The notes under the pieces are model-generated. The model saw nothing but the letters and a program-made list of their open reading frames with translations. It made no database searches and was not told the origin of the DNA. Positions 1-64,000 of a stretch of DNA of 64,000 nt are shown piece after piece. Positions within the stretch are counted from its first letter, which is position 1. Every line of letters begins with the position of its first letter. Where the stretch lies: positions 1 to 64,000 of the IMG/VR virus record IMGVR_UViG_3300046673_000306; one strand, written 5' to 3'. The stretch is from a virus. The position numbers and the translations under genes were made by a program.

Positions 1-2208
1 AGCCTCCTCGGTTTCAACGTGAGAGCCATCACGATCCTTGACGATGACGATCTTGTTCGGAATCCGATCCCCGAAATTCTCCAAGTGCGAGACCAGGAAC
101 ACCTGGTGGTCCTTCCCGATCTCCAAGATGGTGCTGGCGAAGGCGTCGACTCCGGACTGGTCCAAGTCGCTGACCTCGTCGATCATGACCAGGTCCACGC
201 GCTTGCCCGCTCTCCGGCTGATGACCTTGGCCAGGGCCATCCTTATGGCCAGGGCCACGCGCGCGGCCTCGCCTCCGCTGTACTGCCTGAAGTCCCGGGC
301 CCCGAGTTCGTCGCTGACGATGATGTCCAGGGTCTCCGCAGTCTTGCCCGTCTTCAGCTCCTTCTGCGTCGCGAACTCGACCTTGATCCTGCCCCCGGTC
401 AGCTTCTCCATGACGTCGTTGACCTCGGACTGGATTTCCCCCAGCGCGTTATCCAGGATCAGGGCCGGTATCCCGTTTCTTGAGAAGGCCCTGGTCAGCT
501 CCTTGTAGACGAACTGCTGGTCCACGGCCTCCTTGTGCCGCACCCGGTCGGCCTCCAGCTGCTTGCCCTTGCTCCGGCAGGCCTCGGCTCGGGCCTGGAG
601 CACCCCCAGTTCCTGACTGGCCTGGGCCCGGCGGTTGGCCAGCGCCGTCTCCTGGGCCCGAGCCGCGACGATCCTGGCCTCGGCCTGGGAGGCCTCGGCC
701 TCGGAGTAGGCGTGGCTGCCCAAGGACTTCTCCGCCACGATCTTGCGCCCGCCCCACTGCGTCCGCTCCGACGCGATCTCGTCCGCGCGCCTCTTGAAAG
801 ACTCCTCCACCTGCTGGCGCCGAGCCCCCGCCGACTGCACCTGGTTCTTCGCCATCTCGATCTGGCTGAGTTCGCGCTTGAAGTTGTCCAGGTCCCGGCG
901 CAGCTCCCCCTGCTGCGCCACGGAGTTGGCCAGGCCCCGGACCTCGGCTTCGACCTGGGCGCAGCGTTCGACCACGGATTTGGCCTGCGCGGCCTTGGCG
1001 TCGTAGTCCTTGCGCTTGGCCGTGCCCTCGGCCACGATGTCCTCCATGATCTTCTTCTGCGCGTCCTCGGTCAGCGCCGAGTAGCAGGTCGGGCACCGCG
1101 ACCCGATCTGGGTCACCTGCCCGAGCTTTGACCTCAGCCTCGCCAGGTCCTTGTCCATGACCTCGATCTCGCGCTGGTATCCATCGCGCTGGACCCTGAG
1201 CGTGGCCTGCTCGGTCTGCAACTGGTTCAGGCGCTTCTCCACCTGCTCGTAGGTCTTGATCTTGGCCTCGACCTCGGCGGCGGCCCTGGTCACCGTGGGC
1301 TCGCGCTGGACCATCTGGGACATGCGCTGGCACTCGGCGTCGACGCCAGCCAGCTGCTCGGTGCGGTCCCGCTCCGCGTACTCCTGCTGGCTGCGCAGCC
1401 GATCGAGGCTCTGATCGGCTTGGATCAGGTCAGACTGGAGCTTCTGGTGGAAGGCGGCCTTGGCCCGGACCTCCCCGGCAGCCCTCACCGCCTCCTCGAC
1501 AACGGAGTTGGCCGCGACGGACTTGTCCGCCAGGTCCGAGACCTCCTCCTCCAACCTAGCCAGGGCCTCGTCCCCCACGGTCTCCTGGCCTATCTCCAGC
1601 TGGATGCGGTCGATGGCCAGGCCCAGGGCCTGAGCGTCGCGCTCGTGGTCGGAGGCCAGGCGCCGGGCCCGCTCCTCGACGTCCGCGTAGCCGTCGATGC
1701 CGAGGATCGTGCTCAGGACCTCCTTGCGCTTGGACGGGAGTTGGCTCGGGAATAGGTCCAGCTTCTTCTGGGGGGAGTACACGGTATTGCTGAAGACCTC
1801 GTAGTCCATACCCAGGACCTCTACGATGCGGGCCTGCGTCTCCTTCACGGAGTTGCCCCGCAGCTTCTTGTCGTTAGTCAGGTCCGAGAACAGCAGGCTC
1901 TGGCTCTTGCCACGCTTGCGCGAGCGCACGACCTCGTACTTGACGCCGTCGATCTCGAAGACGTTGGTCACCTTCATCTCGTCGGTGCCGAGGCGGATCA
2001 GGTCGTCGTCGCTCGCGGCGCGGCTGACGCCGAACAGGGACCAGGCCACGGCCTCGATCAGTGTGCTCTTGCCCGCGCCGTTCGACTCCCCGGGGTCACC
2101 ACCCACGTACTTGCCCGTGATCAGGACCGGCCCGGAGTAGCGATCGAGGGCGAACTCCTGGTCCGCGTAGGCCATGAAGTTTTCGAGCTTGATCCTTAGT
2201 TCTCTCAT
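1..2208 (-). CDS. sbcC: SbcC/Rad50-like SMC ATPase (stop lies just outside the window)
   Basis: Manual translation: MRELRIKLENFMAY...SNGAGKSTLIEA (Walker A), long coiled coil, CPTC Zn hook, SGGE signature, VMIDE Walker B, VSH H-loop. ATGA overlap with the upstream ORF. Not in the ORF track. Confidence 0.92.
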   Translation of the reverse strand, partial: MRELRIKLENFMAYADQEFALDRYSGPVLITGKYVGGDPGESNGAGKSTLIEAVAWSLFGVSRAASDDDLIRLGTDEMKVTNVFEIDGVKYEVVRSRKRGKSQSLLFSDLTNDKKLRGNSVKETQARIVEVLGMDYEVFSNTVYSPQKKLDLFPSQLPSKRKEVLSTILGIDGYADVEERARRLASDHERDAQALGLAIDRIQLEIGQETVGDEALARLEEEVSDLADKSVAANSVVEEAVRAAGEVRAKAAFHQKLQSDLIQADQSLDRLRSQQEYAERDRTEQLAGVDAECQRMSQMVQREPTVTRAAAEVEAKIKTYEQVEKRLNQLQTEQATLRVQRDGYQREIEVMDKDLARLRSKLGQVTQIGSRCPTCYSALTEDAQKKIMEDIVAEGTAKRKDYDAKAAQAKSVVERCAQVEAEVRGLANSVAQQGELRRDLDNFKRELSQIEMAKNQVQSAGARRQQVEESFKRRADEIASERTQWGGRKIVAEKSLGSHAYSEAEASQAEARIVAARAQETALANRRAQASQELGVLQARAEACRSKGKQLEADRVRHKEAVDQQFVYKELTRAFSRNGIPALILDNALGEIQSEVNDVMEKLTGGRIKVEFATQKELKTGKTAETLDIIVSDELGARDFRQYSGGEAARVALAIRMALAKVISRRAGKRVDLVMIDEVSDLDQSGVDAFASTILEIGKDHQVFLVSHLENFGDRIPNKIVIVKDRDGSHVETEEA

Positions 2209-2579
2209 ATGTCAAACCTCGCCTGATGGGCGACGACTCCGAACTTGGCCTTGGCTCCGGCGTCGCAGACCCTGAGCAAGGATATCAGGCCGTGGATTCC
2301 GCTGATCAATCCCTCCCGCCAGTCGAAGTACTCGCTCTCGGTCTGGGCGATGCGGAACCGGTCCTCGGCCATGGGCCGCATCTTTTGGGAGGTCACGGGG
2401 TAGCCCTTGGCCCTGATCTCGGCGATGGCGCGCAGGATCGAGTCCTCGGACAGGCCCGTCTCCTTCTTGGCGTCGACCATGGCCATGTTCTCGCCGCTAC
2501 CCCGACCGCAGCTGGAGACCAGGCAGTCGTATACGACCTTGTCGAAGATCAGGCCCTCTGCGGGCTTGCTCTCGGCCAT
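2205..2579 (-). CDS. hypothetical protein (possible HTH)
   Basis: 124 aa ORF packed between E1 and sbcC. Confidence 0.65.
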   Translation of the reverse strand: MAESKPAEGLIFDKVVYDCLVSSCGRGSGENMAMVDAKKETGLSEDSILRAIAEIRAKGYPVTSQKMRPMAEDRFRIAQTESEYFDWREGLISGIHGLISLLRVCDAGAKAKFGVVAHQARFDI

Positions 2580-2580
2580 C

Positions 2581-3309
2581 TCAGACCTGGCTCCCGATCA
2601 GCTTGTGCTGGCGACAGTGGAAGGTCGTCTCGTTGCGGAACGGAACACCGTTAACGAAGGAGCTGACCGTGCTCGCGATGAAGGCGGCGGAGAAGAACGA
2701 GGAGTAGGAGACGGCTTGCGCGGTGCAGGGCAGGTGCTCACCCTCCTCGGAGCTATACAGGTTCTCCTCATAGAAGGCCTCGTGCATGGGGTCGTGAGGG
2801 TTCACCGCGTACATGCGCAGGACCTCTCCGCCCATGCGCACGTCTATGACCAGGCGGATCGCGGGGCAGGCTTTCGCCACCTCCCACAGGTGCTTGCGCG
2901 CATCCATATTATCCACGGCCATGACCAAGATCGTCTGATCGTCGAAAGTGGGGCGCGCATCCTTGTCCAGGTGCTGGACGATGCCCACGACCTGCTGGTC
3001 AGTCAAGTCCTGGACGATCCCGGCCAGAACCTCGACCTTGCGCTTACCCACGGCGTAGGACTGATAGACTTGACAGCTAACGTTATGCTCGTCGACGACG
3101 TCCCGGTCCCAGACCGTGATCTTCTGCGCGCCCATCTTCGCCAGGGCCAGGGCGGTCCACGACCCCACTGACCCCGCCCCCACCACGACGAAGCTCCACT
3201 CGTTGAGCTTCTCCGGGCTCATGAGGTCGAGCTGGCGCCAGTACTTCTGGTTCTTCTCCGGCGGCTTCGGGGCCTCGACGGCGTTCACGTCTGCGGTTAT
3301 GGTTTCCAC
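2581..3309 (-). CDS. E1-like ThiF/MoeB-family Ubl-activating enzyme
   Basis: GAGSVG, DRDVVDEHNVSCQ, GKRKVE, AVDN, DVRMG and candidate catalytic Cys in LPC; GTG start after GAGGAGG. Confidence 0.9.
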   Translation of the reverse strand: METITADVNAVEAPKPPEKNQKYWRQLDLMSPEKLNEWSFVVVGAGSVGSWTALALAKMGAQKITVWDRDVVDEHNVSCQVYQSYAVGKRKVEVLAGIVQDLTDQQVVGIVQHLDKDARPTFDDQTILVMAVDNMDARKHLWEVAKACPAIRLVIDVRMGGEVLRMYAVNPHDPMHEAFYEENLYSSEEGEHLPCTAQAVSYSSFFSAAFIASTVSSFVNGVPFRNETTFHCRQHKLIGSQV

Positions 3310-3311
3310 GG

Positions 3312-4067
3312 TTATCTCCTCCTCACGGTCTTGAGCGGCTTGAACTTCATTATCCGCCCCATCTCCTCGCGGTAGGCCTCGGCCTGCCCGGGGTTGAACA
3401 CGGGCGCGACCTTGAGCGGGAGGTTGTCGATCCCGTAGCGCACGGGGTCGTAGAAGTCGACGCGGCACCGGCTCTCCAGGCGCTGATTCACGACGATGGA
3501 CATCGTGAACCTGGAATTGTGCAGGGCCTCGACCGTGTCCATGTCCGTGGTGCTGAAGAACACGGGCATGGTGTGGTGGCTGTGCCAGAACAGGTCGTAG
3601 CCCTCGGTGTCGAGGCCGTGCTTGCGCATCTGCCGCATGAACTGGTTCAGCGTCTCCTCGAATATGCGGCTGGACGCAGCCGTGTTCACCTGCTCCAGGG
3701 CCACGACGTCCTGGACCAGGAAGGAGTTGCCGGTCCGCACGACCTTGCCGAAGCCGCTGACCTCTCCCGGCGCCTGCATCGTGTAGCACATCATCTTATT
3801 GTAAGCGGCCTGATCGATCACGATCTCGAAGGCACGCTTCATCAGCAGTATCTGCTGGAGGGACGAGAAGTTCTCTATGGGCAGGAACCGAGCGTCCTTG
3901 GGCACCGCCGGTGGCCACAGGCAGCCGATCCTAACCGGCTGATACGTGGCCCCGGTGATATTCAGAGCCGACAGCGAGAGGCTGCTCGGCACGATCTCTG
4001 GCGTCAGCTCCGAGCCCTGCGTCTGCGTCAGGGTCCCGGTCAGGACCCCCTCCGTGGTCTGGATCAT
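3312..4067 (-). CDS. JAB/MPN+ metallo-isopeptidase
   Basis: GEVSG ... WHSHHTMPVFFSTTD matches E...HxH-x7-S-x2-D. Confidence 0.9.
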   Translation of the reverse strand: MIQTTEGVLTGTLTQTQGSELTPEIVPSSLSLSALNITGATYQPVRIGCLWPPAVPKDARFLPIENFSSLQQILLMKRAFEIVIDQAAYNKMMCYTMQAPGEVSGFGKVVRTGNSFLVQDVVALEQVNTAASSRIFEETLNQFMRQMRKHGLDTEGYDLFWHSHHTMPVFFSTTDMDTVEALHNSRFTMSIVVNQRLESRCRVDFYDPVRYGIDNLPLKVAPVFNPGQAEAYREEMGRIMKFKPLKTVRRR

Positions 4068-5701
4068 CCTACCTCCTCGATTTCGCTCACGTTCGCGGTG
4101 AATGCTTGGTGCTTCTTAACCGTCTCGGCTAAGGTCTCCTCCGACGCCGTCTTCGCTTCTGGACCATCGTGCAAGGCTTCTCGGGGTACGCCCAGAGCCT
4201 TGTGCACCTCGCTCTTGACGTCCTCCATTTTCTGCAAGAACTGGCCCGGAGTAGCGGGACCCGCATGGATTACTTCGACATCATAGCGAATAGGCATCAC
4301 ACCCGGAGCCACCGGGGTTGCCTGCTCTCCCGGGGTAAAGGCCTGGAGCACGGCTGGGGTCCGCACGCAGTCCTCGATCTTGTTGTGTCGGCTATCGACG
4401 TTATAGCAGTGCAGCCACTCGTGCATGATCTGGAAGACCATGGCGTAGCGCTCCATACCGATCAGCTTCGGGATGTCACTGCCCATATTACCAAGGCAAG
4501 GGTGCTCGGAGCCGGTGCTCAGGTGCGGGTGGGAGGCCCCGGTCTTGGTCTCGTGCCGGAGTTCGATGGCGCCGTTCTGGCGGATGCAGACCAGGAACTT
4601 GCCCAGCGCGTACTTCTTGCCCTCGTGCTCGATCGTCACGGGCGCGCTCATGCCGATGATCCGACCGTGCCTGATCTTGAACTTCTCGTAGAGGCCATCA
4701 TCCACGAGCTTGAGCAGCATCCGAACTTCCTTGGACAGCTCCGCGTCCAGGGCCCCGGAGCCGAGGAGAGTGATCTCCTTCTGGCTCTCGCGCACGGCCC
4801 GCGACTTCTCGATCAGGCTCTTCTCCAGGGACCTGATCTCACTCATGGCGGAGTCGATCTTGTCTTGCAGGGACTTCTGGCGCTTGCGCATGGAGTCGCC
4901 GCAGAACTCGCGGAATAAGGAATCCGTTACCTCTCCCCTGATCTCCCTGGCGTAGCCCCCGACTATGCGCTGGTACTGGGACAGCACGTGCTCGATCAGG
5001 GGCGCGATCCGCTCCGGCGCCGAAGCTACCTGGTGTCGGTCCCTCATCACCATCCCGCTGGGCAGTTTCTCGTCGGGCAGAGCCTTCTCTGCCTCGGGGA
5101 TGTAGAGCATGGTATAGACGTACTTCCCCTCGATCCTTCCGATGAATGTCTTGCGGTCGTCGTAGATGTTGGCGTAGGCCGGGAACTCCGGGGAGCACAA
5201 CTTCTCCGGGGCCTTCCGCGATTGCAGCTCGTCGAGCCCCACCCTCCACGCGCCCTCGTTCGGGTTAACCGAGGACTTCTCCAGGGCCTTGGGATCGCCG
5301 CTGAGGAAGAGGACCAGGGTGTTGGGCCCGACCCGCATGTCCACCAGCGGCCTCTCGTAGAACTCGTAGGGGGCCATGCCCCCGGTGAGCACGACCCGCA
5401 GGTCCTTGCCGAGCCTGTCCGCCCACGCCGAAAAGAGTGGGCGAAGCCCGTCGAGGCCATCCCCGACGAGCTTCACCCTGCGGCCCTTGGGGCTGCGGCA
5501 TACGGATACTCGGAACTCTCCGCGCTTCGGTTCGGGCCTGCTCTCGGGTGCCTTCTCGCACTTCATGTCCGAGGACTCATCGTAGGACACGGTCGTCCGA
5601 GAGGCACCGCTGCCCCAGGCCACGTAGTTGGTTCCTGCTGATGTCGTCCCGCCCGCGATTACTCCCGTCCCGTAGTCTGGAGAGTTCGAGTACCCGCTCA
5701 T
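4064..5701 (-). CDS. coiled-coil protein with C-terminal E2-like (UBC) domain
   Basis: HPHLSTGSEHPCLG resembles the E2 HPN...C active site; flanked by Ubl and JAB. Confidence 0.7.
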   Translation of the reverse strand: MSGYSNSPDYGTGVIAGGTTSAGTNYVAWGSGASRTTVSYDESSDMKCEKAPESRPEPKRGEFRVSVCRSPKGRRVKLVGDGLDGLRPLFSAWADRLGKDLRVVLTGGMAPYEFYERPLVDMRVGPNTLVLFLSGDPKALEKSSVNPNEGAWRVGLDELQSRKAPEKLCSPEFPAYANIYDDRKTFIGRIEGKYVYTMLYIPEAEKALPDEKLPSGMVMRDRHQVASAPERIAPLIEHVLSQYQRIVGGYAREIRGEVTDSLFREFCGDSMRKRQKSLQDKIDSAMSEIRSLEKSLIEKSRAVRESQKEITLLGSGALDAELSKEVRMLLKLVDDGLYEKFKIRHGRIIGMSAPVTIEHEGKKYALGKFLVCIRQNGAIELRHETKTGASHPHLSTGSEHPCLGNMGSDIPKLIGMERYAMVFQIMHEWLHCYNVDSRHNKIEDCVRTPAVLQAFTPGEQATPVAPGVMPIRYDVEVIHAGPATPGQFLQKMEDVKSEVHKALGVPREALHDGPEAKTASEETLAETVKKHQAFTANVSEIEEVG

Positions 5702-5705
5702 ACCC

Positions 5706-5990
5706 CTACTCCCGGCCCGCCTGGACCTTGGGAAGCCGGTACAACGTCGGCTCGCTGCCGGTGATGACGCTGGTCCAGCCGCAGACCTTGCCGTTGAGGC
5801 GCCAGCCCTCGTCCTTCGCGGTCTTGTCCTCGGGCACGCTCTGGCCCGCCAGCTTCAGGGCCTCGGCCACGGTCGTCACGCCCTCGACGACCTCGATCTC
5901 CTTGGTCTTGTCCCGGAACTCGCCGACGTCGAGCTTGACCTTCTTCACTCCGACCTTCAGCTTCTTCTTCTTTCCCACCGGTGGTGTCAC
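5706..5990 (-). CDS. ubiquitin-like beta-grasp protein
   Basis: TTVAEALKLAG, WRLNG, C-terminus PKVQAG-RE; GGAGG RBS. Confidence 0.8.
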   Translation of the reverse strand: MTPPVGKKKKLKVGVKKVKLDVGEFRDKTKEIEVVEGVTTVAEALKLAGQSVPEDKTAKDEGWRLNGKVCGWTSVITGSEPTLYRLPKVQAGRE

Positions 5991-6054
5991 CTTGCCCTCC
6001 TGTTCCTGCGATTTGACCGGGGATAGCGAGCCCCCGGCCTCGCCGCCTTAGCGG

Positions 6055-6936
6055 CTACTTCCTGTTACCTTCCAGATAGACGCGGATCAGGGTCAGGACC
6101 CTAGGCCAGTCCTCGTCGTCGACCATGGACTGAATCTCTCCCCGCTGATCCCCGAAGCAGACATTGCATAGCCCGGACGCGTTCTCGTTGTGGGGGACGT
6201 CAGATGCCACCTGCCCCGGGCCCACGTTCTCGATCACTATCCTCGTGGGCGACAACTCGGGGAAGACCTTGATCGCGTACTCGCCCCGCCGCGTGACCCC
6301 GAGCTTGGCCTCGACATCCATCGGGCCTGTGTAGGCGACGAGGACGCGGCGCTCGCCCTCCTGGACCATCTCGACGTTGGCGAAGAGCCTGGACTTGACT
6401 AGGGCCAGGAGCTTACCGGCCAGGGCCGCAGGCCAGACCTCGCCGCCGACCTTGGACGCCTCCAGCCGGACCAGGTTCTCGTTGCGCATCTTCATGATGT
6501 TGTGGGCGCGCTGGATCGCGGCCTCGTACTCGGCGACCTCGGACTTGGCCTTGGCGATCCTACCGTCGATCTGGGTGGAGAACGACTGCCAGCGGGAGTG
6601 GGCGAAGTCCTCGATCATCTTCTGCTGGGCCGCGATATCGACCTTGACCCGCACCCGCTCCCGGCGCCTGATTTCGGGCCGGAACCACTCCGCCAGTCGC
6701 CTCCTCCCGTCCTTGAACACGAGGACGTCGCCGTCGATCGTCGCGACCTCGTGCTCGGACCCGGGAACCAGGCCTATGCTCGTGGACGCCTGCCCCGCGA
6801 CGACGACGTCTCCTCGCAAGAGCTTGGCCGCGAAATCCTTGGGGTCCTTGACCTTGACCACGCGCGTGCGGTACGTCGGGATCGGCAGGACCGCGTCCTT
6901 CACCTTCTCCACCGCATCCATGATCTTGCGCATCAC
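6055..6936 (-). CDS. second coiled-coil plus E2-like protein
   Basis: Same layout as 4064..5701; VPHNENASGLCNVCFG motif. Confidence 0.55.
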   Translation of the reverse strand: MMRKIMDAVEKVKDAVLPIPTYRTRVVKVKDPKDFAAKLLRGDVVVAGQASTSIGLVPGSEHEVATIDGDVLVFKDGRRRLAEWFRPEIRRRERVRVKVDIAAQQKMIEDFAHSRWQSFSTQIDGRIAKAKSEVAEYEAAIQRAHNIMKMRNENLVRLEASKVGGEVWPAALAGKLLALVKSRLFANVEMVQEGERRVLVAYTGPMDVEAKLGVTRRGEYAIKVFPELSPTRIVIENVGPGQVASDVPHNENASGLCNVCFGDQRGEIQSMVDDEDWPRVLTLIRVYLEGNRK

Positions 6937-7250
6937 CCTTGCACCACCCGAGGGACCGAGTGGCAGCTGAGGGTCATGATGCAGTAGCCCTTGGGCAGGC
7001 CGAACCTCGGGCCCTCCAGGAGGTAGTCGATCCTGCTCATCAGCTCCCGGCCCGTGTACTCCAGGTCGACGGCAGCCTTCTTATCGGTGTGGGGCACGTC
7101 CTTGACCACGGACCTAACCTCACGCTCGTGCAGGAAGTGGCCGACCCCGTAACCGCGATCGTTCCTCCGGAACTCCCATGGCTTCAGGCCGTTGACCCTG
7201 GCCTGGAACACGTCCTCGTGCGTCTTGATCTGGTGAGTCATCTGCTCCAC
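6933..7250 (-). CDS. ASCH/DUF3850-family protein
   Basis: HQIK...GLKPWEFRRNDRGYGVG...YTGR...GYCIMTL. Confidence 0.85.
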   Translation of the reverse strand: MEQMTHQIKTHEDVFQARVNGLKPWEFRRNDRGYGVGHFLHEREVRSVVKDVPHTDKKAAVDLEYTGRELMSRIDYLLEGPRFGLPKGYCIMTLSCHSVPRVVQG

Positions 7251-7251
7251 G

Positions 7252-8457
7252 TTATTCGCCTCCTGATATGAGTTTCTTCCCCGCCACCACCACCTGCTCC
7301 TTCACCGCCGACGAGTAATCTTGGGTCCCAACCCACTTCTCCAGGGCTGCCACCGGGCTCAGGGCCTCGGTGATCTCGGGGGCGCGCTGGAGCTTGGCCT
7401 CGCACATGTCGAAGCTGACGGTGCGCACACGCTCGGCGCCGAGCTTGACCAGAAGGTCTCCCAGGCGCCGGTCGTCCACCCCCACCTTCTGACCGGAACC
7501 GCACTTGATCGTGACCTTGACGATCGCACCCTTCAGATCGTAGTCCTCCATCTTCCCCTCAAGCCACCCCTGGAGGTTGGAGACGGACTCCGGGGCCCCG
7601 AAGAACTTGCTGCCCTCCGCCTGGTTGGGGCTGAGGTCGGCGACGATGTGGAGGAAGCGCCGGGCCGGGGTCGGGATAAACTCGACCTTGATCTCGGGTC
7701 CGTAGACCTCGTAGTAGATGAAGCCCTTCGGGTCATCAGCCTCACCGAAGTCGACTCGGTCTATGCTCCCGCAGTACCCGATCCAGGGCTTGTCGTGCAT
7801 CCGCTGAGCTTTATGGACATCGCCAAGCAGGACCGCGAGCAGCCGGGGGTCGACCAAGTCCCCCAGGGGGATATTCTGGTCGTCACCCACTACATATTCA
7901 TTGGTCCCGACCTTGGCCTCCTTGACGAGAAAGTGGGAGACCAGGATCATGCGGCTGCCTGCGGGGCAGCGCGAGATCAAGTCATTCATCACCTGCTTGA
8001 AGTAGGTCCTGTAGTTCAGCCCCGAGCGCTGGAGCAGCGCCTTCCCGATGTGGGGGATCAGCAGGCGATAGGCGATGGTCTGGTCGCCGCACATGACCGG
8101 CCTCACTGTGGGCTCCTCGATCACGTCCATGGCATTGCCGAGGTTGCGCATGTCCACGAAGGCGTGCACCGAGCCCCCGGCCTCGCTCTCGCGGATATCG
8201 TGGTTGGCGACGATGATCTCCGACTCGATCCCGTGCCGCCTCAGGAGCCGGACGCGGTGCATTATGTCCGTCTCGATCGGGAGGGGGTGGGACGACCTGT
8301 AGCCGTCACCACCGTGCGTGAAGCAGAAGGGGACCTTGGGGCCCAGGGCGTCGGCGCGCCGGATCGTCTCGGCGATGACGAAGTCCACGCACTTGGCCGT
8401 GTCCTCAAGGTTGCGCGTGGCGTCGATGTGCCAATCGCTGCTGAAGCAGCCAGCCAA
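7252..8457 (-). CDS. sbcD: SbcD/Mre11-like metallophosphoesterase nuclease
   Basis: SDWHI, GGD, ANHD, VSH, LGDVH, YCGSIDRVDFGE motifs. Confidence 0.92.
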   Translation of the reverse strand: MAGCFSSDWHIDATRNLEDTAKCVDFVIAETIRRADALGPKVPFCFTHGGDGYRSSHPLPIETDIMHRVRLLRRHGIESEIIVANHDIRESEAGGSVHAFVDMRNLGNAMDVIEEPTVRPVMCGDQTIAYRLLIPHIGKALLQRSGLNYRTYFKQVMNDLISRCPAGSRMILVSHFLVKEAKVGTNEYVVGDDQNIPLGDLVDPRLLAVLLGDVHKAQRMHDKPWIGYCGSIDRVDFGEADDPKGFIYYEVYGPEIKVEFIPTPARRFLHIVADLSPNQAEGSKFFGAPESVSNLQGWLEGKMEDYDLKGAIVKVTIKCGSGQKVGVDDRRLGDLLVKLGAERVRTVSFDMCEAKLQRAPEITEALSPVAALEKWVGTQDYSSAVKEQVVVAGKKLISGGE

Positions 8458-8468
8458 ATCAGGTTTAA

Positions 8469-8573
8469 TCAGAACGCCTCCTTGAACTTGCGCTCGATGC
8501 AGTCCGAGGCCTCGATCGGATCGTAGGTCTTCTCGAAGATGTCGGCCACCGGCTTCTTCCGGAACCTACCCAT
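8469..8573 (-). pseudogene. 34-aa remnant of a common phage protein (both termini only)
   Basis: MGRFRKKPVADIFEKTYDPIEASDCIERKFKEAF; GGGAGA RBS. Confidence 0.5.
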
Positions 8574-9087
8574 GAGATTCTCCCTTATCCGCTTGCGGCA
8601 TCGGCGCCTGGGCCGCAGGCTTCCGATCTTGCTTCAGGAACTCCCTGGCGATGAATGCCGTGGCGTTGCCGCTGTTAAGTATCCTCTGCAAGGTGTCCCG
8701 CATCGACTCCATGGTTTCGAGACCCAGCTCCGGCTTCTCCGCAGCGATCCAGCGCATCCTCGCGACGGAGTCCACCCCCACGATCTTGGTCATGATCTCG
8801 CAGAGGCGGATCACGAAGTCGCCGTCGCTGTTCTGGTGGAGCTTGCGGACGTGGCAGGCGTAGCACAGGGTCGCGCCGTTGCAGACGTTGTAGGCCAGGG
8901 GCTGGCAGTGGCCCTTGGCGAACAGCCAGTGGTGGGCCTGGAGGTTCTCGGTCTTGGGGCACATCAGGCACTTGTTGCCGTCGCGCAGCCTCACGACCCT
9001 GGACCACAGCTCGCTCAGAGCCTTCTTCACGCGCTTGAGGCGCACGGCCTTAGTCGGAGGTCTCTTGGCCTTCTTGTTTTTGCTCAT
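8566..9087 (-). CDS. NinG/Rap-like HNH-fold endonuclease
   Basis: LWSRVVRLRD..CLMC..AHH..NGATLCYACH. Confidence 0.75.
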   Translation of the reverse strand: MSKNKKAKRPPTKAVRLKRVKKALSELWSRVVRLRDGNKCLMCPKTENLQAHHWLFAKGHCQPLAYNVCNGATLCYACHVRKLHQNSDGDFVIRLCEIMTKIVGVDSVARMRWIAAEKPELGLETMESMRDTLQRILNSGNATAFIAREFLKQDRKPAAQAPMPQADKGESHG

Positions 9088-9188
9088 AAAAAAAAGGTGG
9101 GACGCCCGTTGCACCTGATTCGAGAGAGAACCCTCGACCAGACGGGCGACCCATAAAGTAAAAAAGGTTCTCTGTTCATCAGGTGCAC
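9088..9188 (-). ncRNA. structured 5' leader (A-B-A'-B' pseudoknot type)
   Basis: GCACCTGAT/ATCAGGTGC and AGAGAACC/GGTTCTCT crossing GGGTCGCCCGT/ACGGGCGTCCC, then U8-ATG. Confidence 0.6.
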
Positions 9189-9192
9189 TATC

Positions 9193-9225
9193 ATCATAGC
9201 AAACCCACGGAATTTGTCAAGACCC
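9193..9225 (-). promoter_or_regulatory. sigma70-type promoter
   Basis: GGGTC-TTGACA-16-TATGAT with extended TG. Confidence 0.7.
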
Positions 9226-10101
9226 GAACTCCTGCGACTGCCCCTGCTCGTTGGTCACGAGCCAGAACTTCCCGCTCAGGGGCATGACCAACTTCTCCGC
9301 TCCCCAGGACCGGATGACCCCGGCATAGCGCTTCACGTGCTCCGAGGTCGTGAAGTACAGGACCTTGTCCCGGACGACCTTGATAACGGTCTGGGGGTCG
9401 CCCAGGTACTTCCTGAAAATCTCCTCGTCGATCGTGTAGCCGCCGAGATTGGCCCACTCCGCGCCCACGTGCAGGCGGTGGTCGGCCTCACCCGCGTTCT
9501 TGACGTACAGGGGCCCGTGCACGGTCTTCAACAGCGAGCCCACGACCTTGCCGTTGGGCAGCCGCATCGGCACCGACTCCCTGACGATCCCGGCACTGAT
9601 CGACAGGAACGGCCTCGGGTCCACGACGGGAAGGGCCTGCGGATTCCCCGGGGCGGCGACCACCCCGTCCTGAGGGGCCGTGGAGAACGTCTCCTTCTTC
9701 TCGATCTCTACGAACACGTTCGGGCTCGCCCAGTAGGCCTTGCCCTGCTCGATCAGGGCCTTCAACTCCGCCGTGTGCTGGTCCTTGCTGACCACGCGCG
9801 AGACCTTTCCCTTCAGGAACACCGCGTGGTGGGCCAGACTCATCATCGTGTGGTCAGAAATCCTGACCAAACCTTCCGGGTCCGGAAGGCCGACCTCAGA
9901 CTCGCGCACGACCCTGATCTTCTGCCCTGAAGTAAGGGGGATGACCAGGTTGTACCCGCTCTGTTCCAGACGCTGGACGATCTCCCTCTGCCACTCCTCC
10001 TTCATGGGTGGTATGCTGACCACCGGGGGCGTCGTCGGCGGGGCCCCGGCGGCGGCCAGGCGCGCCTCCGCCTGCCTCAGCAGCTCGTGCCAGTCGTCCA
10101 T
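9217..10101 (-). CDS. hypothetical protein
   Basis: 294 aa, operon-packed, GAGG RBS. Confidence 0.7.
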   Translation of the reverse strand: MDDWHELLRQAEARLAAAGAPPTTPPVVSIPPMKEEWQREIVQRLEQSGYNLVIPLTSGQKIRVVRESEVGLPDPEGLVRISDHTMMSLAHHAVFLKGKVSRVVSKDQHTAELKALIEQGKAYWASPNVFVEIEKKETFSTAPQDGVVAAPGNPQALPVVDPRPFLSISAGIVRESVPMRLPNGKVVGSLLKTVHGPLYVKNAGEADHRLHVGAEWANLGGYTIDEEIFRKYLGDPQTVIKVVRDKVLYFTTSEHVKRYAGVIRSWGAEKLVMPLSGKFWLVTNEQGQSQEFGS

Positions 10102-10102
10102 C

Positions 10103-10423
10103 TCACCTCTCCAGTGCGATCTTCATGTGCCTACCATCCTTCAGAGCCTCCAGGAAGGCCTTGTAGCCCTTGTTCACTTCGGTGGTCGGGTTCCAGAACT
10201 CCCGCACCGCCTCCTCCAGCTCCGGGGTACGCTCGAATACGAAGACCCCGGAAGAGCCGGGCTTCCCATTCCGGTTCGGGACCTTCTCCATCCTGAGTAA
10301 GGAGAACTTGTACAGGTGCCAGAACCATCCGTATAAATCGATCTTCACGCTCCAGTATTCGTTCGGGGGCGCCGGGAACTCGCCGCCCTTCTCACCGTCC
10401 CTCTTCGCGCTCTTCTTTGGCAT
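10103..10423 (-). CDS. DUF5659-like small protein
   Basis: VFVFERTPELEEAVREF motif; AAGGAG RBS. Confidence 0.55.
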   Translation of the reverse strand: MPKKSAKRDGEKGGEFPAPPNEYWSVKIDLYGWFWHLYKFSLLRMEKVPNRNGKPGSSGVFVFERTPELEEAVREFWNPTTEVNKGYKAFLEALKDGRHMKIALER

Positions 10424-10440
10424 CTCTATCTCCTTTGGGA

Positions 10441-10469
10441 GGGGAGCCGGGCTCTGGGCCCGGCTCCCC
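10441..10469. terminator. intergenic 12-bp GC hairpin
   Basis: GGGGAGCCGGGC-TCTGG-GCCCGGCTCCCC; no U tract. Confidence 0.45.
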
Positions 10470-10476
10470 AGTCTGG

Positions 10477-11808
10477 TCAGAACGGCGCCGCCGCCGGGGC
10501 CGCCGCCGTGGTCGCTGCGGGCTGACCGGGCTGGTAGCTCCTCGCGGCAGTGACGGCCTGCGACGCGGTGAGGACCCTGTCGAACGGCACGTCCTCGATC
10601 TTCTGGACCTGGACGAGGCTGAGGACCAGGGGCTTCAGCTGCTCGGGCAGCGACGAGAAGTCCTTGATCAACTGCGCCTTCGCCAGCTCCTGAAAGGTCG
10701 GGGCCGGTGCTGCGGGTGCGGGTGCGGGTGCGGGCGCTGCTGCCGGGGCCGCCGGGGCCGGAGCACCCATGCCCGGGAATCCCGGAACCCCCGCCGTGGT
10801 CGGCTGCGCGGGAGGCATCGCCGTGGTCGGGAATCCCGCGACTCCCGCCGTCGTCGGCTGCGCGATAGGGATCGCCGCCGTGATCCCCGGAACCGGAGCC
10901 AGCCCCGTCGCCATCGCCGGAGGGAAGGCCGTGGGGGCCACCGCCGGTGCCAACGTCGGAGCCGGGAGCGCGGCGGGGGCCATTCCCGACATCAGCGGCA
11001 GGCCCGGCGCCGGGTACGAGGCCGCCGGAGCCGGTGCCGGAGCCGCAGCCTGTGACGGCGCTGCGGTCTGGTCCGTGACATTGACGACCTTCGTGACCTT
11101 CGCCAGAACGTTCTGGGCCAGGTCCACGAACTCGAAGTCCGCGTAGCTGTACATCTTCTTGAAGGCCTTGTTCTCGCGCTCGGCGTGCTTGATCTTGATC
11201 ACGCACGTGGTGATGTCCACCCCCATCTGCTGGAGCTTGGGCATCAGGCCCTTGGCCCCGAACATGGCGTAGACCGAGGACTCCGGGGTGTTGACCATCA
11301 CCGGGTTCTCGTGCTCGTACATGACGAGACCGCCCTGGACCGGCACGAACTCCCGGTGCCACTTGATGGTGTAGCGCAGGGAGCAGGCGATGTTGCGGCC
11401 ACCGTCACCGAGATACTGCGGGCGCGCCGTCTCCGGGTGCTGCTCGTAGTACTTGTTGAAGGCGTCGACGCTGCTGATCCTCGGGCAAGAGGGGCAGGCG
11501 ATGCCGCTGTAGGCGGACTTGGCGTCGTCCGACCAACACGCCCGCTCGTTGTCCTTGAAGAACACGCGGTTGGCGCGCGCGGCGCAGACCTGGATGTAGA
11601 GTTCGGCCCGGGCCTCATTCGTCTTCTTGTTCACGAAGCACTTGCGGTCCGTGTCGATCGCCCAGATTTCTCCGAACGAACCACCACCCAGAACATCCGG
11701 TGGAGGAGCCTCGACTGCGCCAGAGGCGTTGGCCTTGTCGAACGGGTTAGCCGTCCTCCCGCCCGTGACCATCGCTCCCGGCGTCCCTGCTGGTACCATG
11801 TCGTTCAT
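10477..11808 (-). CDS. putative ssDNA-binding/recombination protein with Ala/Pro-rich tail
   Basis: CWSDD..CPSCP..C motif, low-complexity linker, terminal PF; replication context. Confidence 0.5.
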   Translation of the reverse strand: MNDMVPAGTPGAMVTGGRTANPFDKANASGAVEAPPPDVLGGGSFGEIWAIDTDRKCFVNKKTNEARAELYIQVCAARANRVFFKDNERACWSDDAKSAYSGIACPSCPRISSVDAFNKYYEQHPETARPQYLGDGGRNIACSLRYTIKWHREFVPVQGGLVMYEHENPVMVNTPESSVYAMFGAKGLMPKLQQMGVDITTCVIKIKHAERENKAFKKMYSYADFEFVDLAQNVLAKVTKVVNVTDQTAAPSQAAAPAPAPAASYPAPGLPLMSGMAPAALPAPTLAPAVAPTAFPPAMATGLAPVPGITAAIPIAQPTTAGVAGFPTTAMPPAQPTTAGVPGFPGMGAPAPAAPAAAPAPAPAPAAPAPTFQELAKAQLIKDFSSLPEQLKPLVLSLVQVQKIEDVPFDRVLTASQAVTAARSYQPGQPAATTAAAPAAAPF

Positions 11809-11832
11809 TTACGATTCCTCCTTGGTTTGATC

Positions 11833-12411
11833 CTATCCACCGATACTGGGCGGAAAGGCACTCACGCTTCCCTCGCCATCGTCCGGGGCGTTGATCCCCG
11901 GGGTCAGGTCCTTGTCCGCGCCTGCGCCGTAGTACCGAGCGCGCCAGGCCTCCGCTCCCTTTTGCAGGGTCCGAAACGTATCCTTGCAGAACTCGTGCAC
12001 CGTCTTCAGGTCCTCGATCGACCACTTCAGGGCGATCAGGTCGGGGTCGATCGTAAGGGCCCGCTCCAGCGCCGCGTCCGACTTCGGGCGCTTCGCCACT
12101 TCCTCGTTCCCGTTCAAGGCCGCCGCCTTCTGGGCCCTGACCCTGTCCATGGCCATGCCGTACTCGTTGAGCTTGAACGCGACGCGGGCGGCCATGACGT
12201 TGGTGTAGCTCATCACGACCTGAATCTTGACCATGAAGTGGGCGACGGCCCCGGGCAGGCAGTCGGTGTCGATGACGTTGGCCTGCTCCTCAGCCAGGTC
12301 CGTGAAGATGGAAAGGTTCAGGTTCGGCTCCCTGTCCAGTACCGCGAGGTTCGGGTTAAGTTCCGACCAGCTCTGAGGAAAATTGCACTTGTCGCTGAAC
12401 AGCTTTATCAT
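11833..12411 (-). CDS. UvsY-like recombination mediator
   Basis: Helical protein with SDAALERALTIDPDLIAL motif. Confidence 0.45.
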   Translation of the reverse strand: MIKLFSDKCNFPQSWSELNPNLAVLDREPNLNLSIFTDLAEEQANVIDTDCLPGAVAHFMVKIQVVMSYTNVMAARVAFKLNEYGMAMDRVRAQKAAALNGNEEVAKRPKSDAALERALTIDPDLIALKWSIEDLKTVHEFCKDTFRTLQKGAEAWRARYYGAGADKDLTPGINAPDDGEGSVSAFPPSIGG

Positions 12412-12776
12412 TTTTGCCTCCCCGTCATGGGATCGCGGGTCACCGCGTTCCTGATCTGGCCCAGAGTCAGGGCCTCGTTCACGCGCTGGATCACCTCTGA
12501 CCTGACCCGGACCATCATCTGCGCCCGCTCCATCGTCAGGCGCATGTTCCAGTTCAGGAAGAGGTTGTGCTTCTCGCTCTCGTACTTGGGGTCGAGCAAC
12601 CGCTCCCACTGGGCCTGCGCCGTGAGCTGCGCGTAGGCCAGGGGCATAGGTAGGTAGACGTACTGCCCCTCCTTGACCGGACCGAAGGCCATGGACCCGT
12701 ACTGGGTCGACGTCGGCCACGTCTCCCCGTAGGTCTCCTCGACGTAACGAACATTCGGCGACTGGCTATGATCCAC
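12408..12776 (-). CDS. hypothetical protein
   Basis: Overlaps both neighbours. Confidence 0.65.
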   Translation of the reverse strand: MDHSQSPNVRYVEETYGETWPTSTQYGSMAFGPVKEGQYVYLPMPLAYAQLTAQAQWERLLDPKYESEKHNLFLNWNMRLTMERAQMMVRVRSEVIQRVNEALTLGQIRNAVTRDPMTGRQK

Positions 12777-14913
12777 TGGCTCTCTCCTTACCGTCAGGTC
12801 CTTCCAGGCCCGGCGCCGGTGGAAGGGTGATGGGCTGGGCCACGGCCCGGGCCGCGATCTCCGCCCGTTTCCTGGGGTCTGCGGGGAATAGCTTCAGGTA
12901 CCTGGGCACGAACTCAAAGTCTACGATGCAGTGCGCGGGACCGTAGCGGTTCTTCAGAATCTTCGACCGCCAGACGCCCTCCAGCTCCTTCTTCTTCGCG
13001 TCTACCAGACCCTCTTCCAGCTCCGGTCGCCAGGCCCCGATCAGGACGTCGGCGGAGTCCCGGACCGCGCTGCTGTCGCGGGCGTGGGAGTCGTCGATGG
13101 CGACGCCTGGCTTACCGGCCTTGGTCGTCTGGTGCAAGCTGACGATCCGGCAGTTGAGGCGCTTGGCCACTTCCTTCTGCTCGCGCGCCAGGTACGACAC
13201 CTGCTCGTAGATGGAGTTGCCGTCGCCGTGGAGGTAGCCGAGATAATCGATGAAGATCACGGACACGGGCCTGCCGAAGTAGGCGAAGCCCGCGCCCCGG
13301 GTGTTCTCCTCGATCATCTTCAGGTTCAGGCCGCCCTGGTCGCAGACCAGGAGGTTCTTGAGCTTGGCGCTCAGGCTCTGGGCCGCCGAGAAAATCTTGC
13401 TGTTCTGGGCGTCGTTACCCGCGACCATCCACCTCTCGACCTCACCTCCATCCATCTCCCCGGCCATCTGCATGAAGCGCTCGAAGACCATCAGCGACTT
13501 TTGCTCAAGGCTGTAGAAGATCATGGGGACATCCGGCTGCGTCTCCCCGATCGACATCATCAACTGCTCCGCGAACGTGGTCTTCCCGGTCCCGGCGGCG
13601 GCGATCAGCTGCCAGACGTCTCCGGGCTTCATGCCCCGCGTGAGCTTGTCGTACGGAGCCCAGCCCGTGTTCACGCGCTGGCTGTCGATCGTGCGCGTGT
13701 ACTCCTCGTACTTTGTGATCAGGCTACCGATGTTGTCGAAGGAGATGCTGGAGACGGCCTCTCCGCCCTTGCCAGTCATGTAGTGGTCAACGATCGCCTC
13801 GTCCTTCGACCACTTCTTGGCGAGGTAGGAAATCAGGTCCTTCTGGCTCAGCGGGTTCTCGGCGATGGCCACCATCGCCTTCGCCCGACGATACTGGAGT
13901 TCAACCACGGGCTCACTGGCCAGGACCTGATCGAGCAGGTACCGGTCCATGGGGATCGACTCCCGCACGATCTTCACCAAGGCATCCTTGCCGTGGTTGA
14001 TCAGAACATCATTCAAATCCTTCGAGCCATCCGGGATCACGACCGCGCGGATGTGGGCCTCAGGCACCGCTGAGTGGATCACGGTGCGGTTCACCAGGAG
14101 CTTGTCCTGGGCCGTCCTATCGTTGCAGGCCGCGAACAGGACCACCATCCCAAGACCGCCCAAAGCCCTTATCTCTTCCGCCTGCTCTTTGGTGACCTTC
14201 GACGAGCAATACGCCACTCCGGTCTTGATCCCTGCTTCCCAGAGCGCAGCACAACACATGTAGCTCTCGCAGAGGATAAGATGCTGGTCCTGGGACAGGA
14301 ACCTCCGGGCCCGGTCAAAGTTATAGAGGATGCTCTTCTTGTCGTAGATTTCATCGGCGGCGTCATTCTTCCACTTCGGTCCGCCCTTGACAGCGTAGTC
14401 GAGATCGCGCCTGGCAAAAGCAACGATGCGCCCAAACTTGTCATTGATAGGTACGACGATCGAGTTCTCGCGAGTGGCGAAGGTGATGCCGAGGTCCTGG
14501 ATAGTCTGGTCCGAGAGCTTACGCTCCTCGCGCAGGTATCGGACCAGCTCGGGTCGCGCGCTGCCGATTGTGGGAAGCGCCGACAGCATATCGGACTTCT
14601 CCTTCCTCCTCTTCTCAGACTTCTCATACCGATCACTCTCTTCCTGGCTGACCACGATGTTGTATTCTATGCACAGGGAACGGGCGGAATCGACGATGCT
14701 GAGATTCTGCCTCCGCGCCTCAAAATCAATTACTGACCCTCCAGAATTGCATTTTCCATAACACCAAAAATGATCTTTATATACGTAAAAACTTGGCGTG
14801 CGCTCCTCGTGGAATGGGCAGCAAGCCTTCATCGGCATCGTAGTACCGTGAAGTTCGACGTGCTTACCTATATGACGAATTATATCGACGGAATCGCGAA
14901 CGCGATTAAACAT
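12766..14913 (-). CDS. DNA primase-helicase (CHC2 Zn finger, TOPRIM, DnaB-like)
   Basis: CPFHEERTPSF..CYGKC; AAAGTGKT, SLEQ, IFIDYL, KNRYG. Confidence 0.92.
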   Translation of the reverse strand: MFNRVRDSVDIIRHIGKHVELHGTTMPMKACCPFHEERTPSFYVYKDHFWCYGKCNSGGSVIDFEARRQNLSIVDSARSLCIEYNIVVSQEESDRYEKSEKRRKEKSDMLSALPTIGSARPELVRYLREERKLSDQTIQDLGITFATRENSIVVPINDKFGRIVAFARRDLDYAVKGGPKWKNDAADEIYDKKSILYNFDRARRFLSQDQHLILCESYMCCAALWEAGIKTGVAYCSSKVTKEQAEEIRALGGLGMVVLFAACNDRTAQDKLLVNRTVIHSAVPEAHIRAVVIPDGSKDLNDVLINHGKDALVKIVRESIPMDRYLLDQVLASEPVVELQYRRAKAMVAIAENPLSQKDLISYLAKKWSKDEAIVDHYMTGKGGEAVSSISFDNIGSLITKYEEYTRTIDSQRVNTGWAPYDKLTRGMKPGDVWQLIAAAGTGKTTFAEQLMMSIGETQPDVPMIFYSLEQKSLMVFERFMQMAGEMDGGEVERWMVAGNDAQNSKIFSAAQSLSAKLKNLLVCDQGGLNLKMIEENTRGAGFAYFGRPVSVIFIDYLGYLHGDGNSIYEQVSYLAREQKEVAKRLNCRIVSLHQTTKAGKPGVAIDDSHARDSSAVRDSADVLIGAWRPELEEGLVDAKKKELEGVWRSKILKNRYGPAHCIVDFEFVPRYLKLFPADPRKRAEIAARAVAQPITLPPAPGLEGPDGKERASGS

Positions 14914-15742
14914 AGAACTCCAGAGCACGTTCTATGGACCAACGCTTGGAATTGATCCTGTAGGATATTGTGTGGAGAGGAATCTTCTGTCTCCTAGACC
15001 ACTCAGACATGGTCAGAGTGATACCACCGCACTCTATGAGCCGATTGCGCCTAGTGTTGTTGGCGGACTCCGTGGGTGTGGACCACTTGCAATTTGATGG
15101 GGAATAACCAAGATCGTTGTTTTTCCTGTCTAAGTACATCCCCTTCGGCCTGGCGCCCATGTCATGGAGGAAATTGGAGAACGATCTCTTCCACCTATCG
15201 CAAACCGTTATACCCCGACCACCATAATCTCTGAACTGCTTGTGGGTCTTCACAGTACAACGATAGACCATCTGCTGCCAGGTTTTATACTCCGACGTCA
15301 CCGCGCCATTGAATGCGCACCCGTGAGTGACATTGGACGCCAACAAGCGCTCCCGGCGCAGGCATCCGCACGACGAAGTCCTACCAGAATCCAGGGCATA
15401 TGCACTCGTGAATGTTTTTCCTCCGCAGCTGCAAGCGCATTCCCATAGGATGTGAATTGCACCGTTTGTCCGACGAACCCGAGTCATTCCGACCACCAAT
15501 AGCCGCCCGAATTTCTTGTTGATTAAATTTCTAAACCCATCATCCCGAACCGTGCGGAAACGACAGCCGCATGAACTAACGTGCCCCGAGGTCAACCGCC
15601 ATGCCTCGACCTTAATTGATTTACCGCACTCGCACGAGCACTTCAGCGTGGCGTGGGGTTTCATGGAAAAACCAACTACCAGCAAGCGCCCAAATTTCTT
15701 GCCGGAGTAAGAACGATACCTCTCCTCCAAATCTCTAATCAT
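14906..15742 (-). CDS. free-standing HNH homing endonuclease
   Basis: Two KKFGRLLVV..CxCxCG..SCGC repeats, YGGRGITVCDRW, LDRKNNDLGYSPSNCKW; lower GC. Confidence 0.88.
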   Translation of the reverse strand: MIRDLEERYRSYSGKKFGRLLVVGFSMKPHATLKCSCECGKSIKVEAWRLTSGHVSSCGCRFRTVRDDGFRNLINKKFGRLLVVGMTRVRRTNGAIHILWECACSCGGKTFTSAYALDSGRTSSCGCLRRERLLASNVTHGCAFNGAVTSEYKTWQQMVYRCTVKTHKQFRDYGGRGITVCDRWKRSFSNFLHDMGARPKGMYLDRKNNDLGYSPSNCKWSTPTESANNTRRNRLIECGGITLTMSEWSRRQKIPLHTISYRINSKRWSIERALEFYV

Positions 15743-16176
15743 CAGAATTCCCCAGCGATCCCCTTCTCCTCATGAGCAGAGAACTCTGCGATCTTGGCAG
15801 CCTTGGGCACCTTACCCTTCCCATTGCAGTGCGGGCACCTGACCATCTCCGTCACGTTCCGCGTCGGGGGCCTGCCCGTGAAGCTCCAGACCAGGCAGAC
15901 CTTCCCGCTCACCGAGCACTTGCGCTTGGACACGGCCTCGACCACGTCCAGGTTCTTCAGCTCGGTGAGCCTCGGCCTGACGCAGTCCCGCTGCGTCACG
16001 TTCAGCCTAGCCGTGACCTCGTTAGCGGTCATGGGCCCGTAGCTGTCGATGGCGACGACCACCAGCTTCTGGAGGTCTGAGACCAGGCCGTTGCCAACGA
16101 TCTGCTGGTATACCTCCCGCGAGATCGCGGCGCCGCTGACCGGGACCTGCGGCAGGTCCATCTGCGCGCTATCCAT
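15742..16176 (-). CDS. winged-HTH protein with CxxCxGxG finger
   Basis: GPMTANEV..VRPRLTEL; CPHCNGKG. Confidence 0.65.
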   Translation of the reverse strand: MDSAQMDLPQVPVSGAAISREVYQQIVGNGLVSDLQKLVVVAIDSYGPMTANEVTARLNVTQRDCVRPRLTELKNLDVVEAVSKRKCSVSGKVCLVWSFTGRPPTRNVTEMVRCPHCNGKGKVPKAAKIAEFSAHEEKGIAGEF

Positions 16177-16648
16177 TGATCGCCTCCTCACCCACGGTCG
16201 GTGGCAGATGGGTGGTGGACGCTGACGCGGGTCCCGAGGTCTGGGGCTGCGGGGCGCCGGTCGCGGTCTGGCCCAGGACCGCCCGCGAGCCCACGGCGAG
16301 GTTGGGCCTGATCAGGTCAGAGATCGAGATCACTCCCCCCGAGGCCTTGGCCACGGCATCGAAGAACAGTCCGAAGGCGACGCGCCCGCAGTTGTCCTTG
16401 AGCCACGGGAGCTTGGACCGGCGTGAGACGCACGTGCCCCAGGCCCCGTACTCGTCGACCAAGCTCTTTATTGACTGGATGCTGACCTTGCTGCGGCTGC
16501 CACGGAACCGAAGCTCGATCACGCGCTTGAACTCCTCCCACGCGCAATCGGCGAAGGCGGCGGCCTGGACTTCGGCGGCCTTGTTTGGGGTCATAACCTT
16601 CCCCTTGGTGGATGCCAGTATTTTTTCCACGGCTTCTTTCGCTTTCAT
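16169..16648 (-). CDS. hypothetical protein
   Basis: Overlapping start/stop codons; GGAGAGG RBS. Confidence 0.6.
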   Translation of the reverse strand: MKAKEAVEKILASTKGKVMTPNKAAEVQAAAFADCAWEEFKRVIELRFRGSRSKVSIQSIKSLVDEYGAWGTCVSRRSKLPWLKDNCGRVAFGLFFDAVAKASGGVISISDLIRPNLAVGSRAVLGQTATGAPQPQTSGPASASTTHLPPTVGEEAING

Positions 16649-16902
16649 TTCCTCTCCCATGCGTCGAGTGCGGCTACGTGCGCCAGGCCCCAGTGCATCA
16701 GCGCGATCTCGAAGGTCACGATCGGGCCCCTGCCTTCGAGTACGGCCTTCCACGTCGAGTCTAGGTCAGCCTTCGTCACTGCCATGGCCACGGCCAGGTC
16801 CGGGCGCTGCTGGTCGAGCCAGGGACCCGTACCCTCCCTCCAGCGGTGGGCGAACGTGCCCTTCACCGACGAGAACTTTTGGGACAGGTCCTGGGCCGTC
16901 AC
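16645..16902 (-). CDS. hypothetical protein
   Basis: GTG start after GGAGG; GTGA overlap. Confidence 0.55.
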   Translation of the reverse strand: MTAQDLSQKFSSVKGTFAHRWREGTGPWLDQQRPDLAVAMAVTKADLDSTWKAVLEGRGPIVTFEIALMHWGLAHVAALDAWERK

Positions 16903-17084
16903 GGCTTCCTCCTGGGCTTCTGGTGCCGGGAGCAAAGGAACTTCCCCCCGACCTTCCTCAAGCCGTGGGTGATCATGCAGCCGTGGGCTCTGGCGTACGT
17001 CGTGTCCTTGACCCAGGCCTCGCAGTACTCTCCGCGACGGGCGCGTCGGATTCCAGGAGTCACGGGGTAAGTGATCGGGGTCAC
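16899..17084 (-). CDS. small Cys/His protein
   Basis: Fills the operon gap with 4-nt overlaps on both sides. Confidence 0.5.
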   Translation of the reverse strand: MTPITYPVTPGIRRARRGEYCEAWVKDTTYARAHGCMITHGLRKVGGKFLCSRHQKPRRKP

Positions 17085-17935
17085 TGGGACCTCCTCTTGC
17101 CCCGGTTCTCCCGGGGGTTGTCGATAGTTACGATGTCTCCGTTGCCTTCGAGCCGGGACATGATCGGGTGGCCGTAGTTGTCGCCCAGGGCCTTGGCCAC
17201 GCGCTCGACCGTGGGCTCGTTGTCGGTGACGATTACGGGCTTGCGGTTGTTCGTCCTATTATTGACCACCTCAAAGATGTGGCTCAACTTCTTATCGTCC
17301 CCACCCCGGAACCGCGTGAGGTCGTCGATGACGAGGAGGTCGGTGGTCTCAAGCCTCTTCTCGTAGTCGGCGAGGGACCTGCGGCTGGCCTTGCAGCCCG
17401 GGTCGGTGTTCTGCTCGTCTTGGGCCTGCCCGCGAGGGAGGACCGGGTACCTCAGGTAGTGCTCAGAAATCTTTCCGAACCACTCCACGGGCTGGACGAA
17501 GCAGCAGACGTCCTGGTGGCACACGGATTCGGTCCAGTAGTCCTCGATAAGCTGCTGCATGATCGCGCACGCGAGGTGGGTCTTGCCCGCGCCGCTGTCG
17601 ACGCCGAGCAGGATCAGGCACCGGCCACCGTTGCGGGCCCTGGTCCAGCCCCCGGCGTCCGGGGCCCCCTGCCAGTTGGTAGCGTACTTGTACGCGAAGT
17701 CCACGACGTTCTGGTAGTTGGGGTAGCGCTCGCGGACCGTGACGCTGCCGTTGTCGAAGCGCTTGCCCTGGTACTTGGGGGGGATGCGAGCTTCCGAGGA
17801 CACGGCCAGGGCCTTGATCATGTCGGGCCAGCACGCGCAGTGGATAACGCCCTTGCCATCGGGACCCATGACCCAGGCCGATCCTTCGCACATGCCGTGG
17901 GGGCAGTGCCACTTCCCGGCTAGGTCAAAGCTCAC
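17081..17935 (-). CDS. DnaC/IstB-like AAA+ helicase loader
   Basis: N-terminal Cys cluster, GAGKTHLA, LLVIDDL, VNNR, IMSRL. Confidence 0.88.
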   Translation of the reverse strand: MSFDLAGKWHCPHGMCEGSAWVMGPDGKGVIHCACWPDMIKALAVSSEARIPPKYQGKRFDNGSVTVRERYPNYQNVVDFAYKYATNWQGAPDAGGWTRARNGGRCLILLGVDSGAGKTHLACAIMQQLIEDYWTESVCHQDVCCFVQPVEWFGKISEHYLRYPVLPRGQAQDEQNTDPGCKASRRSLADYEKRLETTDLLVIDDLTRFRGGDDKKLSHIFEVVNNRTNNRKPVIVTDNEPTVERVAKALGDNYGHPIMSRLEGNGDIVTIDNPRENRGKRRSQ

Positions 17936-19818
17936 TTGCGGTCCTCCCTGACCGGCGGCACGAAAACCTTGCCCGCCATAGCCTCTGGCGCCGGGTCAGG
18001 AGATGGGGCGGGCGCGGGCTTTACTGGCGACACGAAGACCTTGCCCGCCGTAGCCTCTGGCGCCGGGGCCGCAGAGGGGGCGGGAGCGGGCTTCTCCGGA
18101 GCGGAAGAATCCTGGGACGGAACGGCACGGCCTGGAGCTGGGTCTGCCCTCTTATAGTCCCTAGCCTTCTCCTTGACGTCGCTGATCCCGGACCCGACCT
18201 TTACCCGATCCCTAGACTTCTTGGCTTTCAGGTGTAGGAACTTGTTCTTCTCGATCGCACGCAGTACGTGTGCAAACCCGTTCTTGACCACGTAGTAGCC
18301 GGGAGGCTCCGGCCACTTGGAGGAGTAGCTGATGCCCCTGAGCACCAGATCGTGGCTGGTGAGGGTCAAGGCATTCTCCAAGAACTTCACGTCATCACGG
18401 CAGAAGGGGACACCAGTGAGCCTCTCGTACGTCTCGATGCAGGATACCTCCTTTGTCGTCCGCTCCTCCCGCTGCTCATCGGTCAACCTCGGCCCCCGCT
18501 GCCGGTAGAGACCGGACAGCTGCTCCTGGTTCAGTTGCCGTTTCGACTTTGCGCGAATGTAATCACTGCTGGCGCTTGGCATAGCGCCGGGAGCGGGCGC
18601 CGTTCGGCCCGCGACCGGCGCGCCAGCGCCACCGGCCAGAGCCCACGTTGAGGGCTCTGCCTGCAAACTACATTTAATAGTTAAACCGGTTAATTGGTTG
18701 ACATCACAATCAGATTTGATAGATATATCATTTAATTGGTTGACATCACAATCAGATTTGATAGATATATCATTTAATTGATTGGTATCATTGTCTGTTG
18801 GCACCCAGAGCCCACGCTGAGGGCTCTGTGAAAAGTCGGCACCGGCTTCCTGTCCCTCACTTGGGACCTGCCCACGGCTTGGGCTCTGTGGAAAGTTTAT
18901 GTCGTCAGAGGCCAGCTCCCAGGACGGAACTACCCCCAAGTCCCCTGGCGCCGGTATCGGGAAATCCTTGGCCACGACTACGCTTATCCCGTTCTCTGAC
19001 CACTCCGAACGCCAGTTCACGGAGTCCTCAATCCTGGCCTTCGCCACCGACTCTGGGGTCACTGGCTCCGAACTGTGGTAACCGACCGCTGGGTCGACGC
19101 CGCAGTTCATGTTGGCAAAGTCTTCAAGCCCAGGAACTCCGCAAATTGTTCTTATGATATCAGCATTTCCTGGCAGTATGCTTAAAACTTTACACAGAGC
19201 CCACGAGTTGGGCTCTGTGGAATCTTCGGTTACGTAGATTGGGGCCTCGGATACCAGGTTGCAGGGACTGTTCTGGGCCACTGGAGCGGTAAGGCGCCGG
19301 ATTAACTGCGTGTTTATGCTCTTGGCCTGGGGCTCGATCTCCAGCTCCACGGTCTTCGGCGTGATATTGGTCACGAACGACCGTAGCCACGAGGCCTCTG
19401 GCTCGATCAGGTGGATTCCGGTGGTCCTCTGGTAGGGGTAGATGCGGATCAGCGGCGGCCTGGTCCAGGAGTGTCCTGGACGGTACAGGATTAGGTCGGC
19501 GCGGCTCATGGCCTTGAGGTAGGTGTCGATGGAGTTGCGTCCCAGGCCCCCGGAGATCGCGGACAGCGCCCGCCAGTCCACCGCGACCTCCCCATACCAG
19601 ACTCCTTTATAGGCGTGGTAGTCGGCGACGGAGATCAGGTCCCGTAGGAAGCCTACGAACCTTTGCAGCTTAGGTTCGAGCAGGAGCGTGGTCGTGGGAG
19701 CAATCCAGGGCCTCTGGACCAACACCGTCTTCTCTCCCCTGTAGAGGGCCAGGACCGTGCGGTCCTTGCCGTCTACGCACCTGGCTGAGCAAGCCCAGAT
19801 CGCGGTCTTCGGTACCAT
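17932..19818 (-). CDS. putative replication initiator
   Basis: N-terminal wHTH-like region, internal iterons, directly upstream of the DnaC-like gene. Confidence 0.7.
   Translation of the reverse strand: MVPKTAIWACSARCVDGKDRTVLALYRGEKTVLVQRPWIAPTTTLLLEPKLQRFVGFLRDLISVADYHAYKGVWYGEVAVDWRALSAISGGLGRNSIDTYLKAMSRADLILYRPGHSWTRPPLIRIYPYQRTTGIHLIEPEASWLRSFVTNITPKTVELEIEPQAKSINTQLIRRLTAPVAQNSPCNLVSEAPIYVTEDSTEPNSWALCKVLSILPGNADIIRTICGVPGLEDFANMNCGVDPAVGYHSSEPVTPESVAKARIEDSVNWRSEWSENGISVVVAKDFPIPAPGDLGVVPSWELASDDINFPQSPSRGQVPSEGQEAGADFSQSPQRGLWVPTDNDTNQLNDISIKSDCDVNQLNDISIKSDCDVNQLTGLTIKCSLQAEPSTWALAGGAGAPVAGRTAPAPGAMPSASSDYIRAKSKRQLNQEQLSGLYRQRGPRLTDEQREERTTKEVSCIETYERLTGVPFCRDDVKFLENALTLTSHDLVLRGISYSSKWPEPPGYYVVKNGFAHVLRAIEKNKFLHLKAKKSRDRVKVGSGISDVKEKARDYKRADPAPGRAVPSQDSSAPEKPAPAPSAAPAPEATAGKVFVSPVKPAPAPSPDPAPEAMAGKVFVPPVREDRK
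18637..19219. repeat. putative replication origin: palindromic iterons plus AT-rich 42-bp tandem repeat
   Basis: CAGAGCCCACG-N4-GGGCTCTG at 18637, 18806, 19195 and partial near 18870; 2x TAATTGGTTGACATCACAATCAGATTTGATAGATATATCATT from 18691. Confidence 0.75.
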
Positions 19819-19834
19819 TCTCCACAGCGGCAGG

Positions 19835-19865
19835 AAACAAAAAGACCGCCCGTGCCAGGCGGTCT
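19835..19865 (-). terminator. intrinsic terminator inside the replication-operon leader
   Basis: AGACCGCC-TGGCACG-GGCGGTCT followed by TTTTGTTT. Confidence 0.7.
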
Positions 19866-19959
19866 CGTGATCAGTTCAGACGCTTCGTCGAAGCTCCAGT
19901 CTGCACGCTCATCACGTTTCCCTGCTGCTCTCCCTGTTTGAAAATTGTGCTGCCCGAAG

Positions 19960-19988
19960 ATTCTAGCACCGGGGCCGGGGATTGTCAA
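19960..19988 (-). promoter_or_regulatory. sigma70-type promoter of the replication operon
   Basis: TTGACA-17-TAGAAT with extended TG. Confidence 0.75.
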
Positions 19989-20162
19989 GCGCCGTCTGAG
20001 AATTCGAGCATCGCGATTCTGGTGCGCTCTGTACTACTACGGACTCCTCGTCGGTAATCGTACTCTGATCCTGGCAGGAAGTGCTCCCCGCGATTTGGAC
20101 ATCCCAGGGTGGAACTATTTAGACCTATACTGGCATAGGCCCAAAGTCCTATGCCTGTTTTC

Positions 20163-20196
20163 GGGTCTTGACAGGATGTGTTCAACGTGGTACAAT
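20163..20196 (+). promoter_or_regulatory. sigma70-type promoter, leaderless
   Basis: GGGTC-TTGACA-17-TACAAT; ATG 6 nt downstream. Confidence 0.8.
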
Positions 20197-20202
20197 AGTA
20201 TT

Positions 20203-20574
20203 ATGAACGAAAATCTTAAAGGGAAGAGGAAAATGATAGTCGCTCATGATCCGTGGATGGCTGAGAAGCTCGGGAGTGACCAGCATCTGCTGAGCAAATC
20301 TGGCTGCGTCATAGCCCACGCCAGCAAGTTATTGGCCTACACCGAGAAGGTCAAGGCCGCAAACTTCAAACTTATGGCCGCGAGCCCCAAGCTCCTGCGC
20401 GCCTGCCAGAAGGCCCTCGATGAATTCCGCGATCCCAACCGGGGGGGGCCAGCGGATCGGAGGCCACTCAGCAGGTACTCCGCGAGGCCATACATGACGC
20501 CGGGTTCCGGCCAGAGGACCCACTCTAATGGCTACCAACAATTCGGCCAAGGCCCAGGAGGTCAAGTGACATGA
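20203..20574 (+). CDS. hypothetical protein, probably frameshifted at a G8 tract
   Basis: LMAASPKLLRAC motif; natural-looking C-terminus lies in another frame. Confidence 0.55.
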   Translation: MNENLKGKRKMIVAHDPWMAEKLGSDQHLLSKSGCVIAHASKLLAYTEKVKAANFKLMAASPKLLRACQKALDEFRDPNRGGPADRRPLSRYSARPYMTPGSGQRTHSNGYQQFGQGPGGQVT

Positions 20575-20754
20575 GATGCTCCCGCTCGCAACGCGACCAC
20601 ATCCTCATCCCACTTGGCTTAGCCGCTATGTCCAAGGGTACCACACTCAAACAAGTGCAGGCAGCATTCTTCGCTTTGCGCCATGTTCGTATTTCCGAGC
20701 TTAGCATCCGGTGGCTATCCGCCATCGCCAAGGCCAAGGCCAATGGGAAATAAA

Positions 20755-21009
20755 ATGAAAAACACAGAAACCGAAATTGACATCTGCCACAAGGCCGCCT
20801 TGGTCAGTGCCGCCTACGACCGCGCCTTAGCTGACTACGACCGCGCCTTAGCTGACTACGACCGCGCCTGGGCCGCCTATAACCGCGCCGGGTCCGCCTA
20901 TAAACGCGCCGGGTCCGCCTACGACCGCGCCTTAGCTGACTACGACCGCGCCTTGTCCGCCTGCCCTGACCGAGCCGCCATCTCCAAGGCCACCGCCCAG
21001 GAGCCCTGA
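20755..21009 (+). CDS. heptad-repeat helical protein
   Basis: Seven (A/S)(A/D)Y(D/N/K)RA(L/W/G) units. Confidence 0.65.
   Translation: MKNTETEIDICHKAALVSAAYDRALADYDRALADYDRAWAAYNRAGSAYKRAGSAYDRALADYDRALSACPDRAAISKATAQEP
20809..20955 (+). repeat. 7 x 21-bp coding tandem repeat
   Basis: GCTGACTACGACCGCGCCTTA and variants. Confidence 0.9.
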
Positions 21010-21011
21010 TC

Positions 21012-21509
21012 ATGGCCAAATACAGGATCGCCTACGGACTCTGGGTCGTGCTCACTGATAGCCGCTGCGGCTTCCTACAGCGCCAGACCCAGCGCCCGGG
21101 CCTGGACACCCGCAACCCCCATTGGCTCGACCTCGTCAAGACCAGGGCCGAGGTCGGGACCACGCTGAAGCCGAAGCTGAGGGGCCTGAAGGGAATCTAC
21201 GTGGCCCGTCCCCGGCAGCTCCGCGTCCCCCTCGACTTCTCGACCTGGTCCACTAAATATGATGATGGAGTCAGTCTCCCGATCGTTACTCAGTTCATGC
21301 CCGCCCCGATCAAGGGCAAGAAGGTCAGCACCTGCCCGCGCTGCCGGGAGGAGTACCAGTACGGCGCCACCGAGTGCGTGCTCTGCGGCCAGAGCCTATC
21401 CCGCGTCCTCTACGTGGGCAAGGTCTGCAACGGTTGCGGGGACGAGAACCGGTATCCACCCCGGACCCGGCGCTGCGAAATCTGCGGTGGTCGCCTGGAG
21501 GCCAAGTGA
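21012..21509 (+). CDS. double zinc-ribbon protein
   Basis: Four CxxC pairs at the C-terminus. Confidence 0.7.
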   Translation: MAKYRIAYGLWVVLTDSRCGFLQRQTQRPGLDTRNPHWLDLVKTRAEVGTTLKPKLRGLKGIYVARPRQLRVPLDFSTWSTKYDDGVSLPIVTQFMPAPIKGKKVSTCPRCREEYQYGATECVLCGQSLSRVLYVGKVCNGCGDENRYPPRTRRCEICGGRLEAK

Positions 21510-21709
21510 AGATTCCGATAAAGAGCATCCCCAGAACCTGGCCGGTGCAGCCGCTGAAGCTCGGGCAGCAGGCCGATGACCCCGTCACCTGCGGCCACTG
21601 CGGATTGACTTGGGATGACGGAAAGATAACGAGCATGACCCCGGCCCCGGCTGCCCGCTGCCCGTTCGAGTCCTTCCATAAGTACTCGAAGAGGGAGATG
21701 GGGTCATGA
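21506..21709 (+). CDS. small Zn-binding phage protein
   Basis: TCGHCGLTWDD..TPAPAARCPFE; GTGA overlap. Confidence 0.6.
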   Translation: MKIPIKSIPRTWPVQPLKLGQQADDPVTCGHCGLTWDDGKITSMTPAPAARCPFESFHKYSKREMGS

Positions 21710-22005
21710 TCTTCAAGGAACTCGGGGCCCAGTCCTTCACCTACAGGGGCGTGGAGATCACGATCGGCCACGAGGGTCCGGACTCGGCCAAGACCGCCGA
21801 GTTCATCCAGTGCGAGCTGATGCCGCTGGTCCTGGCGGCCCCGGAGATGGCGGGGCTGCTCCAGAGGATCATCGCCGGTGACTTCGTCAATTTCCCGACG
21901 ATGTTCGACGACGTCTCCGAGGAGACGCGCCCGTTCGCGGCGGCGCTGAGGTTGATCCGGGACGAGGCTAGGAGGTTGGCGCCGGTGAAGAAGGTCCGAC
22001 GCTGA
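21706..22005 (+). CDS. hypothetical protein
   Basis: LAAPEM motif; ATGA overlap. Confidence 0.6.
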   Translation: MIFKELGAQSFTYRGVEITIGHEGPDSAKTAEFIQCELMPLVLAAPEMAGLLQRIIAGDFVNFPTMFDDVSEETRPFAAALRLIRDEARRLAPVKKVRR

Positions 22006-22018
22006 TCGTATGATGGTG

Positions 22019-22047
22019 TTGACAAATCCGGAATCTCATGGTAGAGT
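22019..22047 (+). promoter_or_regulatory. sigma70-type promoter upstream of the RAMP-like operon
   Basis: TTGACA-17-TAGAGT with extended TG. Confidence 0.65.
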
Positions 22048-22069
22048 ATCCGGGTCGCAGGGAGACAAC

Positions 22070-22387
22070 GTGGATAGAACGGGACTGACCGACGCGCAGG
22101 TGCTCACCGCGCTCTACAATGCCAGCCGGGTCCAGGGCCTGGGCGTGCTCCAGGCGAGACCGGAGCCGATGACGGTCGAGGCCGCCGAGAAGCTGATCAA
22201 GGGGACCAGGCACGAGATCGGGCAGCCAGCAACCGGCGCCTACTTCGACTACCTCTACGGTCGGGTGATAAAGACCGACGTCTCCGAGAACCCGCTGGAC
22301 CTCTGGGGCTACGACCGGGACATGGGCCCGGGTGCCGGGGCCCGCGCGATCGAGGCGATGATGGACGGACTCAAGAGGCCCCGGTGA
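22070..22387 (+). CDS. conserved phage hypothetical protein
   Basis: VLTALYN..QGLG..YFDYLYGRVIK..YDRDMGPGA; GGGAGA RBS. Confidence 0.7.
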   Translation: MDRTGLTDAQVLTALYNASRVQGLGVLQARPEPMTVEAAEKLIKGTRHEIGQPATGAYFDYLYGRVIKTDVSENPLDLWGYDRDMGPGAGARAIEAMMDGLKRPR

Positions 22388-22776
22388 TCAAGCTCTGGGT
22401 CGACGACATCCGCCCCGCCCCCGAAGGATGGCACTGGGCCAAGACCGTGACCGAGGCGATCCGCGTGCTCGCCACCCAGAAGGTATCCGAGGTCTCGTTC
22501 GACCACGACATCAGCCACGACGTCCAGATCAACGGGGTCCACCGACCGTACCCGTGTGGGGAGACATTCGAGCCCGTGGCCTTCTACTTATTGTGCATGG
22601 CCATGGTCTGGGACCGCGACGGCGGGTCGACCTTGGACGCCGATTATCTCCCGAGCAGGGTCAACATACATTCGGCCAACGTCGGTCAGGCCGAGAACAT
22701 GAGGGAGATGCTGTGCGGGTTCTACCCCGTTACGGTAACGTTGGGGAAACCGTGCAACCGATTTGAGGGTAAATAG
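22384..22776 (+). CDS. cyclic-phosphate-processing receiver-like domain protein
   Basis: LWVDDIRPAPEGW..SFDHDI..IHSAN. Confidence 0.75.
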   Translation: MIKLWVDDIRPAPEGWHWAKTVTEAIRVLATQKVSEVSFDHDISHDVQINGVHRPYPCGETFEPVAFYLLCMAMVWDRDGGSTLDADYLPSRVNIHSANVGQAENMREMLCGFYPVTVTLGKPCNRFEGK

Positions 22777-22798
22777 TTAATCGACGTGAGGAGGTACA

Positions 22799-23533
22799 GT
22801 GAGTATGGACAAGAAGAAGATCGAGACGTTCAATGAGCCAGGAGATGGGCCGGGCGATGGGACTCCGATGGTCCCCTCCGGGGACAAGACGATCCTTACC
22901 GTGAAGGCCCCGAACTTCCGGGTCGCCGAGTTCAAGATCGTGAACGAACCTGGGGTCCCGTTGGTTATCCATAAGTTCTCTGAGAAGGCTAAGAAACAGA
23001 TGATGGCCAACCAGAAAGAGGGCGCAGCGGCCAAGGGCAAGAAGAACCGGGAGCCCCGGGATTTTGATCGGGACTTCAACGGCGCTCGGCACATCTCAAC
23101 CCAGGGCTGGGACGGCATTTCCGCAGGAGCCTTCAGGGCGGGGATGATCTCGGCCTGCAAGACCTGCGGCGTGGTCATGACCAAAGCTAAGTTGGCGATC
23201 AGCATCCTCGCCGATGGCAGGGACAAAGAGGACGGGACTCCGCTGGTCCGTATCTATGGCAAGCCCGTCAAAGATGTACGACCGGCGCGCAATGATAATG
23301 GGTCCTGTGACCTGCGCGCGAGGCCCATGTACAATGATTGGCACGCGGTCCTCCGCGTTCGCTACGACGCGGACATGATGTCCCTGGAGACCGTGACCAA
23401 CCTTCTATACCGAACCGGGTTGCAAGTAGGGACCGGGGAGGGGCGCCCCGATTCAAAGAAGAGCGCCGGGTGCGGCTGGGGGACCTGGACCCCCGAGGGC
23501 AAGCCCAAGGAGCGGAAGGCTCTGATCGCATAA
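22799..23533 (+). CDS. stand-alone RAMP/Cas7-like RNA-binding protein
   Basis: PLVIH after the first strand, GISAGAFRAGMISA (compare IPGSSLKG), C-terminal Gly-rich loop VGTGEGRPDSKKSAGCGWGTW. Confidence 0.65.
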   Translation: MSMDKKKIETFNEPGDGPGDGTPMVPSGDKTILTVKAPNFRVAEFKIVNEPGVPLVIHKFSEKAKKQMMANQKEGAAAKGKKNREPRDFDRDFNGARHISTQGWDGISAGAFRAGMISACKTCGVVMTKAKLAISILADGRDKEDGTPLVRIYGKPVKDVRPARNDNGSCDLRARPMYNDWHAVLRVRYDADMMSLETVTNLLYRTGLQVGTGEGRPDSKKSAGCGWGTWTPEGKPKERKALIA

Positions 23534-23542
23534 GGAATCATC

Positions 23543-24055
23543 ATGCACAATAAGAAGATCACACACAGGTTGTCGTCTAAGAAGCGCAGCCTTGATCAGA
23601 AAAGGGAGAAACTGGTCAAGCACGAACTCGATCGGGTACAAAGAGATCATGGGGGAATTCTCTACCCAAAGGACGTTGTTGAAGCGGCGAGGCCAAAAAA
23701 ATCACCGTTGCATGATGAGTTCGAGTGGGACAACACGGTTGCTGCCGAGCGATGGAGAATGGAGCAAGCGCGCCACCTGATCCGCGTCTTCGTCAACGTC
23801 ATCGAGGAGGGGCACTCCGAGACCCGGGTCTACGTCGCCCTGAGTTCGGATCGTTCCGGTGGCGGTGGATATCGGGCGACCGTAAACGTCCTATCGAACA
23901 AGGGGCTTCGCGAAGTCATGCTCAGCGACGCCCTGGAGGATATGCGTAGCTTCAAGGCTAAGTACCTGGCCATCAAGGAATTGGCTGCCGTCTTCGCGGA
24001 GATGGATAAGGCCGAGGCCTTGATCGAAAAGAGTGTGGCTGGATCAGGGAAGTAA
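23543..24055 (+). CDS. conserved phage protein, partner of the RAMP-like gene
   Basis: LYPKDVVEAARPKKSPLHDEFEWDNTVAAERWRMEQARHLI. Confidence 0.75.
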   Translation: MHNKKITHRLSSKKRSLDQKREKLVKHELDRVQRDHGGILYPKDVVEAARPKKSPLHDEFEWDNTVAAERWRMEQARHLIRVFVNVIEEGHSETRVYVALSSDRSGGGGYRATVNVLSNKGLREVMLSDALEDMRSFKAKYLAIKELAAVFAEMDKAEALIEKSVAGSGK

Positions 24056-24073
24056 CCCAGTACCGTATATCAT

Positions 24074-24522
24074 GGCAGGCGAGGCGGGGCTTGGCCTGGA
24101 TTGTTATGGTGCGTCACGGTTCGGTAAGGTAGGTCTAGGCAGGCGTGGCTCGGCGTGGCTCGGCGTGTCCAGGAAAGGCGTAACGTGGTCCGGCGGGGTC
24201 CGGCATGGCAGGCGGGGTGGGGTCTGGATTGGTCTGGCTGGGTTGGGACTGGTCGGGTCCGGTAGGGCGAGGTTGGGCAGGCTAGGTATGTCGAGGTCGG
24301 GACTGGCGAGGCGAGGCCCGGCTTGTTCTGGTTCGGCAGGCACGGCATGTTGTGGTTGGGTCCGGAGAGGTGGGGCGCAGTGTGGCATGGCAGGCTTGGC
24401 CCGGCTTGTTCTGGTTCGGCGGCGCGGGGCGGGATGTGGCCCAGCGGGGCGGGATACGGCAGGCTAGGCGCGTTAAGGAAAGGTGCGGTGAGGCGGGAAC
24501 AGGGTTAGGTTAGGCTCGGTAA
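24074..24522 (+). ncRNA. (GGY-NN)n pentamer array in 7 GGCA-delimited units; putative guide RNAs
   Basis: GGCAGGC at 24074, 24138, 24207, 24276, 24335, 24389, 24458; strict 5-nt phase within units 1-6; 52 of 72 triplets are GGY. Confidence 0.8.
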
Positions 24523-24523
24523 T

Positions 24524-24559
24524 GGCTGGCGCGGTGCGATTGTTACCACCGCGCCAGCC
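24524..24559 (+). terminator. 13-bp hairpin closing the array
   Basis: GGCTGGCGCGGTG / CACCGCGCCAGCC. Confidence 0.7.
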
Positions 24560-24624
24560 TGAGCAAGAAAGTGATCTGATGAATAATATAAAGTCGAGTA
24601 ACTATCCCATCAAGACACGTAGCC

Positions 24625-24747
24625 TTGACAAGAAAGCATCCTCCTGTTATACTAATCATGCTACCGGATGAAGTGAGCATTTTCATTCTTAGGTCCTCGT
24701 GCGGAAACGCTCACGGTGCTTCCGGTAGCCACGAGGGCCTTCTTTTT
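24625..24747 (+). promoter_or_regulatory. promoter plus pseudoknot-type leader of tnpB1
   Basis: TTGACA-17-TATACT; GCTACCGGA/TCCGGTAGC crossing AGGTCCTCGTG/CACGAGGGCCT. Confidence 0.7.
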
Positions 24748-25890
24748 ATGTTGAAGACTTATTCGTTCAGGCTCTACCCGAACCACGCGCAGACTAAGAA
24801 TCTGGCGCAGCACTTCGGCGCGGCCCGCTGGATTTACAACCAATCCCTTGAGCGAAAGATCAAAGTCTACCAGGAGACGAAGAAGAGCCTGTCCTGGGTC
24901 GACCTCGCCAAGGAGATCACAGGTCTCAAGAAGGCCGCTGGTACGATGTGGCTCCAGGATGTTGCTCTCGCCCCGCTCCAGTCCTCTGTTCGGCACCTCG
25001 ACTCCTCCTTCAAGAGATTTTTCCAGGAGAAGAGAGGCTTCCCGGCGTTCAAGCGGAGGCGCGGCAGGCAGTCGTTCCAGTATCCCACCGGAGTCAAGGT
25101 GGATTTCCCGAAACACCTGCTCTACCTCCCCCGCATCGGATGGATTCGTTTTAGAGACCCAAGAGTGTTCTATGGCAAGATCGGCACCGTTACCGTCGTC
25201 AAGTCGTCTACCGGGAAGCACTACGCCCAGGTCCTGGTCGAGTTGCCTGGGGAAGTCATTGAGAAGAAGCCGCTGGAGCAGTCCAGGGCCGTTGGCGTCG
25301 ACGTTGGACTGACAACTTTCGCGACCTTCTCCGACGGGCGCAAGATAGCGAACCCGCGCTTCTTGAAGACCGCCCTGACGAAACTGCGCCGCGCGAACCG
25401 GCGTCTGAGCCGCAAGCAGAAGGGCTCCAATAACAGGAGCAAGTCGCGGTTGAAACTCGCGCATGTTCACGAGAAGATCGCGAACCGCAGAAAAGACTTC
25501 TTGCACAAGTTGACGAGCCAGATGACGAACGAGAACCAAGTCGACACCTGGGTAGTCGAGACGTTGAACGTGAAGGGCATGGGGAAGATGCGCAGCCTGT
25601 CTCGCGCCATCCACGATGCGGCCTGGTCGGAGTTTGTGCGCCAGCTCGCATACAAGAGCGAGTGGCGCGGTAAGAACCTGGTGAAGATCGGTCGCTTCAT
25701 GCCGTCGTCTAAGATGTGTTCCTGCGGAGCGATCAATGATAGTCTGCGCCTCGCCGACAGGACGTGGACGTGCGCCATGTGCGGCGCCACCCACGATAGA
25801 GACGTGCTGGCCGCGCAGAACATTCTGCGGTTCGGCTTTGATACCGAGGGTAACCCGGGAATTAACGCTTCTGGACAGGCGGTGCCTTAA
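24748..25890 (+). CDS. tnpB: TnpB RNA-guided nuclease (alternative in-frame start 24658)
   Basis: HTH YSFRLYPN, RuvC GVDVG / VETL / DRD, Zn ribbon CSCG..CAMC. Confidence 0.95.
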   Translation: MLKTYSFRLYPNHAQTKNLAQHFGAARWIYNQSLERKIKVYQETKKSLSWVDLAKEITGLKKAAGTMWLQDVALAPLQSSVRHLDSSFKRFFQEKRGFPAFKRRRGRQSFQYPTGVKVDFPKHLLYLPRIGWIRFRDPRVFYGKIGTVTVVKSSTGKHYAQVLVELPGEVIEKKPLEQSRAVGVDVGLTTFATFSDGRKIANPRFLKTALTKLRRANRRLSRKQKGSNNRSKSRLKLAHVHEKIANRRKDFLHKLTSQMTNENQVDTWVVETLNVKGMGKMRSLSRAIHDAAWSEFVRQLAYKSEWRGKNLVKIGRFMPSSKMCSCGAINDSLRLADRTWTCAMCGATHDRDVLAAQNILRFGFDTEGNPGINASGQAVP

Positions 25891-25961
25891 TGCCCCTGGT
25901 TGAAGGAAGAAATCCATACGTGTTCTCATGGGATAGTTACCTTTCAGATCGGAGACCATCC
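25841..25961 (+). ncRNA. putative omegaRNA of TnpB1 (scaffold plus flank-derived guide)
   Basis: Conserved with 42137-42236; GGTAAC/GTTACC pairing. Confidence 0.65.
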
Positions 25962-25963
25962 TG

Positions 25964-26146
25964 ATGGCCACGTGGCAAGAGCAGCAAAAGGCGTCGTCAT
26001 TGGCCGCCGACCTCAACGAGCTGCTGAAGGTCTTGACCCCCGACCAGCGCCTCGTGGTCTTCAGCGACGTCGGCGAGGGCTACTGCTCGGTCTGCGGCTA
26101 CGAGAGGCCGGGAGCGGCGCCCTGCCAGTGCCACAACGACGAATGA
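25964..26146 (+). CDS. small Zn-finger protein
   Basis: YCSVCG..CQCHNDE. Confidence 0.6.
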   Translation: MATWQEQQKASSLAADLNELLKVLTPDQRLVVFSDVGEGYCSVCGYERPGAAPCQCHNDE

Positions 26147-26391
26147 GCTACGTCGCCTACCCCGACGGCACCCCGGTCTTCGGCGGATCGTCACCGCTCA
26201 ACACCAAGGCCGCCGAGCGCCAGGCCAGCCGATCTCTGGGCGCGGACTGGCGCGAGCGCGGATACAAGGTTTGCTACGGAGAGCCCCCGAGACCGGAGCC
26301 GGTCGAGCCCGATCCATGCCCCAGGATCAGGCTCCGCGTCTTCGGGACACCGATCGCGCTTTTTACAGACTGGCACAAAAGTGGGTCTTGA
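26143..26391 (+). CDS. hypothetical protein
   Basis: ATGA overlap. Confidence 0.5.
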   Translation: MSYVAYPDGTPVFGGSSPLNTKAAERQASRSLGADWRERGYKVCYGEPPRPEPVEPDPCPRIRLRVFGTPIALFTDWHKSGS

Positions 26392-26416
26392 CAAAAGTGC
26401 GTTTGTATGTTAGTAT
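26383..26416 (+). promoter_or_regulatory. sigma70-type promoter, leaderless
   Basis: GGGTC-TTGACA-17-TAGTAT; ATG 5 nt downstream. Confidence 0.65.
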
Positions 26417-26421
26417 ATAGT

Positions 26422-26595
26422 ATGGAACAGAAACCGAAGAGCGACAAGGAACTCGCCAAGGGCATGAGGTCTGTTGCCGACGATGCCTGGAGCAGATGGG
26501 AGAAGGACCCCACGATCCAGCGCGCCAGAGCCGCCAGGTTCTTCTCGATCCTGGCCGCGAACACCGAGGCCGTGGCTTCGTCAAGCAAGAGATAG
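26422..26595 (+). CDS. hypothetical protein
   Basis: Directly follows the promoter. Confidence 0.55.
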   Translation: MEQKPKSDKELAKGMRSVADDAWSRWEKDPTIQRARAARFFSILAANTEAVASSSKR

Positions 26596-26608
26596 TAGGA
26601 GGAGAAAT

Positions 26609-26986
26609 ATGGGAGTGCTCAGAGACGCATCGAACGTGTTCCTGATCCTGGCCGAAGTAGCCCAGGAACACGGCCACGTGAAGTCTGAAAAAATTTTTAC
26701 CAGCCTTTCCTACAGAGCCGATCGGATGCTGAAATTTGGGGAGCGCGTTCGCTTAGACCAGGGCATCATCGGGAAGATCAGCGATGTCTCGGATGCCAAT
26801 ATGCGCTTGTATATAGGCGACCTGGACATGGACCAGCTAGTCAAGGTCATGGAGAGTGCTGACGCCGCCCTCAATTCAGGGAAGAAGATATTTGATTGGG
26901 ATCGGGACGCCAACAGGTACCAGGCTCAGCGCGTCATGGGCTTTGTGAACGAAGCCATGGATCGCCTCAGGAAAAAACCGATATGA
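26609..26986 (+). CDS. hypothetical protein
   Basis: AGGAGGAG RBS. Confidence 0.65.
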   Translation: MGVLRDASNVFLILAEVAQEHGHVKSEKIFTSLSYRADRMLKFGERVRLDQGIIGKISDVSDANMRLYIGDLDMDQLVKVMESADAALNSGKKIFDWDRDANRYQAQRVMGFVNEAMDRLRKKPI

Positions 26987-27243
26987 AAAACAATAAGCCA
27001 GGACCACTTGCCCAGCCCAAGAGCACGTACTTTCACCTCAACATCACGCTACCGAACGAACTCGACGTCGCCATCGCTGACGTCGGGAACCGGGCCAGAG
27101 CCAGCGGCGGGCGCAAGATCAGGAAGACCGAGGTCCTCCGGGCATTGGTCAGGTTCATGATCGAACTCGACGTCGACGTCTCCGGGGTCAAGAGCGAGGA
27201 CGATTTCTTCAGCAGGCTCAGGGATGCCTTCCTGAGTAAGTGA
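26983..27243 (+). CDS. ribbon-helix-helix-like DNA-binding protein
   Basis: HLNITLPNELD..KTEVLRALV. Confidence 0.55.
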   Translation: MKNNKPGPLAQPKSTYFHLNITLPNELDVAIADVGNRARASGGRKIRKTEVLRALVRFMIELDVDVSGVKSEDDFFSRLRDAFLSK

Positions 27244-27247
27244 CCGT

Positions 27248-27418
27248 ATGACCAAGATCGAGATCAATAAGTCCCAGCAGGGCAAGAACCGTTTCGTCCT
27301 CCTAATGGGGAAGAAGCCCCGTCGTTTCCACATCAGCCGCCAGGAATTATTTCAACTGATGGACACCGGAATCGCGGCCCTGTCCGTTTCAGTTCAAGGA
27401 GATCGCCATCATGGCTGA
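27248..27418 (+). CDS. small hypothetical protein
   Basis: 56 aa ORF filling the gap (below ORF-track cutoff). Confidence 0.45.
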   Translation: MTKIEINKSQQGKNRFVLLMGKKPRRFHISRQELFQLMDTGIAALSVSVQGDRHHG

Positions 27419-27887
27419 GAGAATCGTAGACAAGTATTGGATCGACCCGAGCGGTGCTCTCCATCACGTCACTGACGAGCACCAACTCTACGCCTGGACC
27501 TTCCTAGGGCCCAAGGTCACGAAGAAGTTCACCAAGGGCAAGTGGCAGGCCGACGATGAATTCCTAAAGCGCGGCTGGATCAGGGTCCAGATTTACTCGG
27601 AAGATGGCCTGGCCCTCCAGGGGCAGCGCGAGTACCTGAACCGCAACGGTCAGTTCATCCTGGAGGCCATTCCCAGCCCCCGCCGTGTCTACATCAACGT
27701 CTGGCCCACCGGCGAGTACAAGTACTACGGGGCCGAGGAACTGGACAAGATCGGCTGGGACGCACTCGCGAAGAAGAGCAAGGGCAAGACCCTATTTGCG
27801 GCGCTGCTGCGCGAGATCGCTACCGACGTAAAGCCCGGGGACAAGCTGACGTTGCAGGAGCAGTGGGCGAAGAGGGCGCGGCCATGA
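27411..27887 (+). CDS. hypothetical protein
   Basis: YWIDPSG..H..H..LKRGWIRV motif; AAGGAG RBS. Confidence 0.7.
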   Translation: MAERIVDKYWIDPSGALHHVTDEHQLYAWTFLGPKVTKKFTKGKWQADDEFLKRGWIRVQIYSEDGLALQGQREYLNRNGQFILEAIPSPRRVYINVWPTGEYKYYGAEELDKIGWDALAKKSKGKTLFAALLREIATDVKPGDKLTLQEQWAKRARP

Positions 27888-28267
27888 AAGAGCACGAGTG
27901 GGACTACGAGGCCCTGGAAAGGGAAGCGATCAAGACCTTGGGTGAGTTGCGGGTCGCCTCTTTGCTAAAGCGTGGCTACGGTAACACCGTGGCCGGGGTA
28001 ATCGCCGAGTTTGACCGCGTAGCGAACGACGCGGAAAAAGCCCAGAAGTTCGTCAATGATATGGTAGGGCAGTGGGTGGCGGTACGAGGTCCCAACGGTG
28101 AATACTTTGCCGTGGAGATGGACGAGTGGGACCAAGTCGTTGAGCACATCCACTCCGTGTACCCCAACACCAAGTTCCCGAGCTTCCTCAGCACTCAGGC
28201 TCACAAATCAGGCTTGTCCGGCGTGGACCCGAAGGGAGTGAAGTACGACCAGAGGAAACCACGATGA
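27884..28267 (+). CDS. hypothetical protein
   Basis: ATGA overlap. Confidence 0.6.
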   Translation: MKEHEWDYEALEREAIKTLGELRVASLLKRGYGNTVAGVIAEFDRVANDAEKAQKFVNDMVGQWVAVRGPNGEYFAVEMDEWDQVVEHIHSVYPNTKFPSFLSTQAHKSGLSGVDPKGVKYDQRKPR

Positions 28268-28503
28268 GGTACGGCATAGGTTGGTGGCGAGCACGATTCT
28301 TCTGGAAGCTCCACATCTTTATGGGGCACCTGATGGAGCCCTGCTGGCCGATGCGCGCCGCAGACTGGATTGACACTCACGTCCTTCACCGCTGGTTCCT
28401 GCTGAAGTTCTACGACACCTGGACGTTGCGTTTGCGCATCATTTCATACGGATGGTGGCGGGACGCCGTGTATGGGCCACGGCCCCAAGGAGTGCGGCCA
28501 TGA
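28264..28503 (+). CDS. Trp-rich hypothetical protein
   Basis: ATGA overlaps at both ends. Confidence 0.5.
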   Translation: MRYGIGWWRARFFWKLHIFMGHLMEPCWPMRAADWIDTHVLHRWFLLKFYDTWTLRLRIISYGWWRDAVYGPRPQGVRP

Positions 28504-28928
28504 TCTCCAAGGTCGAGAAGGTGTTGCGGAGCGACAAGTACAATCTGGCCGAAAGGCGCCTGGAGTCCGACCAGAGGAAGAACCGGAAGGTCGTGGCCAT
28601 GACTCAGGCAAGGATCGACGGCTGGCACGTCGGTCCTTCCTGGGGGCGCCTCTGGTTCACGGGACCGACGTCGACCGTGTTCGTCCGACTCCAGGACTTC
28701 CTCTTCGTCTCCTACGATCTGAGCCGCCTCCGCTTCGAGCCCTTCGCGATCAGCCCCAAGGGCGTGGTTCGGCACCTGGACCCGATGGCCCCGAGCCGCC
28801 CGGGCTACATCTGCGTCAGATCGCGGTCGTGCCCAGTCACCGGCTGCGTCGTCTATGCCATGCGCGTCGTCCACGACGACCGGCCCGAGGAGTACTGGCA
28901 GTTCGTGCTCGACCCGCTTGAGGGATGA
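28500..28928 (+). CDS. hypothetical protein
   Basis: AAGGAG RBS. Confidence 0.6.
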   Translation: MISKVEKVLRSDKYNLAERRLESDQRKNRKVVAMTQARIDGWHVGPSWGRLWFTGPTSTVFVRLQDFLFVSYDLSRLRFEPFAISPKGVVRHLDPMAPSRPGYICVRSRSCPVTGCVVYAMRVVHDDRPEEYWQFVLDPLEG

Positions 28929-28929
28929 C

Positions 28930-29454
28930 ATGGACAAGAACAAGAGACTTCTCCGGCTAAGGGATCGTTGCATTGAGCTTCTTCCAGCCGTAAGATTTTC
29001 CCAAGACTTCTTATCCTTGGTTGGCACCGTGCCCTGCGCCACAAAATCGGTTCTGTACAAGAAGGAGAGCGATGGGTTCTATGTGACCAAGCACAGAACT
29101 TGTTCCTGGTACGGATACAGGATGGACCGAGGTCTAGGAGCGCTGCTCTATGGCTTCTTTGATACGACCAAAGTGGAAGGCAGGGCACATAATGACGTCA
29201 GAAACCGACTGATCTTCATCATACTCCTGTGGGATTGGCTCAGGGGTAATCCCTGGCTAAAAACCTTTTCAGACAACCAGACTTTGGCTATCCAGTGCGA
29301 GAACGATCTGGCTTATTGGGAGCAGTGGAAGAGAGTCGTGGAGATCATGCACGAGGAGTTCCCGGACTTGTGGAAGTCTTACGCGTGCAGGGCCGGGAAG
29401 GTGAACTTTTTTTTCATTAAGAGGAGAGATCATGGACAAACGAGCGCAGCTTGA
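28930..29454 (+). CDS. hypothetical protein (lower GC)
   Basis: Operon packing. Confidence 0.6.
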   Translation: MDKNKRLLRLRDRCIELLPAVRFSQDFLSLVGTVPCATKSVLYKKESDGFYVTKHRTCSWYGYRMDRGLGALLYGFFDTTKVEGRAHNDVRNRLIFIILLWDWLRGNPWLKTFSDNQTLAIQCENDLAYWEQWKRVVEIMHEEFPDLWKSYACRAGKVNFFFIKRRDHGQTSAA

Positions 29455-30445
29455 GCTTCACCTGTGGGATGCAGCGGTCAACCCAGACTCTGCGGCGGCA
29501 GCAGACTTCTTTGCCCGGGAGTCGAAGAGCGTAGATAGGATCAAGGAAGTCCGTGACCTGGCTCGGACAATGCGCGATCAGGGCGTCCTGGGAAAGAAGA
29601 TGACCCAGGCGCAGTATCTGACATTTATCCGGTACCTGAAGGCCTCGGCGGTAAAGAATGAGGTGGTCGGGACCAGTTGCGATATTGAACAGCTTGCCTC
29701 AAACAAGTTGTTGCACCGTGTCCTGATCTCCGCCGGGCTCAGCCGGGTCTACGAGCATCTATCCGAGGGCCCGTTCGCGATCATGTCCTCGTGGAAGTCG
29801 TGGTTCTCGGACGAGGAGAACTCGAAACGGGATAACCGCCTGCGCGTGCGCCTCCATAATCTAGGGCTCGGGTTCCTCCCGGCCAAGGGCGTGTGGAAGA
29901 ACCTGGAGGGCGAACTCGATAGTGAGGCCAGCCTCTTCATCGTTGGCATCGACCGTCAGACGGCCTTGGGCCTGGCCAAACACTTCCAGCAGGCAGAGTT
30001 GATATGGGGTGACTCTGGCAGGTACGACTTGCTAGATGCCAATACCGGGATATCAAAGAAGGGCGGCCCCGTGTCCGACGATTTCCACCACCTAGACCCC
30101 GGAGAGGTACCCCCATCGGGAAAGACCGAGGTCAAGAAGAAGCCGTTCACGCTCAGCGGCAGGCCATTTGACGGCGTGATCAACGCCGAGGAGTGTTACG
30201 GGGGTTGGGCCGTGGGGAACCGACAGCGGTGGTGGCCGGGGATGTCCAAGACCGCGAAGTGGGATCGCGGTGGCCGCCCCTACTTCTTTTGGAACAAGCT
30301 GGATCATAAGTCCACGTGGCCCCGCTTTGGATTCGATCTGGAGACCAAGTCAGAAATGACGATCGATGAATCCAAGCACTACCTCGACTTGGGAGTTTTC
30401 CTGCCGCTCGGCCCCCTGTGCATGGGGGAAATCTGGGGCAAGTGA
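29432..30445 (+). CDS. DUF3293-like domain protein
   Basis: FAIMSSW..ENSKRDNRL..GVW..EASLFI..LAKHFQQAELIW. Confidence 0.6.
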   Translation: MDKRAQLELHLWDAAVNPDSAAAADFFARESKSVDRIKEVRDLARTMRDQGVLGKKMTQAQYLTFIRYLKASAVKNEVVGTSCDIEQLASNKLLHRVLISAGLSRVYEHLSEGPFAIMSSWKSWFSDEENSKRDNRLRVRLHNLGLGFLPAKGVWKNLEGELDSEASLFIVGIDRQTALGLAKHFQQAELIWGDSGRYDLLDANTGISKKGGPVSDDFHHLDPGEVPPSGKTEVKKKPFTLSGRPFDGVINAEECYGGWAVGNRQRWWPGMSKTAKWDRGGRPYFFWNKLDHKSTWPRFGFDLETKSEMTIDESKHYLDLGVFLPLGPLCMGEIWGK

Positions 30446-30452
30446 GGTTCAT

Positions 30453-31271
30453 ATGAAGATCACGATCGCCTTGGTCGTCTTGCTCAGCGCCTGCGCCTCG
30501 ATACCCCGGGCCACTGTTCAGGGGCGCCTCGCCGAGGCCTGGACCCAGATCAGCAGCAGTGAGTTCGTGAGAGTGCGCGGGATCGGGGTTGCGAACACCA
30601 AGGTCCGGGGCCTCACTCGGCGCCGGGGCCTCAGTCGAGACGCGGCCTTGGTTGCCGCCCGCTACAACCTCTTGGCCCTGATCAAGGGCGTGCGCCTCAG
30701 CGGCGGGATCACCGTCAGCCAGCTGATCGAGCGCGATAGTCTCATCGCCGAGGTCGCGAACGAGGTCGTGTCCGGCGGCGAAGAGGTCCTGACGGAGTGG
30801 ACTAAGGATGGCGGCTGCGTCGTGACCCTGGAACTCAAGCGCTCCACGGTAGAGCAACTTATCCAGAAGGAGTCGCAGAGGGAGCGGGACCTGGCGCTCC
30901 GCGTCGCCCAGGACATGGAGGAGATACAGAGTCTGGCGCAGGCCCTGGCCGAGGCCATCAAGAACCCGATAAATAAGATGGACGGCTGCGACATCGAGGC
31001 GATCCAGGAGAAGGCCTTGAGGTTGCAGAACCTCCAGGATGGTCATGTCGACATGCAGTTTTTCTCGTTCCAACAACCCCGGGTGGTCTACGACCTGGCG
31101 ACGGAGATCGAACGGGCCAGGGAACTGGACGTGAAGGAGATGGCGGCGGAGATGCGCGTGGGCGGCTGCGACTTCCCGACCCAGAGGTCGTGGGATGATC
31201 TTGAGCGGAGGCTGAGGGCAGACGGCTACTACAGCGCCGAGTCGATCGCGGCGAGGGGAGGGAGACCTTGA
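30453..31271 (+). CDS. LPP20-like lipoprotein
   Basis: Lipobox LSAC; VRGIG..SRDAALVAARYNLLALIKGV. Confidence 0.65.
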   Translation: MKITIALVVLLSACASIPRATVQGRLAEAWTQISSSEFVRVRGIGVANTKVRGLTRRRGLSRDAALVAARYNLLALIKGVRLSGGITVSQLIERDSLIAEVANEVVSGGEEVLTEWTKDGGCVVTLELKRSTVEQLIQKESQRERDLALRVAQDMEEIQSLAQALAEAIKNPINKMDGCDIEAIQEKALRLQNLQDGHVDMQFFSFQQPRVVYDLATEIERARELDVKEMAAEMRVGGCDFPTQRSWDDLERRLRADGYYSAESIAARGGRP

Positions 31272-31362
31272 GCGTGATTAGGACGGGAATCATCGAGCTT
31301 ACGACTGGGGCCTATGGCTCCGAGAAGTTCAAGAAGTTTTTTGATACAAAACCGGAGGCCAA

Positions 31363-31671
31363 GTGAGGTCCGGGGTGAAGAGCATCATCGAGGGCATCAA
31401 CTTCCTGGAGGCCCTGAGCGCCCAGCTCAACAACGACGTCCCGGAGCGCCAGAAGCTGGAGGTCTACGGCGTCATGTGCCCGCGCTGGGCCGCCGCCCCA
31501 GGGACCACGGACGCCGACGCCGACGAACTCAGGATCAGCGTGGTCCGGCGCCGGTCCATGCAGTGCGCGCCAGTCCTCTATGCCCTGGCGACGCTGCGCA
31601 AGCTCAGAGAAGAGCACGAGATGTCGGTGTCGATCCCGGCGTCGGAGTTGGGGGAGCAAGGTGGAGATTAG
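31363..31671 (+). CDS. hypothetical protein
   Basis: GGAGG RBS. Confidence 0.55.
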   Translation: MRSGVKSIIEGINFLEALSAQLNNDVPERQKLEVYGVMCPRWAAAPGTTDADADELRISVVRRRSMQCAPVLYALATLRKLREEHEMSVSIPASELGEQGGD

Positions 31672-31954
31672 GATTAGCCTGTCCCAGGTCGAGTTCCGGG
31701 CTTTGGTCCTGGGCGAGGAAGTGGCCATCCCCCCACTGACCCCCGCGAACAAGACCCGCCACTCCCTGAAGATCGTCCTGGATGACATAGGCTTCCAGGC
31801 CATGACCGCCGAGGTCAACGCGGCTCGGCGCTTGGTAGAGGAGCGGGAGCGCCGGGAGGCCCTGTCAAAGGGCCGGTGCCGGTTCTGCGGAAAAGGTGGC
31901 CTCGCGGATCACGCCGGGGCCGCTCGCTGCACCGCGTGCGGGAGGCTCCAGTGA
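31661..31954 (+). CDS. small Zn-ribbon protein
   Basis: CRFC..CTAC. Confidence 0.55.
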   Translation: MEIRISLSQVEFRALVLGEEVAIPPLTPANKTRHSLKIVLDDIGFQAMTAEVNAARRLVEERERREALSKGRCRFCGKGGLADHAGAARCTACGRLQ

Positions 31955-33189
31955 GGGTGAATATGCTTGGTCGGGACATTGAGATCACGCGGCAGACTAT
32001 GCTCAGCGACGGCTACTGCTTGTCCACGGTCAAGCACACGGAGCGGATCAGCGCAGCCGGTGACTACGTCGTCAGCAACCCCAGCGAGGACACCCCCGGA
32101 GTGCTCTGGCTCAAGGAGCACGTGAGGTACTGCCGCCAGTGCTGGTGCGCAAACGCCTACAAGAACTACCTCGTCGAGTACCTCGAACAGCAACACCCGT
32201 CCATGATCACGGCTTACCACCAGGGCAGGCTCTCTCCGACCATCCTGGGCAACGCCCTGCGCTCGATCCACAAGGCCAGGCCCAAGTTCGTGGACGAGAT
32301 GATGAAGATCGTGACCTATAATGCGATGCCTCCGAACGCGCAGGCGGCCCTGGACTTCCGGGCGTTCTCCCAGGCCCTGGGCTCGTCTGGAGAGGCCATC
32401 CTCAAGGGCACCCAGATCGTCAGGGTCGAGATCGAGGTCCTGTTCGACGCCTGGAACCTGCTGGGGTCTGCGCCGGAGTACGATAAGGACCGCCTCCTCT
32501 CCGACTGGGAGTCGGGCAGGATCGTGCCGCCGTTCCCATCCACCTACTTCTCCCTGAGCGAGGGCGTCAACGACCACCTGATCAAGCACTTCTTAGACAA
32601 CGTCCCTGGAGACCTGTTCGGGTCCTCGAACGCCCACGGCTTCCTCGCCATAAATCATGGAGAAAAACCACTCCTATTTGAGCGGTCTTACTGCCTGGAC
32701 CCTAACGGGGAGGTGGCCAACGGATTCGCCAGGCCTAGCCAGGAGCAGATCGAGAGCCGGTCCTTCTTCTGGATCGTCCTGGTTCGGGCTCTCCAGGACG
32801 AGGTCTTCGTCGCGGACAAGGTAATGGTCCCGGCCCGTGGCCTCAGGCCGAACCCGTGGGTCAAGGTGGTGTCGACCCCGGCGGACCTGTCCCAGGTCGT
32901 CCCATTCTACGCCGTCCGCGCCAACCCCAAGAAGTCGTTCCGCGATTCTACGAGGGGCTACGGGCACCGCCAGATCGACTGGAGCCACCGCTGGTCCGTC
33001 ACCGGTCACTGGAGGCACTACAAGGATGGCCGGAAAATCTGGATCGGTTCCCACGTGAAGGGTCCGGAAGACAAGCCCCTGATCCCCTCGGTCCGGGTCT
33101 ACGCGAAGGATGGTCCGGGCGCTGCCGGATCGCCGGGCTGGCTGCGCCGCGTCTGGCGGCGCCTGGTCAGCCTCTGGCCTGGGTCTTGA
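31951..33189 (+). CDS. hypothetical protein with VxGHWR..WI..HxKG motif
   Basis: HRWSVTGHWRHY..IWIGSHVKGP, a recurrent phage motif. Confidence 0.65.
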   Translation: MRVNMLGRDIEITRQTMLSDGYCLSTVKHTERISAAGDYVVSNPSEDTPGVLWLKEHVRYCRQCWCANAYKNYLVEYLEQQHPSMITAYHQGRLSPTILGNALRSIHKARPKFVDEMMKIVTYNAMPPNAQAALDFRAFSQALGSSGEAILKGTQIVRVEIEVLFDAWNLLGSAPEYDKDRLLSDWESGRIVPPFPSTYFSLSEGVNDHLIKHFLDNVPGDLFGSSNAHGFLAINHGEKPLLFERSYCLDPNGEVANGFARPSQEQIESRSFFWIVLVRALQDEVFVADKVMVPARGLRPNPWVKVVSTPADLSQVVPFYAVRANPKKSFRDSTRGYGHRQIDWSHRWSVTGHWRHYKDGRKIWIGSHVKGPEDKPLIPSVRVYAKDGPGAAGSPGWLRRVWRRLVSLWPGS

Positions 33190-33214
33190 CAGTTTCAATT
33201 CATCATGGTATAAT
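33181..33214 (+). promoter_or_regulatory. consensus sigma70 promoter
   Basis: GGGTC-TTGACA-17-TATAAT; ATG 6 nt downstream. Confidence 0.85.
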
Positions 33215-33253
33215 ACTATTATGAACAAATCAATCTGCAAAATTGGAGGAGCT

Positions 33254-33787
33254 ATGAACAGGATAATGGGTTGGGTCGTGATCTTCGCTGTTCTTTGGTC
33301 GTCTTCCGCTTGCTCAAAGGTCAATCGGTCCTTGAGCAAGGGTGAGGTCAAGTCTCTGTGGGAGCAGGTCTCGGATAAGGACACGATCCGCGTGCGCGGC
33401 ATTGGTGTCCCCCCCGAAGGTACGAAGAGCCTGACCCAGCGCCGTGGACTTTCCCGCAACGCCGCGCTGGTCAATGCCCGGTACGAAGCCCTGGCGCTGC
33501 TGCGCGGGGTTAAGCTGACCGGCGGCCTCAGCGTCGCCAGCCTCATGGAGAAGGACAGCCGCATCCGCGAGATCGCGAACCAGGTGATCGCGGGGATGGA
33601 GGAGGTCCAGGTCGAGTGGGCCTCCGACGATGGCGCCGTGGTTCTCCTTGAACTCAAGCGCGACAAGCTGGAAAAGATGCTGGTCGCCGCCGGGGTCGCC
33701 GACGCCTCGGACTCGTACAAGCAGGTGGAGGCCGGGTCGCAGGCCTCGGACTTGAGACCGGAGCTGGCTAAGGCCAAGGCCCAGTAG
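33254..33787 (+). CDS. LPP20-like lipoprotein, paralog of 30453..31271 (alternative start 33221)
   Basis: SSAC lipobox; IRVRGIG..SRNAALVNARYEALALLRGV. Confidence 0.65.
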   Translation: MNRIMGWVVIFAVLWSSSACSKVNRSLSKGEVKSLWEQVSDKDTIRVRGIGVPPEGTKSLTQRRGLSRNAALVNARYEALALLRGVKLTGGLSVASLMEKDSRIREIANQVIAGMEEVQVEWASDDGAVVLLELKRDKLEKMLVAAGVADASDSYKQVEAGSQASDLRPELAKAKAQ

Positions 33788-33790
33788 AAC

Positions 33791-36700
33791 GTGGAAGAGA
33801 TCAAGGTCACCCACCCACTGGAACTGGCCCTGGGGGGCCTCGGGCAGGCGGCGTCCCTGCCCGGGGCCCCGGCCCCTGGCCGACCGTGGGCACCGGCCTG
33901 GACGCCCCAGGCCCCCGGTGCCTGCCCCTTAACAGGGCAGGAGAAGGTGCTGACCCTGAGCCTCCTGGAGGGGTCCCTGATCAAGGTCGAGGCCAGTCCC
34001 GCGAGCCCGGACCTGTTCATCGAGATCAGCCGACTCCCGACCAGGGTCCAGAGGAAGGGGGCCCTCGGGGCCTCGTTCTACGACCTGCCAGGAATCCAGT
34101 CCGTGGCCATGTCCCAGGGCTACCGGATCGAGTACGCCCCAGAGGTGCAGGCCCTGATCGACAAGTGGAACCTCTGGTGCCTGGACCTGGAGCAGGTAAA
34201 AACGTTCTCCGACGTCTCAGGCTTCAGGGTTCCGGGCCTAGACGTGGAGTTCATGCCGTTTCAGGCTAGGGGCGTCGCCTACGGCTGCAAGATCAAGTCC
34301 TTCATGCTCTTGGACACCATGGGGCTAGGAAAGAGTATACAGGTATTGGGAATTCTGTACACCCATCGCCTGTCATTAGGTGGGCGCCTGGAGACCCTGA
34401 TCTTGTCCCCGACATCGGTCGTCGGAGACTGGCAGGCCAAGTTCAGGAAGTTCGCCAAGATCGAGGTGTCGGTAGCGACCGGGAGCAAGGCCAAGCGAAC
34501 CAAGGTCTATCAGGGCAAGCCCGAGTTCCTGCTCATGAGCTACGACGTCTTCATGCGGGACATGGTCGAGGTCGCCAAGAGCTTCCGGCCAAAGGCCCTG
34601 ATCTGTGATGAGTGCTTCCCCTATAATCAATTCGTAGCTACTAAAAATGGCTCCATCAGAATTGGGAGATTATATAACTTGTGGCTGGCCGGGAAGGCTC
34701 CTTTGATAAAGAGCCTCAACCTCGACAGCGGATCATTTGAGTACAGGAGTATTCTGAAGGCGTGGAAGAGAGAATTGAAGCCCATGGTGTATGTAGGAGG
34801 AAGTGGTTTCGGTTTCAGGTGCACTCCGGGCCATCTAATTCTCACTTCTATGGGGTGGGTGCCAGCAGGAAATTTGCGTGTTGGAGACTTTGTGACGACT
34901 GGGGCTGACATCTCTGGCCGAATAAGGTACTTGGCTCCTATGTTGAACAGCGACCAGAAACAGGTCTTGATAGGATCATTCTTGGGAGATGGGAATATCC
35001 ATCGACTTGGAGGTTGTCGATATAGGATCAGATTCCTGCATGGCGCCAAGCAGCGGAGGTACTTGGTTGAGAAGTCTAGAATTTTTGGCTGTAATAAAAT
35101 AGCCAAGATAAAAAACAACGGATATTCCGGCGGGATAGCTTATAGGGCAGCCAGCCAGGCATTCTTTTGCAAGGATATTCCCAAAGGAAAAAAAGAGTTT
35201 ATCCCCGACTGGATGATCGAAGAGATGGATGCGAGGGCGATAGCTATTTGGCTCTTGGACGACGCGTCATTCAATCACAAAAAAAAGCAGGTGGTCATCC
35301 ATACCAACAGATTCCCGGAATACTTAGTCGAGAGGCTTTGCGTTAGACTCAGGGAATTCGGCGTGAACTGTTATTGCTCCATCACGGCAAAGCACGATGG
35401 CAGATTCTTCTACTATATACGAATACCGGCTAGGGGCTACAAAAGAACAATGGAGCTGTGCGGGAAATTTTTCTTTCTTGGCATGGAAAAGAAAATACCC
35501 ATGGGCAGTGAGATTTATGAATGGAGTCCAAAATACCCAGAGGTGTCTCTAGGGCTAGTTACAACGATAGAGCAGGATGACAAGCCAAGAATCGAATCAG
35601 AGAATTTTTTATTCGATATCGAAATCGATGAGAACCATAACTTTGTGATCTGTTCTCCGTCAAATAAATCCCAGTCTGGGGTGGTGGTCCATAATTGCCA
35701 GCGCATTTCTAACAGGAAGAACAAGGCCGCGATCAGGCTCTTCGACTTTGTCGACGCCGCGCGACCCCAGTACCGGATAATGGCCAGCGGCAGCCCCATC
35801 GCGAACAAACCCATAGACCTCTGGAGCCTGCTGCGCCTGGTCAACGCCGACCTCGCCGGTTCCCCGACCCTGTTCGAGAAGCGGTACGCCAGGGAGAAGC
35901 TGATATACCACAAGGACAAGGCCACGGGCGAGGTCAAGCCCAAGGGGACCACCTACGGGTCCGGAGACAAGGCCAAGTTCGTGCCCCTGAAGAAGTTCGA
36001 GAACCTGAACCCGAAAAAACCCGCCGACGCGATCCTACTCCGCGAACTCCGGGCCAAGATCAGCCCGTGGCTGATCCGCAGGCTGAAGAAGGACGTGCTC
36101 ACCGACCTCCCCGAGACCACGGAGGAGACGATCAGCATCAAGCTGGGGCCCCGGGAGCGCAAGGTCTACGAGGAGCTGCAAGCCCGCTTCGCCGAGGCCA
36201 TGGCCGGGGTCGCGGACGAGGACTCGGAGAACAGGGTCGACAATTTCTTTACCTGGTTCATCCGCGCGCAGCAGGTGTGCTGCTCCCTGGAGATCGGAGG
36301 ACACGGCAAGGAGTCGTCCAAGATCGATGAGCTAAGGAAGTTCGTCGAGGACTACTCCGAGGAGCAGAAAATCCTTATCTTCAGCCGGTTCAAGGGCATG
36401 ACCGACATCGTCCACCGGGAGATGAAGGAGTACAACCCCGCGTACCTGCACGGGGCCGTAGCGCAGGCAGACAGGCAGCCTCTGGTGGACAGGTTCCAGA
36501 CCGAGGACGACTGCCGACTCTTCATCTCGACCCTGGGCGCCGGTGGCGTGGGCTTGACCCTCACCGCAGGGTCCATCGTCGCCAGGCTCGACCGCTGGGT
36601 CAGCCCGATCCTCAACGATCAGTGCGTGGCCAGGGCTGACCGAATAGGTCAGAAGCGCAACGTCCTGGTCGTGGATTTCGTCGTCCGCGACAGCGTCGAG

Positions 36701-36835
36701 GAGCGCATCTTAGGAATCCTGGAGGGCAAGTCCAGGATGATCAACAGCCTCATCGTCTCGGAGCAGTCCGAGGAGCAGCAGGAGAAGAAGATTCTCCGGG
36801 CCCTAGGTAAGCAGGGGATGCTCAAGCTCATCTGA
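33791..36835 (+). CDS. SNF2-family helicase with intein
   Basis: DTMGLGKS, DE-intein-CQ, SGSPIAN, RRLKKDVL, GGVGLTL, RADRIGQ. Confidence 0.92.
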   Translation: MEEIKVTHPLELALGGLGQAASLPGAPAPGRPWAPAWTPQAPGACPLTGQEKVLTLSLLEGSLIKVEASPASPDLFIEISRLPTRVQRKGALGASFYDLPGIQSVAMSQGYRIEYAPEVQALIDKWNLWCLDLEQVKTFSDVSGFRVPGLDVEFMPFQARGVAYGCKIKSFMLLDTMGLGKSIQVLGILYTHRLSLGGRLETLILSPTSVVGDWQAKFRKFAKIEVSVATGSKAKRTKVYQGKPEFLLMSYDVFMRDMVEVAKSFRPKALICDECFPYNQFVATKNGSIRIGRLYNLWLAGKAPLIKSLNLDSGSFEYRSILKAWKRELKPMVYVGGSGFGFRCTPGHLILTSMGWVPAGNLRVGDFVTTGADISGRIRYLAPMLNSDQKQVLIGSFLGDGNIHRLGGCRYRIRFLHGAKQRRYLVEKSRIFGCNKIAKIKNNGYSGGIAYRAASQAFFCKDIPKGKKEFIPDWMIEEMDARAIAIWLLDDASFNHKKKQVVIHTNRFPEYLVERLCVRLREFGVNCYCSITAKHDGRFFYYIRIPARGYKRTMELCGKFFFLGMEKKIPMGSEIYEWSPKYPEVSLGLVTTIEQDDKPRIESENFLFDIEIDENHNFVICSPSNKSQSGVVVHNCQRISNRKNKAAIRLFDFVDAARPQYRIMASGSPIANKPIDLWSLLRLVNADLAGSPTLFEKRYAREKLIYHKDKATGEVKPKGTTYGSGDKAKFVPLKKFENLNPKKPADAILLRELRAKISPWLIRRLKKDVLTDLPETTEETISIKLGPRERKVYEELQARFAEAMAGVADEDSENRVDNFFTWFIRAQQVCCSLEIGGHGKESSKIDELRKFVEDYSEEQKILIFSRFKGMTDIVHREMKEYNPAYLHGAVAQADRQPLVDRFQTEDDCRLFISTLGAGGVGLTLTAGSIVARLDRWVSPILNDQCVARADRIGQKRNVLVVDFVVRDSVEERILGILEGKSRMINSLIVSEQSEEQQEKKILRALGKQGMLKLI
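34613..35695 (+). mobile_element. intein with LAGLIDADG homing endonuclease (361 aa)
   Basis: Starts CFPYNQ, CTPGH block B, GSFLGDG and IWLLDDA, ends VVVHN followed by Cys; low GC. Confidence 0.92.
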
Positions 36836-36844
36836 GAGGGAGCC

Positions 36845-37465
36845 ATGGCCAAGAAGAAGACGAGGCTGATTCCGACTTCAGACTACGTCACGGGGTACGC
36901 GGATCACGTCTGGCAGACCCTGGTAGACTGCGCTGAGGAGACCAAGTCCGTCTACCCGATGCTGACCTACGCCGTAGACGGCCAGGAGTTCTCGGTGCCG
37001 ATGTCCTTTCTCATGTTCACCGAGATGGGGAAGAGCGTGGTCGCCAAGCCCGCAGCCCTCCCGATCCTGATCGCGAGGATGGGTACTGAGTTCGCGCTGC
37101 TGGCCATGCAGATGTCCTCGTGCGGGAGCGAGGCCGACTTCACCCACGACGTCGAGTGCGTGCTCCGCCGGATCAAACCCCAATGCCTAGTCTTCTCGGC
37201 CCCGGTCAGGACCGTCCGGTCCAAGAAATCTTCACTGACCAGGGGCGAGATCGTCAGGGCCATGTCCGATGCCGTGGCCAAGGGCCCGGATGCCGTCGTC
37301 GTCGTGTCCCGGAACCCGGTTAGGACCTTCTCCGTAGTCAGGCCCATGTCTAGGAGCCTCTCTGGGGACATCGTCTTCGGGGAGCCCGAGACCATGGACT
37401 CTCTCCTGGGTGAACCCCAGCCCGGGGGATACTTTTCACGCGTGTTCGATCCAGACCAAAACTAG
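36845..37465 (+). CDS. hypothetical protein
   Basis: GAGGGAG RBS. Confidence 0.7.
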   Translation: MAKKKTRLIPTSDYVTGYADHVWQTLVDCAEETKSVYPMLTYAVDGQEFSVPMSFLMFTEMGKSVVAKPAALPILIARMGTEFALLAMQMSSCGSEADFTHDVECVLRRIKPQCLVFSAPVRTVRSKKSSLTRGEIVRAMSDAVAKGPDAVVVVSRNPVRTFSVVRPMSRSLSGDIVFGEPETMDSLLGEPQPGGYFSRVFDPDQN

Positions 37466-37475
37466 GAGGCAGATA

Positions 37476-37865
37476 ATGCGCTTGATCAACATCACGTTCG
37501 CGTCAGAACTCGGGATAAAGGCGATGATGGCCCTGTCCGAGGCCAAGGACTCGATGACCACCCAGGAGGTGGCGCGCAGGGTCAAGTGCTCCCCCGCGCA
37601 CATGTCCAAAATCCTTCAGCGCCTGACCAAGGGCCGCCTCGTGGTGTCGGCCCGGGGCCCGCGCGGCGGCTACCGGATCAACGGCCCCGCGAACATGACC
37701 GCCGCCTGCGTCATCGAGGTCGTGGACGGTCACCGGCACATCCTTCCCCGAGGACTACGCAGCCCAAAGGCGCGCGGGACCCCCTATAAGCTGATGATGC
37801 GCACGATCGAGCTGGACGCGTTCGAGACCCTGCGGTCGCGCACGATCTGCGACCTCGCGTCATGA
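37476..37865 (+). CDS. Rrf2-family transcription regulator
   Basis: SPAHMSKILQRL..VVSARGPRGGY..VIEVVDG. Confidence 0.88.
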   Translation: MRLINITFASELGIKAMMALSEAKDSMTTQEVARRVKCSPAHMSKILQRLTKGRLVVSARGPRGGYRINGPANMTAACVIEVVDGHRHILPRGLRSPKARGTPYKLMMRTIELDAFETLRSRTICDLAS

Positions 37866-38296
37866 GCGAACTCATCAGCGTAGAGGAGGCGGCGGCCCAG
37901 GGCGTGACGGAGTCCCCGATCGCTGCGGTCGCGAGCATCGACGAGAACTACCGGGTCCCTTACTCGGTCCAGGGCTCAAACGTGCTCCGGTTCTGGTCCG
38001 AGAAGGCGGACCCCAAGACCCTGTTCTGCGAGAACGTGGTCATGCGCCGGGAACTCAAGGTCGGAGATGGTCTGATCCTGGTCCTGTCCATCGCTAAGCT
38101 CCTGGGCTTCTACAATGCCGAGCCCGATGTCATGTGCCCGGCCTACGGAAAGCCAGAGATGTCTGTGGCGTGGCGGGTCGTAGTCAAGAGCGTGATCCGA
38201 CCCACCCATATGAGCGGGGTCGTGGTCCACGATGCCGTGATCGTCGAGGTCGCGGAATCCTACAACCCGGTGCCGGTCGCGGAGGCCGCATTTTGA
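37862..38296 (+). CDS. hypothetical protein
   Basis: ATGA overlap. Confidence 0.6.
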   Translation: MSELISVEEAAAQGVTESPIAAVASIDENYRVPYSVQGSNVLRFWSEKADPKTLFCENVVMRRELKVGDGLILVLSIAKLLGFYNAEPDVMCPAYGKPEMSVAWRVVVKSVIRPTHMSGVVVHDAVIVEVAESYNPVPVAEAAF

Positions 38297-40428
38297 GGGA
38301 CATCAAGGAGTTCTTTGCCCCAGGCGGCCTGCTCGCGTCACAGTTCAGCAAGTACGAGGCCAGGCCCCAGCAGCTGAAGATGGCCGAGGGCGTGGCCTAC
38401 GCCGCCGACAATAACAGGTGCGCCTTGATCGAGGCCGGGACCGGGGTCGGCAAGTCCCTGGGCTACCTGATCCCGTTCCTGACCAGGATCGAGGAGGACC
38501 GCAACGTCCACGTCGAAGTCGAGGACCCGGAGACCGGGGACGTCAAGGTCGAGGACCGGCCCCGGCGCCTGATCATATCCACGGGAACTATCAACCTCCA
38601 GCAGCAGCTCATGGACAAGGAGCTGCCGATGCTGCGCAAACTCTTCCCGTGGCTGACCTACGCCATGGCCATAGGTACCGAGAACTACCTCTGCGGATGC
38701 CGCCTGGACAGGGCCTTGGCCGATGTCGCGAATAACCCCATGCTCTTCAGCTCCGTGGATGACCTGAAGATGATTGAGGCCTGGTCCCGGAAGACCAAGA
38801 CCGGAATGCGCATGGACCTGCCGAAGACCGTGGATCACAGCGTGTGGTCAGCGGTGAACCGCCAGGCCGATCTCTGCAAGTGCAAGGAATTCACGGAGGA
38901 GAACCGCTGCTTCTACCGCAAGGCTAGGGCCGAGATAAACCAGGCTCACGTCCTGGTCGTCAACCACTGGCTGCTGATGCTGGGGCTGACCGTGGAGAAC
39001 GTGAAGATACTCCCCGGATTCGACTACCTCGTGATCGACGAGGTCCACCAGCTGGAGGCCATCGCCGCCCAGGTCTTCGGGATCGAGGTCTCGAACTTCA
39101 AGGTCAAGCACCTGGTCGACGACAGCCGCCGGTTCTTCCGATCGATGGAGTCGGGGATGGTGAAGGCCAGTGAGGCCCAGGAAATCCTGGACATGATCGA
39201 GGGCGGCTCCGAGACCCTGTTCGATACGATGCGGACCAGGCTCAGGGCCGAGGACAAGGAGGTCCTGCGCCTGCGCCAGCCCATGCTGGCCATGGACCAG
39301 CTCCAGAACGTGGAGCTGATCACGCAGATGGACAGGATCGCGCAGTGGCTGGCAGACGCGGCCCCGCACATCGGAGATGATCAGAGGCTGATGGAGGTCA
39401 GGTCCCTGTCCAAGCGCGCGGCCAAGATCGCGGGGGAGACCCGGAGGTGGCTGACCCAGGCCGAGCCCGACCACGTTTACCAGGTCGCGAGCGAGTCCAA
39501 GGGCAAGCGGATAGTGGCCAAGTCCTGCCCCGTGGACGTCTCCTCGTACCTGCGGACCTGCCTCTGGGGCCTGGGCGTACCCGTGATCGGGACTAGTGCG
39601 ACGATCGCCACGGGCCGGTCCATGGACTTCATGAAGAGGAAGCTCGGGGCCGAGGCCGCCGAGGAGATGGTCCTGGACTCCCCCTTCGAGTACGACAAGA
39701 ACTCCCTGATCTACGTTGCCTCAGACATGCCCGAGGTCAAGGGCGCGAAGCAGGACGCTGGATACTACCAGAAGATAACGGGCAGGGTCGTGGACCTCCT
39801 GAGCATCACCAGGGGCCGGGCCCTGATCCTCTGCACCAGCAACTACGCGATGAAGACCATGGGCGCCAGCCTCAAGGTTATGCTGCCGGACCTCAAGATC
39901 ATGGTCCAGGGCGAGGACCTGGAGCGCCACGCCATGGTCGACGAGCTGAAGCGAAATCCTGGGGCCGTGATTTGCGCCACGGAGTCGTTCTGGCACGGGG
40001 TCGACATCCCGGGCGCGGCCCTGGTGCTCGTGATCATCATCAAGATTCCCTTCTCTAATCCAGCAGACCCCCTGTTCGAGGCCAAGTCCGAGAAGATCGA
40101 CCGCGCGGCCCAGGCCCTGGGCAAGCGCCAGCAGTTCATGGCCGGTTCCTTCATGTCCCTGTCCGTGCCCGAGGCCACGATCAAGCTGAAGCAGGGCTTC
40201 GGGCGCCTGATCCGGACCTCGACCGACTTCGGAGTCATCGCCATCCTCGACCCCAGGATCGTGACCAAGAAATCCTACGGACAGAGGATGCTCCAGTCCC
40301 TGCCCAGGACCTATGTCGTCGCGGACCTGGAGGCGGTGAGGAAGTTCTTCGCCGAGCGCCTGCCACCTCCGGGCTCTGAGCCCATGCCGGGGGTTGTGAC
40401 GGGCGAGATTGAAGAAATTCCCTTCTGA
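38293..40428 (+). CDS. dinG: DinG/YoaA-family helicase
   Basis: RPQQ, EAGTGVGKS, NYLC, VVNH, IDEVH, SAT, SPF, FWHGVD, QGFGRLIR; TTG start after GGAGG. Confidence 0.92.
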   Translation: MRDIKEFFAPGGLLASQFSKYEARPQQLKMAEGVAYAADNNRCALIEAGTGVGKSLGYLIPFLTRIEEDRNVHVEVEDPETGDVKVEDRPRRLIISTGTINLQQQLMDKELPMLRKLFPWLTYAMAIGTENYLCGCRLDRALADVANNPMLFSSVDDLKMIEAWSRKTKTGMRMDLPKTVDHSVWSAVNRQADLCKCKEFTEENRCFYRKARAEINQAHVLVVNHWLLMLGLTVENVKILPGFDYLVIDEVHQLEAIAAQVFGIEVSNFKVKHLVDDSRRFFRSMESGMVKASEAQEILDMIEGGSETLFDTMRTRLRAEDKEVLRLRQPMLAMDQLQNVELITQMDRIAQWLADAAPHIGDDQRLMEVRSLSKRAAKIAGETRRWLTQAEPDHVYQVASESKGKRIVAKSCPVDVSSYLRTCLWGLGVPVIGTSATIATGRSMDFMKRKLGAEAAEEMVLDSPFEYDKNSLIYVASDMPEVKGAKQDAGYYQKITGRVVDLLSITRGRALILCTSNYAMKTMGASLKVMLPDLKIMVQGEDLERHAMVDELKRNPGAVICATESFWHGVDIPGAALVLVIIIKIPFSNPADPLFEAKSEKIDRAAQALGKRQQFMAGSFMSLSVPEATIKLKQGFGRLIRTSTDFGVIAILDPRIVTKKSYGQRMLQSLPRTYVVADLEAVRKFFAERLPPPGSEPMPGVVTGEIEEIPF

Positions 40429-40432
40429 CAGA

Positions 40433-40741
40433 ATGTGCTCCCGCTGCGATTGGCGCGAGTTGGTGTCCCAGGTCAAGGCCGTGGTCGCCGACAGGCCACC
40501 GGCCCTGGGCGAGCGCCAGCGCGACTGGATCGAGGCCATCGCCGTAACCGTCGACGACGACCACCACGCCACCGACCACCAGAAGGCGGTGGTCCGGCGC
40601 ATCCTCAGGGAGCGCGGGATCGAGTCATGGCGCGCGATCCCCAAGGCCTTGGACAAGTCCGAGTGGTCGGAGAAGAAGAAGCGGGCCTGGCGGGAGCGCC
40701 GGAATCTCGCGGCCAGGTGCCGGTCCCACTCCGGGTTCTGA
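40433..40741 (+). CDS. hypothetical protein
   Basis: Operon packing. Confidence 0.5.
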   Translation: MCSRCDWRELVSQVKAVVADRPPALGERQRDWIEAIAVTVDDDHHATDHQKAVVRRILRERGIESWRAIPKALDKSEWSEKKKRAWRERRNLAARCRSHSGF

Positions 40742-40933
40742 CGGTGGCATCATGAGCGAGTCCTACGACTGCTTCCGGGACAGGCTCCCGAACGCGGTGT
40801 GCATGGGCGACAAGCACTCGTGCTGCGCGCGCTGCGTCAACAGCAAGAGCGAAGAAGAGAGGAGGGCCCTGATAATGGGCCGGGAGATTCCCGATGGTAA
40901 TTATCCCTTGACAACACTTAAAACAAATAGGAC

Positions 40934-41043
40934 TTTACAACGGAAAATAATATGCTATACTATAAATGCTCCCGGTGGATTTTCTATTTACGGGTCGTCC
41001 GTGCCGACGGGAAACCATCGGGAGCCACGGACGACCCACTTTT
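40934..41043 (+). promoter_or_regulatory. promoter plus pseudoknot-type leader of tnpB2
   Basis: TTTACA-16-TATACT; GCTCCCGGTGG/CCATCGGGAGC crossing GGGTCGTCCGTG/CACGGACGACCC. Confidence 0.7.
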
Positions 41044-42231
41044 ATGATTCTTAAAACTTTCCAGCTAAGGCTCTACCCAAATCGTCGGCAGACGCGCTTG
41101 CTATCCAAACATTTCGGCTGTGCCCGCTTCGTCTACAACTGGGGGCTGGCAAAGAAACGGGACGAATATGAGAAAACTGGGAAGTCCTCCACATGGGTCG
41201 CTCTCTGCAAAGAACTAACCATATTGAAGCAGGGCACCTATTGGCTGTGTGAGGTAGCCACTGCTCCATTACAATCTTCTATCCGGCATCTCGACGCGGC
41301 TTACCAGAAGTTTTTCAAGGAGAAGAAAGGATATCCGGCGTTCAAGCGCAAACACGGACGTCAGGCATTTCAGTATCCGGAGAACGTTAAGGTTAACGCC
41401 GAAAAGCGTCAGTTGTATTTCCCATGCATCGGATGGGTACGCTACCTCGATGGGCGCAGTATGGACGGGCAGATTAAAACCGTGACCGTAGTGCGTAGCG
41501 CGACGGGTAAGCACTACGCGCAGGTCCTGGTTTTACTACCTGATAATATCCCTGAGAAGAAGCCTCTCGATAAGTCGCGTGCGGTTGGCATTGATGTCGG
41601 CCTGACGACATTCGCTACATTCTCTGACGGGCGCAAGGTCGCTAACCCGCGTTTCCTAAAATGGAGTCTTAAAAAGCTGGCGACGGCAAACAGGCATCTG
41701 AGTCGGACGCGGAAAGGTTCAGAGAACCGTGGCAAGGCGCGGTTACATTTGGCATTGGCTCACGAGAAGGTCGCTAACCGCAGAAAAGATTTCCTGCATA
41801 AACTGACGACACAGATGGTAAACGAAAACCAAGTTGACACCTGGGTCATCGAGACGTTGAACGTAGCCGGTATGGTCAAACTGCGGAGCCTATCGAGAAG
41901 CATTCATGATGCCAGCTGGTCGGAGTTTGTACGTCAGCTAGTGTATAAATGTGACTGGCGTGGTAAGAACTTGATAAAGATTGGTAGGTTCATGCCGTCG
42001 TCTAAGATGTGCTCTTGCGGTGCAGTAAATGATGACTTGCGTTTGGCTGACCGGACGTGGACGTGCAGGATGTGCGGGGTTACGCATGACAGGGATATCC
42101 TAGCGGCCCAGAACATTCTGAAGTTTTCTAATCTAAATACCGAGGGCAACCCGGGAATTAACGCCTCTGGAGAGGAAGGTCGTAAACTTCCCCGTGGAAA
42201 GAGGAAATCCATACGTGTTCGGAAGGGATAG
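41044..42231 (+). CDS. tnpB: TnpB RNA-guided nuclease (alternative in-frame start 40966)
   Basis: GIDVG / IETL / DRD; close paralog of TnpB1. Confidence 0.95.
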   Translation: MILKTFQLRLYPNRRQTRLLSKHFGCARFVYNWGLAKKRDEYEKTGKSSTWVALCKELTILKQGTYWLCEVATAPLQSSIRHLDAAYQKFFKEKKGYPAFKRKHGRQAFQYPENVKVNAEKRQLYFPCIGWVRYLDGRSMDGQIKTVTVVRSATGKHYAQVLVLLPDNIPEKKPLDKSRAVGIDVGLTTFATFSDGRKVANPRFLKWSLKKLATANRHLSRTRKGSENRGKARLHLALAHEKVANRRKDFLHKLTTQMVNENQVDTWVIETLNVAGMVKLRSLSRSIHDASWSEFVRQLVYKCDWRGKNLIKIGRFMPSSKMCSCGAVNDDLRLADRTWTCRMCGVTHDRDILAAQNILKFSNLNTEGNPGINASGEEGRKLPRGKRKSIRVRKG

Positions 42232-42256
42232 TTGCCTTCCCGATGGACGAGAACAA
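42137..42256 (+). ncRNA. putative omegaRNA of TnpB2
   Basis: GGCAAC/GTTGCC covaries with copy 1. Confidence 0.65.
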
Positions 42257-43184
42257 GCAGATTCAGGCGGTGGGCAGCAAGGGCCTGGAGCAGATCGCGG
42301 AGGAGAAGGCTCAGGAGCGCGGACTACAGGAGCAGGCGGCGGCTCAGGGTCAGCGGGTAGCTCCCAAGGGGCAGCCCCCGAGGATCAACAACTTCTTCCT
42401 GATCAGGACCCCGATGGAGCCGCAGGCCTTCGTCGACTTTATCGATAAGGACGTCCTGAACAAGAACGAGATCAGGATCGATCCCTGCGGCGCGATGATG
42501 GGCATGATCACCCTCCGTTTCGCCTCTGGCCTGCCCAGGCCCGGGGCGGCCCTGCCCATCGAGACCCAGGGTCCCGGGGCATCGCCCCTGGTCAAGGTCG
42601 AGAACATGATCTTGGCCAAGCTCGACGCTGGGCCGTGGCCCTGGTACGACCGGGTCTCGACCGACATCCTGACCCAGATCGTGGAGCGCCTGAACGTCAG
42701 GGCCTGGGTCTGCGGCTGGGCCATGGACAAGGCCTGGTCCTGGGTAGAGGCCTGGCGACCGCACCGCAACACCGGGACCGCGACCATGACCGAGACTTTC
42801 GATGGTCCCTCAAACGGGGAGGTGACGAGGAAGGCGGCGGAGCGCTGGGGGATAAACGTCCGGGACGCGTTCGACGCCCTACACCTGGCGGCCCAGTACG
42901 AGGCCCTGCGGAGGTGGCTGATCCTGCCGGAGCCCAGGCCCGTGCCGTTCACGGCCCACGTCAGCTACCTCGCGGGAAAGCTGCTGGTCGGGGAGGGAGA
43001 TAGGGAATGGATCGTAAAAAAATGGGAAGAAAATTTTCCCTGGCGCAGGCCCGAGGATGGGCCGCTGCACATCCAACGCTACTACCTGCCCCGGAACCAG
43101 CAGGAGATGCTGGAAAAGATCGAGCAGGATAAAAAAGGAAAGGCCCCAACCTTTCGATTGGAGCCCCCCTTCGCTGGCCTCTAG
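42243..43184 (+). CDS. hypothetical protein
   Basis: 313 aa; its apparent RBS (GGGAGA) is stranded left of the TnpB2 insertion. Confidence 0.7.
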   Translation: MDENKQIQAVGSKGLEQIAEEKAQERGLQEQAAAQGQRVAPKGQPPRINNFFLIRTPMEPQAFVDFIDKDVLNKNEIRIDPCGAMMGMITLRFASGLPRPGAALPIETQGPGASPLVKVENMILAKLDAGPWPWYDRVSTDILTQIVERLNVRAWVCGWAMDKAWSWVEAWRPHRNTGTATMTETFDGPSNGEVTRKAAERWGINVRDAFDALHLAAQYEALRRWLILPEPRPVPFTAHVSYLAGKLLVGEGDREWIVKKWEENFPWRRPEDGPLHIQRYYLPRNQQEMLEKIEQDKKGKAPTFRLEPPFAGL

Positions 43185-43203
43185 GTCGCAGGGAGCTACC
43201 CTC

Positions 43204-43226
43204 GGGACTCAGGATGGGTGAGTCCC
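43204..43226. terminator. hairpin between convergent blocks
   Basis: GGGACTCA..TGAGTCCC. Confidence 0.45.
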
Positions 43227-43250
43227 TATTGTAGCATGACTTCCCTCCGA

Positions 43251-43562
43251 TTACAACCGGCCCAGGCGCCGGTCCTGCTCCCTCTTGAACGCGAGTATCG
43301 ACCGCAGGCCCTCCTCGTCCCAGAACCGGGGCCGCATCCGCTTGTGGTCCTTGCCCTTGGCTCCCTGGGGCTTGCCCATGCGCCTGCCCTTGGGGAAGGC
43401 TGGGTCAGTCTTGTCCAGGCGAATGACGTAGCTCTGGCTCCAGCCCACGATCCTGGCGACGTCGCCCGAGGAGTAGAGCTTTGTCTGCGGCTCCGGTTCC
43501 TCGGTCTTGGCGATCGCCTGCGCCAGGACCTGGCGGGAGACCGGCCTCACTTTGTTTTCCAT
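43251..43562 (-). CDS. AlpA/excisionase-like HTH protein
   Basis: LYSSGDVARIVGWSQSYVIRL..FPKGRR..RFWDEE. Confidence 0.7.
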   Translation of the reverse strand: MENKVRPVSRQVLAQAIAKTEEPEPQTKLYSSGDVARIVGWSQSYVIRLDKTDPAFPKGRRMGKPQGAKGKDHKRMRPRFWDEEGLRSILAFKREQDRRLGRL

Positions 43563-43574
43563 GGTACCTCCAGA

Positions 43575-43769
43575 TCAGGCTTCGATTTCTTCACGGTCCT
43601 GGACCATTAAGAACCCATCACAGCATTCGAGTCCGCAGGGACAGGCGGTCGCCCGCAGCCCAGCTTGTCGCATTTGAACCCTGGACAGCCTGCTCTTTTT
43701 AGAGAACTTGTCCAGGAATTGCTCCTTCGTCATCTTCGGCGACCACATATCACTGTCCCTCCTCGTCAC
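43575..43769 (-). CDS. small hypothetical protein
   Basis: CPCGLECCDG motif. Confidence 0.5.
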   Translation of the reverse strand: MTRRDSDMWSPKMTKEQFLDKFSKKSRLSRVQMRQAGLRATACPCGLECCDGFLMVQDREEIEA

Positions 43770-43775
43770 CTATTA

Positions 43776-44552
43776 TCAGGATTTGCTCTCCGGACCCGGA
43801 AGCATCAGGACCGACTTGTGCTTGGCGATCGTCAGGGCGAGACGATCCGGCGTCTTCGTGAAGTCCTGGATACGGCGGTTCAGCTCGGCCATAGCCATCA
43901 TCAGGCCGTGGAAAAAGAGTGCGGCCTCGTCCGAGTATGGCATCTCCTTGGCGTCCTCGGGGAGGCTGAACGACACCCAGGAATTGAGGCGTTCTGCGGG
44001 GTTGTCGTGGCCGTGGTGGTCTCCGCCCTCCCCATAGTAGCTCTCGTAGGTGACCTCGGACTGGTCTCCCCAGGTCGTGGTGACCTTGAGGGAGGCCTCA
44101 GCCCCCACGGTGAGTGAGAAGCCTCCCTTCGATCGGTGGCTGGCGCAGTGTCCCCCGTAGGTCTTGTCTCCTATGCCATCCCTCCACTCGGCGCCGGGGT
44201 ACCTAGCGTTGGGGAAGATGCGCCCTTCCTTATCCGTGGCGAAGGAGACGTGGGACTCGATGTTGTAGCGGATCACGGGGTCCTTAGTGACGGTCGGCTC
44301 CATGAAGGCCTCATGGGCCTTCTTCACGGCGTCCTCCAGCTCCTTGAAGGTCTCCATCCCAACCGTCTTAAAGAACCCCTCGCGGCACCGCCGCCGATTG
44401 TCGATTTTCCTCTCAGGGAAGGAGACCTTCAGCTTGTTTGGGACGTGGGCGTAGAAGGCTCCGGTGGCGCTGATCTCCACCGAGACCTTGAACTTGTCGA
44501 CGGCCCCGGCGTCGTTCTTCGCGACGAACTCGACGTCCTTGAACTTGGGCAT
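43776..44552 (-). CDS. hypothetical protein
   Basis: 258 aa, GGAG RBS. Confidence 0.7.
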   Translation of the reverse strand: MPKFKDVEFVAKNDAGAVDKFKVSVEISATGAFYAHVPNKLKVSFPERKIDNRRRCREGFFKTVGMETFKELEDAVKKAHEAFMEPTVTKDPVIRYNIESHVSFATDKEGRIFPNARYPGAEWRDGIGDKTYGGHCASHRSKGGFSLTVGAEASLKVTTTWGDQSEVTYESYYGEGGDHHGHDNPAERLNSWVSFSLPEDAKEMPYSDEAALFFHGLMMAMAELNRRIQDFTKTPDRLALTIAKHKSVLMLPGPESKS

Positions 44553-44712
44553 GGTCTACTCCGTCCTTTTTTCCTTGGCGATTAAAATATCCAATGGGTC
44601 CATCTGGTCTTTAGATAAGATTTTTTCAATTCTGCTCGTAATGAGTCTTGGTGCTCGGTACTCGGACCAGCCATCGATCCAGATGCCAAACTCTGGGTTC
44701 TCGAACATGTTC

Positions 44713-45021
44713 CTACTCTTTCGACCACCCCGCCTGCACCAGCCTGATCCCCAGGTTGAGGACCCACATCGATGTTGGGCAGATCGTCCCGGGTTGCAGG
44801 CCATTGAGGTCGCGGACCATGGCCTCGGCCCAGCGCTCCTTCTGGTCGCGCTCATTGAGCCCCGCCCAGTGGCGCCACCCCTTCTTGTAGAGATCGATGA
44901 TGAGGTCCTTCGCCCAGAAGGGCACCGTGCAGCCCTTGAAGCCCATGTCGTGGCCCATCGCTTGGATGGCCTCCTGTAACTCCGCCCTGGTGGGCCCCGC
45001 CTTGATCTTGATGCGGTCCAT
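44713..45021 (-). CDS. hypothetical protein
   Basis: GGAGG RBS. Confidence 0.6.
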   Translation of the reverse strand: MDRIKIKAGPTRAELQEAIQAMGHDMGFKGCTVPFWAKDLIIDLYKKGWRHWAGLNERDQKERWAEAMVRDLNGLQPGTICPTSMWVLNLGIRLVQAGWSKE

Positions 45022-45041
45022 GGTCGCCTCCCTAGCGCCTC

Positions 45042-45617
45042 CTACAACCCGGCCTCGCGCAGCGCCTTGCTGATCTCCTTGTTCTGCTCATCGGTGTAGC
45101 CCGTGAAGGTCTTCTGGTCTCGCTTCCATCCTCTGGACTTGACGAACTCGTCCTTGAAGGCCTGGTACTTGGCCACGCGCTCGATGCGCTCCTGCTCGGC
45201 CCGCTGTTCAGCCGCGATCTCGGCGCAGACCTCGCGCTTGATCATGAGGGGGTCGAGGCCCATGAACTTCATGAGGTGGTGGAGGGTCCCCAGGATCGTC
45301 CTGGCGTCGTCCTTGCCCACGAGGTTGTAGAGGTAGGCCTCGCTGAAGAAGGGCTGGTCCTCATCGCCCTTGCTGTAGCCGTCGGCGCTCTTGAACCCGC
45401 GCAGCGGCGGGGCCTCCAGCTTCAGGCGGAGGAGTTTCCTGAAGTAGGCCTTGGCGTCCTCGACCTCGGGGACGTACTCGGCGTGGGTGACGACGGCCTC
45501 CTTCGGGAGCGACCTCTCTACGCGCCGGGTGTCGTGGTTTAGGGCCGGATAGAACTCGCCGGGCTTCTCCCCCTCCATGGGGGGCAGCGGGACTTCGACG
45601 GTCAGTCTCATCTTCAT
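45042..45617 (-). CDS. hypothetical protein
   Basis: ATGA overlap. Confidence 0.65.
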   Translation of the reverse strand: MKMRLTVEVPLPPMEGEKPGEFYPALNHDTRRVERSLPKEAVVTHAEYVPEVEDAKAYFRKLLRLKLEAPPLRGFKSADGYSKGDEDQPFFSEAYLYNLVGKDDARTILGTLHHLMKFMGLDPLMIKREVCAEIAAEQRAEQERIERVAKYQAFKDEFVKSRGWKRDQKTFTGYTDEQNKEISKALREAGL

Positions 45618-46291
45618 GGTTTGGGTTCCTCTTTGTGCTCCAGCAGCCCCTGGGCGTGCTGGCGCAGCTGCTCCAGGCCGGTGCGGCGAACGGCGGCCTC
45701 GATGAAGCCGCTGACCTCAGCCTTGGACTCGGCCACGATCTCGTCGGCGCTGTCGTTGAACTGGTCCATGAGGAAGGTCATGTGACTCTTCATCTTCAGG
45801 GCGATCTCCGCCGTCAGATCGATGATCCTCTTCTTGTCGGCGGCGAGAAGGGACTTCTTCTTCATCAGGGTCTCGACCTCGGCGCCCATGGCGTCAAACT
45901 GCTTCTTCCACTTGGCCATGTCGGCGGCGAAGGTCTGCCTGATCTTCTCCGCGCGCATCGGGACGTTGGGTAGCGGCTCCACGGGCTTGCCCGCGAGAGC
46001 CCGGATCGTGCAGGGGGTCCCGGGACCGCTGTTCATGGTCGTGATCATGGACGCGAACTGGGACTCGCTCATCATGACCTCGATGATGTGGTCGCGCTCG
46101 AAGTAGTGGTCATCGCCCAGATCGTGGACGACCTCGCACCGGCTGATCTCCAGGCTGATCCCGCTGTGGTTGTCTACAGAGGACCCGAAAAGCCGGTAGG
46201 CGCCGCGAACCCTGGTTCCGCCAGCCGTCCAGCGGGCGATGCTGATGAGGCCGTAGGCGGGGTGCGTCTCCGGCTTAGCGTTTGGGTCCAT
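45614..46291 (-). CDS. conserved phage hypothetical protein
   Basis: ETHPAYG..LFGSS..IEVMMSESQFA..GTPCTI. Confidence 0.75.
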   Translation of the reverse strand: MDPNAKPETHPAYGLISIARWTAGGTRVRGAYRLFGSSVDNHSGISLEISRCEVVHDLGDDHYFERDHIIEVMMSESQFASMITTMNSGPGTPCTIRALAGKPVEPLPNVPMRAEKIRQTFAADMAKWKKQFDAMGAEVETLMKKKSLLAADKKRIIDLTAEIALKMKSHMTFLMDQFNDSADEIVAESKAEVSGFIEAAVRRTGLEQLRQHAQGLLEHKEEPKP

Positions 46292-46638
46292 TACAGTGTC
46301 CTCCCATGAACTTTATCCCAACGTCTGACAACGGCAATCGCCCTCCGGGCCATTTCCTCACACGCGTCGTTGTCTGGACCAAGGTCCCGGCGCAGGGAGT
46401 CGACGACTAGGTCAGTGAGTGATTTTTTGATCCGCATTTTACTATGAGCCTGGGCCCCCTCCGGATACTTCAGCAGTCCAAGACTCCTGAGGCACATCCG
46501 GCACGTGACCTTGCTCAGGTCTGTGGTCAGATACGGCGGGTTCACCACGGATTGAAAACGATACTGCCACAGCCCACATGTGGGGACAAAGAGCTTAGGA
46601 TTCGGGTGCTCGTATTTGAAGTGGATAGCATGGGTCAT
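46291..46638 (-). CDS. hypothetical protein with VTCxxC motif
   Basis: GGAGG RBS; overlaps neighbours. Confidence 0.55.
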   Translation of the reverse strand: MTHAIHFKYEHPNPKLFVPTCGLWQYRFQSVVNPPYLTTDLSKVTCRMCLRSLGLLKYPEGAQAHSKMRIKKSLTDLVVDSLRRDLGPDNDACEEMARRAIAVVRRWDKVHGRTL

Positions 46639-46934
46639 CGCCGCCTCCGTCCGTACTCCAGAATTTCTGGGCTGGCTTCCTTGATCCACTGATCGAGCGC
46701 GCGCTTGTTCGGGAATGTGCAGAAATTGGTGTGCACATAGTCGATGCCGTTGAACCGCGAGGTCGTGGCCGATCCATTTAGGCGCATGATATCACGGATT
46801 AGGGAACCATCGGGGTCGGGCTGCACGACCTCGACCTGCCACTTCCTCTCGTAGTGGCGGGTCTTGCCCCAGAAGTCGACGCCGTTCTTGTTCGGTACGA
46901 GTTTGATCGCGGCGTGGCGGACGATGATTTTCAT
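46635..46934 (-). CDS. hypothetical protein
   Basis: ATGA overlap. Confidence 0.55.
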   Translation of the reverse strand: MKIIVRHAAIKLVPNKNGVDFWGKTRHYERKWQVEVVQPDPDGSLIRDIMRLNGSATTSRFNGIDYVHTNFCTFPNKRALDQWIKEASPEILEYGRRRR

Positions 46935-47085
46935 GATCTCTCTTGGGCGTCCCTGGCGTCACGCTCTGCTCCAACCTCAGAGAAGTAGGGGCCGTGCCAC
47001 GGCTCGGATTCGGTCGGAGATATCGGCCTCCAGAACCATCCTCTTTCATCGTTAAGGAATTCAGCCCAGGCCTCGATCTTTAGCA

Positions 47086-47508
47086 TCACACCCTCTCCCT
47101 AGCGATCGCCATGGCCAGCCCGTCTCTGGCCGGTCCCGTGATCCCGCACGCGTCCATGGTCACCAGGGCCTCGACGGCGGCCTGGAGCAGGGTCGGGACC
47201 TCTTGGCGAACGGTCGCGACGGCCACGGTCATGGGCGCGACGCCGGGCGCCTGGAGTTCTGGCAGGGCCCCGGGGACTGGGCGCCCAAGGTCGATGAAGT
47301 CGAAAACCTTCTCCACGTTCTGGAATTGGCAGCAGCCCTTGGTCCCGCGCTCGTCCAGGTACCAGACATAATTCCCGAATTGCGAGGCAGAGAAATTATA
47401 TCTGTAGAATGAAGTCCCGCGCATGACCGGCGTCAGGCCCTGGGCGATCCGATCCTGGATCAGGCTCAGGGCCTCGTCGGCGCTCTCGATCTCGGGTTCC
47501 GTATTCAT
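47086..47508 (-). CDS. hypothetical early protein, leaderless
   Basis: ATG 6 nt after the -10 box. Confidence 0.6.
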   Translation of the reverse strand: MNTEPEIESADEALSLIQDRIAQGLTPVMRGTSFYRYNFSASQFGNYVWYLDERGTKGCCQFQNVEKVFDFIDLGRPVPGALPELQAPGVAPMTVAVATVRQEVPTLLQAAVEALVTMDACGITGPARDGLAMAIARERV

Positions 47509-47514
47509 AGTGGT

Positions 47515-47631
47515 ATTGTACCAGGTAATACTGATGCTGTCAAGACCCGGGCCAGAATCTGGGCCCCGATCCGGTTGAGGTCCCATGTCCAGTTTTTGGG
47601 TCTTGACAAGATCAGTTCAACCTGGTACAAT
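47515..47631. promoter_or_regulatory. divergent pair of sigma70 promoters
   Basis: Minus: TTGACA(47543)-17-TACAAT; plus: TTGACA(47603)-17-TACAAT; both preceded by GGGTC. Confidence 0.85.
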
Positions 47632-47637
47632 ACTAAT

Positions 47638-47880
47638 ATGACTGAAACCAAGATCGACCTGGATCAGGACGAAGCCTACCTGATGAACGACGAGCTGTCC
47701 CGCCTCAGCGAGGACTACCATAGGGACGAGTCCGTCAAAGCAGCGGCCAAGGACTTACTGGCGGCCCTGAAGGGCCTCCTCTCGGACAAGTACTTGGCCG
47801 ACCCGATCAACGCCGACAGAATGACCGCCGCCCGCCTCGCCGTGGACAAGGCCGAGCCGTGGAGGAAACCGAGATCATGA
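47638..47880 (+). CDS. hypothetical early protein
   Basis: AAKDLLAALK motif; leaderless. Confidence 0.65.
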   Translation: MTETKIDLDQDEAYLMNDELSRLSEDYHRDESVKAAAKDLLAALKGLLSDKYLADPINADRMTAARLAVDKAEPWRKPRS

Positions 47881-47888
47881 TTCCGTCT

Positions 47889-47922
47889 GGGTCTTGACAA
47901 GCTGAGTTCAACCTGGTATAAT
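47889..47922 (+). promoter_or_regulatory. consensus sigma70 promoter
   Basis: GGGTC-TTGACA-17-TATAAT; near copy of the 47603 promoter. Confidence 0.85.
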
Positions 47923-48047
47923 ACTATCATGACCATGAAACTGATGACCAAGGAAATCCGAAACCGCATTCGCATGGGCCTGGGAATCGAGCGCGACCTG
48001 AGCTTCCGGCCCACGCCTCTGTCCAAGATCAAGTCCGGGGAGGTCAG

Positions 48048-48788
48048 ATGAACATGGATGGCCAGCCGGTCCTGCCGGGCATGGAACCACTGCGCTACCA
48101 GATCGAGGACGCCGAGCACCGCCGGGACTACGTCCCGGTCCGGTGCGCGATCTGCGAGAAGGAGATGACGTACGACGAACACCAGAACGCGTCCTGCGGT
48201 GAGGAGGCCACCCAGTACGAAGGCGATCCGATCTGTGAGACCTGCTACTGCGAGGATGAGGCCGAGGCCACGTTAAGGGTCTTTGATGCGGATAACCCGG
48301 AAGGCGAGGGAGACTATGGAACCTCGATCTTCGAGATCGGGTCCTGCAAGAACATGACCGCTTGCGACGGCGACATCGGGACCTGGCGGACCAAGTGGGT
48401 GAGAACCGATGCCTGGCGCGGCTATATCGACCTGATCCCGCCCAAGGACTGGGCTCAGTTTCACTCCGACTGCTCGCTCATGGCCTCCGAGGACTCGGCG
48501 ATGCTGGAAAAGTACGACGCCGCAGTACGCAAGGCCTTCATCGCGAAGGGCGTGCGGCTGATCCGGGCTGCGCTCAGGACCTCGAACTGCTGCTCCACTG
48601 GGGTCGATTACTTCGTCGAGAAGAAGTTCCTGAAGTGGGCGACTGCGGCGTCGCGCAAGCTCGCCGACGTCTTCCGGGACCCGGTCCGGTTCAATATGAC
48701 GGCGATCACGGGCAAGGACCCGGCGAGCGCCGGGGTCGACGACTACGTCGTGGCCGCGCTCGGGGCCAAGCTCCTGGGAGGGAAATAG
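48048..48788 (+). CDS. hypothetical protein with Zn finger
   Basis: CAIC..CETC; WVRTDAWRGY. Confidence 0.7.
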   Translation: MNMDGQPVLPGMEPLRYQIEDAEHRRDYVPVRCAICEKEMTYDEHQNASCGEEATQYEGDPICETCYCEDEAEATLRVFDADNPEGEGDYGTSIFEIGSCKNMTACDGDIGTWRTKWVRTDAWRGYIDLIPPKDWAQFHSDCSLMASEDSAMLEKYDAAVRKAFIAKGVRLIRAALRTSNCCSTGVDYFVEKKFLKWATAASRKLADVFRDPVRFNMTAITGKDPASAGVDDYVVAALGAKLLGGK

Positions 48789-48789
48789 C

Positions 48790-48954
48790 GTGTTCAAGAT
48801 AAAAATCGATACTGATTGCATCGCTGCCGATGACCGGGAGCAGGAAATCCACAGGATTCTCCAGCGCGTGGCCGTCAGGGTCTGCGCCGGAGAAACGTCT
48901 GGGAAGTGCATGGATATCAATGGAAATTCCATTGGGGACTGGGAACTACAATGA
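48790..48954 (+). CDS. small phage protein
   Basis: MFKIKIDTD..EIHRILQ..DINGNSIG; below ORF-track cutoff. Confidence 0.6.
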   Translation: MFKIKIDTDCIAADDREQEIHRILQRVAVRVCAGETSGKCMDINGNSIGDWELQ

Positions 48955-49478
48955 GCGGAATCGCGAGCAAGCCGATCATTGTAACGTCCAAGGTTTACGC
49001 CAAGATCAAGGAGTGGGCAGACGCCGGTCGCGTCGTCAACCACTTCCTGTGCCAGGACCTCTCGTGCCTGACAACGTACTTCTCCCCGAACCCCGAGTGC
49101 TGCTGCCCCAACCACGCCTGGGCCTGCCCCGGGAAGATCGAGGCCGCAGACGTCAAGCTCGCGGACCTCAAGGTCGAGGCCGTGGTCGCTCAGCCCGTGG
49201 CCTTCAAGGACTTGGTGATCTACTGGAGAGAGTCGAACCAGATGTCGATCGTCCTGGAGATTCCCGGACACTGGCGCCCGATCAAGGCCGTGTCCTTCGG
49301 CTATATCGGCGGGATCATGGGCATGGACCGGGCCACCCGCGCCGAGATCAAGCGCGAGCACGGCCAGAAGAAGCCGACGAAGTGGCTCAAGGCCGCGCGT
49401 GAGGACGGGTCCCTGGAGGATATCCTGAACCGGTTCGGCTACACGCTGAACGCCGAGCCCAAGGTCCTGGAGGCCTGA
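48951..49478 (+). CDS. hypothetical protein
   Basis: ATGA overlap. Confidence 0.65.
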   Translation: MSGIASKPIIVTSKVYAKIKEWADAGRVVNHFLCQDLSCLTTYFSPNPECCCPNHAWACPGKIEAADVKLADLKVEAVVAQPVAFKDLVIYWRESNQMSIVLEIPGHWRPIKAVSFGYIGGIMGMDRATRAEIKREHGQKKPTKWLKAAREDGSLEDILNRFGYTLNAEPKVLEA

Positions 49479-49480
49479 CC

Positions 49481-49723
49481 ATGGAATTGTTCCGAGTCAC
49501 GTCCGGGGCCTTCCTCGGGAGATGGATAATCGAGAAGTGGGGGTATGCCCTGATCCTGGAGTGGTGGCGCAGAGCTGCCCCGGGGATCGGCGCCCACGGC
49601 TACGTCCATCCAATCGCCGACGGAGACTGGGCCGTGGACTTAACCGTAATGATGTGGCGCCGAGACCTGAGGAGCCAATTCGTCAATCACAACCCAGGCT
49701 TCAGGTACCGGCAGGGGGAATGA
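49481..49723 (+). CDS. hypothetical protein
   Basis: GGAGG RBS. Confidence 0.5.
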   Translation: MELFRVTSGAFLGRWIIEKWGYALILEWWRRAAPGIGAHGYVHPIADGDWAVDLTVMMWRRDLRSQFVNHNPGFRYRQGE

Positions 49724-50058
49724 TCATGCCCAAGAACAAGTGGTACTGCGTCAAGAAGGCCTTCTGGTTCACCTCGAAGAAGGCGGAGAAGAAGTACGAC
49801 CGCATCGTCGAGGCCCTGTCCGAGGCCAACGAGGAGGCCGTCGTCTACCACGGCTACGAGATGGCCCTCGTGGGGATAGCCCACCGCTTTGGAATGGAGC
49901 CGGTCGCGGCGTACGACCGCTCGACGTGCATCGCCATCCTCATGGACCGCGATGAGATGACCCACGAGGACGCCGAGGACTACTTCGGCTACAACACCCT
50001 AGGGACCGGAGTTGATAATGCCCCGATCTTCGTGGAGATGGCGGAAGACATACCGTGA
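49720..50058 (+). CDS. conserved phage hypothetical protein
   Basis: GYEMALVG..YDRSTCIAIL..EDAEDYFGYNTLG..PIF. Confidence 0.75.
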   Translation: MIMPKNKWYCVKKAFWFTSKKAEKKYDRIVEALSEANEEAVVYHGYEMALVGIAHRFGMEPVAAYDRSTCIAILMDRDEMTHEDAEDYFGYNTLGTGVDNAPIFVEMAEDIP

Positions 50059-50068
50059 GGAGGATATT

Positions 50069-51319
50069 ATGGTTATGAAGATTGTTGATTCCAGCGGCTC
50101 CTCTGGCAGGGGTTCATTCAGGGATGACCTCGTCAAGCTGATGAAGAAGCTGGAGCCGGGAGAAGGCGTCCAGGTCCCCCGGTCTGATCTACCGCGCAAC
50201 TACGGCCAGCTTGTCGTCGACCTCATGCGCGATCCCCTTCCGTTCCCGTGGCACCTGAACGAGGAATCAGATGAGTCCGTCACCTTCTATAGGGACGCCG
50301 CCAAACCCAAGTTTGAGCCAGCTGCGAAGCCAGCTCATCAGGCTCCAGACAAGCTTCTGACTCCGCCAGCCCCAGAACCAAAGCCCGATTCTCCCGTTTA
50401 CGACACCGACCGGGGCAGCATCAACAGGATCATCGAGGAGGTCAAGGTCAGGGGTGGGAGTTTCCCAGTCCCGAAGACGCTGTTCCGCGACGCGATCTCC
50501 CGATCCTTTTGTATGGGAGAACTGAGGCATCTAGGGTACAGGGTCGATAAGGGCATCAATTTCGACGTGATCATCGCTCCCGAACCTGTCCCGTGTCCGA
50601 AGGTCGAGAATGGTAAGAAGAACCAGGCCCCCAAGGATATTACCCATCGTTCGCCCTTGGTCAAGGTCCCGATGCGGGAGCGCATCCTTACCTCTATCAA
50701 GAAAAATCCCGGCATAGCTCACAGCGCACTCAGGAAGAAATTCACACGGAGCACCGAGGAGGGCAAAAAGTTCGATAATGCTATTGGCGACCTGCTCGTG
50801 GAGAACTTAGTTGTCTCCACTTCAGTGAAATGGACAGGACCATATGGTCTGAAGACGACCTATAGGATCGTTGGTGCCAAGGCAGCCGCGACCGAAGTCG
50901 CACCGGTCCACGGTCAACACCCGGCCAAGACAGTGGTTCTTGGAGTGGAGGCCGCACCCAAGCCTGTTCTTTCCCCGGCGCCGCCCGTGGTAACGCCCGC
51001 GCTGCCCAAGACGGAGCCCCAGCCGAAGCCCGAGCCGAAGCCCGAGCCGAAGCCCCAGCCGAAGCCCGAGGCCAAGCCCATCACCAGAGAAGAGGTCGCG
51101 GCTGTCCAGAAGATGATCAAGCCCGAGAAGTTCCCGACCGGGAACAGGTGCTTCGCCTGCGTGGACGAGGACCATGTCCGGGTCTGCGGCGAGACCGCGT
51201 CCGTGACCTACAAGCAGGTCCGGCTCTGCCGCACCCACATGAACAGGCTGTTTTATGCCCGGAAGCTCTACGTCCGGACTTCGTTGAAGCACAATCCGAT
51301 ACTGCTCAAGAAGACATAG
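50069..51319 (+). CDS. multi-domain protein with PKPE repeats and C-terminal Zn finger
   Basis: GAGGAGG RBS; wHTH-like segment; 12-bp repeats near 51017-51078. Confidence 0.65.
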   Translation: MVMKIVDSSGSSGRGSFRDDLVKLMKKLEPGEGVQVPRSDLPRNYGQLVVDLMRDPLPFPWHLNEESDESVTFYRDAAKPKFEPAAKPAHQAPDKLLTPPAPEPKPDSPVYDTDRGSINRIIEEVKVRGGSFPVPKTLFRDAISRSFCMGELRHLGYRVDKGINFDVIIAPEPVPCPKVENGKKNQAPKDITHRSPLVKVPMRERILTSIKKNPGIAHSALRKKFTRSTEEGKKFDNAIGDLLVENLVVSTSVKWTGPYGLKTTYRIVGAKAAATEVAPVHGQHPAKTVVLGVEAAPKPVLSPAPPVVTPALPKTEPQPKPEPKPEPKPQPKPEAKPITREEVAAVQKMIKPEKFPTGNRCFACVDEDHVRVCGETASVTYKQVRLCRTHMNRLFYARKLYVRTSLKHNPILLKKT

Positions 51320-51332
51320 GGAGGAGACCACA

Positions 51333-51923
51333 ATGACCGAGGAGAAGAAGGCCGAGATGTGGCTGAAGCGCCACACGTCTTACGACTGCGCGATCTGCGG
51401 CGTGGCCCACGAGCCCGCCCAGCGCCCGAAGGTGGAATATGGCAAGCTGACCAAGGCCCAGCGCCTGCTCTGGGACGTGGCCTCCACTTACGAGTACCAC
51501 TCCCGCTTCGTGGTCGGGTCCGAGGAGGGTGAGGCCGTGAAGCGGATCAAGGCCTGGCTGAAGCCCGGAGACACCGTCTACACCGTGCTCCGGCGCCGGT
51601 CGTCGTCCGGGACGTGTAGCCACATCTCGACCCTGGGGATAGAGGTCGAGGGCGGTAAGCCCCGGATCGTGGACTACACCTGGAACGTGGCCAAGATCGT
51701 GGGCTGGAAGATGGACCGCGACACCGGCGGGATCGTGATCAGCGGCGGCGGCATGGACATGGGCTTTCACCTGGTTTATACCCTGAGCCGGATCGTCTTC
51801 GCCAAGTTCCCGTGCATCGGCGGAGCCTGCCCGAGCAACGACCACGTAAACGGCGACCGGAACCACGAGGTCGGCCACCTGCACAGCGATGGGGGCTACG
51901 CGCTGAAGCGCCAGTGGATGTAG
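51333..51923 (+). CDS. conserved phage hypothetical protein
   Basis: LKPGDTVYTVLR..GGGMDMGFHLVYTLS..DGGYAL. Confidence 0.75.
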   Translation: MTEEKKAEMWLKRHTSYDCAICGVAHEPAQRPKVEYGKLTKAQRLLWDVASTYEYHSRFVVGSEEGEAVKRIKAWLKPGDTVYTVLRRRSSSGTCSHISTLGIEVEGGKPRIVDYTWNVAKIVGWKMDRDTGGIVISGGGMDMGFHLVYTLSRIVFAKFPCIGGACPSNDHVNGDRNHEVGHLHSDGGYALKRQWM

Positions 51924-51933
51924 GAGGGGGACA

Positions 51934-52155
51934 ATGAAGCTACGCTATGTCAGGGCATCGGGGGTCAGAAGTTTCTTTAAGGAACGTGGCTTGCGTACAT
52001 CGGCTGGGTTCCTAGAATCCCTAGATCGCGAGGTCTGCGAGATGCTGGTCAAGTACCAGGTCATGGCCAAGGCGGACCGGCGCAGGACTGTGCTGGCCTG
52101 CGATATTTCCCTTCCTGGGGTGATCGCTAAACTCAGTCGGGGGATGCGCCGATAA
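51934..52155 (+). CDS. bacterial-type histone-fold protein
   Basis: VRASGVRSFFKERGLRTSAGFLESLD..AKADRRRTVLACDI (RxTxxxxD). Confidence 0.75.
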   Translation: MKLRYVRASGVRSFFKERGLRTSAGFLESLDREVCEMLVKYQVMAKADRRRTVLACDISLPGVIAKLSRGMRR

Positions 52156-52216
52156 TCGTCGATACAATATAAAATTGCCCCATTTCTGGACTTATTACCC
52201 CATTACCGACAGAATC

Positions 52217-52975
52217 TCAGGCTGCGGGGGCCCTGTCGGGCTCCCCGATCTGATCCTGGCAGTAGTTCCTGAAAATTCCAGCGAAAACGCCCCTGGATAT
52301 CAGCTCCCGATACCAGGCCTTCCTCAGCAGGTCCGTGGACGCGGGGTCAAAGGCGCTCCCGCAGTCCAGGATCGCGACCGGGACCTTGAGACCGGCGTAG
52401 GCCTGCTCGTCCTCCATGAGACCGGCCACAGGCTTGGGCTTGCGCCGGGTCCGCTTCGAGACCTCTCGGATCACGCCGTCGGCCAGCTCCGCAGCACCTC
52501 CGACGCCGTTGTGCCTGATCTCCAGGCCGTCGTCCTCGACGTAGTTCGTGATGTTGATCGCGACCACGATATCGGCGCGGATGTGCCTGGCGAAGTTGAT
52601 CCTGGCGTTCTGATCCTGCTCCAGGCACGTCTTCCCCTGCCCCCAGACGTCCTGCGACAGGTGCTCCTCCGTGGGGTTGGGCCTGAGGCTGGGCCTCATC
52701 CTGGCGTAGCGCAGGTAGTGGCTCGCGCTCTCGTGGAACAGCGGGTACTGGGACTTCCCGATCTCCGAGTGCGACCGCCTCATGCACCGGGTCGCGAAGA
52801 TGTCGGCGCCGATGATCCTGAGGAGGTCGTAGACGGTGGAGGAAATCTCTGACGTGATGATGTCTCCTGGAACCCCGACTACGGGCTTCCTTTGGTAGCG
52901 CCATTCGGCCTTGTCGTCCCGATAGAGCCCACCGAGGGGGTCGAGCAGGATTCTGCGTCCTCTGATGTCGTTCAT
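52217..52975 (-). CDS. Amidase_3-like protein, apparently catalytically degenerate
   Basis: ILLDPLGG, ATR, ARINFA..ADIVVAINITN, PVAILDCG. Confidence 0.65.
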   Translation of the reverse strand: MNDIRGRRILLDPLGGLYRDDKAEWRYQRKPVVGVPGDIITSEISSTVYDLLRIIGADIFATRCMRRSHSEIGKSQYPLFHESASHYLRYARMRPSLRPNPTEEHLSQDVWGQGKTCLEQDQNARINFARHIRADIVVAINITNYVEDDGLEIRHNGVGGAAELADGVIREVSKRTRRKPKPVAGLMEDEQAYAGLKVPVAILDCGSAFDPASTDLLRKAWYRELISRGVFAGIFRNYCQDQIGEPDRAPAA

Positions 52976-52980
52976 CTTTG

Positions 52981-53715
52981 TCACCAATTCGTCCTGAGGA
53001 TGATGCCGCCGCCCCAACCACCGGTCCATCCGGGGCCACCGCTGACCCCAACCTCGGTGTTGTCCATGTGCATAAACTTCGGGGTGAAGTCGTCGACGTG
53101 TCGTGTGAGTTCCAGACCCGGGTAGAAGAGATTGGCCTGGACCAGCCCAGACCAGCGGTGCCAATAGTAGTATTTCCAGTCCAGGACTGGGCTGATCGGG
53201 AGGTCGAGGCCGCCGCCGCTGCTGACGCGGTAGTGGATCACGTGCCCGGGGCTGGTGACCAGGCCGAAGCCGAAGCGCGAGGTGAAGCCGTGATCCTGGA
53301 CCGTGATCTGGGGCAGGGCCTCGGCCATCTGCGCGGTGGCGCTGCTGATCTGGGCCTCGATCTTGGCCGTATCCGACGAGGTCCTGGCGCCGTGGAGTTC
53401 GGCGAGGAGGGCCTGGTACTTGGCCTCCAGCTCAGACTGCTTCTTGACCACGATCTGGAGCCCGCCCTCGCTGGGGACGTACTGGGTCTGGACCACGGTC
53501 TTGCCCTGGGCGTCGCGCACGAGCTGGACCAGTTGGTTCTGCTTCAGCATGTACTTGGCGAGGACGTCCGGGGGTAGGCCCTGCTGCGCGAGCCTCATCG
53601 TGTCCTGGACCGCCACCTCCTTGTCGTGAAGGTGGATGAAGAAGACGGCGACGCATACGGCTAGGGCCAGGGCTATGTGTTCGATACGCCGGACCCAGAG
53701 TTGTATCTCATCCAT
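52981..53715 (-). CDS. membrane-anchored protein of the lysis cassette (spanin-like?)
   Basis: N-terminal TM, coiled coil, beta-rich C-terminus ending in W. Confidence 0.5.
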   Translation of the reverse strand: MDEIQLWVRRIEHIALALAVCVAVFFIHLHDKEVAVQDTMRLAQQGLPPDVLAKYMLKQNQLVQLVRDAQGKTVVQTQYVPSEGGLQIVVKKQSELEAKYQALLAELHGARTSSDTAKIEAQISSATAQMAEALPQITVQDHGFTSRFGFGLVTSPGHVIHYRVSSGGGLDLPISPVLDWKYYYWHRWSGLVQANLFYPGLELTRHVDDFTPKFMHMDNTEVGVSGGPGWTGGWGGGIILRTNW

Positions 53716-54130
53716 TGTCGTCGCCTCCCGCCGCCGGGGTGTCCGAGTCCGGAGCCGTGTCGTCCTTCGGGGATTCTAAGGCAACCACGGGGTTGTCGGC
53801 GTCTCCTACCGGGGCCTGGGCTTGATCACCCGCCCACCCTGAGGTCCCCGGGATTGGGAACGCGTTCGCCGAATGCTTGTCCATCTGTCCGCTCCACACG
53901 TAGTGGACGAACACCCACCCCGCGAGGCTGCCAGTGGTCGTGATCGCGGTCGTGATGCAGTCGTGGCCGTAGTGAACTACGCCGTAGACGATGATCCACG
54001 TGTAGAGCGCTAGGAACAAATAGTTCCAGAGCGCCCTGAGCGATCCCAGGTCGTGGATGAACTTCTGCACCAGGTTTATCCTAGTGAATTTCTTCGCCTT
54101 CTTGGCGAGGAAGTTGAATATCTTCTTCAT
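53708..54130 (-). CDS. putative holin
   Basis: Basic N-terminus, two TM segments, next to the endolysin. Confidence 0.55.
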   Translation of the reverse strand: MKKIFNFLAKKAKKFTRINLVQKFIHDLGSLRALWNYLFLALYTWIIVYGVVHYGHDCITTAITTTGSLAGWVFVHYVWSGQMDKHSANAFPIPGTSGWAGDQAQAPVGDADNPVVALESPKDDTAPDSDTPAAGGDDNG

Positions 54131-54146
54131 TTTGCCTCCCAGGTCT

Positions 54147-54797
54147 TCAGACCTTTCCGATCATCGTATAGACCCCGTTCTGCATCCTCAGGACCTGACC
54201 ACACCGCTTCGGGTCCCGGTAGGGTGCCCCGAGGCTCAGGTGTAGCCAGAAAACGCGGCCATACGATCTCTGCGCAGTCTCGACGATCAACTGCCCGAAC
54301 AAGAATTTTTTGAGGCGACCGAACTTCCACAGCTTCTGGAATGCGTCCTCGACTCCTGCGGCTGTGTCTGCCGATCCGTCTTCATGGACGTCGGCGGCCT
54401 CGCATAGCATGTGCTGGGAATGCGTCGCCGATCCCGGGGTAACGCCATTGAGTTCGGGACAGCGGTAGCCGCTGTTGGCCACCAGCCTCTTACCGATCAG
54501 GTCCTCGGCGCGGCACAGCAGGGTGTCGACCGCCAGGAGCTTGTCGATCTGCTCCGGGGTCAGCATCCGGTTCTTGGCCTGGAGCGCGGCGTTGCTGGTC
54601 ACGGTCAGCTGGTACAGCGTGCGCCGCATCAGCTTCCGGTCCGGGGCCACGATCGCTGGCCTCGGCGCGGGCGCCAGCGCCGGGATCGCCGGGGGCCTGG
54701 CCCTGGGCATCGCGCCCTGGGGGATGTAGCCCTCTCCCGAGGTCCCGGTTAGGACCCGGAAGATTCCAATGAGTAGTTCCACGAGTTTAGCCCACAT
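54147..54797 (-). CDS. peptidase M15A endolysin
   Basis: NSGYRCPELN..SQHMLCEAAD..WLHLS; N-terminal hydrophobic helix. Confidence 0.85.
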   Translation of the reverse strand: MWAKLVELLIGIFRVLTGTSGEGYIPQGAMPRARPPAIPALAPAPRPAIVAPDRKLMRRTLYQLTVTSNAALQAKNRMLTPEQIDKLLAVDTLLCRAEDLIGKRLVANSGYRCPELNGVTPGSATHSQHMLCEAADVHEDGSADTAAGVEDAFQKLWKFGRLKKFLFGQLIVETAQRSYGRVFWLHLSLGAPYRDPKRCGQVLRMQNGVYTMIGKV

Positions 54798-54832
54798 AGC
54801 GCCTCCTCTCGTCTCGGACGAAGCGGACTCGC

Positions 54833-55018
54833 CTACGCCAGCGTCCCGAAGTAGCCGACGTTTCCGCTGTACGTCTTCCCGGCAGGGACCGACTCGTCGC
54901 ACAGGGTGGTGGCCACGGTACCGTCGGAGTTGAGCACCTGTATGACGATGCGCTGCCCCGGAGTCAACCCCGAGACCTCGAACGCTTTTGTGGTTTGGCT
55001 CAATGTCATGTCAGTCAT
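54833..55018 (-). CDS. small tail-fibre-associated protein
   Basis: Paralog of 55757..55945; AAGGAG RBS. Confidence 0.6.
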   Translation of the reverse strand: MTDMTLSQTTKAFEVSGLTPGQRIVIQVLNSDGTVATTLCDESVPAGKTYSGNVGYFGTLA

Positions 55019-55030
55019 TTTTATTCTCCT

Positions 55031-55573
55031 TTAAGTTCTGATGATTGGGGTGTAGGCGCGGCATGGCTGGATGTTATTGTGAGACCCGTCGCCTCCGGTG
55101 CTGCTAGAATCCTGCGACCCATAATTGGTGTTATAATTCGAGCCCCCACCTTGGTTCGGAGTATACGCGTTCAGCGCGTAGGTGGAGTGGGTGTGCGCTG
55201 GCATCTCTGCGATGGTTAGAGTATGGAGTTCTTCCCCGTATGCTCCATAGAGGGTCTTCGCCGTCAGCCCTCCGGCTATTGACGGTTCAGTTCCTAGCCC
55301 CCGGTCGAAATCGACGGCCTCGCATTTCGGGTGCTGTGAAGTCGAACTGTGGCCGGGCAAGACCCCGTTGAGGGCGTCGCACCGGTACGCGCTATGGACG
55401 CGCATGGGGCCGACGAGCGGACGAGCTCCGCCTTCGAGCCACCCGGCAAGCATGGTGAGCTTTCCGACTTGGTCGTCGGTAACGTCGCGGTTCGCGTCCT
55501 GGAGCTTGGCGTTGTCCGTGCGCGTCATCTCATAGAGAGAGAAGTGCGTGGACAGGGATTGGTCGTCACGCAT
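55031..55573 (-). CDS. chimera: truncated M15A peptidase fused to a tail-fibre tip
   Basis: HFSLYEM..SAYRC..SQH..AVDFD then GEELHTLTIAEMPAHTH..HNNIQP..IIRT. Confidence 0.7.
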   Translation of the reverse strand: MRDDQSLSTHFSLYEMTRTDNAKLQDANRDVTDDQVGKLTMLAGWLEGGARPLVGPMRVHSAYRCDALNGVLPGHSSTSQHPKCEAVDFDRGLGTEPSIAGGLTAKTLYGAYGEELHTLTIAEMPAHTHSTYALNAYTPNQGGGSNYNTNYGSQDSSSTGGDGSHNNIQPCRAYTPIIRT

Positions 55574-55760
55574 TGCGCTTCCTCCTCTTCTTCTTGTAGT
55601 GGTCCTTACCTCGGCCTATCGCCTTGCGGCAATGGTCTCGGACTTCGGTCATGACCTTGACCAAGAGCTCCCGGATGTCGGCCAGGGCGCGGACGACTTC
55701 CATTGCGGAGCCGCCCACCACCACCAGGAGCTTGATGGTTTCTATGAGCAGGTGAATCAA
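55566..55760 (-). CDS. small membrane protein
   Basis: Hydrophobic N-terminus, basic tail; TTGA overlap. Confidence 0.45.
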   Translation of the reverse strand: MIHLLIETIKLLVVVGGSAMEVVRALADIRELLVKVMTEVRDHCRKAIGRGKDHYKKKRRKRNA

Positions 55761-55945
55761 CCGAGTCTCCCACCGTAGTTGAGGCTGGCGGTCAGGGTCT
55801 TGCCTCCTGCCGGGTCGCATTGGTCGTTGATTAGAGTCAAAGCGACGCTCCCGTCGGCGTTCTTGACGACGGCGTAGAGCGACTGGCCCGGGGCCAGGGT
55901 GAAATCGACGTTTTCAGCGACGGATTTTGGGACGATGATGGCCAT
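55757..55945 (-). CDS. small tail-fibre-associated protein
   Basis: LAPGQ..NADGSVA..PAGGKT..YGG. Confidence 0.6.
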   Translation of the reverse strand: MAIIVPKSVAENVDFTLAPGQSLYAVVKNADGSVALTLINDQCDPAGGKTLTASLNYGGRLG

Positions 55946-55953
55946 GAGACCTC

Positions 55954-58900
55954 CTATTGATACCTGATGATGAACATGACGTTGGCGTTCTTCGGGCGGG
56001 ACTCTTGGTTCCCACCAGTCGGGCTGTCGATGATGTTACCCGTGTTAGCGGCCTGCGGGTACGGCCAGTATGCTCCCGCGCCGCCGCTCAGATTTCCGGA
56101 GGCGGGATTCATCGGGTGGAGATGACCTCGGTCCACGTCCATCTCGTAGGAGCCCACAGTGTTGCCGCTCCGGCCGCCAGGCAGACGGTTGAAGCGAGAT
56201 GCGGCATCGGGGTCGGTGAGAGAGTCGGTAGAGTCGTGGCTCCAACCTCTAGGGAAGCACCCGCGCATGTCCGGGAGGTTGAAGTGGGTCCCGTCCGGGG
56301 TGCCCCACCGGTCTCCGATGACCGCGTAGAGGTCGGGATACGAGACCGTGAGCAGGCTCGTCCCGTCGCACTCCATCCATCCCGCAGGCGCGTTCGGCCC
56401 GCAGAACATGGTCATCGAGCCGACCGGGACCGAGGCGAGGGTCGTCCACGCTGCGGAGGACGGGCTGGTGGCCACCGGTACCTGGCCGACCGTCGGGGTC
56501 CCGGTCACGGGTATCGACAACGACCTAAGGAAGGGCCTGACGTCCTTGATATTCCCCTGGGTCACGATCGGAGATGATCCGTTGTTGTAGACGCAGACGA
56601 CCTCGGCCAGGACCAGACCCGGCGTCGGGTATGGCGGAGGCGTCGACGGAGTCAAGAGCGAGTATCCGGCAGAATTCTCGGGTACGGTGTTTAGGTTCCC
56701 GGAATCATCCAGATAAACCAGGCCCACGTAGCTGTTGGCGGCCAGGGCCAGAGGCACGGACGGGAGAGCGATGCTGCCTCCAGAGCACTGGACCTTGTTC
56801 GCACCGTCACTAGCAACGAAGTAGGGACCAGTTGCGACGTTCAGGTTGATATCCGGTGTCGCCGAGGCGTATGGCCGCAGCTGGTCGAGGCCGACCTCGG
56901 AGATGAAACCGTTGGTGCTCATGGCCGCGTTCATCCCGATCTCGATCTGCTGAAGCGCTCCCTGGACGGTAGTGGACGTTATCTGGAAGTTGTTGGGGTT
57001 GCTCCCGGTGACCGGTTGGATTCCGACTAGGGACGCGCCTTCATCAGGCCCGACTGCCGCCAGCGTGGTATAGCTCACGAACCCGCTCTCCAGAGCCACT
57101 AGGGAGATGTTCGGGCTGTACATGGCCACCGTGGTCGCAGCCGGTGACGGGGTATTGATCCCGTAGCTCAGCTGAGACCCGACCACGCCGTTTATAAAGT
57201 AGGATGGGAGCAGGGTCTTCGGCGCCTGGAAGAAGCAGCCCGTTACCGTGGGGTTGCTGGCGATCGGGGTCGGCAGCGTTACTCCGTCGAGGATGTTGAT
57301 CGCCGCAGATGCCGAGCCCGGACCCATAATGAATGTGGTGTCGATGATCAGGGGATTGGATATATTCGTTATGTCGATGATATCGACTGCCGCCGGTGTC
57401 CCGGAGGTGCAGTCCGCCGAGCTGAAGGTGCAGTTTGAGATCACTGGGTTCGATCCGTTCGCGACCACGGCGTTGTTCCCGTTGTTGGTGCACGAAGTGA
57501 TGCTGCAAAGGGCACCCGACTTCACTACTAGACCCAGGCTCGCGGCGTTATTGCCAACGGGGGTGTCTGCGGCGTCACCGGTTCCGCCTAGGATCAGGCA
57601 GGCCGTGAACGTGGCGTTCACCGAGAGTCCGGTCATGACCACGGTCGTCACCGTGCAGTCGGAGAAGGCGGAGGTTGATGTCCCGGAGATGAACATGCAA
57701 GCCCCGACCACGACGTCGGTCCAGGTCAAGGACGTGCCCGAGACCACGATCTGGTTGATCGTCGAGGTGATGTCGCTGCTGGTCAGGGTATTCACCGAAC
57801 CGCTGAGGCTAACGCAGTCCGTGGCCGTCCCCGCCACTGGGCTAGACAAGGACGTGATCGGGGCGATGTTAAAGTCCATGTCCACGGCAGTGAACGACTC
57901 GCTGCTATACAGGGCCCGATCATTGGATGTCACCGAGCACCCGCTGGCGATCATCGTCCCGTTGTTGACCACGGCTCCGATCCCGGGGTTCGGGCCCGTG
58001 CTGAAGGCGGTTACTTCGGTGTCGGTAATGGTCACGGTCGCGGTCGTGTTCACGACGCCCGCCGCCGAGGTCGCCCCGACCCAGTTCCCGCACCAGATAT
58101 AGGAATCTTGGATCGTGAGCGTCGACCCGATATTGGCCAGGACCCCGACGGTTCCGAGGGCGCCAACAGGAGCCGTGGCCTGGCTCTCGCCGTATATCTT
58201 TTGGCCGATCAGGCAGTTGCTGATCGTAGCCGACAGGACCGACGCCCCGACGCTGACGATGACGTCGTTCCCGGTTAGGCCGACGCCGATATCCAGGCCT
58301 AGATTCGAGACCGTGACATTGTTAGCCGAGATCGTGAGCGCGTTGAAGTTCCCGCCAACGATGGGCGCGACCCTGATCGTGGTCGTCGTCGGATCAAGGC
58401 CCGTTAGCGTGACGTAGGGATTGACCATCGTTATCGGGAACTCGCTGACGTAGGTCCCGGGCTCGACCAGGACCACGTACTGGTTCGCGTATCCTACGGC
58501 GGTCGGCCCAGACATCGGTATGCTGTTTAGGGCCTCCTGGACGCTGGTGAACTGGCCCCCGGTCTGAGACACGGTAATGAGGTTGTTTGGGGAGAAGTTC
58601 TTGGACAGGGCCGCGATCGGCCTCACGTCAATCACGTCTGAGGCGTTGATCGCGGTCTGGGCCGTGTATCGGTTCACCATCGCTAAGGGGAAGGTCCAGG
58701 ACCCGGTCGGGACCGCAGGGGCCAAGGGGTTGTTGACGTTGACGGATTGCGCTATGTTGATGGAGTACTGTACCTGCTCGCGGTAGGCGCCTGGGCCAAG
58801 GGTCGGGTCCTCGATATTGGGGTACTGGGTCGCGGTGACGTCCGCTATCGAGACCGTGAGGTAGATCAAGTCTGTCCTGGGTGCGGTCGGGACACCGACA

Positions 58901-59214
58901 GGCATGTTGTAGATGAACTGCGGGGGCGCGCCTATGGCCTGGTGCAGGCCATCGGGGAGGATTAGCCGCTGGCCCTGGGTGTAGATCGCGCCCAGGGTGA
59001 TGTTCACGGCATTGTCCAGGCCGCTGGCGACGACGAGGAAGCCCTCGCCCAGGGCTCCGTCAGTGATCAGGTTCTCGATGAACCGCTGCCTCTCGTTGTT
59101 CTGGATGTCCTGGAGTTCGACCATCTCGAAGTCGGCGGGGTGAGTCCCCTCCTGGAAGACCACGGTCTCGAAGCGGTTGGCTTCGTCGAAGGTTCTCTTG
59201 CTCAGCTCTGGCAT
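55954..59214 (-). CDS. tail fibre/spike with beta-helix and tail-collar domain
   Basis: FDEANRFETVVFQEG N-terminus; GQFTSVQEAL..VEPGTY; VPVGSM..GWMECDG..FNLPDMRG..ESRPKN. Confidence 0.85.
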   Translation of the reverse strand: MPELSKRTFDEANRFETVVFQEGTHPADFEMVELQDIQNNERQRFIENLITDGALGEGFLVVASGLDNAVNITLGAIYTQGQRLILPDGLHQAIGAPPQFIYNMPVGVPTAPRTDLIYLTVSIADVTATQYPNIEDPTLGPGAYREQVQYSINIAQSVNVNNPLAPAVPTGSWTFPLAMVNRYTAQTAINASDVIDVRPIAALSKNFSPNNLITVSQTGGQFTSVQEALNSIPMSGPTAVGYANQYVVLVEPGTYVSEFPITMVNPYVTLTGLDPTTTTIRVAPIVGGNFNALTISANNVTVSNLGLDIGVGLTGNDVIVSVGASVLSATISNCLIGQKIYGESQATAPVGALGTVGVLANIGSTLTIQDSYIWCGNWVGATSAAGVVNTTATVTITDTEVTAFSTGPNPGIGAVVNNGTMIASGCSVTSNDRALYSSESFTAVDMDFNIAPITSLSSPVAGTATDCVSLSGSVNTLTSSDITSTINQIVVSGTSLTWTDVVVGACMFISGTSTSAFSDCTVTTVVMTGLSVNATFTACLILGGTGDAADTPVGNNAASLGLVVKSGALCSITSCTNNGNNAVVANGSNPVISNCTFSSADCTSGTPAAVDIIDITNISNPLIIDTTFIMGPGSASAAINILDGVTLPTPIASNPTVTGCFFQAPKTLLPSYFINGVVGSQLSYGINTPSPAATTVAMYSPNISLVALESGFVSYTTLAAVGPDEGASLVGIQPVTGSNPNNFQITSTTVQGALQQIEIGMNAAMSTNGFISEVGLDQLRPYASATPDINLNVATGPYFVASDGANKVQCSGGSIALPSVPLALAANSYVGLVYLDDSGNLNTVPENSAGYSLLTPSTPPPYPTPGLVLAEVVCVYNNGSSPIVTQGNIKDVRPFLRSLSIPVTGTPTVGQVPVATSPSSAAWTTLASVPVGSMTMFCGPNAPAGWMECDGTSLLTVSYPDLYAVIGDRWGTPDGTHFNLPDMRGCFPRGWSHDSTDSLTDPDAASRFNRLPGGRSGNTVGSYEMDVDRGHLHPMNPASGNLSGGAGAYWPYPQAANTGNIIDSPTGGNQESRPKNANVMFIIRYQ

Positions 59215-59227
59215 GGTAATGGCTCCT

Positions 59228-60373
59228 TTAGAACGCTATTGCCCAGCGAATGAAAACGCCCTGGCCCGTGGTTATGTTCGTGAACGTCGGCACGCCCCAG
59301 GCCAGTATTTTCGTGCCCGCGTTCCCTATGATGGCGATCTCCCTGATGGTGTCGTTTATCCCGAGGTTGAACTGGGCCCGGACCAGAAGGTTCGGGTTCG
59401 GCTGATCGGAGACGTCGAGCAGGTTCGGTTGCAGGAGTTCGAGCGCAACCGGTCCATTGATGGCGCGGTCGCCCAGGAACGATACCTGGGACGGGGAGAC
59501 CCTGCCAAGCTCGTGGAACATCCGCGTGGGGTTGTAGAAGGTCCTGGCCCCGATGTCGCACTCCACGTACCCGATGTACACGATCGTCCCGTTCGGAGGC
59601 GTCGGCGGCGTCGTCTTTCCCAGCGATGGCATGTTCTGGACCTCGCCGATGCCGTAGGCTCCGGACATGGTCCCGGTGTCTATGAGGAACAGATGGTTGA
59701 AGCAGTCCTGCTGCAAGCAGTTCGGCCCCGTGGCGCTGTTCCCGAAGCTCAGGGCCAAGTCGTGGGAGGTGTTGGCGACCTCGATGAAGTAGAAGGTGTT
59801 AGGGAACCCATTCGGACCGAAATTGTACACGGGGAAGTCGTTGTGGAGGATGACCGGGTCTATCCCGGTCATCTCGAAGTTGTTCCCGAGGCGGGGGTTG
59901 GTCCCGAACGAGGAGTAGGCGCCCCCGACGCCGGAGCCGACCGCGACGTGTGATATCCCGGCGAGGGCGCTCTCCGGGGTCTGGCCCATGTCAAACAGGG
60001 TCAAAGACGTGGTGTTCCCAATGAGGCCCAGATCATACGTTGGGTTCCCGGATACGGTGCGGTAGACGTTGTAGCTCAGGGCCCCGGCCACCGCTGACCA
60101 TGAGATCGAGTTGTAGTTTGCTGACCCTAGGCCAGCGTTGCCCGTCGCCGTCGTCGCGATAGAGAACGGCAGGCCTTGGCCGTAGGCGGTAACGGACTTT
60201 ATCACATATGCCCACGTCGAGGAACCGGCGGCTCCGACGTTGGCCACCGCCGATGACCCCGGAGCCGGGATCGAGAAGTCTGTAAGCTGCTGCTCGGCGG
60301 TACCGGCCATGAGCTGGGAGATCAGGGTCCTTCCGTCTCTGCTCATCTGTTGCTGCGTGCTGAGTCCGCTCAT
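59228..60373 (-). CDS. baseplate/tail-fibre attachment protein
   Basis: ISHVAVGSG, TIREIAIIG; tail context. Confidence 0.6.
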   Translation of the reverse strand: MSGLSTQQQMSRDGRTLISQLMAGTAEQQLTDFSIPAPGSSAVANVGAAGSSTWAYVIKSVTAYGQGLPFSIATTATGNAGLGSANYNSISWSAVAGALSYNVYRTVSGNPTYDLGLIGNTTSLTLFDMGQTPESALAGISHVAVGSGVGGAYSSFGTNPRLGNNFEMTGIDPVILHNDFPVYNFGPNGFPNTFYFIEVANTSHDLALSFGNSATGPNCLQQDCFNHLFLIDTGTMSGAYGIGEVQNMPSLGKTTPPTPPNGTIVYIGYVECDIGARTFYNPTRMFHELGRVSPSQVSFLGDRAINGPVALELLQPNLLDVSDQPNPNLLVRAQFNLGINDTIREIAIIGNAGTKILAWGVPTFTNITTGQGVFIRWAIAF

Positions 60374-60383
60374 GATATTTCCC

Positions 60384-63300
60384 CTATATTCCTGCGTTGA
60401 ATCGGAAGAGTTTGGCCGTGTCCAGCGAGCGCCCATAGAAGAAGACCCCGCCGTCGAAGGCCAGGCCCTGCACCCGCTCGTTCACGACGTAGGTCTTGGT
60501 CAAGACCAGGGTCTGACCCAGGGTGATCGGCGGATTCGGGATCGAGAAGACATGGACCGTGGTCGAGGTCCCGTTATACAGGGCCGTGGCCACCAGCGAG
60601 CCGCCCCCAAGTTCGATCGAGATCGAGCCCGTGGCGAGGTTGATGAGGTCTCCTGGGTGCCCCACCGGGTCCTCAGTCACCGTGGGAGGCACGTACACCG
60701 ACGGCAGGGGTATGCTCCCGACCACGGCCCCGATCGGCAGGGGGTTGTAGCCCAGGTACCCGGCGCTGGCGCTGGGCGGGACGAGGCTCATGTCCACCAG
60801 CCAGATTTTCCCGGCCAGGTCCACGATCAGGACCTTGGAGACGGCGTCCGAGACGAAGTCCAGGACGTAGTTCTGGATGTTGAATATCTCCACTGCCTGA
60901 TTCGTGCTGCGCTGGACCTGGAACAGCGTAGTGTTGTAGGACGTGGTCGAGCCTGAGCTGTCGGTCTGGAGGACCATGCACAGGCCGTTGCCTCCAGCAG
61001 CCTCGATGCGCAGGGGCTGCGCTGAGGCTCCGACCTCTCCCAGGAAGGGGAGGGATATGAAGGGCTCAATCGGGTGCGTGATCGCCAGGGTCCTGTCCCA
61101 GTTCTGGAACTCGGTCGGGGCCGAGTCCCAGGGTGCGATGCCGCTGACCCCCGCGCCTTCCTGGGTCGCGAAGGTCCAGCCATCGTAGATTCCCAGGCCA
61201 AGCGCGCCCCAGGACTGCGAGTTTCCGGAGAACCCCGCACCTTGACCCGCGATCCCGACGTCGAACAGGCCGCTGTCGTTGCTGGCCCCAGACCAGGCCA
61301 GGGTACTGATGGGGGCGACCACGCGCGCCAGGGTCACCGCGTCTATGAGGTACATGGAGTCCCCGGCCCCGGCGGCGACCACCCTCGTCAGGTCCCCGCT
61401 CTGGATCGACGCGGTCCCGGCGTAGTCCGAGGAGGACGCGAGGAGGATCGGCTCGTAGCCCACGGGGTTGTTCGTGACCTTGACGATGCCGTTAGCGCAC
61501 CCCGCGAACACGCCGTTTCCGTTCTCGGTCAGGGCATCCCTAGAGCCGAAGGTCCTGACGACGTTGACCATGCCCAGGGGCATGAAAACGGCGTCGTACA
61601 GGGTCTGATGCACCGTCACCGAGTTCGGGCCCGACTCGATCGCGGAGAACATCGACGCCGAGTAGCTGAGGACGTCGCCGATGTTCCCGGGGGCGACCAG
61701 GGCGTTGTCGACGTACGTCATGGGGGAGGCCGAGGCCGGTATCGTGGCGATGGCGCTCATGGCCGAGCCATTGACGCTGCGGCTGATCAAGACTTGATCG
61801 CCAGCGGCGTAGGCGTACCCCGCCGGGGGCGTGATCGTGAGCGTGACCTGGGTTCTGTTCGTCTGCGACGTAGTGATAACGGGCGCGCCCATTCGGCAGG
61901 TGAAGACGGCGATGTTTGATTGCGGAGAGGTGTTGTCCGCGTCCACGGCGTAGACCCAGTACTGCACGGTGTCGCCCATGTTCATCGGGTATGTGTCCCG
62001 GTAGCTCCTCAGCGCCGGGTTCGCGTCGTTGCAGACCAGGATCGGGGCCTCGTACGAGGTGGGGGACCCGGTCACGAACTTCTGGCGCCAGACCTCGAAG
62101 CCGGTGGCCAGGGTATTGGCGTCGGACCAGGTCACTAGGTTCTGGGTCGACAGGGGCCTAGTCACCGCGACCCCGGTGGGGGCGGACAAGGCCAGGTCGG
62201 TCGAGACCGTTAGGGAATAGGCCCCGAGGTTCTTGGGCACCGCGACGTCGCTGAGTATGAGGTAGGCCTGCTTGATCTCCCTGACCCTGAACGAGACTAG
62301 GGCCCCGGGGGCGCCGTTGACGGCGACCGTGACCGTCGTCTGCCCAGGGGGCACGCGCGCGACCTCCACGAACGTGCCGTTGTTCGAGAACGCGGTCTCG
62401 ATCGCGGTGTAGTCCATGTAGAGGTTGTTCGTGGTCCAGGTCAGGGTCGCCATGTTATCCGGAGTCCCCACGACCTGGAGGTCCTGCGGGGGGTCGAACG
62501 GGGTCGTGACGATGATCGGGATTGAGGCCGGACCCTGCTCCTGGTTGTCGAAGTTCTGGACGGAGTAGGCGTAGACCGCCCCGGAGATGATCGGGGCGTC
62601 GTCGACGAACTCCGTGACCGAGGCCGCGACGCTGGCGATAAGGGTCAGCGGGGCTCCGTCCATGGACTTGTAGACCAGGGTCCCGCGCACGAACGGGCTT
62701 ATGTTCTGCCAGGACACGTTGATGACCCCGGCCCCGGTGATCGCCACTGAGACGTTGTCTGGCGCAACCAGCTCCTGGACGATGATGATCTGGATAGAGT
62801 TCGACCAGGGGCTGACCGCCGTCGCGTTATCGGCCCGAACCCGGTACGAGACGAAGGTCCCTACAGGGTAGTCGAAGACGTCGGTGAAGGAAGTGGTCCC
62901 CCCCGGGACCGTGATCAGGGGTCCGATCACGGGCAAGAACGCGGGAGCCTCCATGATCGTGCGCTGGATCGAGTACGATGTCTCCAGGTCCTCGTTGATG
63001 ACCAGGTTCGTGTCGGTCCAGGTCAGGATCGCGCCGATGTCTGCGGCGGGGACCACGGAGACGAGGACGGGCGCGTTCAGGGGCGCTGTGACGCTGAATG
63101 CCGCTGACGTCGGCCCCGCGAAGTCCTGGTTGAAGGCCTCGACCTTGAAGGTGTATATCTGTCCAGGCACTATGACCACGGAGTAGACGTAGGTCAGCGT
63201 CCCCGGGGCAACGACGGCGACCTGGTCGAAGACCGTGGTGCTGCCGACGTCCAGGTACACGCGGACCCCCTTCTCGTCGGACACTGCCGGGTAGTTGGGG

Positions 63301-64000
63301 TCGGTCCAGACCAAGGTGATCTGGGTCCCTCCTCCGATGGTCGCGGAGGTGATGACCGGGGCCGCCATAGTCTGCGGCACGACCACGCTCTGGGCTGCGG
63401 AGAATGGTCCGACGTCGCCCGTGGACGGCGACACCGCCCTGACCCTGTAGGTGTAGGTCCCCGGGACCATGCCCAGGTACCCGAAGGCGTCGTCGTAGGC
63501 CCCGGTTGGGGCTGGCCCAGCGGCCATGGTCATCGAGGACAGGAGCAGGAACGGTCCGGCTCCGACGCTCCTCCAGACTTCGACCTGGTCACCGGCGCCG
63601 TAGGTGTTGGGGTCGGTCCAGGCCAGGGCAATGAGCCCGACCTTGATCGCGGGGATGGCCAGCGGCGGGGAGATCGTGAAGTCCGGGGTGTAGATCGGGA
63701 CCGCCAGGGTCTGCGCCGAGAACGAGGATGGGACGGTGATGGAGGACGGGGCGCTGAGCGTCGTGGTCTGGTACTTGTTCGTGACCTGGACTTCGTAGGA
63801 GTAGGTGTGTCCGGGGGGAGGCGCGGAGGCCGCGATGGTCGCCCCCGGCAGTATGGTCATCCCGGGGGTTCCCGCCGTGACCGTGACGGCCCCGGAATCG
63901 GTGGCCGCCGCCGTATCCAGAGACATGATCACGGGAGTGGGTGAGGCGAGGACCCCGGCGGGGATCACTGCGTCGGAAAATGCGTAGGAGATTCCCGAGA
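60384..64000 (-). CDS. large fibronectin type III repeat structural protein (N-terminus outside the window)
   Basis: Repeated AP..LxWTD..YxYRVRA units; frame open to the window edge. Confidence 0.8.
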   Translation of the reverse strand, partial: SGISYAFSDAVIPAGVLASPTPVIMSLDTAAATDSGAVTVTAGTPGMTILPGATIAASAPPPGHTYSYEVQVTNKYQTTTLSAPSSITVPSSFSAQTLAVPIYTPDFTISPPLAIPAIKVGLIALAWTDPNTYGAGDQVEVWRSVGAGPFLLLSSMTMAAGPAPTGAYDDAFGYLGMVPGTYTYRVRAVSPSTGDVGPFSAAQSVVVPQTMAAPVITSATIGGGTQITLVWTDPNYPAVSDEKGVRVYLDVGSTTVFDQVAVVAPGTLTYVYSVVIVPGQIYTFKVEAFNQDFAGPTSAAFSVTAPLNAPVLVSVVPAADIGAILTWTDTNLVINEDLETSYSIQRTIMEAPAFLPVIGPLITVPGGTTSFTDVFDYPVGTFVSYRVRADNATAVSPWSNSIQIIIVQELVAPDNVSVAITGAGVINVSWQNISPFVRGTLVYKSMDGAPLTLIASVAASVTEFVDDAPIISGAVYAYSVQNFDNQEQGPASIPIIVTTPFDPPQDLQVVGTPDNMATLTWTTNNLYMDYTAIETAFSNNGTFVEVARVPPGQTTVTVAVNGAPGALVSFRVREIKQAYLILSDVAVPKNLGAYSLTVSTDLALSAPTGVAVTRPLSTQNLVTWSDANTLATGFEVWRQKFVTGSPTSYEAPILVCNDANPALRSYRDTYPMNMGDTVQYWVYAVDADNTSPQSNIAVFTCRMGAPVITTSQTNRTQVTLTITPPAGYAYAAGDQVLISRSVNGSAMSAIATIPASASPMTYVDNALVAPGNIGDVLSYSASMFSAIESGPNSVTVHQTLYDAVFMPLGMVNVVRTFGSRDALTENGNGVFAGCANGIVKVTNNPVGYEPILLASSSDYAGTASIQSGDLTRVVAAGAGDSMYLIDAVTLARVVAPISTLAWSGASNDSGLFDVGIAGQGAGFSGNSQSWGALGLGIYDGWTFATQEGAGVSGIAPWDSAPTEFQNWDRTLAITHPIEPFISLPFLGEVGASAQPLRIEAAGGNGLCMVLQTDSSGSTTSYNTTLFQVQRSTNQAVEIFNIQNYVLDFVSDAVSKVLIVDLAGKIWLVDMSLVPPSASAGYLGYNPLPIGAVVGSIPLPSVYVPPTVTEDPVGHPGDLINLATGSISIELGGGSLVATALYNGTSTTVHVFSIPNPPITLGQTLVLTKTYVVNERVQGLAFDGGVFFYGRSLDTAKLFRFNAGI

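Follow-up and report, generated by a model that had tools for sequence, protein, structure and literature searches.

In a 106.5-kb phage record of IMG/VR, five minus-strand genes located between homologues of SbcD and SbcC form a cassette that appears on balance to be a genuine phage-encoded ubiquitin-like conjugation pathway, in which coiled-coil E2 proteins probably pick their targets via variable N-terminal domains. Support for this reading comes from the gene content, folds, catalytic motifs, and conservation of the cassette, and from the recurrent linkage of genes for a ubiquitin-like protein (Ubl), an E2, a JAB peptidase, and an E1.

Organization of the cassette

In the 64,000-nucleotide stretch of the record that was analyzed (the window), the cassette is embedded in a block of replication and recombination genes and is tightly coupled to sbcD and sbcC (Table 1). 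Its genes are transcribed in the order E2a, Ubl, E2b, JAB, and E1, which is the content, strand, and order that the original prediction had read from the DNA. Intergenic gaps or overlaps are 0 to 4 nt throughout, except for 64 nt ahead of the Ubl gene, for which there is a separate, strong ribosome-binding site, and the cassette is probably co-transcribed with the SbcD and SbcC recombination genes. E2a likely starts at an ATG at position 6933 that overlaps the upstream stop codon (TGATG), while the Ubl gene starts at a GTG with AGGAGGG 4 nt ahead. The true start of E1 is the GTG at position 3309, behind GAGGAGGAG, and a longer 402-aa open reading frame was rejected as the E1 gene. Seven related loci share the gene order of the cassette, at identities as low as ~45%, which is far beyond chance. 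The virus record also encodes a primase-helicase, helicases, and a tail fiber, in agreement with the earlier claim that the element belongs to a phage. Within the window there is no pointer to the target of conjugation.

Table 1 Features of the cassette and its flanks in the window.
Feature	Position	Strand	Evidence
E2a	6055..6936	-	Family alignment, hhalign, local HMM, heptad scan, start context
Ubl precursor, 94 aa	5706..5990	-	Alignment, AF2 model, Foldseek, VIA
E2b, 545 aa	4064..5701	-	Alignment, AF2 model, structure searches
JAMM/JAB metallopeptidase, 251 aa	3312..4067	-	Prok-JAB, PADLOC JAB, conserved motif, Rpn11 profile match
Minimal E1, 242 aa, single ThiF-type adenylation domain	2581..3309	-	Pfam ThiF, PADLOC, NCBIfam
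Conserved 124-aa protein between E1 and SbcC	2205..2579	-	Weak HTH_11 match, E 0.011
DUF3850 (ASCH/PUA-like) protein, next gene upstream of E2a	6933..7250	-	PF12961 E 2e-17; phrog_986 'RNA-binding protein'
SbcD/Mre11-like nuclease, upstream flank	7252..8457	-	phrog_100 SbcD-like E 5e-8
SbcC/Rad50-like ATPase, downstream flank, cut by contig end	1..2208	-	AAA_23 6e-17, SMC_N 1.7e-11, Rad50_zn_hook 0.0026

The Ubl, JAB peptidase, and E1

The Ubl consists of a Lys-rich N-terminal tail, a β-grasp core at residues ~17-90, Gly92, and a two-residue tail, giving the C-terminal sequence ..KVQAG-RE. Across 13 homologues, Gly92 does not vary and is followed by 1 to 4 variable residues, and the proposal that the glycine is masked at the C terminus thus stands. 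An invariant glycine ahead of non-conserved residues is what would be expected of a precursor in need of trimming, with the cleavage itself inferred; BilC was shown to trim BilA down to its glycine (PMC10557695). The predicted β-grasp fold was recovered. An AF2 model with a pLDDT of 74.8 has this fold, and the top 50 Foldseek matches are all β-grasp proteins, nearly all of them Ubls or ThiS/MoaD-type carriers (probability 0.92-1.0). Comparison with VIA gave SAMP1 as the best solved Ubl match (Z 7.9), followed by MoaD and NEDD8 (Z 7.3), and Z 6.7 for 8tyz_B, the Ubl in a bacterial complex of E1, E2, and Ubl.

In the JAB protein, the JAMM zinc-site pattern E ... HxH-x7-S-xx-D is intact, as anticipated for a peptidase, and its residues E102, H162-S-H164, S172, and D175 (E..HxH..S..D) are invariant in 6 orthologues. 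Profile support is weaker: the Prok-JAB match (E 3.5e-4, 20.9 bits) falls under the Pfam cut-off of 25 bits, the PADLOC JAB (Cap3-type) models match at E 8e-4, and a PDB search with a profile of the orthologues yields Rpn11 (E 8e-4). The protein is presumed to be both the enzyme that trims the Ubl tail and a deconjugase.

Assignment of the E1 to the ThiF family, also made in the original prediction, is secure, with E 4e-22 in Pfam (79 bits against a cut-off of 28.1) and 8.7e-18 in NCBIfam. Its best PADLOC match is the E1-E2 (Cap2) model (7e-16), while BilD matches at 1.7e-7 over ~100 Rossmann residues alone, and a PDB search with its profile yields TcdA, UBA5, Uba1, MoeB, Cap2, and ThiF (E 1e-7 to 1e-4). 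The alignment contains an invariant G43-A-G45-x-x-G48, an N-terminal W-R-Q-L-D, and V-D-x-M-x-A-R, but the arginine of the usual N-x-x-R-Q motif is missing from a segment that reads HN-x-x-[CV]-Q. Cys147 and Cys194 are invariant, with Cys194 lying in a P-C-T motif after the crossover region. The protein has no CxxC zinc site, no rhodanese domain, and no catalytic cysteine domain of the BilD kind.

Two E2-like proteins of unequal conservation

E2b has a disordered N terminus, a clade-specific α/β domain (~61-230), and helices at 229-334 that include a coiled coil, followed by a UBC-like domain (316-449) and a variable C-terminal tail. Residues 316-449 of the AF2 model superpose on Ube2K, Ubc13, and UbcH5 with VIA Z scores of 7.0-7.9 and an rmsd of 3.3-3.7 over 114-122 aligned residues. 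All 50 of the top 50 structure matches of the model are E2, UEV, or RWD-type folds, and a search of 48,161 chains that was independent of Foldseek again placed E2s first. These Z scores of 7-8 are only middling on the tool's own scale, and the active-site loop is modeled with a pLDDT of 51-62. The active site reads HPH-x8-C-L-G, with H391-P-H393 and the cysteine, Cys402, invariant in 19 homologues and 100 distant representatives. The canonical E2 motif is HPN[IV]xxxGx[IV]CL. Neither E2a nor E2b matched the Pfam E2 models (UQ_con, Prok-E2_A to E) at E ≤ 1.

E2a has a small N-terminal domain (~1-95), a coiled coil (~109-165), and a divergent UBC-like domain (~174-289). Residues 174-289 match a local HMM built from 165 HPH-E2 domains at E 6.8e-10, compared with 8e-43 for E2b, and alignment of the E2a and E2b families with hhalign (E 7e-6, probability 84%) places Cys260 of E2a on Cys402 of E2b. 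By these comparisons alone, E2a is a divergent paralogue of E2b that keeps a cysteine at the catalytic position. Lack of a UBC fold in the E2-like proteins would have refuted the original prediction; that outcome did not arise, since the fold is modeled for E2b and supported by homology for E2a. The coiled coils claimed for both proteins were also recovered, with a crude heptad scan flagging only residues 109-165 of E2a and 267-316 of E2b, and with a 55-residue helix in the E2b model at 260-314.

Whether both proteins are working E2s is less clear. E2a has lost both histidines of the HPH motif, where it instead reads V-P-[HYFV]-N, and in one related locus (L008) it is reduced to its N-terminal 107 aa. 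Two working E2s are therefore not assured, and because this lineage retains the N-terminal domain alone, a second UBC domain is not obligatory. It remains possible, although we consider it somewhat unlikely, that only E2b is a working E2 and that E2a is a non-catalytic or regulatory partner, such as a UEV/Mms2-type cofactor or an adaptor, bound to E2b via the coiled coils and offering its own N-terminal domain. The altered motif, the truncation, and the far weaker score of E2a against the family HMM fit this idea, as does the sufficiency of one E2 in a distant phage locus (L013) and many other loci. In the nearest relative (L003 and P0021, 399 aa), DUF3850 is fused in frame to E2a, so that the partner would there contribute this domain as well; DUF3850 is missing in the more distant relatives L001 and L005-L008. 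However, Cys260, in a C-F-G motif at the catalytic position, is invariant along with P248 and N250 in 12/12 homologues, and other loci have two or three full HPH-type E2s. Canonical HPN E2s themselves carry an asparagine beside the proline, which also counts against a non-catalytic E2a.

A family of HPH E2s linked to JAB and E1 genes

The UBC-like domain defines a family that comprises no fewer than 1020 clusters (50% identity), 260 of these at E ≤ 1e-10, with the motif HPH[VI]xxxGxPC[LWF]G, in which HPH, C, and G do not vary in the 100 distant representatives. Among these 100, UQ_con matched 2, with a best E of 2.9e-5, and no match to the Prok-E2 models was reported at E ≤ 0.01. The family is without coverage in Pfam and PHROGs, and no description of it was found in the searchable literature. 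Only the coiled coil and the UBC domain (profile positions ~270-446) are common to the whole family, and the number of residues ahead of the HPH motif varies from 47 to 681.

Downstream DNA was long enough for assessment in 48 further loci from phages and bacterial MAGs, and in 44 of them an E1, a JAB, or both, of the type seen in this cassette, lie directly downstream of the E2 on the same strand (both in 30, E1 only in 11, JAB only in 3). ThiS-like genes for putative Ubls, with products ending in GG or in G plus 1-2 residues, are often found upstream of the E2 in related loci. The number of E2s also varies, from the single-E2 loci to two in L038, two in L072, whose contig contains one more in L071, and three in L014/L069.

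The cassette is akin to the Bil, CBASS, and Bub operons, yet is a member of none of them. Bil (BilA Ubl, BilB E2, BilC JAB, and BilD E1; class 6d of Iyer et al, 2006) likewise has four separate genes in the order Ubl-E2-JAB-E1, a Ubl with a C-terminal glycine to be exposed by the JAB, and a cysteine-using E2, and dimerization of its E2 has been proposed to matter in the choice of target (PMC10557695; PMC11601596). In contrast, the phage E1 is one 242-aa adenylation domain that fails the BilD E1 definition (PMC11601596), and class 6d E2s are without the histidine of the classical motif (PMC1779556), whereas HPH is invariant in the phage family. The phage cassette also differs in its owner and in having two E2s, with a coiled coil and variable N-terminal domains. 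None of the Ubl, E2a, E2b, and JAB proteins matched a PADLOC BilA, BilB, or BilC model at E ≤ 1, with the caveat that coverage of all three by the release is unconfirmed.

Type II CBASS resembles the cassette in the Cap2-type and Cap3-type matches of the E1 and JAB described above and in cysteine-based transfer, inferred in the phage case. However, Cap2 is an E2-E1 fusion that conjugates the CD-NTase, with no free Ubl, while the phage E1 and E2s are separate and accompanied by a dedicated Ubl, and no nucleotidyltransferase was identified among the flanking genes scanned (SbcC, SbcD, DUF3850, and unknowns). Bub systems (class 6E/DUF6527) share compact Ubl, E1, and E2 sets, a non-canonical E2, and an E1 that is a homodimeric single adenylation domain with its catalytic residue in the crossover loop (PMC11601596). 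Bub differs in using oxyesters on Tyr (E1) and Ser (E2) and a DUF6527 serine protease, where the phage cassette has cysteines in its E2s and in the P-C-T of its E1, and a JAMM peptidase; Pfam detected no DUF6527 in the cassette or the scanned neighbors.

Compared with eukaryotic UBC E2s (UQ_con), the whole E2b domain superposes over ~115-120 residues and the family motif closely echoes the canonical loop, but with His for the Asn of HPN and with a coiled coil and variable domain ahead of the UBC. The archaeal SAMP/UbaA and bacterial ThiS/ThiF and MoaD/MoeB pairs resemble the cassette in combining a minimal, single-domain E1 with a small β-grasp protein of the ThiS/MoaD kind; they have no E2, whereas E2-like genes are integral to the phage operon. 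The tail-assembly proteins TAPI and JAB/NlpC TAPK (class 5; Iyer et al, 2006; PMC1779556) also place a phage Ubl with a C-terminal glycine beside a JAB, but in a tail module and without the E1 and E2 found in this replication and recombination module.

Of the known prokaryotic operons that combine E1, E2, JAB, and Ubl genes, Bil and type II CBASS are bacterial antiphage weapons and Bub is presumed from its genomic context to be one; here, such machinery lies inside the replication and recombination block of a large phage of lytic type. The same chemistry could nevertheless serve another purpose, with the cassette being defense or exclusion cargo that tags structural proteins of competitor phages, in the manner of bacterial Bil, or protects the lysogen or infected cell, rather than a tool for host takeover. 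The antiphage role of the characterized bacterial relatives (PMC11601596), the identity of the Ubl-E2-JAB-E1 order with bilABCD, and the varied genomic contexts of the cassette family among phages of 33-63% GC are all compatible with this. Contigs binned as bacterial, some of them megabase-sized and from Myxococcota, carry the family as well, and the cassette is therefore not exclusive to phages, although short MAG contigs, which could be misbinned phages, make up many of the 'bacterial' ones. We regard defense cargo as unlikely, given the tight coupling to sbcD and sbcC in the window, a position that is kept even in the distant phage L013 (47% GC), and the absence of PADLOC BilA, BilB, or BilC matches.

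A proposed route for Ubl conjugation

Under the favored reading, that of a phage-encoded conjugation pathway, the JAMM peptidase would cut off the two residues behind Gly92, and the E1, which like MoeB and ThiF probably forms a homodimer, would adenylate this glycine and might then carry the Ubl as a thioester on Cys194. The Ubl would move to the UBC-domain cysteine of an E2, Cys402 of E2b and possibly Cys260 of E2a. Each E2 could be an 'E2 with its own adaptor', in which the coiled coil ahead of the UBC domain either dimerizes it or pairs E2a with E2b, and in which the lineage-variable N-terminal domain selects the target, so that a separate E3 would not be needed. The final acceptors would be lysines, in host or phage proteins and perhaps also in the Lys-rich N-terminal tail of the Ubl itself, and the JAB could undo the conjugation. 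The original prediction had also suggested that the pathway might counter host Ubl defense and that the coiled coils might serve to recruit substrates. Every chemical step in this scheme, the dimerization, the adaptor role, and the targets are inferred, and no biochemical step has been demonstrated.

A broader and more tentative possibility, which we would not put forward as the probable outcome, is that large phages run their own Ubl system on a very large, as yet unnamed family of coiled-coil HPH E2s, with one minimal set of E1, JAB, and Ubl serving one to three E2s, and with swappable N-terminal domains acting as built-in E3-like selectors for the tagging of host proteins (for defense or DNA-end processing) or the phage's own proteins during infection. 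If true, this arrangement would be a viral counterpart of the eukaryotic hierarchy of one E1 and many E2s and a mirror image of Bil defense. Confirmation of conjugation would establish a new branch of Ubl signaling with an active-site loop nearer eukaryotic HPN E2s than Bil/Bub E2s. It would also provide a tractable minimal system, comprising a 242-aa E1, a Ubl core of ~75 residues, and E2s with built-in adaptors, as well as a direct route to phage-tagged host or rival proteins, with the N-terminal domains of the E2s as a readable specificity code.

Flanking and neighboring genes

The SbcD flank is conserved in L001, L003, L005-L008, and L013, and the SbcC flank is conserved in related loci, with a zinc-hook match in the window copy. 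This setting raises the possibility that the cassette acts on or with the flanking SbcCD, by tagging the complex, being recruited to DNA ends, or tagging host end-processing enzymes, with contacts to DNA or Rad50 made by the coiled coils and by the Lys-rich tail of the Ubl. Throughout the clade, and also in L013, the cassette has sbcD on one side and sbcC on the other, the genes are translationally coupled, and the Ubls of this phage clade have basic N-terminal tails. However, the loci that share the junction form one broad phage lineage (SbcC HMM E 2e-124), and shared descent or an insertion hot spot therefore explains it equally well. Furthermore, no SbcC or SbcD profile match was found in the fetched DNA of L014-L017 or of 46 bacterial and 14 further viral E2-JAB-E1 loci, a result obtained with narrow profiles, and a functional link to SbcCD appears rather improbable.

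The possibility that no protein is tagged at all, with the Ubl carrying sulfur in the manner of ThiS/MoaD or serving as an acyl-adenylate carrier for modification of small molecules or nucleic acids and the UBC-like proteins having another role, can draw on the best scores of the E1 against ThiF and MoeB models, on the presence of MoaD and SAMP1 (which has both roles) among the closest Ubl folds, and on the service of JAB, E1, and Ubl sets without an E2 in sulfur metabolism (Iyer et al, 2006; PMC1779556), but is very hard to reconcile with the presence in the operon of two UBC-fold proteins, both conserved and each with an invariant active-site cysteine, E2-JAB-E1 linkage across the whole family, an E1 without a CxxC zinc site or rhodanese domain, and scanned neighbors that, as the original prediction had stated, contain no sulfur-transfer genes, with no Pfam or PHROGs match to such families and no rhodanese, cysteine desulfurase (IscS/NifS), or ThiG/MoaE-type gene among them.

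The 124-aa protein encoded between E1 and SbcC is not present as a separate gene in L013, and its membership of the cassette is uncertain. It occupies the same place in L001, L003, L004, and L007, and is possibly a winged-helix/HTH protein that might act as an accessory factor or regulator.

Operon layout of the cassette

The IMG/VR record is linear and 106.5 kb long, with an estimated completeness of 64%, and the window is its first 64 kb. Within the window, which also encodes a primase-helicase, helicases, a tail fibre and two TnpB-type elements, the cassette is part of a run of nine minus-strand genes arranged head to tail, with gaps or overlaps of 0-4 nt except for a single 64-nt gap ahead of the Ubl gene. 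No second cassette was found in the 106.5 kb of the record searched.

Genes of the minus-strand run that contains the cassette
Gene	Position	Strand	Remark
SbcD-like	7252-8457	minus	
DUF3850	6933-7250	minus	
E2a	6055-6936	minus	
Ubl	5706-5990	minus	
E2b	4064-5701	minus	
JAB	3312-4067	minus	
E1	2581-3309	minus	
124-aa protein	2205-2579	minus	
SbcC-like	1-2208	minus	truncated at contig end

E2a most likely begins with the ATG at 6933, which overlaps the stop codon of DUF3850 (TGATG). E1 starts with the GTG at 3309, behind GAGGAGGAG, and an orthologue starts with Met at the same position. The Ubl gene also starts with GTG, with AGGAGGG 4 nt ahead of it. The gap at 5991-6054 (minus), the only sizeable one in the operon, holds two short GC-rich hairpin-forming repeats before this strong ribosome-binding site, and could adjust the level of Ubl against that of the enzymes. 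Among sigma-70-like promoter sequences in the region, the best match, at 9193-9220 (minus; TTGACA, 16 nt, TG-n-TATGAT), lies upstream of a 182-aa gene at 8566-9114 and may mark the start of a transcript through sbcD and the cassette. Elsewhere in the phage genome, the TnpB-type genes are located at 24625-25890 and 40966-42231 (phrog_506 'transposase', E about 1e-117).

The E2-like proteins have UBC-like domains

Direct searches of Pfam, PHROGs, NCBIfam and PADLOC with the two E2-like proteins, E2a and E2b, returned nothing useful, and phmmer searches of PDB sequences gave coiled-coil noise only. Among the roughly 20 close homologues of E2b, H391-P-H393, C402 and G404 are invariant. The structural model of E2b, with a pLDDT of 62.8 overall and 79-88 across most of residues 321-380, comprises a helix (317-334), six strands, a loop that contains HPH and the putative active-site residue Cys402, and then further helices. 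Residues 316-449 match the complete UBC domains of Ube2K, Ubc13, UbcH5, UbcH10 and UFC1 with Z 7.0-7.9, rmsd 3.3-3.7 and 114-122 residues aligned, and all 50 of the top 50 structural matches are E2, UEV or RWD-type folds. A Foldseek-independent search of 48,161 chains also placed E2s first, the remainder being single-helix matches to residues 259-315. For the E2 domain, the ESM Atlas gave leads only, in the form of clusters without names that are mostly viral. Because a structural Z below 8 is middling for the tool and the model is poor in the active-site loop, assignment of the UBC fold to E2b rests on structure, motif and gene context together.

E2a, for which 12 homologues were found, is related to E2b. 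Its alignment with the E2b family by hhalign (E 7e-6, probability 84%) spans the end of the coiled coil and the whole UBC-like domain and places C260 of E2a on C402, and E2a 174-289 is matched with E 6.8e-10 by a local HMM of 165 further members of the family. In E2a the HPH motif is replaced by V-P-[HYFV]-N, and P248, N250 and C260-F-G are invariant. Only E2a 109-165 and E2b 267-316, each immediately before the UBC-like domain, are marked as coiled coil by a crude heptad scan.

Some relatives differ in this gene. In the closest one (L003:2314-3528, plus strand; 95% identity), and likewise in protein P0021, DUF3850, an ASCH/PUA-like domain, and E2a form a single open frame of about 400 aa, where the window has two genes separated by the TGATG overlap. 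This is either a frameshift in one record or a real fusion, which would hint that DUF3850 acts with E2a. The most divergent locus of the window clade (L008:1898-2221) has only the N-terminal 107 aa of E2a, without the coiled coil or UBC domain; Ubl and E2b are retained.

Ubl, JAB and E1

No family model in Pfam, PHROGs, NCBIfam or PADLOC matched Ubl in direct searches, and its profile found nothing significant in the PDB, where RUB1 scored only E 0.16. The AlphaFold2 model (pLDDT 74.8) retrieved beta-grasp folds for all of the top 50 Foldseek matches (probability 0.92-1.0), nearly all of them Ubls or ThiS/MoaD-type carriers, including SUMO, MoaD, ubiquitin and NEDD8. Alignment with VIA-align gave Z 7.9 for SAMP1 (69 residues, rmsd 2.6), Z 7.3 for MoaD and NEDD8, and Z 6.7 for the Ubl of a bacterial E1-E2-Ubl complex; a weak Rad60-SLD match in the ESM Atlas (0.84) is a lead only. 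Across 13 homologues Gly92 is invariant, preceded by Ala or Asn and followed by one to four unconserved residues (e.g. RE, R, SKK, AK, LVG or ADQE), and the N terminus is Lys-rich throughout the window clade.

JAB falls under the Pfam cut-off (E 3.5e-4), but its profile retrieves Rpn11, and E102, H162-x-H164, S172 and D175 are invariant. E1 belongs to the adenylation domains of the ThiF family (Pfam E 4e-22); it scores against ThiF, MoeB, Cap2-type E1-E2, BilD, UBA5 and Uba1 and is a clear member of none. Five orthologues conserve GxGxxG, an N-terminal W-R-Q-L-D, V-D-x-M-x-A-R and a pair of cysteines, of which Cys194 is in a P-C-T motif past the crossover region. Single-domain E1s such as ThiF, UBA5 and ATG7 have their reactive cysteine after this region, and by analogy Cys194 is inferred to occupy the corresponding place. 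Where the nucleotide-binding motif N-x-x-R-Q usually has Arg, the E1 clade has Cys or Val (HN-x-x-[CV]-Q), and in the distant phage locus L013 the motif reads HNLPNQ.

A large family of HPH-type E2s

Scored against 1.84 billion representatives, the E2b-family profile identified at least 1020 clusters at E<=1e-3, 260 of them reaching E<=1e-10. For almost all, the match is confined to profile positions about 270-446, which cover the coiled coil and UBC domain. These HPH-E2 proteins are 110-743 aa long, with 47-681 residues preceding the motif, which usually lies about 60 residues before the C terminus. HPH, Cys and Gly are invariant among 100 members, giving the loop HPH[VI]xxxGxPC[LWF]G, very near the canonical E2 loop HPN[IV]xxxGx[IV]CL. 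A Pfam scan of the 100 members gave UQ_con in two (best E 2.9e-5) as the sole recurrent relevant match, with no Prok-E2 model reported, and a profile of the same members searched against the PDB was swamped by coiled-coil matches, with no E2 found. In one subgroup (alignment A9, including P0054, P0056 and P0091) the motif is doubled to HPHPH, and the C terminus is extended by a long Cys-rich stretch with many CxxC-like pairs, possibly a fused zinc-binding or RING-like module.

A recurrent set of Ubl, HPH-E2, JAB and E1 genes

Conservation of gene neighbourhoods shows that a minimal E1 recurs as a unit with Ubl, an HPH-E2 and JAB. In the window clade (GC 63-65%), every locus with enough DNA has the order SbcD, (DUF3850), E2a, Ubl, E2b, JAB, E1, 124-aa protein, SbcC, down to about 45% identity. 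In L013, a much more distant phage with 47% GC, the order is SbcD, Ubl (ending KGG-R), a single 602-aa E2, JAB, E1, SbcC. Other IMG/VR loci have Ubl (ending KG-N or KG-A), E2, JAB and E1 with no SbcCD match nearby, and the SbcCD junction is common only to one broad phage lineage. An IMG/VR search with SbcD for cassette-less relatives matched only a contig already in the set. The SbcC of the window shares only about 22% identity with proteins of Herelleviridae.

A search with a strict DNA pattern that represents the active-site loop found 46 loci in species-representative bacterial genomes, where about 0.3 were estimated to be expected by chance, and 15 stretches in IMG/VR, on contigs of up to 232 kb; all new loci were confirmed as true domain matches. 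Many of the bacterial loci are from Myxococcota, including megabase contigs, and others from CPR phyla, Planctomycetota and Gammaproteobacteria MAGs. Their upstream ThiS-like genes end in PKVEGG plus one or two residues. Linkage was tallied for the 48 loci with at least 2.5 kb of downstream DNA. JAB and E1 lie directly downstream of the HPH-E2 on the same strand in 30 of the 48, E1 without a detected JAB in 11 (the JAB profile is narrow), and JAB without E1 in three. The remaining four have neither, and two of these are extra E2 copies with a cassette elsewhere on the contig.

Relation to known systems and proposed mechanism

The recurrent unit has a gene order identical to that of bilABCD, which is Ubl, E2, JAB, E1 (PMC11601596). 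The cassette is not Bil, because its E1 architecture and E2 motif differ; PADLOC gave no BilA, BilB or BilC match. Type II CBASS is excluded by the absence of a fusion and the presence of a free Ubl, and Bub by the use of cysteines and a JAMM protease (PMC11601596). The phage entries in Iyer et al. 2006 are limited to the TAPI/TAPK Ubl-JAB pair (PMC1779556). A literature search that did not extend to subscription journals found no paper on this HPH-E2 family or on a phage-encoded E1/E2/JAB/Ubl cassette.

The most economical mechanism is one of trimming, adenylation, transfer and delivery, for which no chemistry has been shown. In this scheme, JAB would trim the Ubl tail, E1 would adenylate Gly92, and the E2 cysteine would accept Ubl and pass it to targets selected by the variable N-terminal domain, with the coiled coil dimerising the E2 or pairing E2a with E2b. 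Host takeover, exclusion of rival phages and a link to SbcCD are all possible purposes.

Variant gene sets in phages and bacteria

Neither E2b nor a domain-only family member gave a tblastn match in cultured phages (INPHARED), where there was also no nucleotide match. Flavobacterium phage FpV4 (L009, KT876724.1 59031-69462) has a gene for a weak JAB-like protein immediately followed by a ThiF-like one with the annotation 'thiamine biosynthesis protein', a pair encoded by cultured Flavobacterium psychrophilum phages. It was rejected as a cultured example of the cassette: the neighbouring genes are unrelated to E2a or E2b and the stretch contains no HPH-E2 domain.

Other loci independently repeat the use of one E1 for several E2s. 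In L014, L072 and L071, and L038, which are from phages or MAGs, one JAB and one E1 are surrounded by two or three genes for HPH-type E2s; L014 has three, at 3712-4332, 6509-7288 and 7260-8498. Myxococcota MAG chromosomes (L022, L029, L031, L044, L051 and others) carry several HPH-E2 and JAB pairs, three of them on one 5.98-Mb chromosome. No E1 was detected by profile within the 8 kb fetched around these pairs, which may represent a subtype with no E1 or with one shared in trans.

Follow-up and report, generated by a model that had tools for sequence, protein, structure and literature searches.

A Probable Staggered Guide-RNA Array of a Phage-Borne VIPR System in a Peat Viral Contig

Overview of the locus

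The stretch of DNA described here, referred to as the window, comprises 64,000 nucleotides (positions 1 to 64,000 of the IMG/VR virus record IMGVR_UViG_3300046673_000306) and is part of a contig of 106,545 bases. A tract of pentamers on its plus strand, located between a gene of 170 codons and a stable hairpin, is very probably the array of guide RNAs (vrRNAs) of a phage-borne VIPR system in the staggered layout. A sequence-only reading of the same DNA, made without database searches, had proposed that the variable dinucleotides (NN) of this tract are candidate gapped guides. That proposal is supported by membership of the locus in the VIPR family, as seen in the presence of a Vipr-like RAMP gene and a vap candidate, in the co-orientation of the GGY/NN array with them, and in the staggering of the array units.

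VIPR was described in 2026 preprints as a CRISPR-related, RNA-guided DNA silencer (bioRxiv 10.64898/2026.04.26.720920, identical to PMC13142463) and has been proposed as an ancestor of CRISPR effectors. Its parts are Vipr, a minimal stand-alone RAMP protein with an RRM core whose gene lies outside CRISPR-cas loci; the accessory gene vap; and the vrRNAs, each a series of 9–16 YNNGG repeats with a constant GGY and a hypervariable NN. Types I–VII have been classified (bioRxiv 10.64898/2026.04.26.720920). According to the same preprint, the NN pair with double-stranded DNA in such a way that one base is skipped per unit, usually at the codon wobble position, a rule that its authors established by matching guides to pangenomes, by binding assays in vitro, and by silencing reporters with guides that had been reprogrammed. 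The interest of this very recent find lies in the small size of the RNA-guided DNA binder and in its code, which is non-contiguous. The locus in the window adds an example of such a system, the mechanism of which is already known and is not new. The phage is an uncultured one from peat, and its locus is well resolved: seven guides can be decoded, the genes for Vipr and the accessory protein are intact, and strains vary naturally at the unit borders.

The features of the locus are as follows.

22805–23533, plus strand: vipr, a stand-alone Cas7-like RAMP gene (242 amino acids from the ATG; the ORF opens with GTG at 22799)
23543–24055, plus strand: vap candidate, a conserved accessory gene of 170 amino acids (identified by synteny with vipr)
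24074–24138, plus strand: vrRNA unit U1, GGCAG and 12 pentamers, the final G being the first G of U2
24138–24207, plus strand: vrRNA unit U2, 13 NN, with a 10-nt tandem duplication inside (24142–24167)
24207–24276, plus strand: vrRNA unit U3, 13 NN
24276–24335, plus strand: vrRNA unit U4, 11 NN, the last four also present in U6
24335–24389, plus strand: vrRNA unit U5, 10 NN, uncovered in DNA run X6, in which a variant contig has other units before U6
24389–24458, plus strand: vrRNA unit U6, 13 NN
24458–24530, plus strand: vrRNA unit U7 and tail, 8 NN, followed by AACAGG as a degenerate junction word and by an eroded run of pentamers at the end
24524–24559, plus strand: hairpin closing the array, with a perfect stem of 13 bp, a 10-nt loop, and no T-run on its 3′ side

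Architecture of the pentamer array

Parsed in steps of five, the non-coding tract between 24074 and 24530 consists of 86 GG-Y-N-N pentamers on the plus strand. It starts 19 nt 3′ of the stop codon (24055) of the 170-codon gene, which bounds the array on one side, while the hairpin bounds it on the other. Of the 86 in-register pentamers, 82 have G at position 1, 73 have G at position 2, and 78 have C or T at position 3, with the complete GG kept in 70. The two positions that follow carry 0.04 and 0.03 bits of information (positions 4 and 5, respectively, over the 86 pentamers); the NN letters are thus essentially random, and the tract is not a decaying microsatellite. The periodicity of GG at five nucleotides is stronger in the array than anywhere else in the contig (power 2.48; contig median 0.068, 99th percentile 0.59), with the six best-scoring scan intervals all falling within 24001–24600. 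No second pentamer array is present in the 106,545 bases of the contig, the runner-up near 80.9 kb being ordinary sequence.

An open reading frame that crosses the array (24033–24467) was considered as a coding region and ruled out, since a period of five nucleotides is incompatible with a reading frame; the open frame is a by-product of composition. There are no Rfam matches in the window, CRISPR families included, nor were CRISPR repeats or cas genes found in it. Direct repeats of ~23–50 nt, which in CRISPR arrays alternate with unique spacers next to cas genes, are absent from the tract, in which the sole conserved word is the 7-nt GGCAGGC, and repeat finders applied to the array return pentamer families only. 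The guide information lies inside the repeats in the array of the window, whereas it lies between the repeats in CRISPR.

The word GGCAGGC occurs seven times, at 24074, 24138, 24207, 24276, 24335, 24389, and 24458. Parsing from each of these occurrences reproduces, letter for letter, all NN strings of U1–U7 that had been decoded in the sequence-only reading, and a recount gives 24, 26, 26, 22, 20, and 26 informative bases for U1–U6, in agreement with the range of 20–26 reported earlier. Each unit is composed of GGCAG and k pentamers, with the closing G doubling as the opening G of the unit that follows. The spacings of the units (64, 69, 69, 59, 54, and 69 nt) all have the form 5k + 4, that is, 4 mod 5 in six cases of six. 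The 1-nt slip that had been noticed after the eight NN of U7 is therefore present but not unique to that place, being a regular overlap of one base that is found at every unit border. Similarly, the lattice previously assigned to 24074–24501 is confirmed, although the pentamers go on to ~24530 and into the hairpin.

The observation that all the NN strings differ from each other, unlike those of a microsatellite, is confirmed but does not extend to their full independence. Units U4 and U6 share a near-duplicate segment of 29 nt (27 of 29 positions identical) with the NN block CC TT CT TC in both, and this block, together with the tandem duplication in U2, indicates that the strings are not wholly independent.

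Vipr protein

The protein encoded by vipr has no assigned Pfam, NCBIfam, or PADLOC family, and corresponds to phrog_4652, the function of which is unknown. It belongs to a large clade, with 2721 homologues at E ≤ 1e-5, reaching the genomes of cyanophages and of Mycobacterium and Gordonia phages. An AlphaFold2 model built on an alignment of 40 sequences has a pLDDT of 82.2 and a pTM of 0.76. A Foldseek search of the PDB with this model gave 47 matches at E ≤ 0.001. Every match listed is a subunit from a class 1 CRISPR effector complex (Csm, Cmr, type VII, Cascade, or Cas7-11); the best among the matches listed is 6xn3_F (E 1.4e-5), and Csm3 from S. epidermidis (5yjd_B) is listed as well. No cas families were found among the 20 ORFs neighboring vipr.

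The relationship to characterized Vipr proteins was traced through Shigella phage Sf18, in which gp17 adjoins the pentamer arrays of that phage. Comparison of the family alignment of the window protein (A1) with Sf18 gp17 in hhalign gave a probability of 90% and an E value of 1.7e-6 over 172 columns, with 21% identity. In turn, Sf18 gp17 is 99% identical to the phiSUSP1 protein encoded at 28477–29061, which is probably the published Vipr, as judged from the fit of its residues H17, E71, M72, R138, C173, D177, W178, and R179 to the published numbering rather than from comparison with the query X1U2U4 of that paper. In the structural work, Vipr forms a helical filament with one protomer per repeat, and the residues holding G1, G2, and Y3 are named (bioRxiv 10.64898/2026.04.26.720927). 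Of the five guanine-contact residues named, four are kept in the hhalign alignment. H17, R138, and R179 correspond to H58, R175, and R216 of the window Vipr, and the position of D177 is occupied by E214, a conservative replacement, while M72 of the pyrimidine pocket is kept as M116. The fifth guanine-contact residue, W178 of the reference G-loop, is replaced by G215, and for this reason recognition of GG by the window Vipr may differ in detail. In VIPR systems, the GGY bases are held by thumb residues and a glycine-rich loop; in the window protein, residues 207–228 form a glycine-rich region, with pLDDT below 50 at 215–224. The profile link to the SUSP1-type Vipr indicates that the locus in the window is a diverged but real VIPR system.

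The nature of the protein also bears on another interpretation of the array. One protein that recognizes RNA triplets spaced 5 nt apart is TRAP, the trp RNA-binding attenuation protein, which forms an 11–13-mer ring. The pentamer tract could by analogy be a scaffold or sponge RNA wrapping an oligomeric protein, with the NN as mere spacers, and the number of pentamers per unit (10–13) would indeed approximate one turn of such a ring. This interpretation is highly improbable, since the adjoining gene encodes a Cas7-like RAMP with homology to the SUSP1-type Vipr, and none of the 20 neighboring ORFs was noted as TRAP-like. In addition, Vipr assembles into a helical filament and not into a ring (bioRxiv 10.64898/2026.04.26.720927), and reprogrammed NN set the target of Vipr (bioRxiv 10.64898/2026.04.26.720920). 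Given the VIPR preprint and the RAMP neighbor, a TRAP-like RNA was dropped as a candidate, as were a type III toxin-antitoxin RNA and an R-loop or G-quadruplex origin.

Accessory gene and terminal hairpin

The gene that follows vipr is the vap candidate. Among 58 loci from prokaryote genomes, a homologue of this gene is found beside a vipr homologue in 50, and in loci containing both genes it lies downstream of vipr on the same strand in 67 of 69. The protein corresponds to phrog_15946, of unknown function, and its AlphaFold2 model has a pLDDT of 85. A Foldseek search with this model found nothing at E ≤ 0.001, only weak matches to winged-helix regulators at E ≥ 0.5, and with VIA-align the match was limited to a C-terminal helix pair with Z ≤ 7.5; no recognizable DNA-binding fold was found in the protein by these two methods.

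The hairpin at the end of the array folds with an energy of −34.2 kcal/mol (z −3.46), and none of 200 shuffled sequences was equally stable. It was not called by a simple terminator scan. DNA run X4 shows eight differences from the window at 24537–24546, all of them in the loop, with the stem unchanged, and the stem is under constraint. Outside the window, the word forming the stem was seen only in Cyanophage Cy-LDV1, just upstream of its vipr.

Related loci

Searches for a close relative of the window locus found none, the result being one locus at 35% identity. A blastn search with the array found pentamer tracts resembling it in Gordonia phage Ecliptus and in Shigella phages Sf17, Sf18, Sf19, and KPS64, in each case within gaps that carry no annotation. 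A strict pattern (eight GGYNN followed by GGY) matched at least 137 stretches in viral contigs, and 29 of these 137 loci also have, in their flanks, a homologue of the Vipr clade of the window detectable by tblastn. The lengths of the arrays vary widely among the relatives.

The association of arrays with vipr is seen in the 58 genome loci with a vipr homologue. Strict GGYNN runs (at least five) are present in 41 of them, in every case on the vipr strand, with none on the opposite strand in any of the 58; the 17 loci lacking a strict run include short ones and may hold degenerate arrays. The phase of the units is likewise shared. Spacings of 30–100 nt between GGCAGG[C/T] words were counted on the 51 locus strands that have three or more of them, and 244 of 299 are 4 mod 5. 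Another 37 are 3 mod 5, several of which look like two units, and the remaining classes contain 9, 4, and 5. Pentamers in a simple lattice would yield 0 mod 5, hence the 4-mod-5 phase belongs to the system itself and does not stem from the choice of loci.

These data are also relevant to the possibility that the tract acts at the level of DNA, as a packaging site, a replication origin, or a region forming G-quadruplexes or R-loops. G makes up 0.479 of the bases of the array (48%), and the GC skew is 0.211 at 24001–25000, so that one strand is strongly skewed toward G; runs of GGNNN might also form two-tier quadruplexes. The tie of the arrays to the strand and position of vipr (41 of 41 array loci among the 58) and the conserved one-base phasing of the units speak against a DNA-level element, and in the reference system such arrays are transcribed and bound by Vipr (bioRxiv 10.64898/2026.04.26.720920), leaving very little credence for it.

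The Vipr of Cyanophage Cy-LDV1 is 52% identical to that of the window. The order of the elements in this phage is vipr, array, vap, and a further array, a layout shared with the window, with GGCAGGC junctions as in the window and with g33 in the place of the vap candidate. The Cy-LDV1 VIPR locus (L141, BK059895.1, 2483–4080), in which g34 is vipr and g33 is vap, has all its genes annotated as hypothetical and is flanked by a cI-like repressor region on one side and an excisionase gene on the other. Homologues of the vipr clade with 32–34% identity are present in 25 Mycobacterium and five Gordonia phage records, again annotated as hypothetical, for example in NC_051648.1 (37448–37954) and MW534375.1 (10421–10930). 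In Gordonia phage Ecliptus (L002, 1860–2720), the pentamer array that comes after gene 19, in the tail-gene region, is without annotation. The SUSP1-type arrays of Sf18 (L003, 2373–2720 and 3829–4187) also lack annotation; a TTGACA-N17-TATACT promoter precedes two pentamer tracts, each bordered by an A/T-rich element that recurs, and a further gap of 358 nt follows gp16.

Comparison with published VIPR and CRISPR systems

The closest published counterpart of the window locus is found in the staggered arrays, in which neighboring vrRNAs overlap by 1 nt (legend to fig. S18 in bioRxiv 10.64898/2026.04.26.720920). Common features are a stand-alone RAMP with an accessory gene and a co-oriented GGY/NN array, carried by a phage, as well as the overlap of adjacent guides by one base and the absence of a self-target. 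The number of repeats per guide in U1–U6 (10–13) is within the published range of 9–16, with only U7 having as few as 8 NN. The GGCAGG[C/T] junction and the 5k + 4 spacing are features of the window that are absent from the Results, the Discussion, and the legends to figs. S17–S22 of the preprint. The window array also differs in having no conserved structured 3′ tail between its units.

The type II VIPR of Escherichia phage SUSP1 has a homologous Vipr and the same GGY/NN guide code as the window, although the two Vipr proteins are only 21% identical and differ at the position of W178, which is glycine in the window. The SUSP1-type vrRNAs are separate RNAs of ~100 nt, each with a structured 3′ tail, and have their own promoter in Sf18. 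By contrast, the units of the window abut each other, are tail-less, and directly follow the genes of the operon. The backbones of class 1 CRISPR-Cas complexes (Cas7, Csm3, and Cmr4) share the RAMP fold with the window Vipr, and in both class 1 CRISPR-Cas and VIPR, as far as the latter is covered by the preprints cited above, one protomer occupies a fixed step of the guide with bases flipped out at regular intervals. The step is 6 nt with 5 informative bases in class 1 CRISPR-Cas, and 5 nt with 2 informative bases in VIPR.

On the basis of experiments with other members of the family, a mode of action can be outlined for the locus in the window. The operon transcript would be cut at the GGCAG junctions into vrRNAs of ~55–70 nt, and each pentamer would be bound by a single Vipr protomer, with its GGY sequestered. 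The exposed NN would then pair with the duplex DNA of a rival phage or a satellite, leaving out each third base, in most cases the wobble one, and binding of the Vipr–guide complex would be expected to silence transcription of the target.

Strain variation and RNA libraries

The stretch containing the array is present in many peat metagenome runs, and contigs from four runs were compared with the window. In DNA run X6, contigs are identical to the window over U1–U4, and a contig of 320 nt matches it only from the start of U6 (24389) onward, while the 94 nt that precede this point consist of other GGYNN units. The content of the array therefore differs between co-occurring strains at a unit border. 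In record 7 of run X4, a DNA contig of 377 nt matches only 24352–24387 (36 nt of U5) with five differences, and its flanks on both sides are not array-like; this may reflect either a piece of some other array or a similarity that arose by chance in G-rich sequence.

The start of homology in run X6 exactly at the first base of U6, the 29-nt block shared by U4 and U6, and the variation in array length hint at a way in which guides might be renewed. We can speculate, with considerable reservation, that VIPR arrays punctuated by GGCAGG exchange or duplicate whole units at the one-base-overlap junctions. If true, this would represent a cassette-like turnover of guides in a phage population, resembling that of CRISPR spacers yet proceeding without Cas1. 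The locus offers material on the origin and turnover of guides, as well as on the rivals fought by peat phages.

Two metatranscriptome libraries each contain one contig identical to the window, covering 24237–24497 in the array and 23419–23588 at the junction of vipr and vap. These contigs are compatible with transcription, with no indication of strand or processed ends, and do not amount to proof of it because carry-over of DNA is possible. Most of the operon has no cover in the RNA libraries, which is uninformative.

Search for targets

Targets were sought by scoring each position of both strands for the number of informative bases matched, a procedure also used in a later VIPR preprint. On the contig itself, no guide exceeds 50 controls of shuffled order with skips of 0–3 nt, in accord with the absence of a self-target by eye in the earlier reading. 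With a 1-nt skip, the best scores on the contig are 15–18 matched bases (12 of 16 for U7), none reaching 80%. The published VIPR systems have no self-target either (bioRxiv 10.64898/2026.04.26.720920). In 707 kb of related loci, no guide scored above 20 shuffles.

Larger collections were scanned with exact patterns only, 9–12 NN in length, derived from guides U1, U3, U4, and U5. No exact matches were found for all 12 NN of U1 in metagenome contigs, nor for NN 2–11 of U1 or NN 3–12 of U3 in viral contigs. For NN 1–9 of U5 with a 1-nt skip, three exact matches were found in viral contigs, with the tenth NN unmatched, while the controls with shuffled order and with a 2-nt skip gave none. In all three matches, the skipped base falls on the wobble position. 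They lie in three unrelated but plausible genes: a tail-fiber gene (phrog_4492), a gene next to a Dit gene, and a small ORF. None of the other guides scored above 100 shuffles against the whole of the three records. By a rough estimate, a collection of about that size would contain ~1–2 chance matches to a pattern with 18 fixed bases. The three matches are treated as candidates at chance level, since the genes are unrelated, the tenth NN is unmatched, and no other guide matches the same records. A smaller, bolder reading would have U5 aimed at genes of the tail-fiber region of rival phages.

For NN 1–10 of U4, eight stretches in metagenome contigs match exactly. They represent two distinct sequences, one of which is present in seven near-identical copies; the gene of the second is, as judged from its translated motif, presumably that of malic enzyme. 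These matches were rejected as targets and read as chance, as the skipped base falls on codon position 1 in both sequences and the eleventh NN is unmatched.

The sequence-only reading had also suggested that the strings be read as NN-x-NN-x, skipping wobble positions, and be compared at several spacings with shuffled controls. On the contig itself, none of the spacings of 0–3 nt did better than shuffled strings, and for U5 the spacing of 1 nt gave three exact matches in viral contigs, compared to none in either control. The placement of the gaps on wobble positions holds for those three matches (exact over nine NN, in unrelated genes) and fails for those of U4, where codon position 1 is skipped. 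As three matches of U5 are too few, the spacing rule is taken here from the VIPR family, and the NN-x-NN-x reading with its skipped wobble base, which would apply to the window by that analogy, matches the published rule for vrRNAs.

The lack of targets raises the question of whether the array is a relic, or similar to an orphan one, its guides matching nothing at present and being retained by drift or as a decoy for the Vipr of a rival phage. Besides the scans, such a state could be reflected in the degeneration of U7 and the terminal tract and in the duplications within U2 and between U4 and U6. Solo vrRNAs that redirect Vipr to decoy sites have been described, and those carried by phages are predicted to act against the VIPR of rivals (10.64898/2026.10.15.759431). 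This explanation is nonetheless improbable. Both vipr and vap are intact and conserved beside the array, GG is kept in 70 of the 86 pentamers, and strains differ by whole units, as would befit a live array; moreover, the target search is itself a weak test, as it needs exact matches. A live array of guides is accordingly the preferred interpretation.

Adjacent genes

Just upstream of vipr, the gene at 22384–22776 encodes a protein with a cREC_REC domain (PF20274, E 3.9e-18; phrog_1479), which is the receiver domain of conflict systems that process cyclic phosphates. On the other side of the locus, 65 nt after the hairpin of the array, begins the region of a TnpB gene (IS605 OrfB/Cas12f-like, 24625–25890, with a likely ATG start at 24748). 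Homologues of this TnpB have a maximum identity of 46% across 201 genomes of one phylum, which is uninformative on the host, and no match was found in five genomes with vipr homologues. A near-consensus promoter, TTGACA-17-TATACT (11 of 12 positions), is located at 24625–24653, and the leader that follows is rich in hairpins, with a terminator-like stem and a T-run just before the ATG. Two distinct RNA-guided systems, the VIPR array and TnpB, are thus adjacent in the window.
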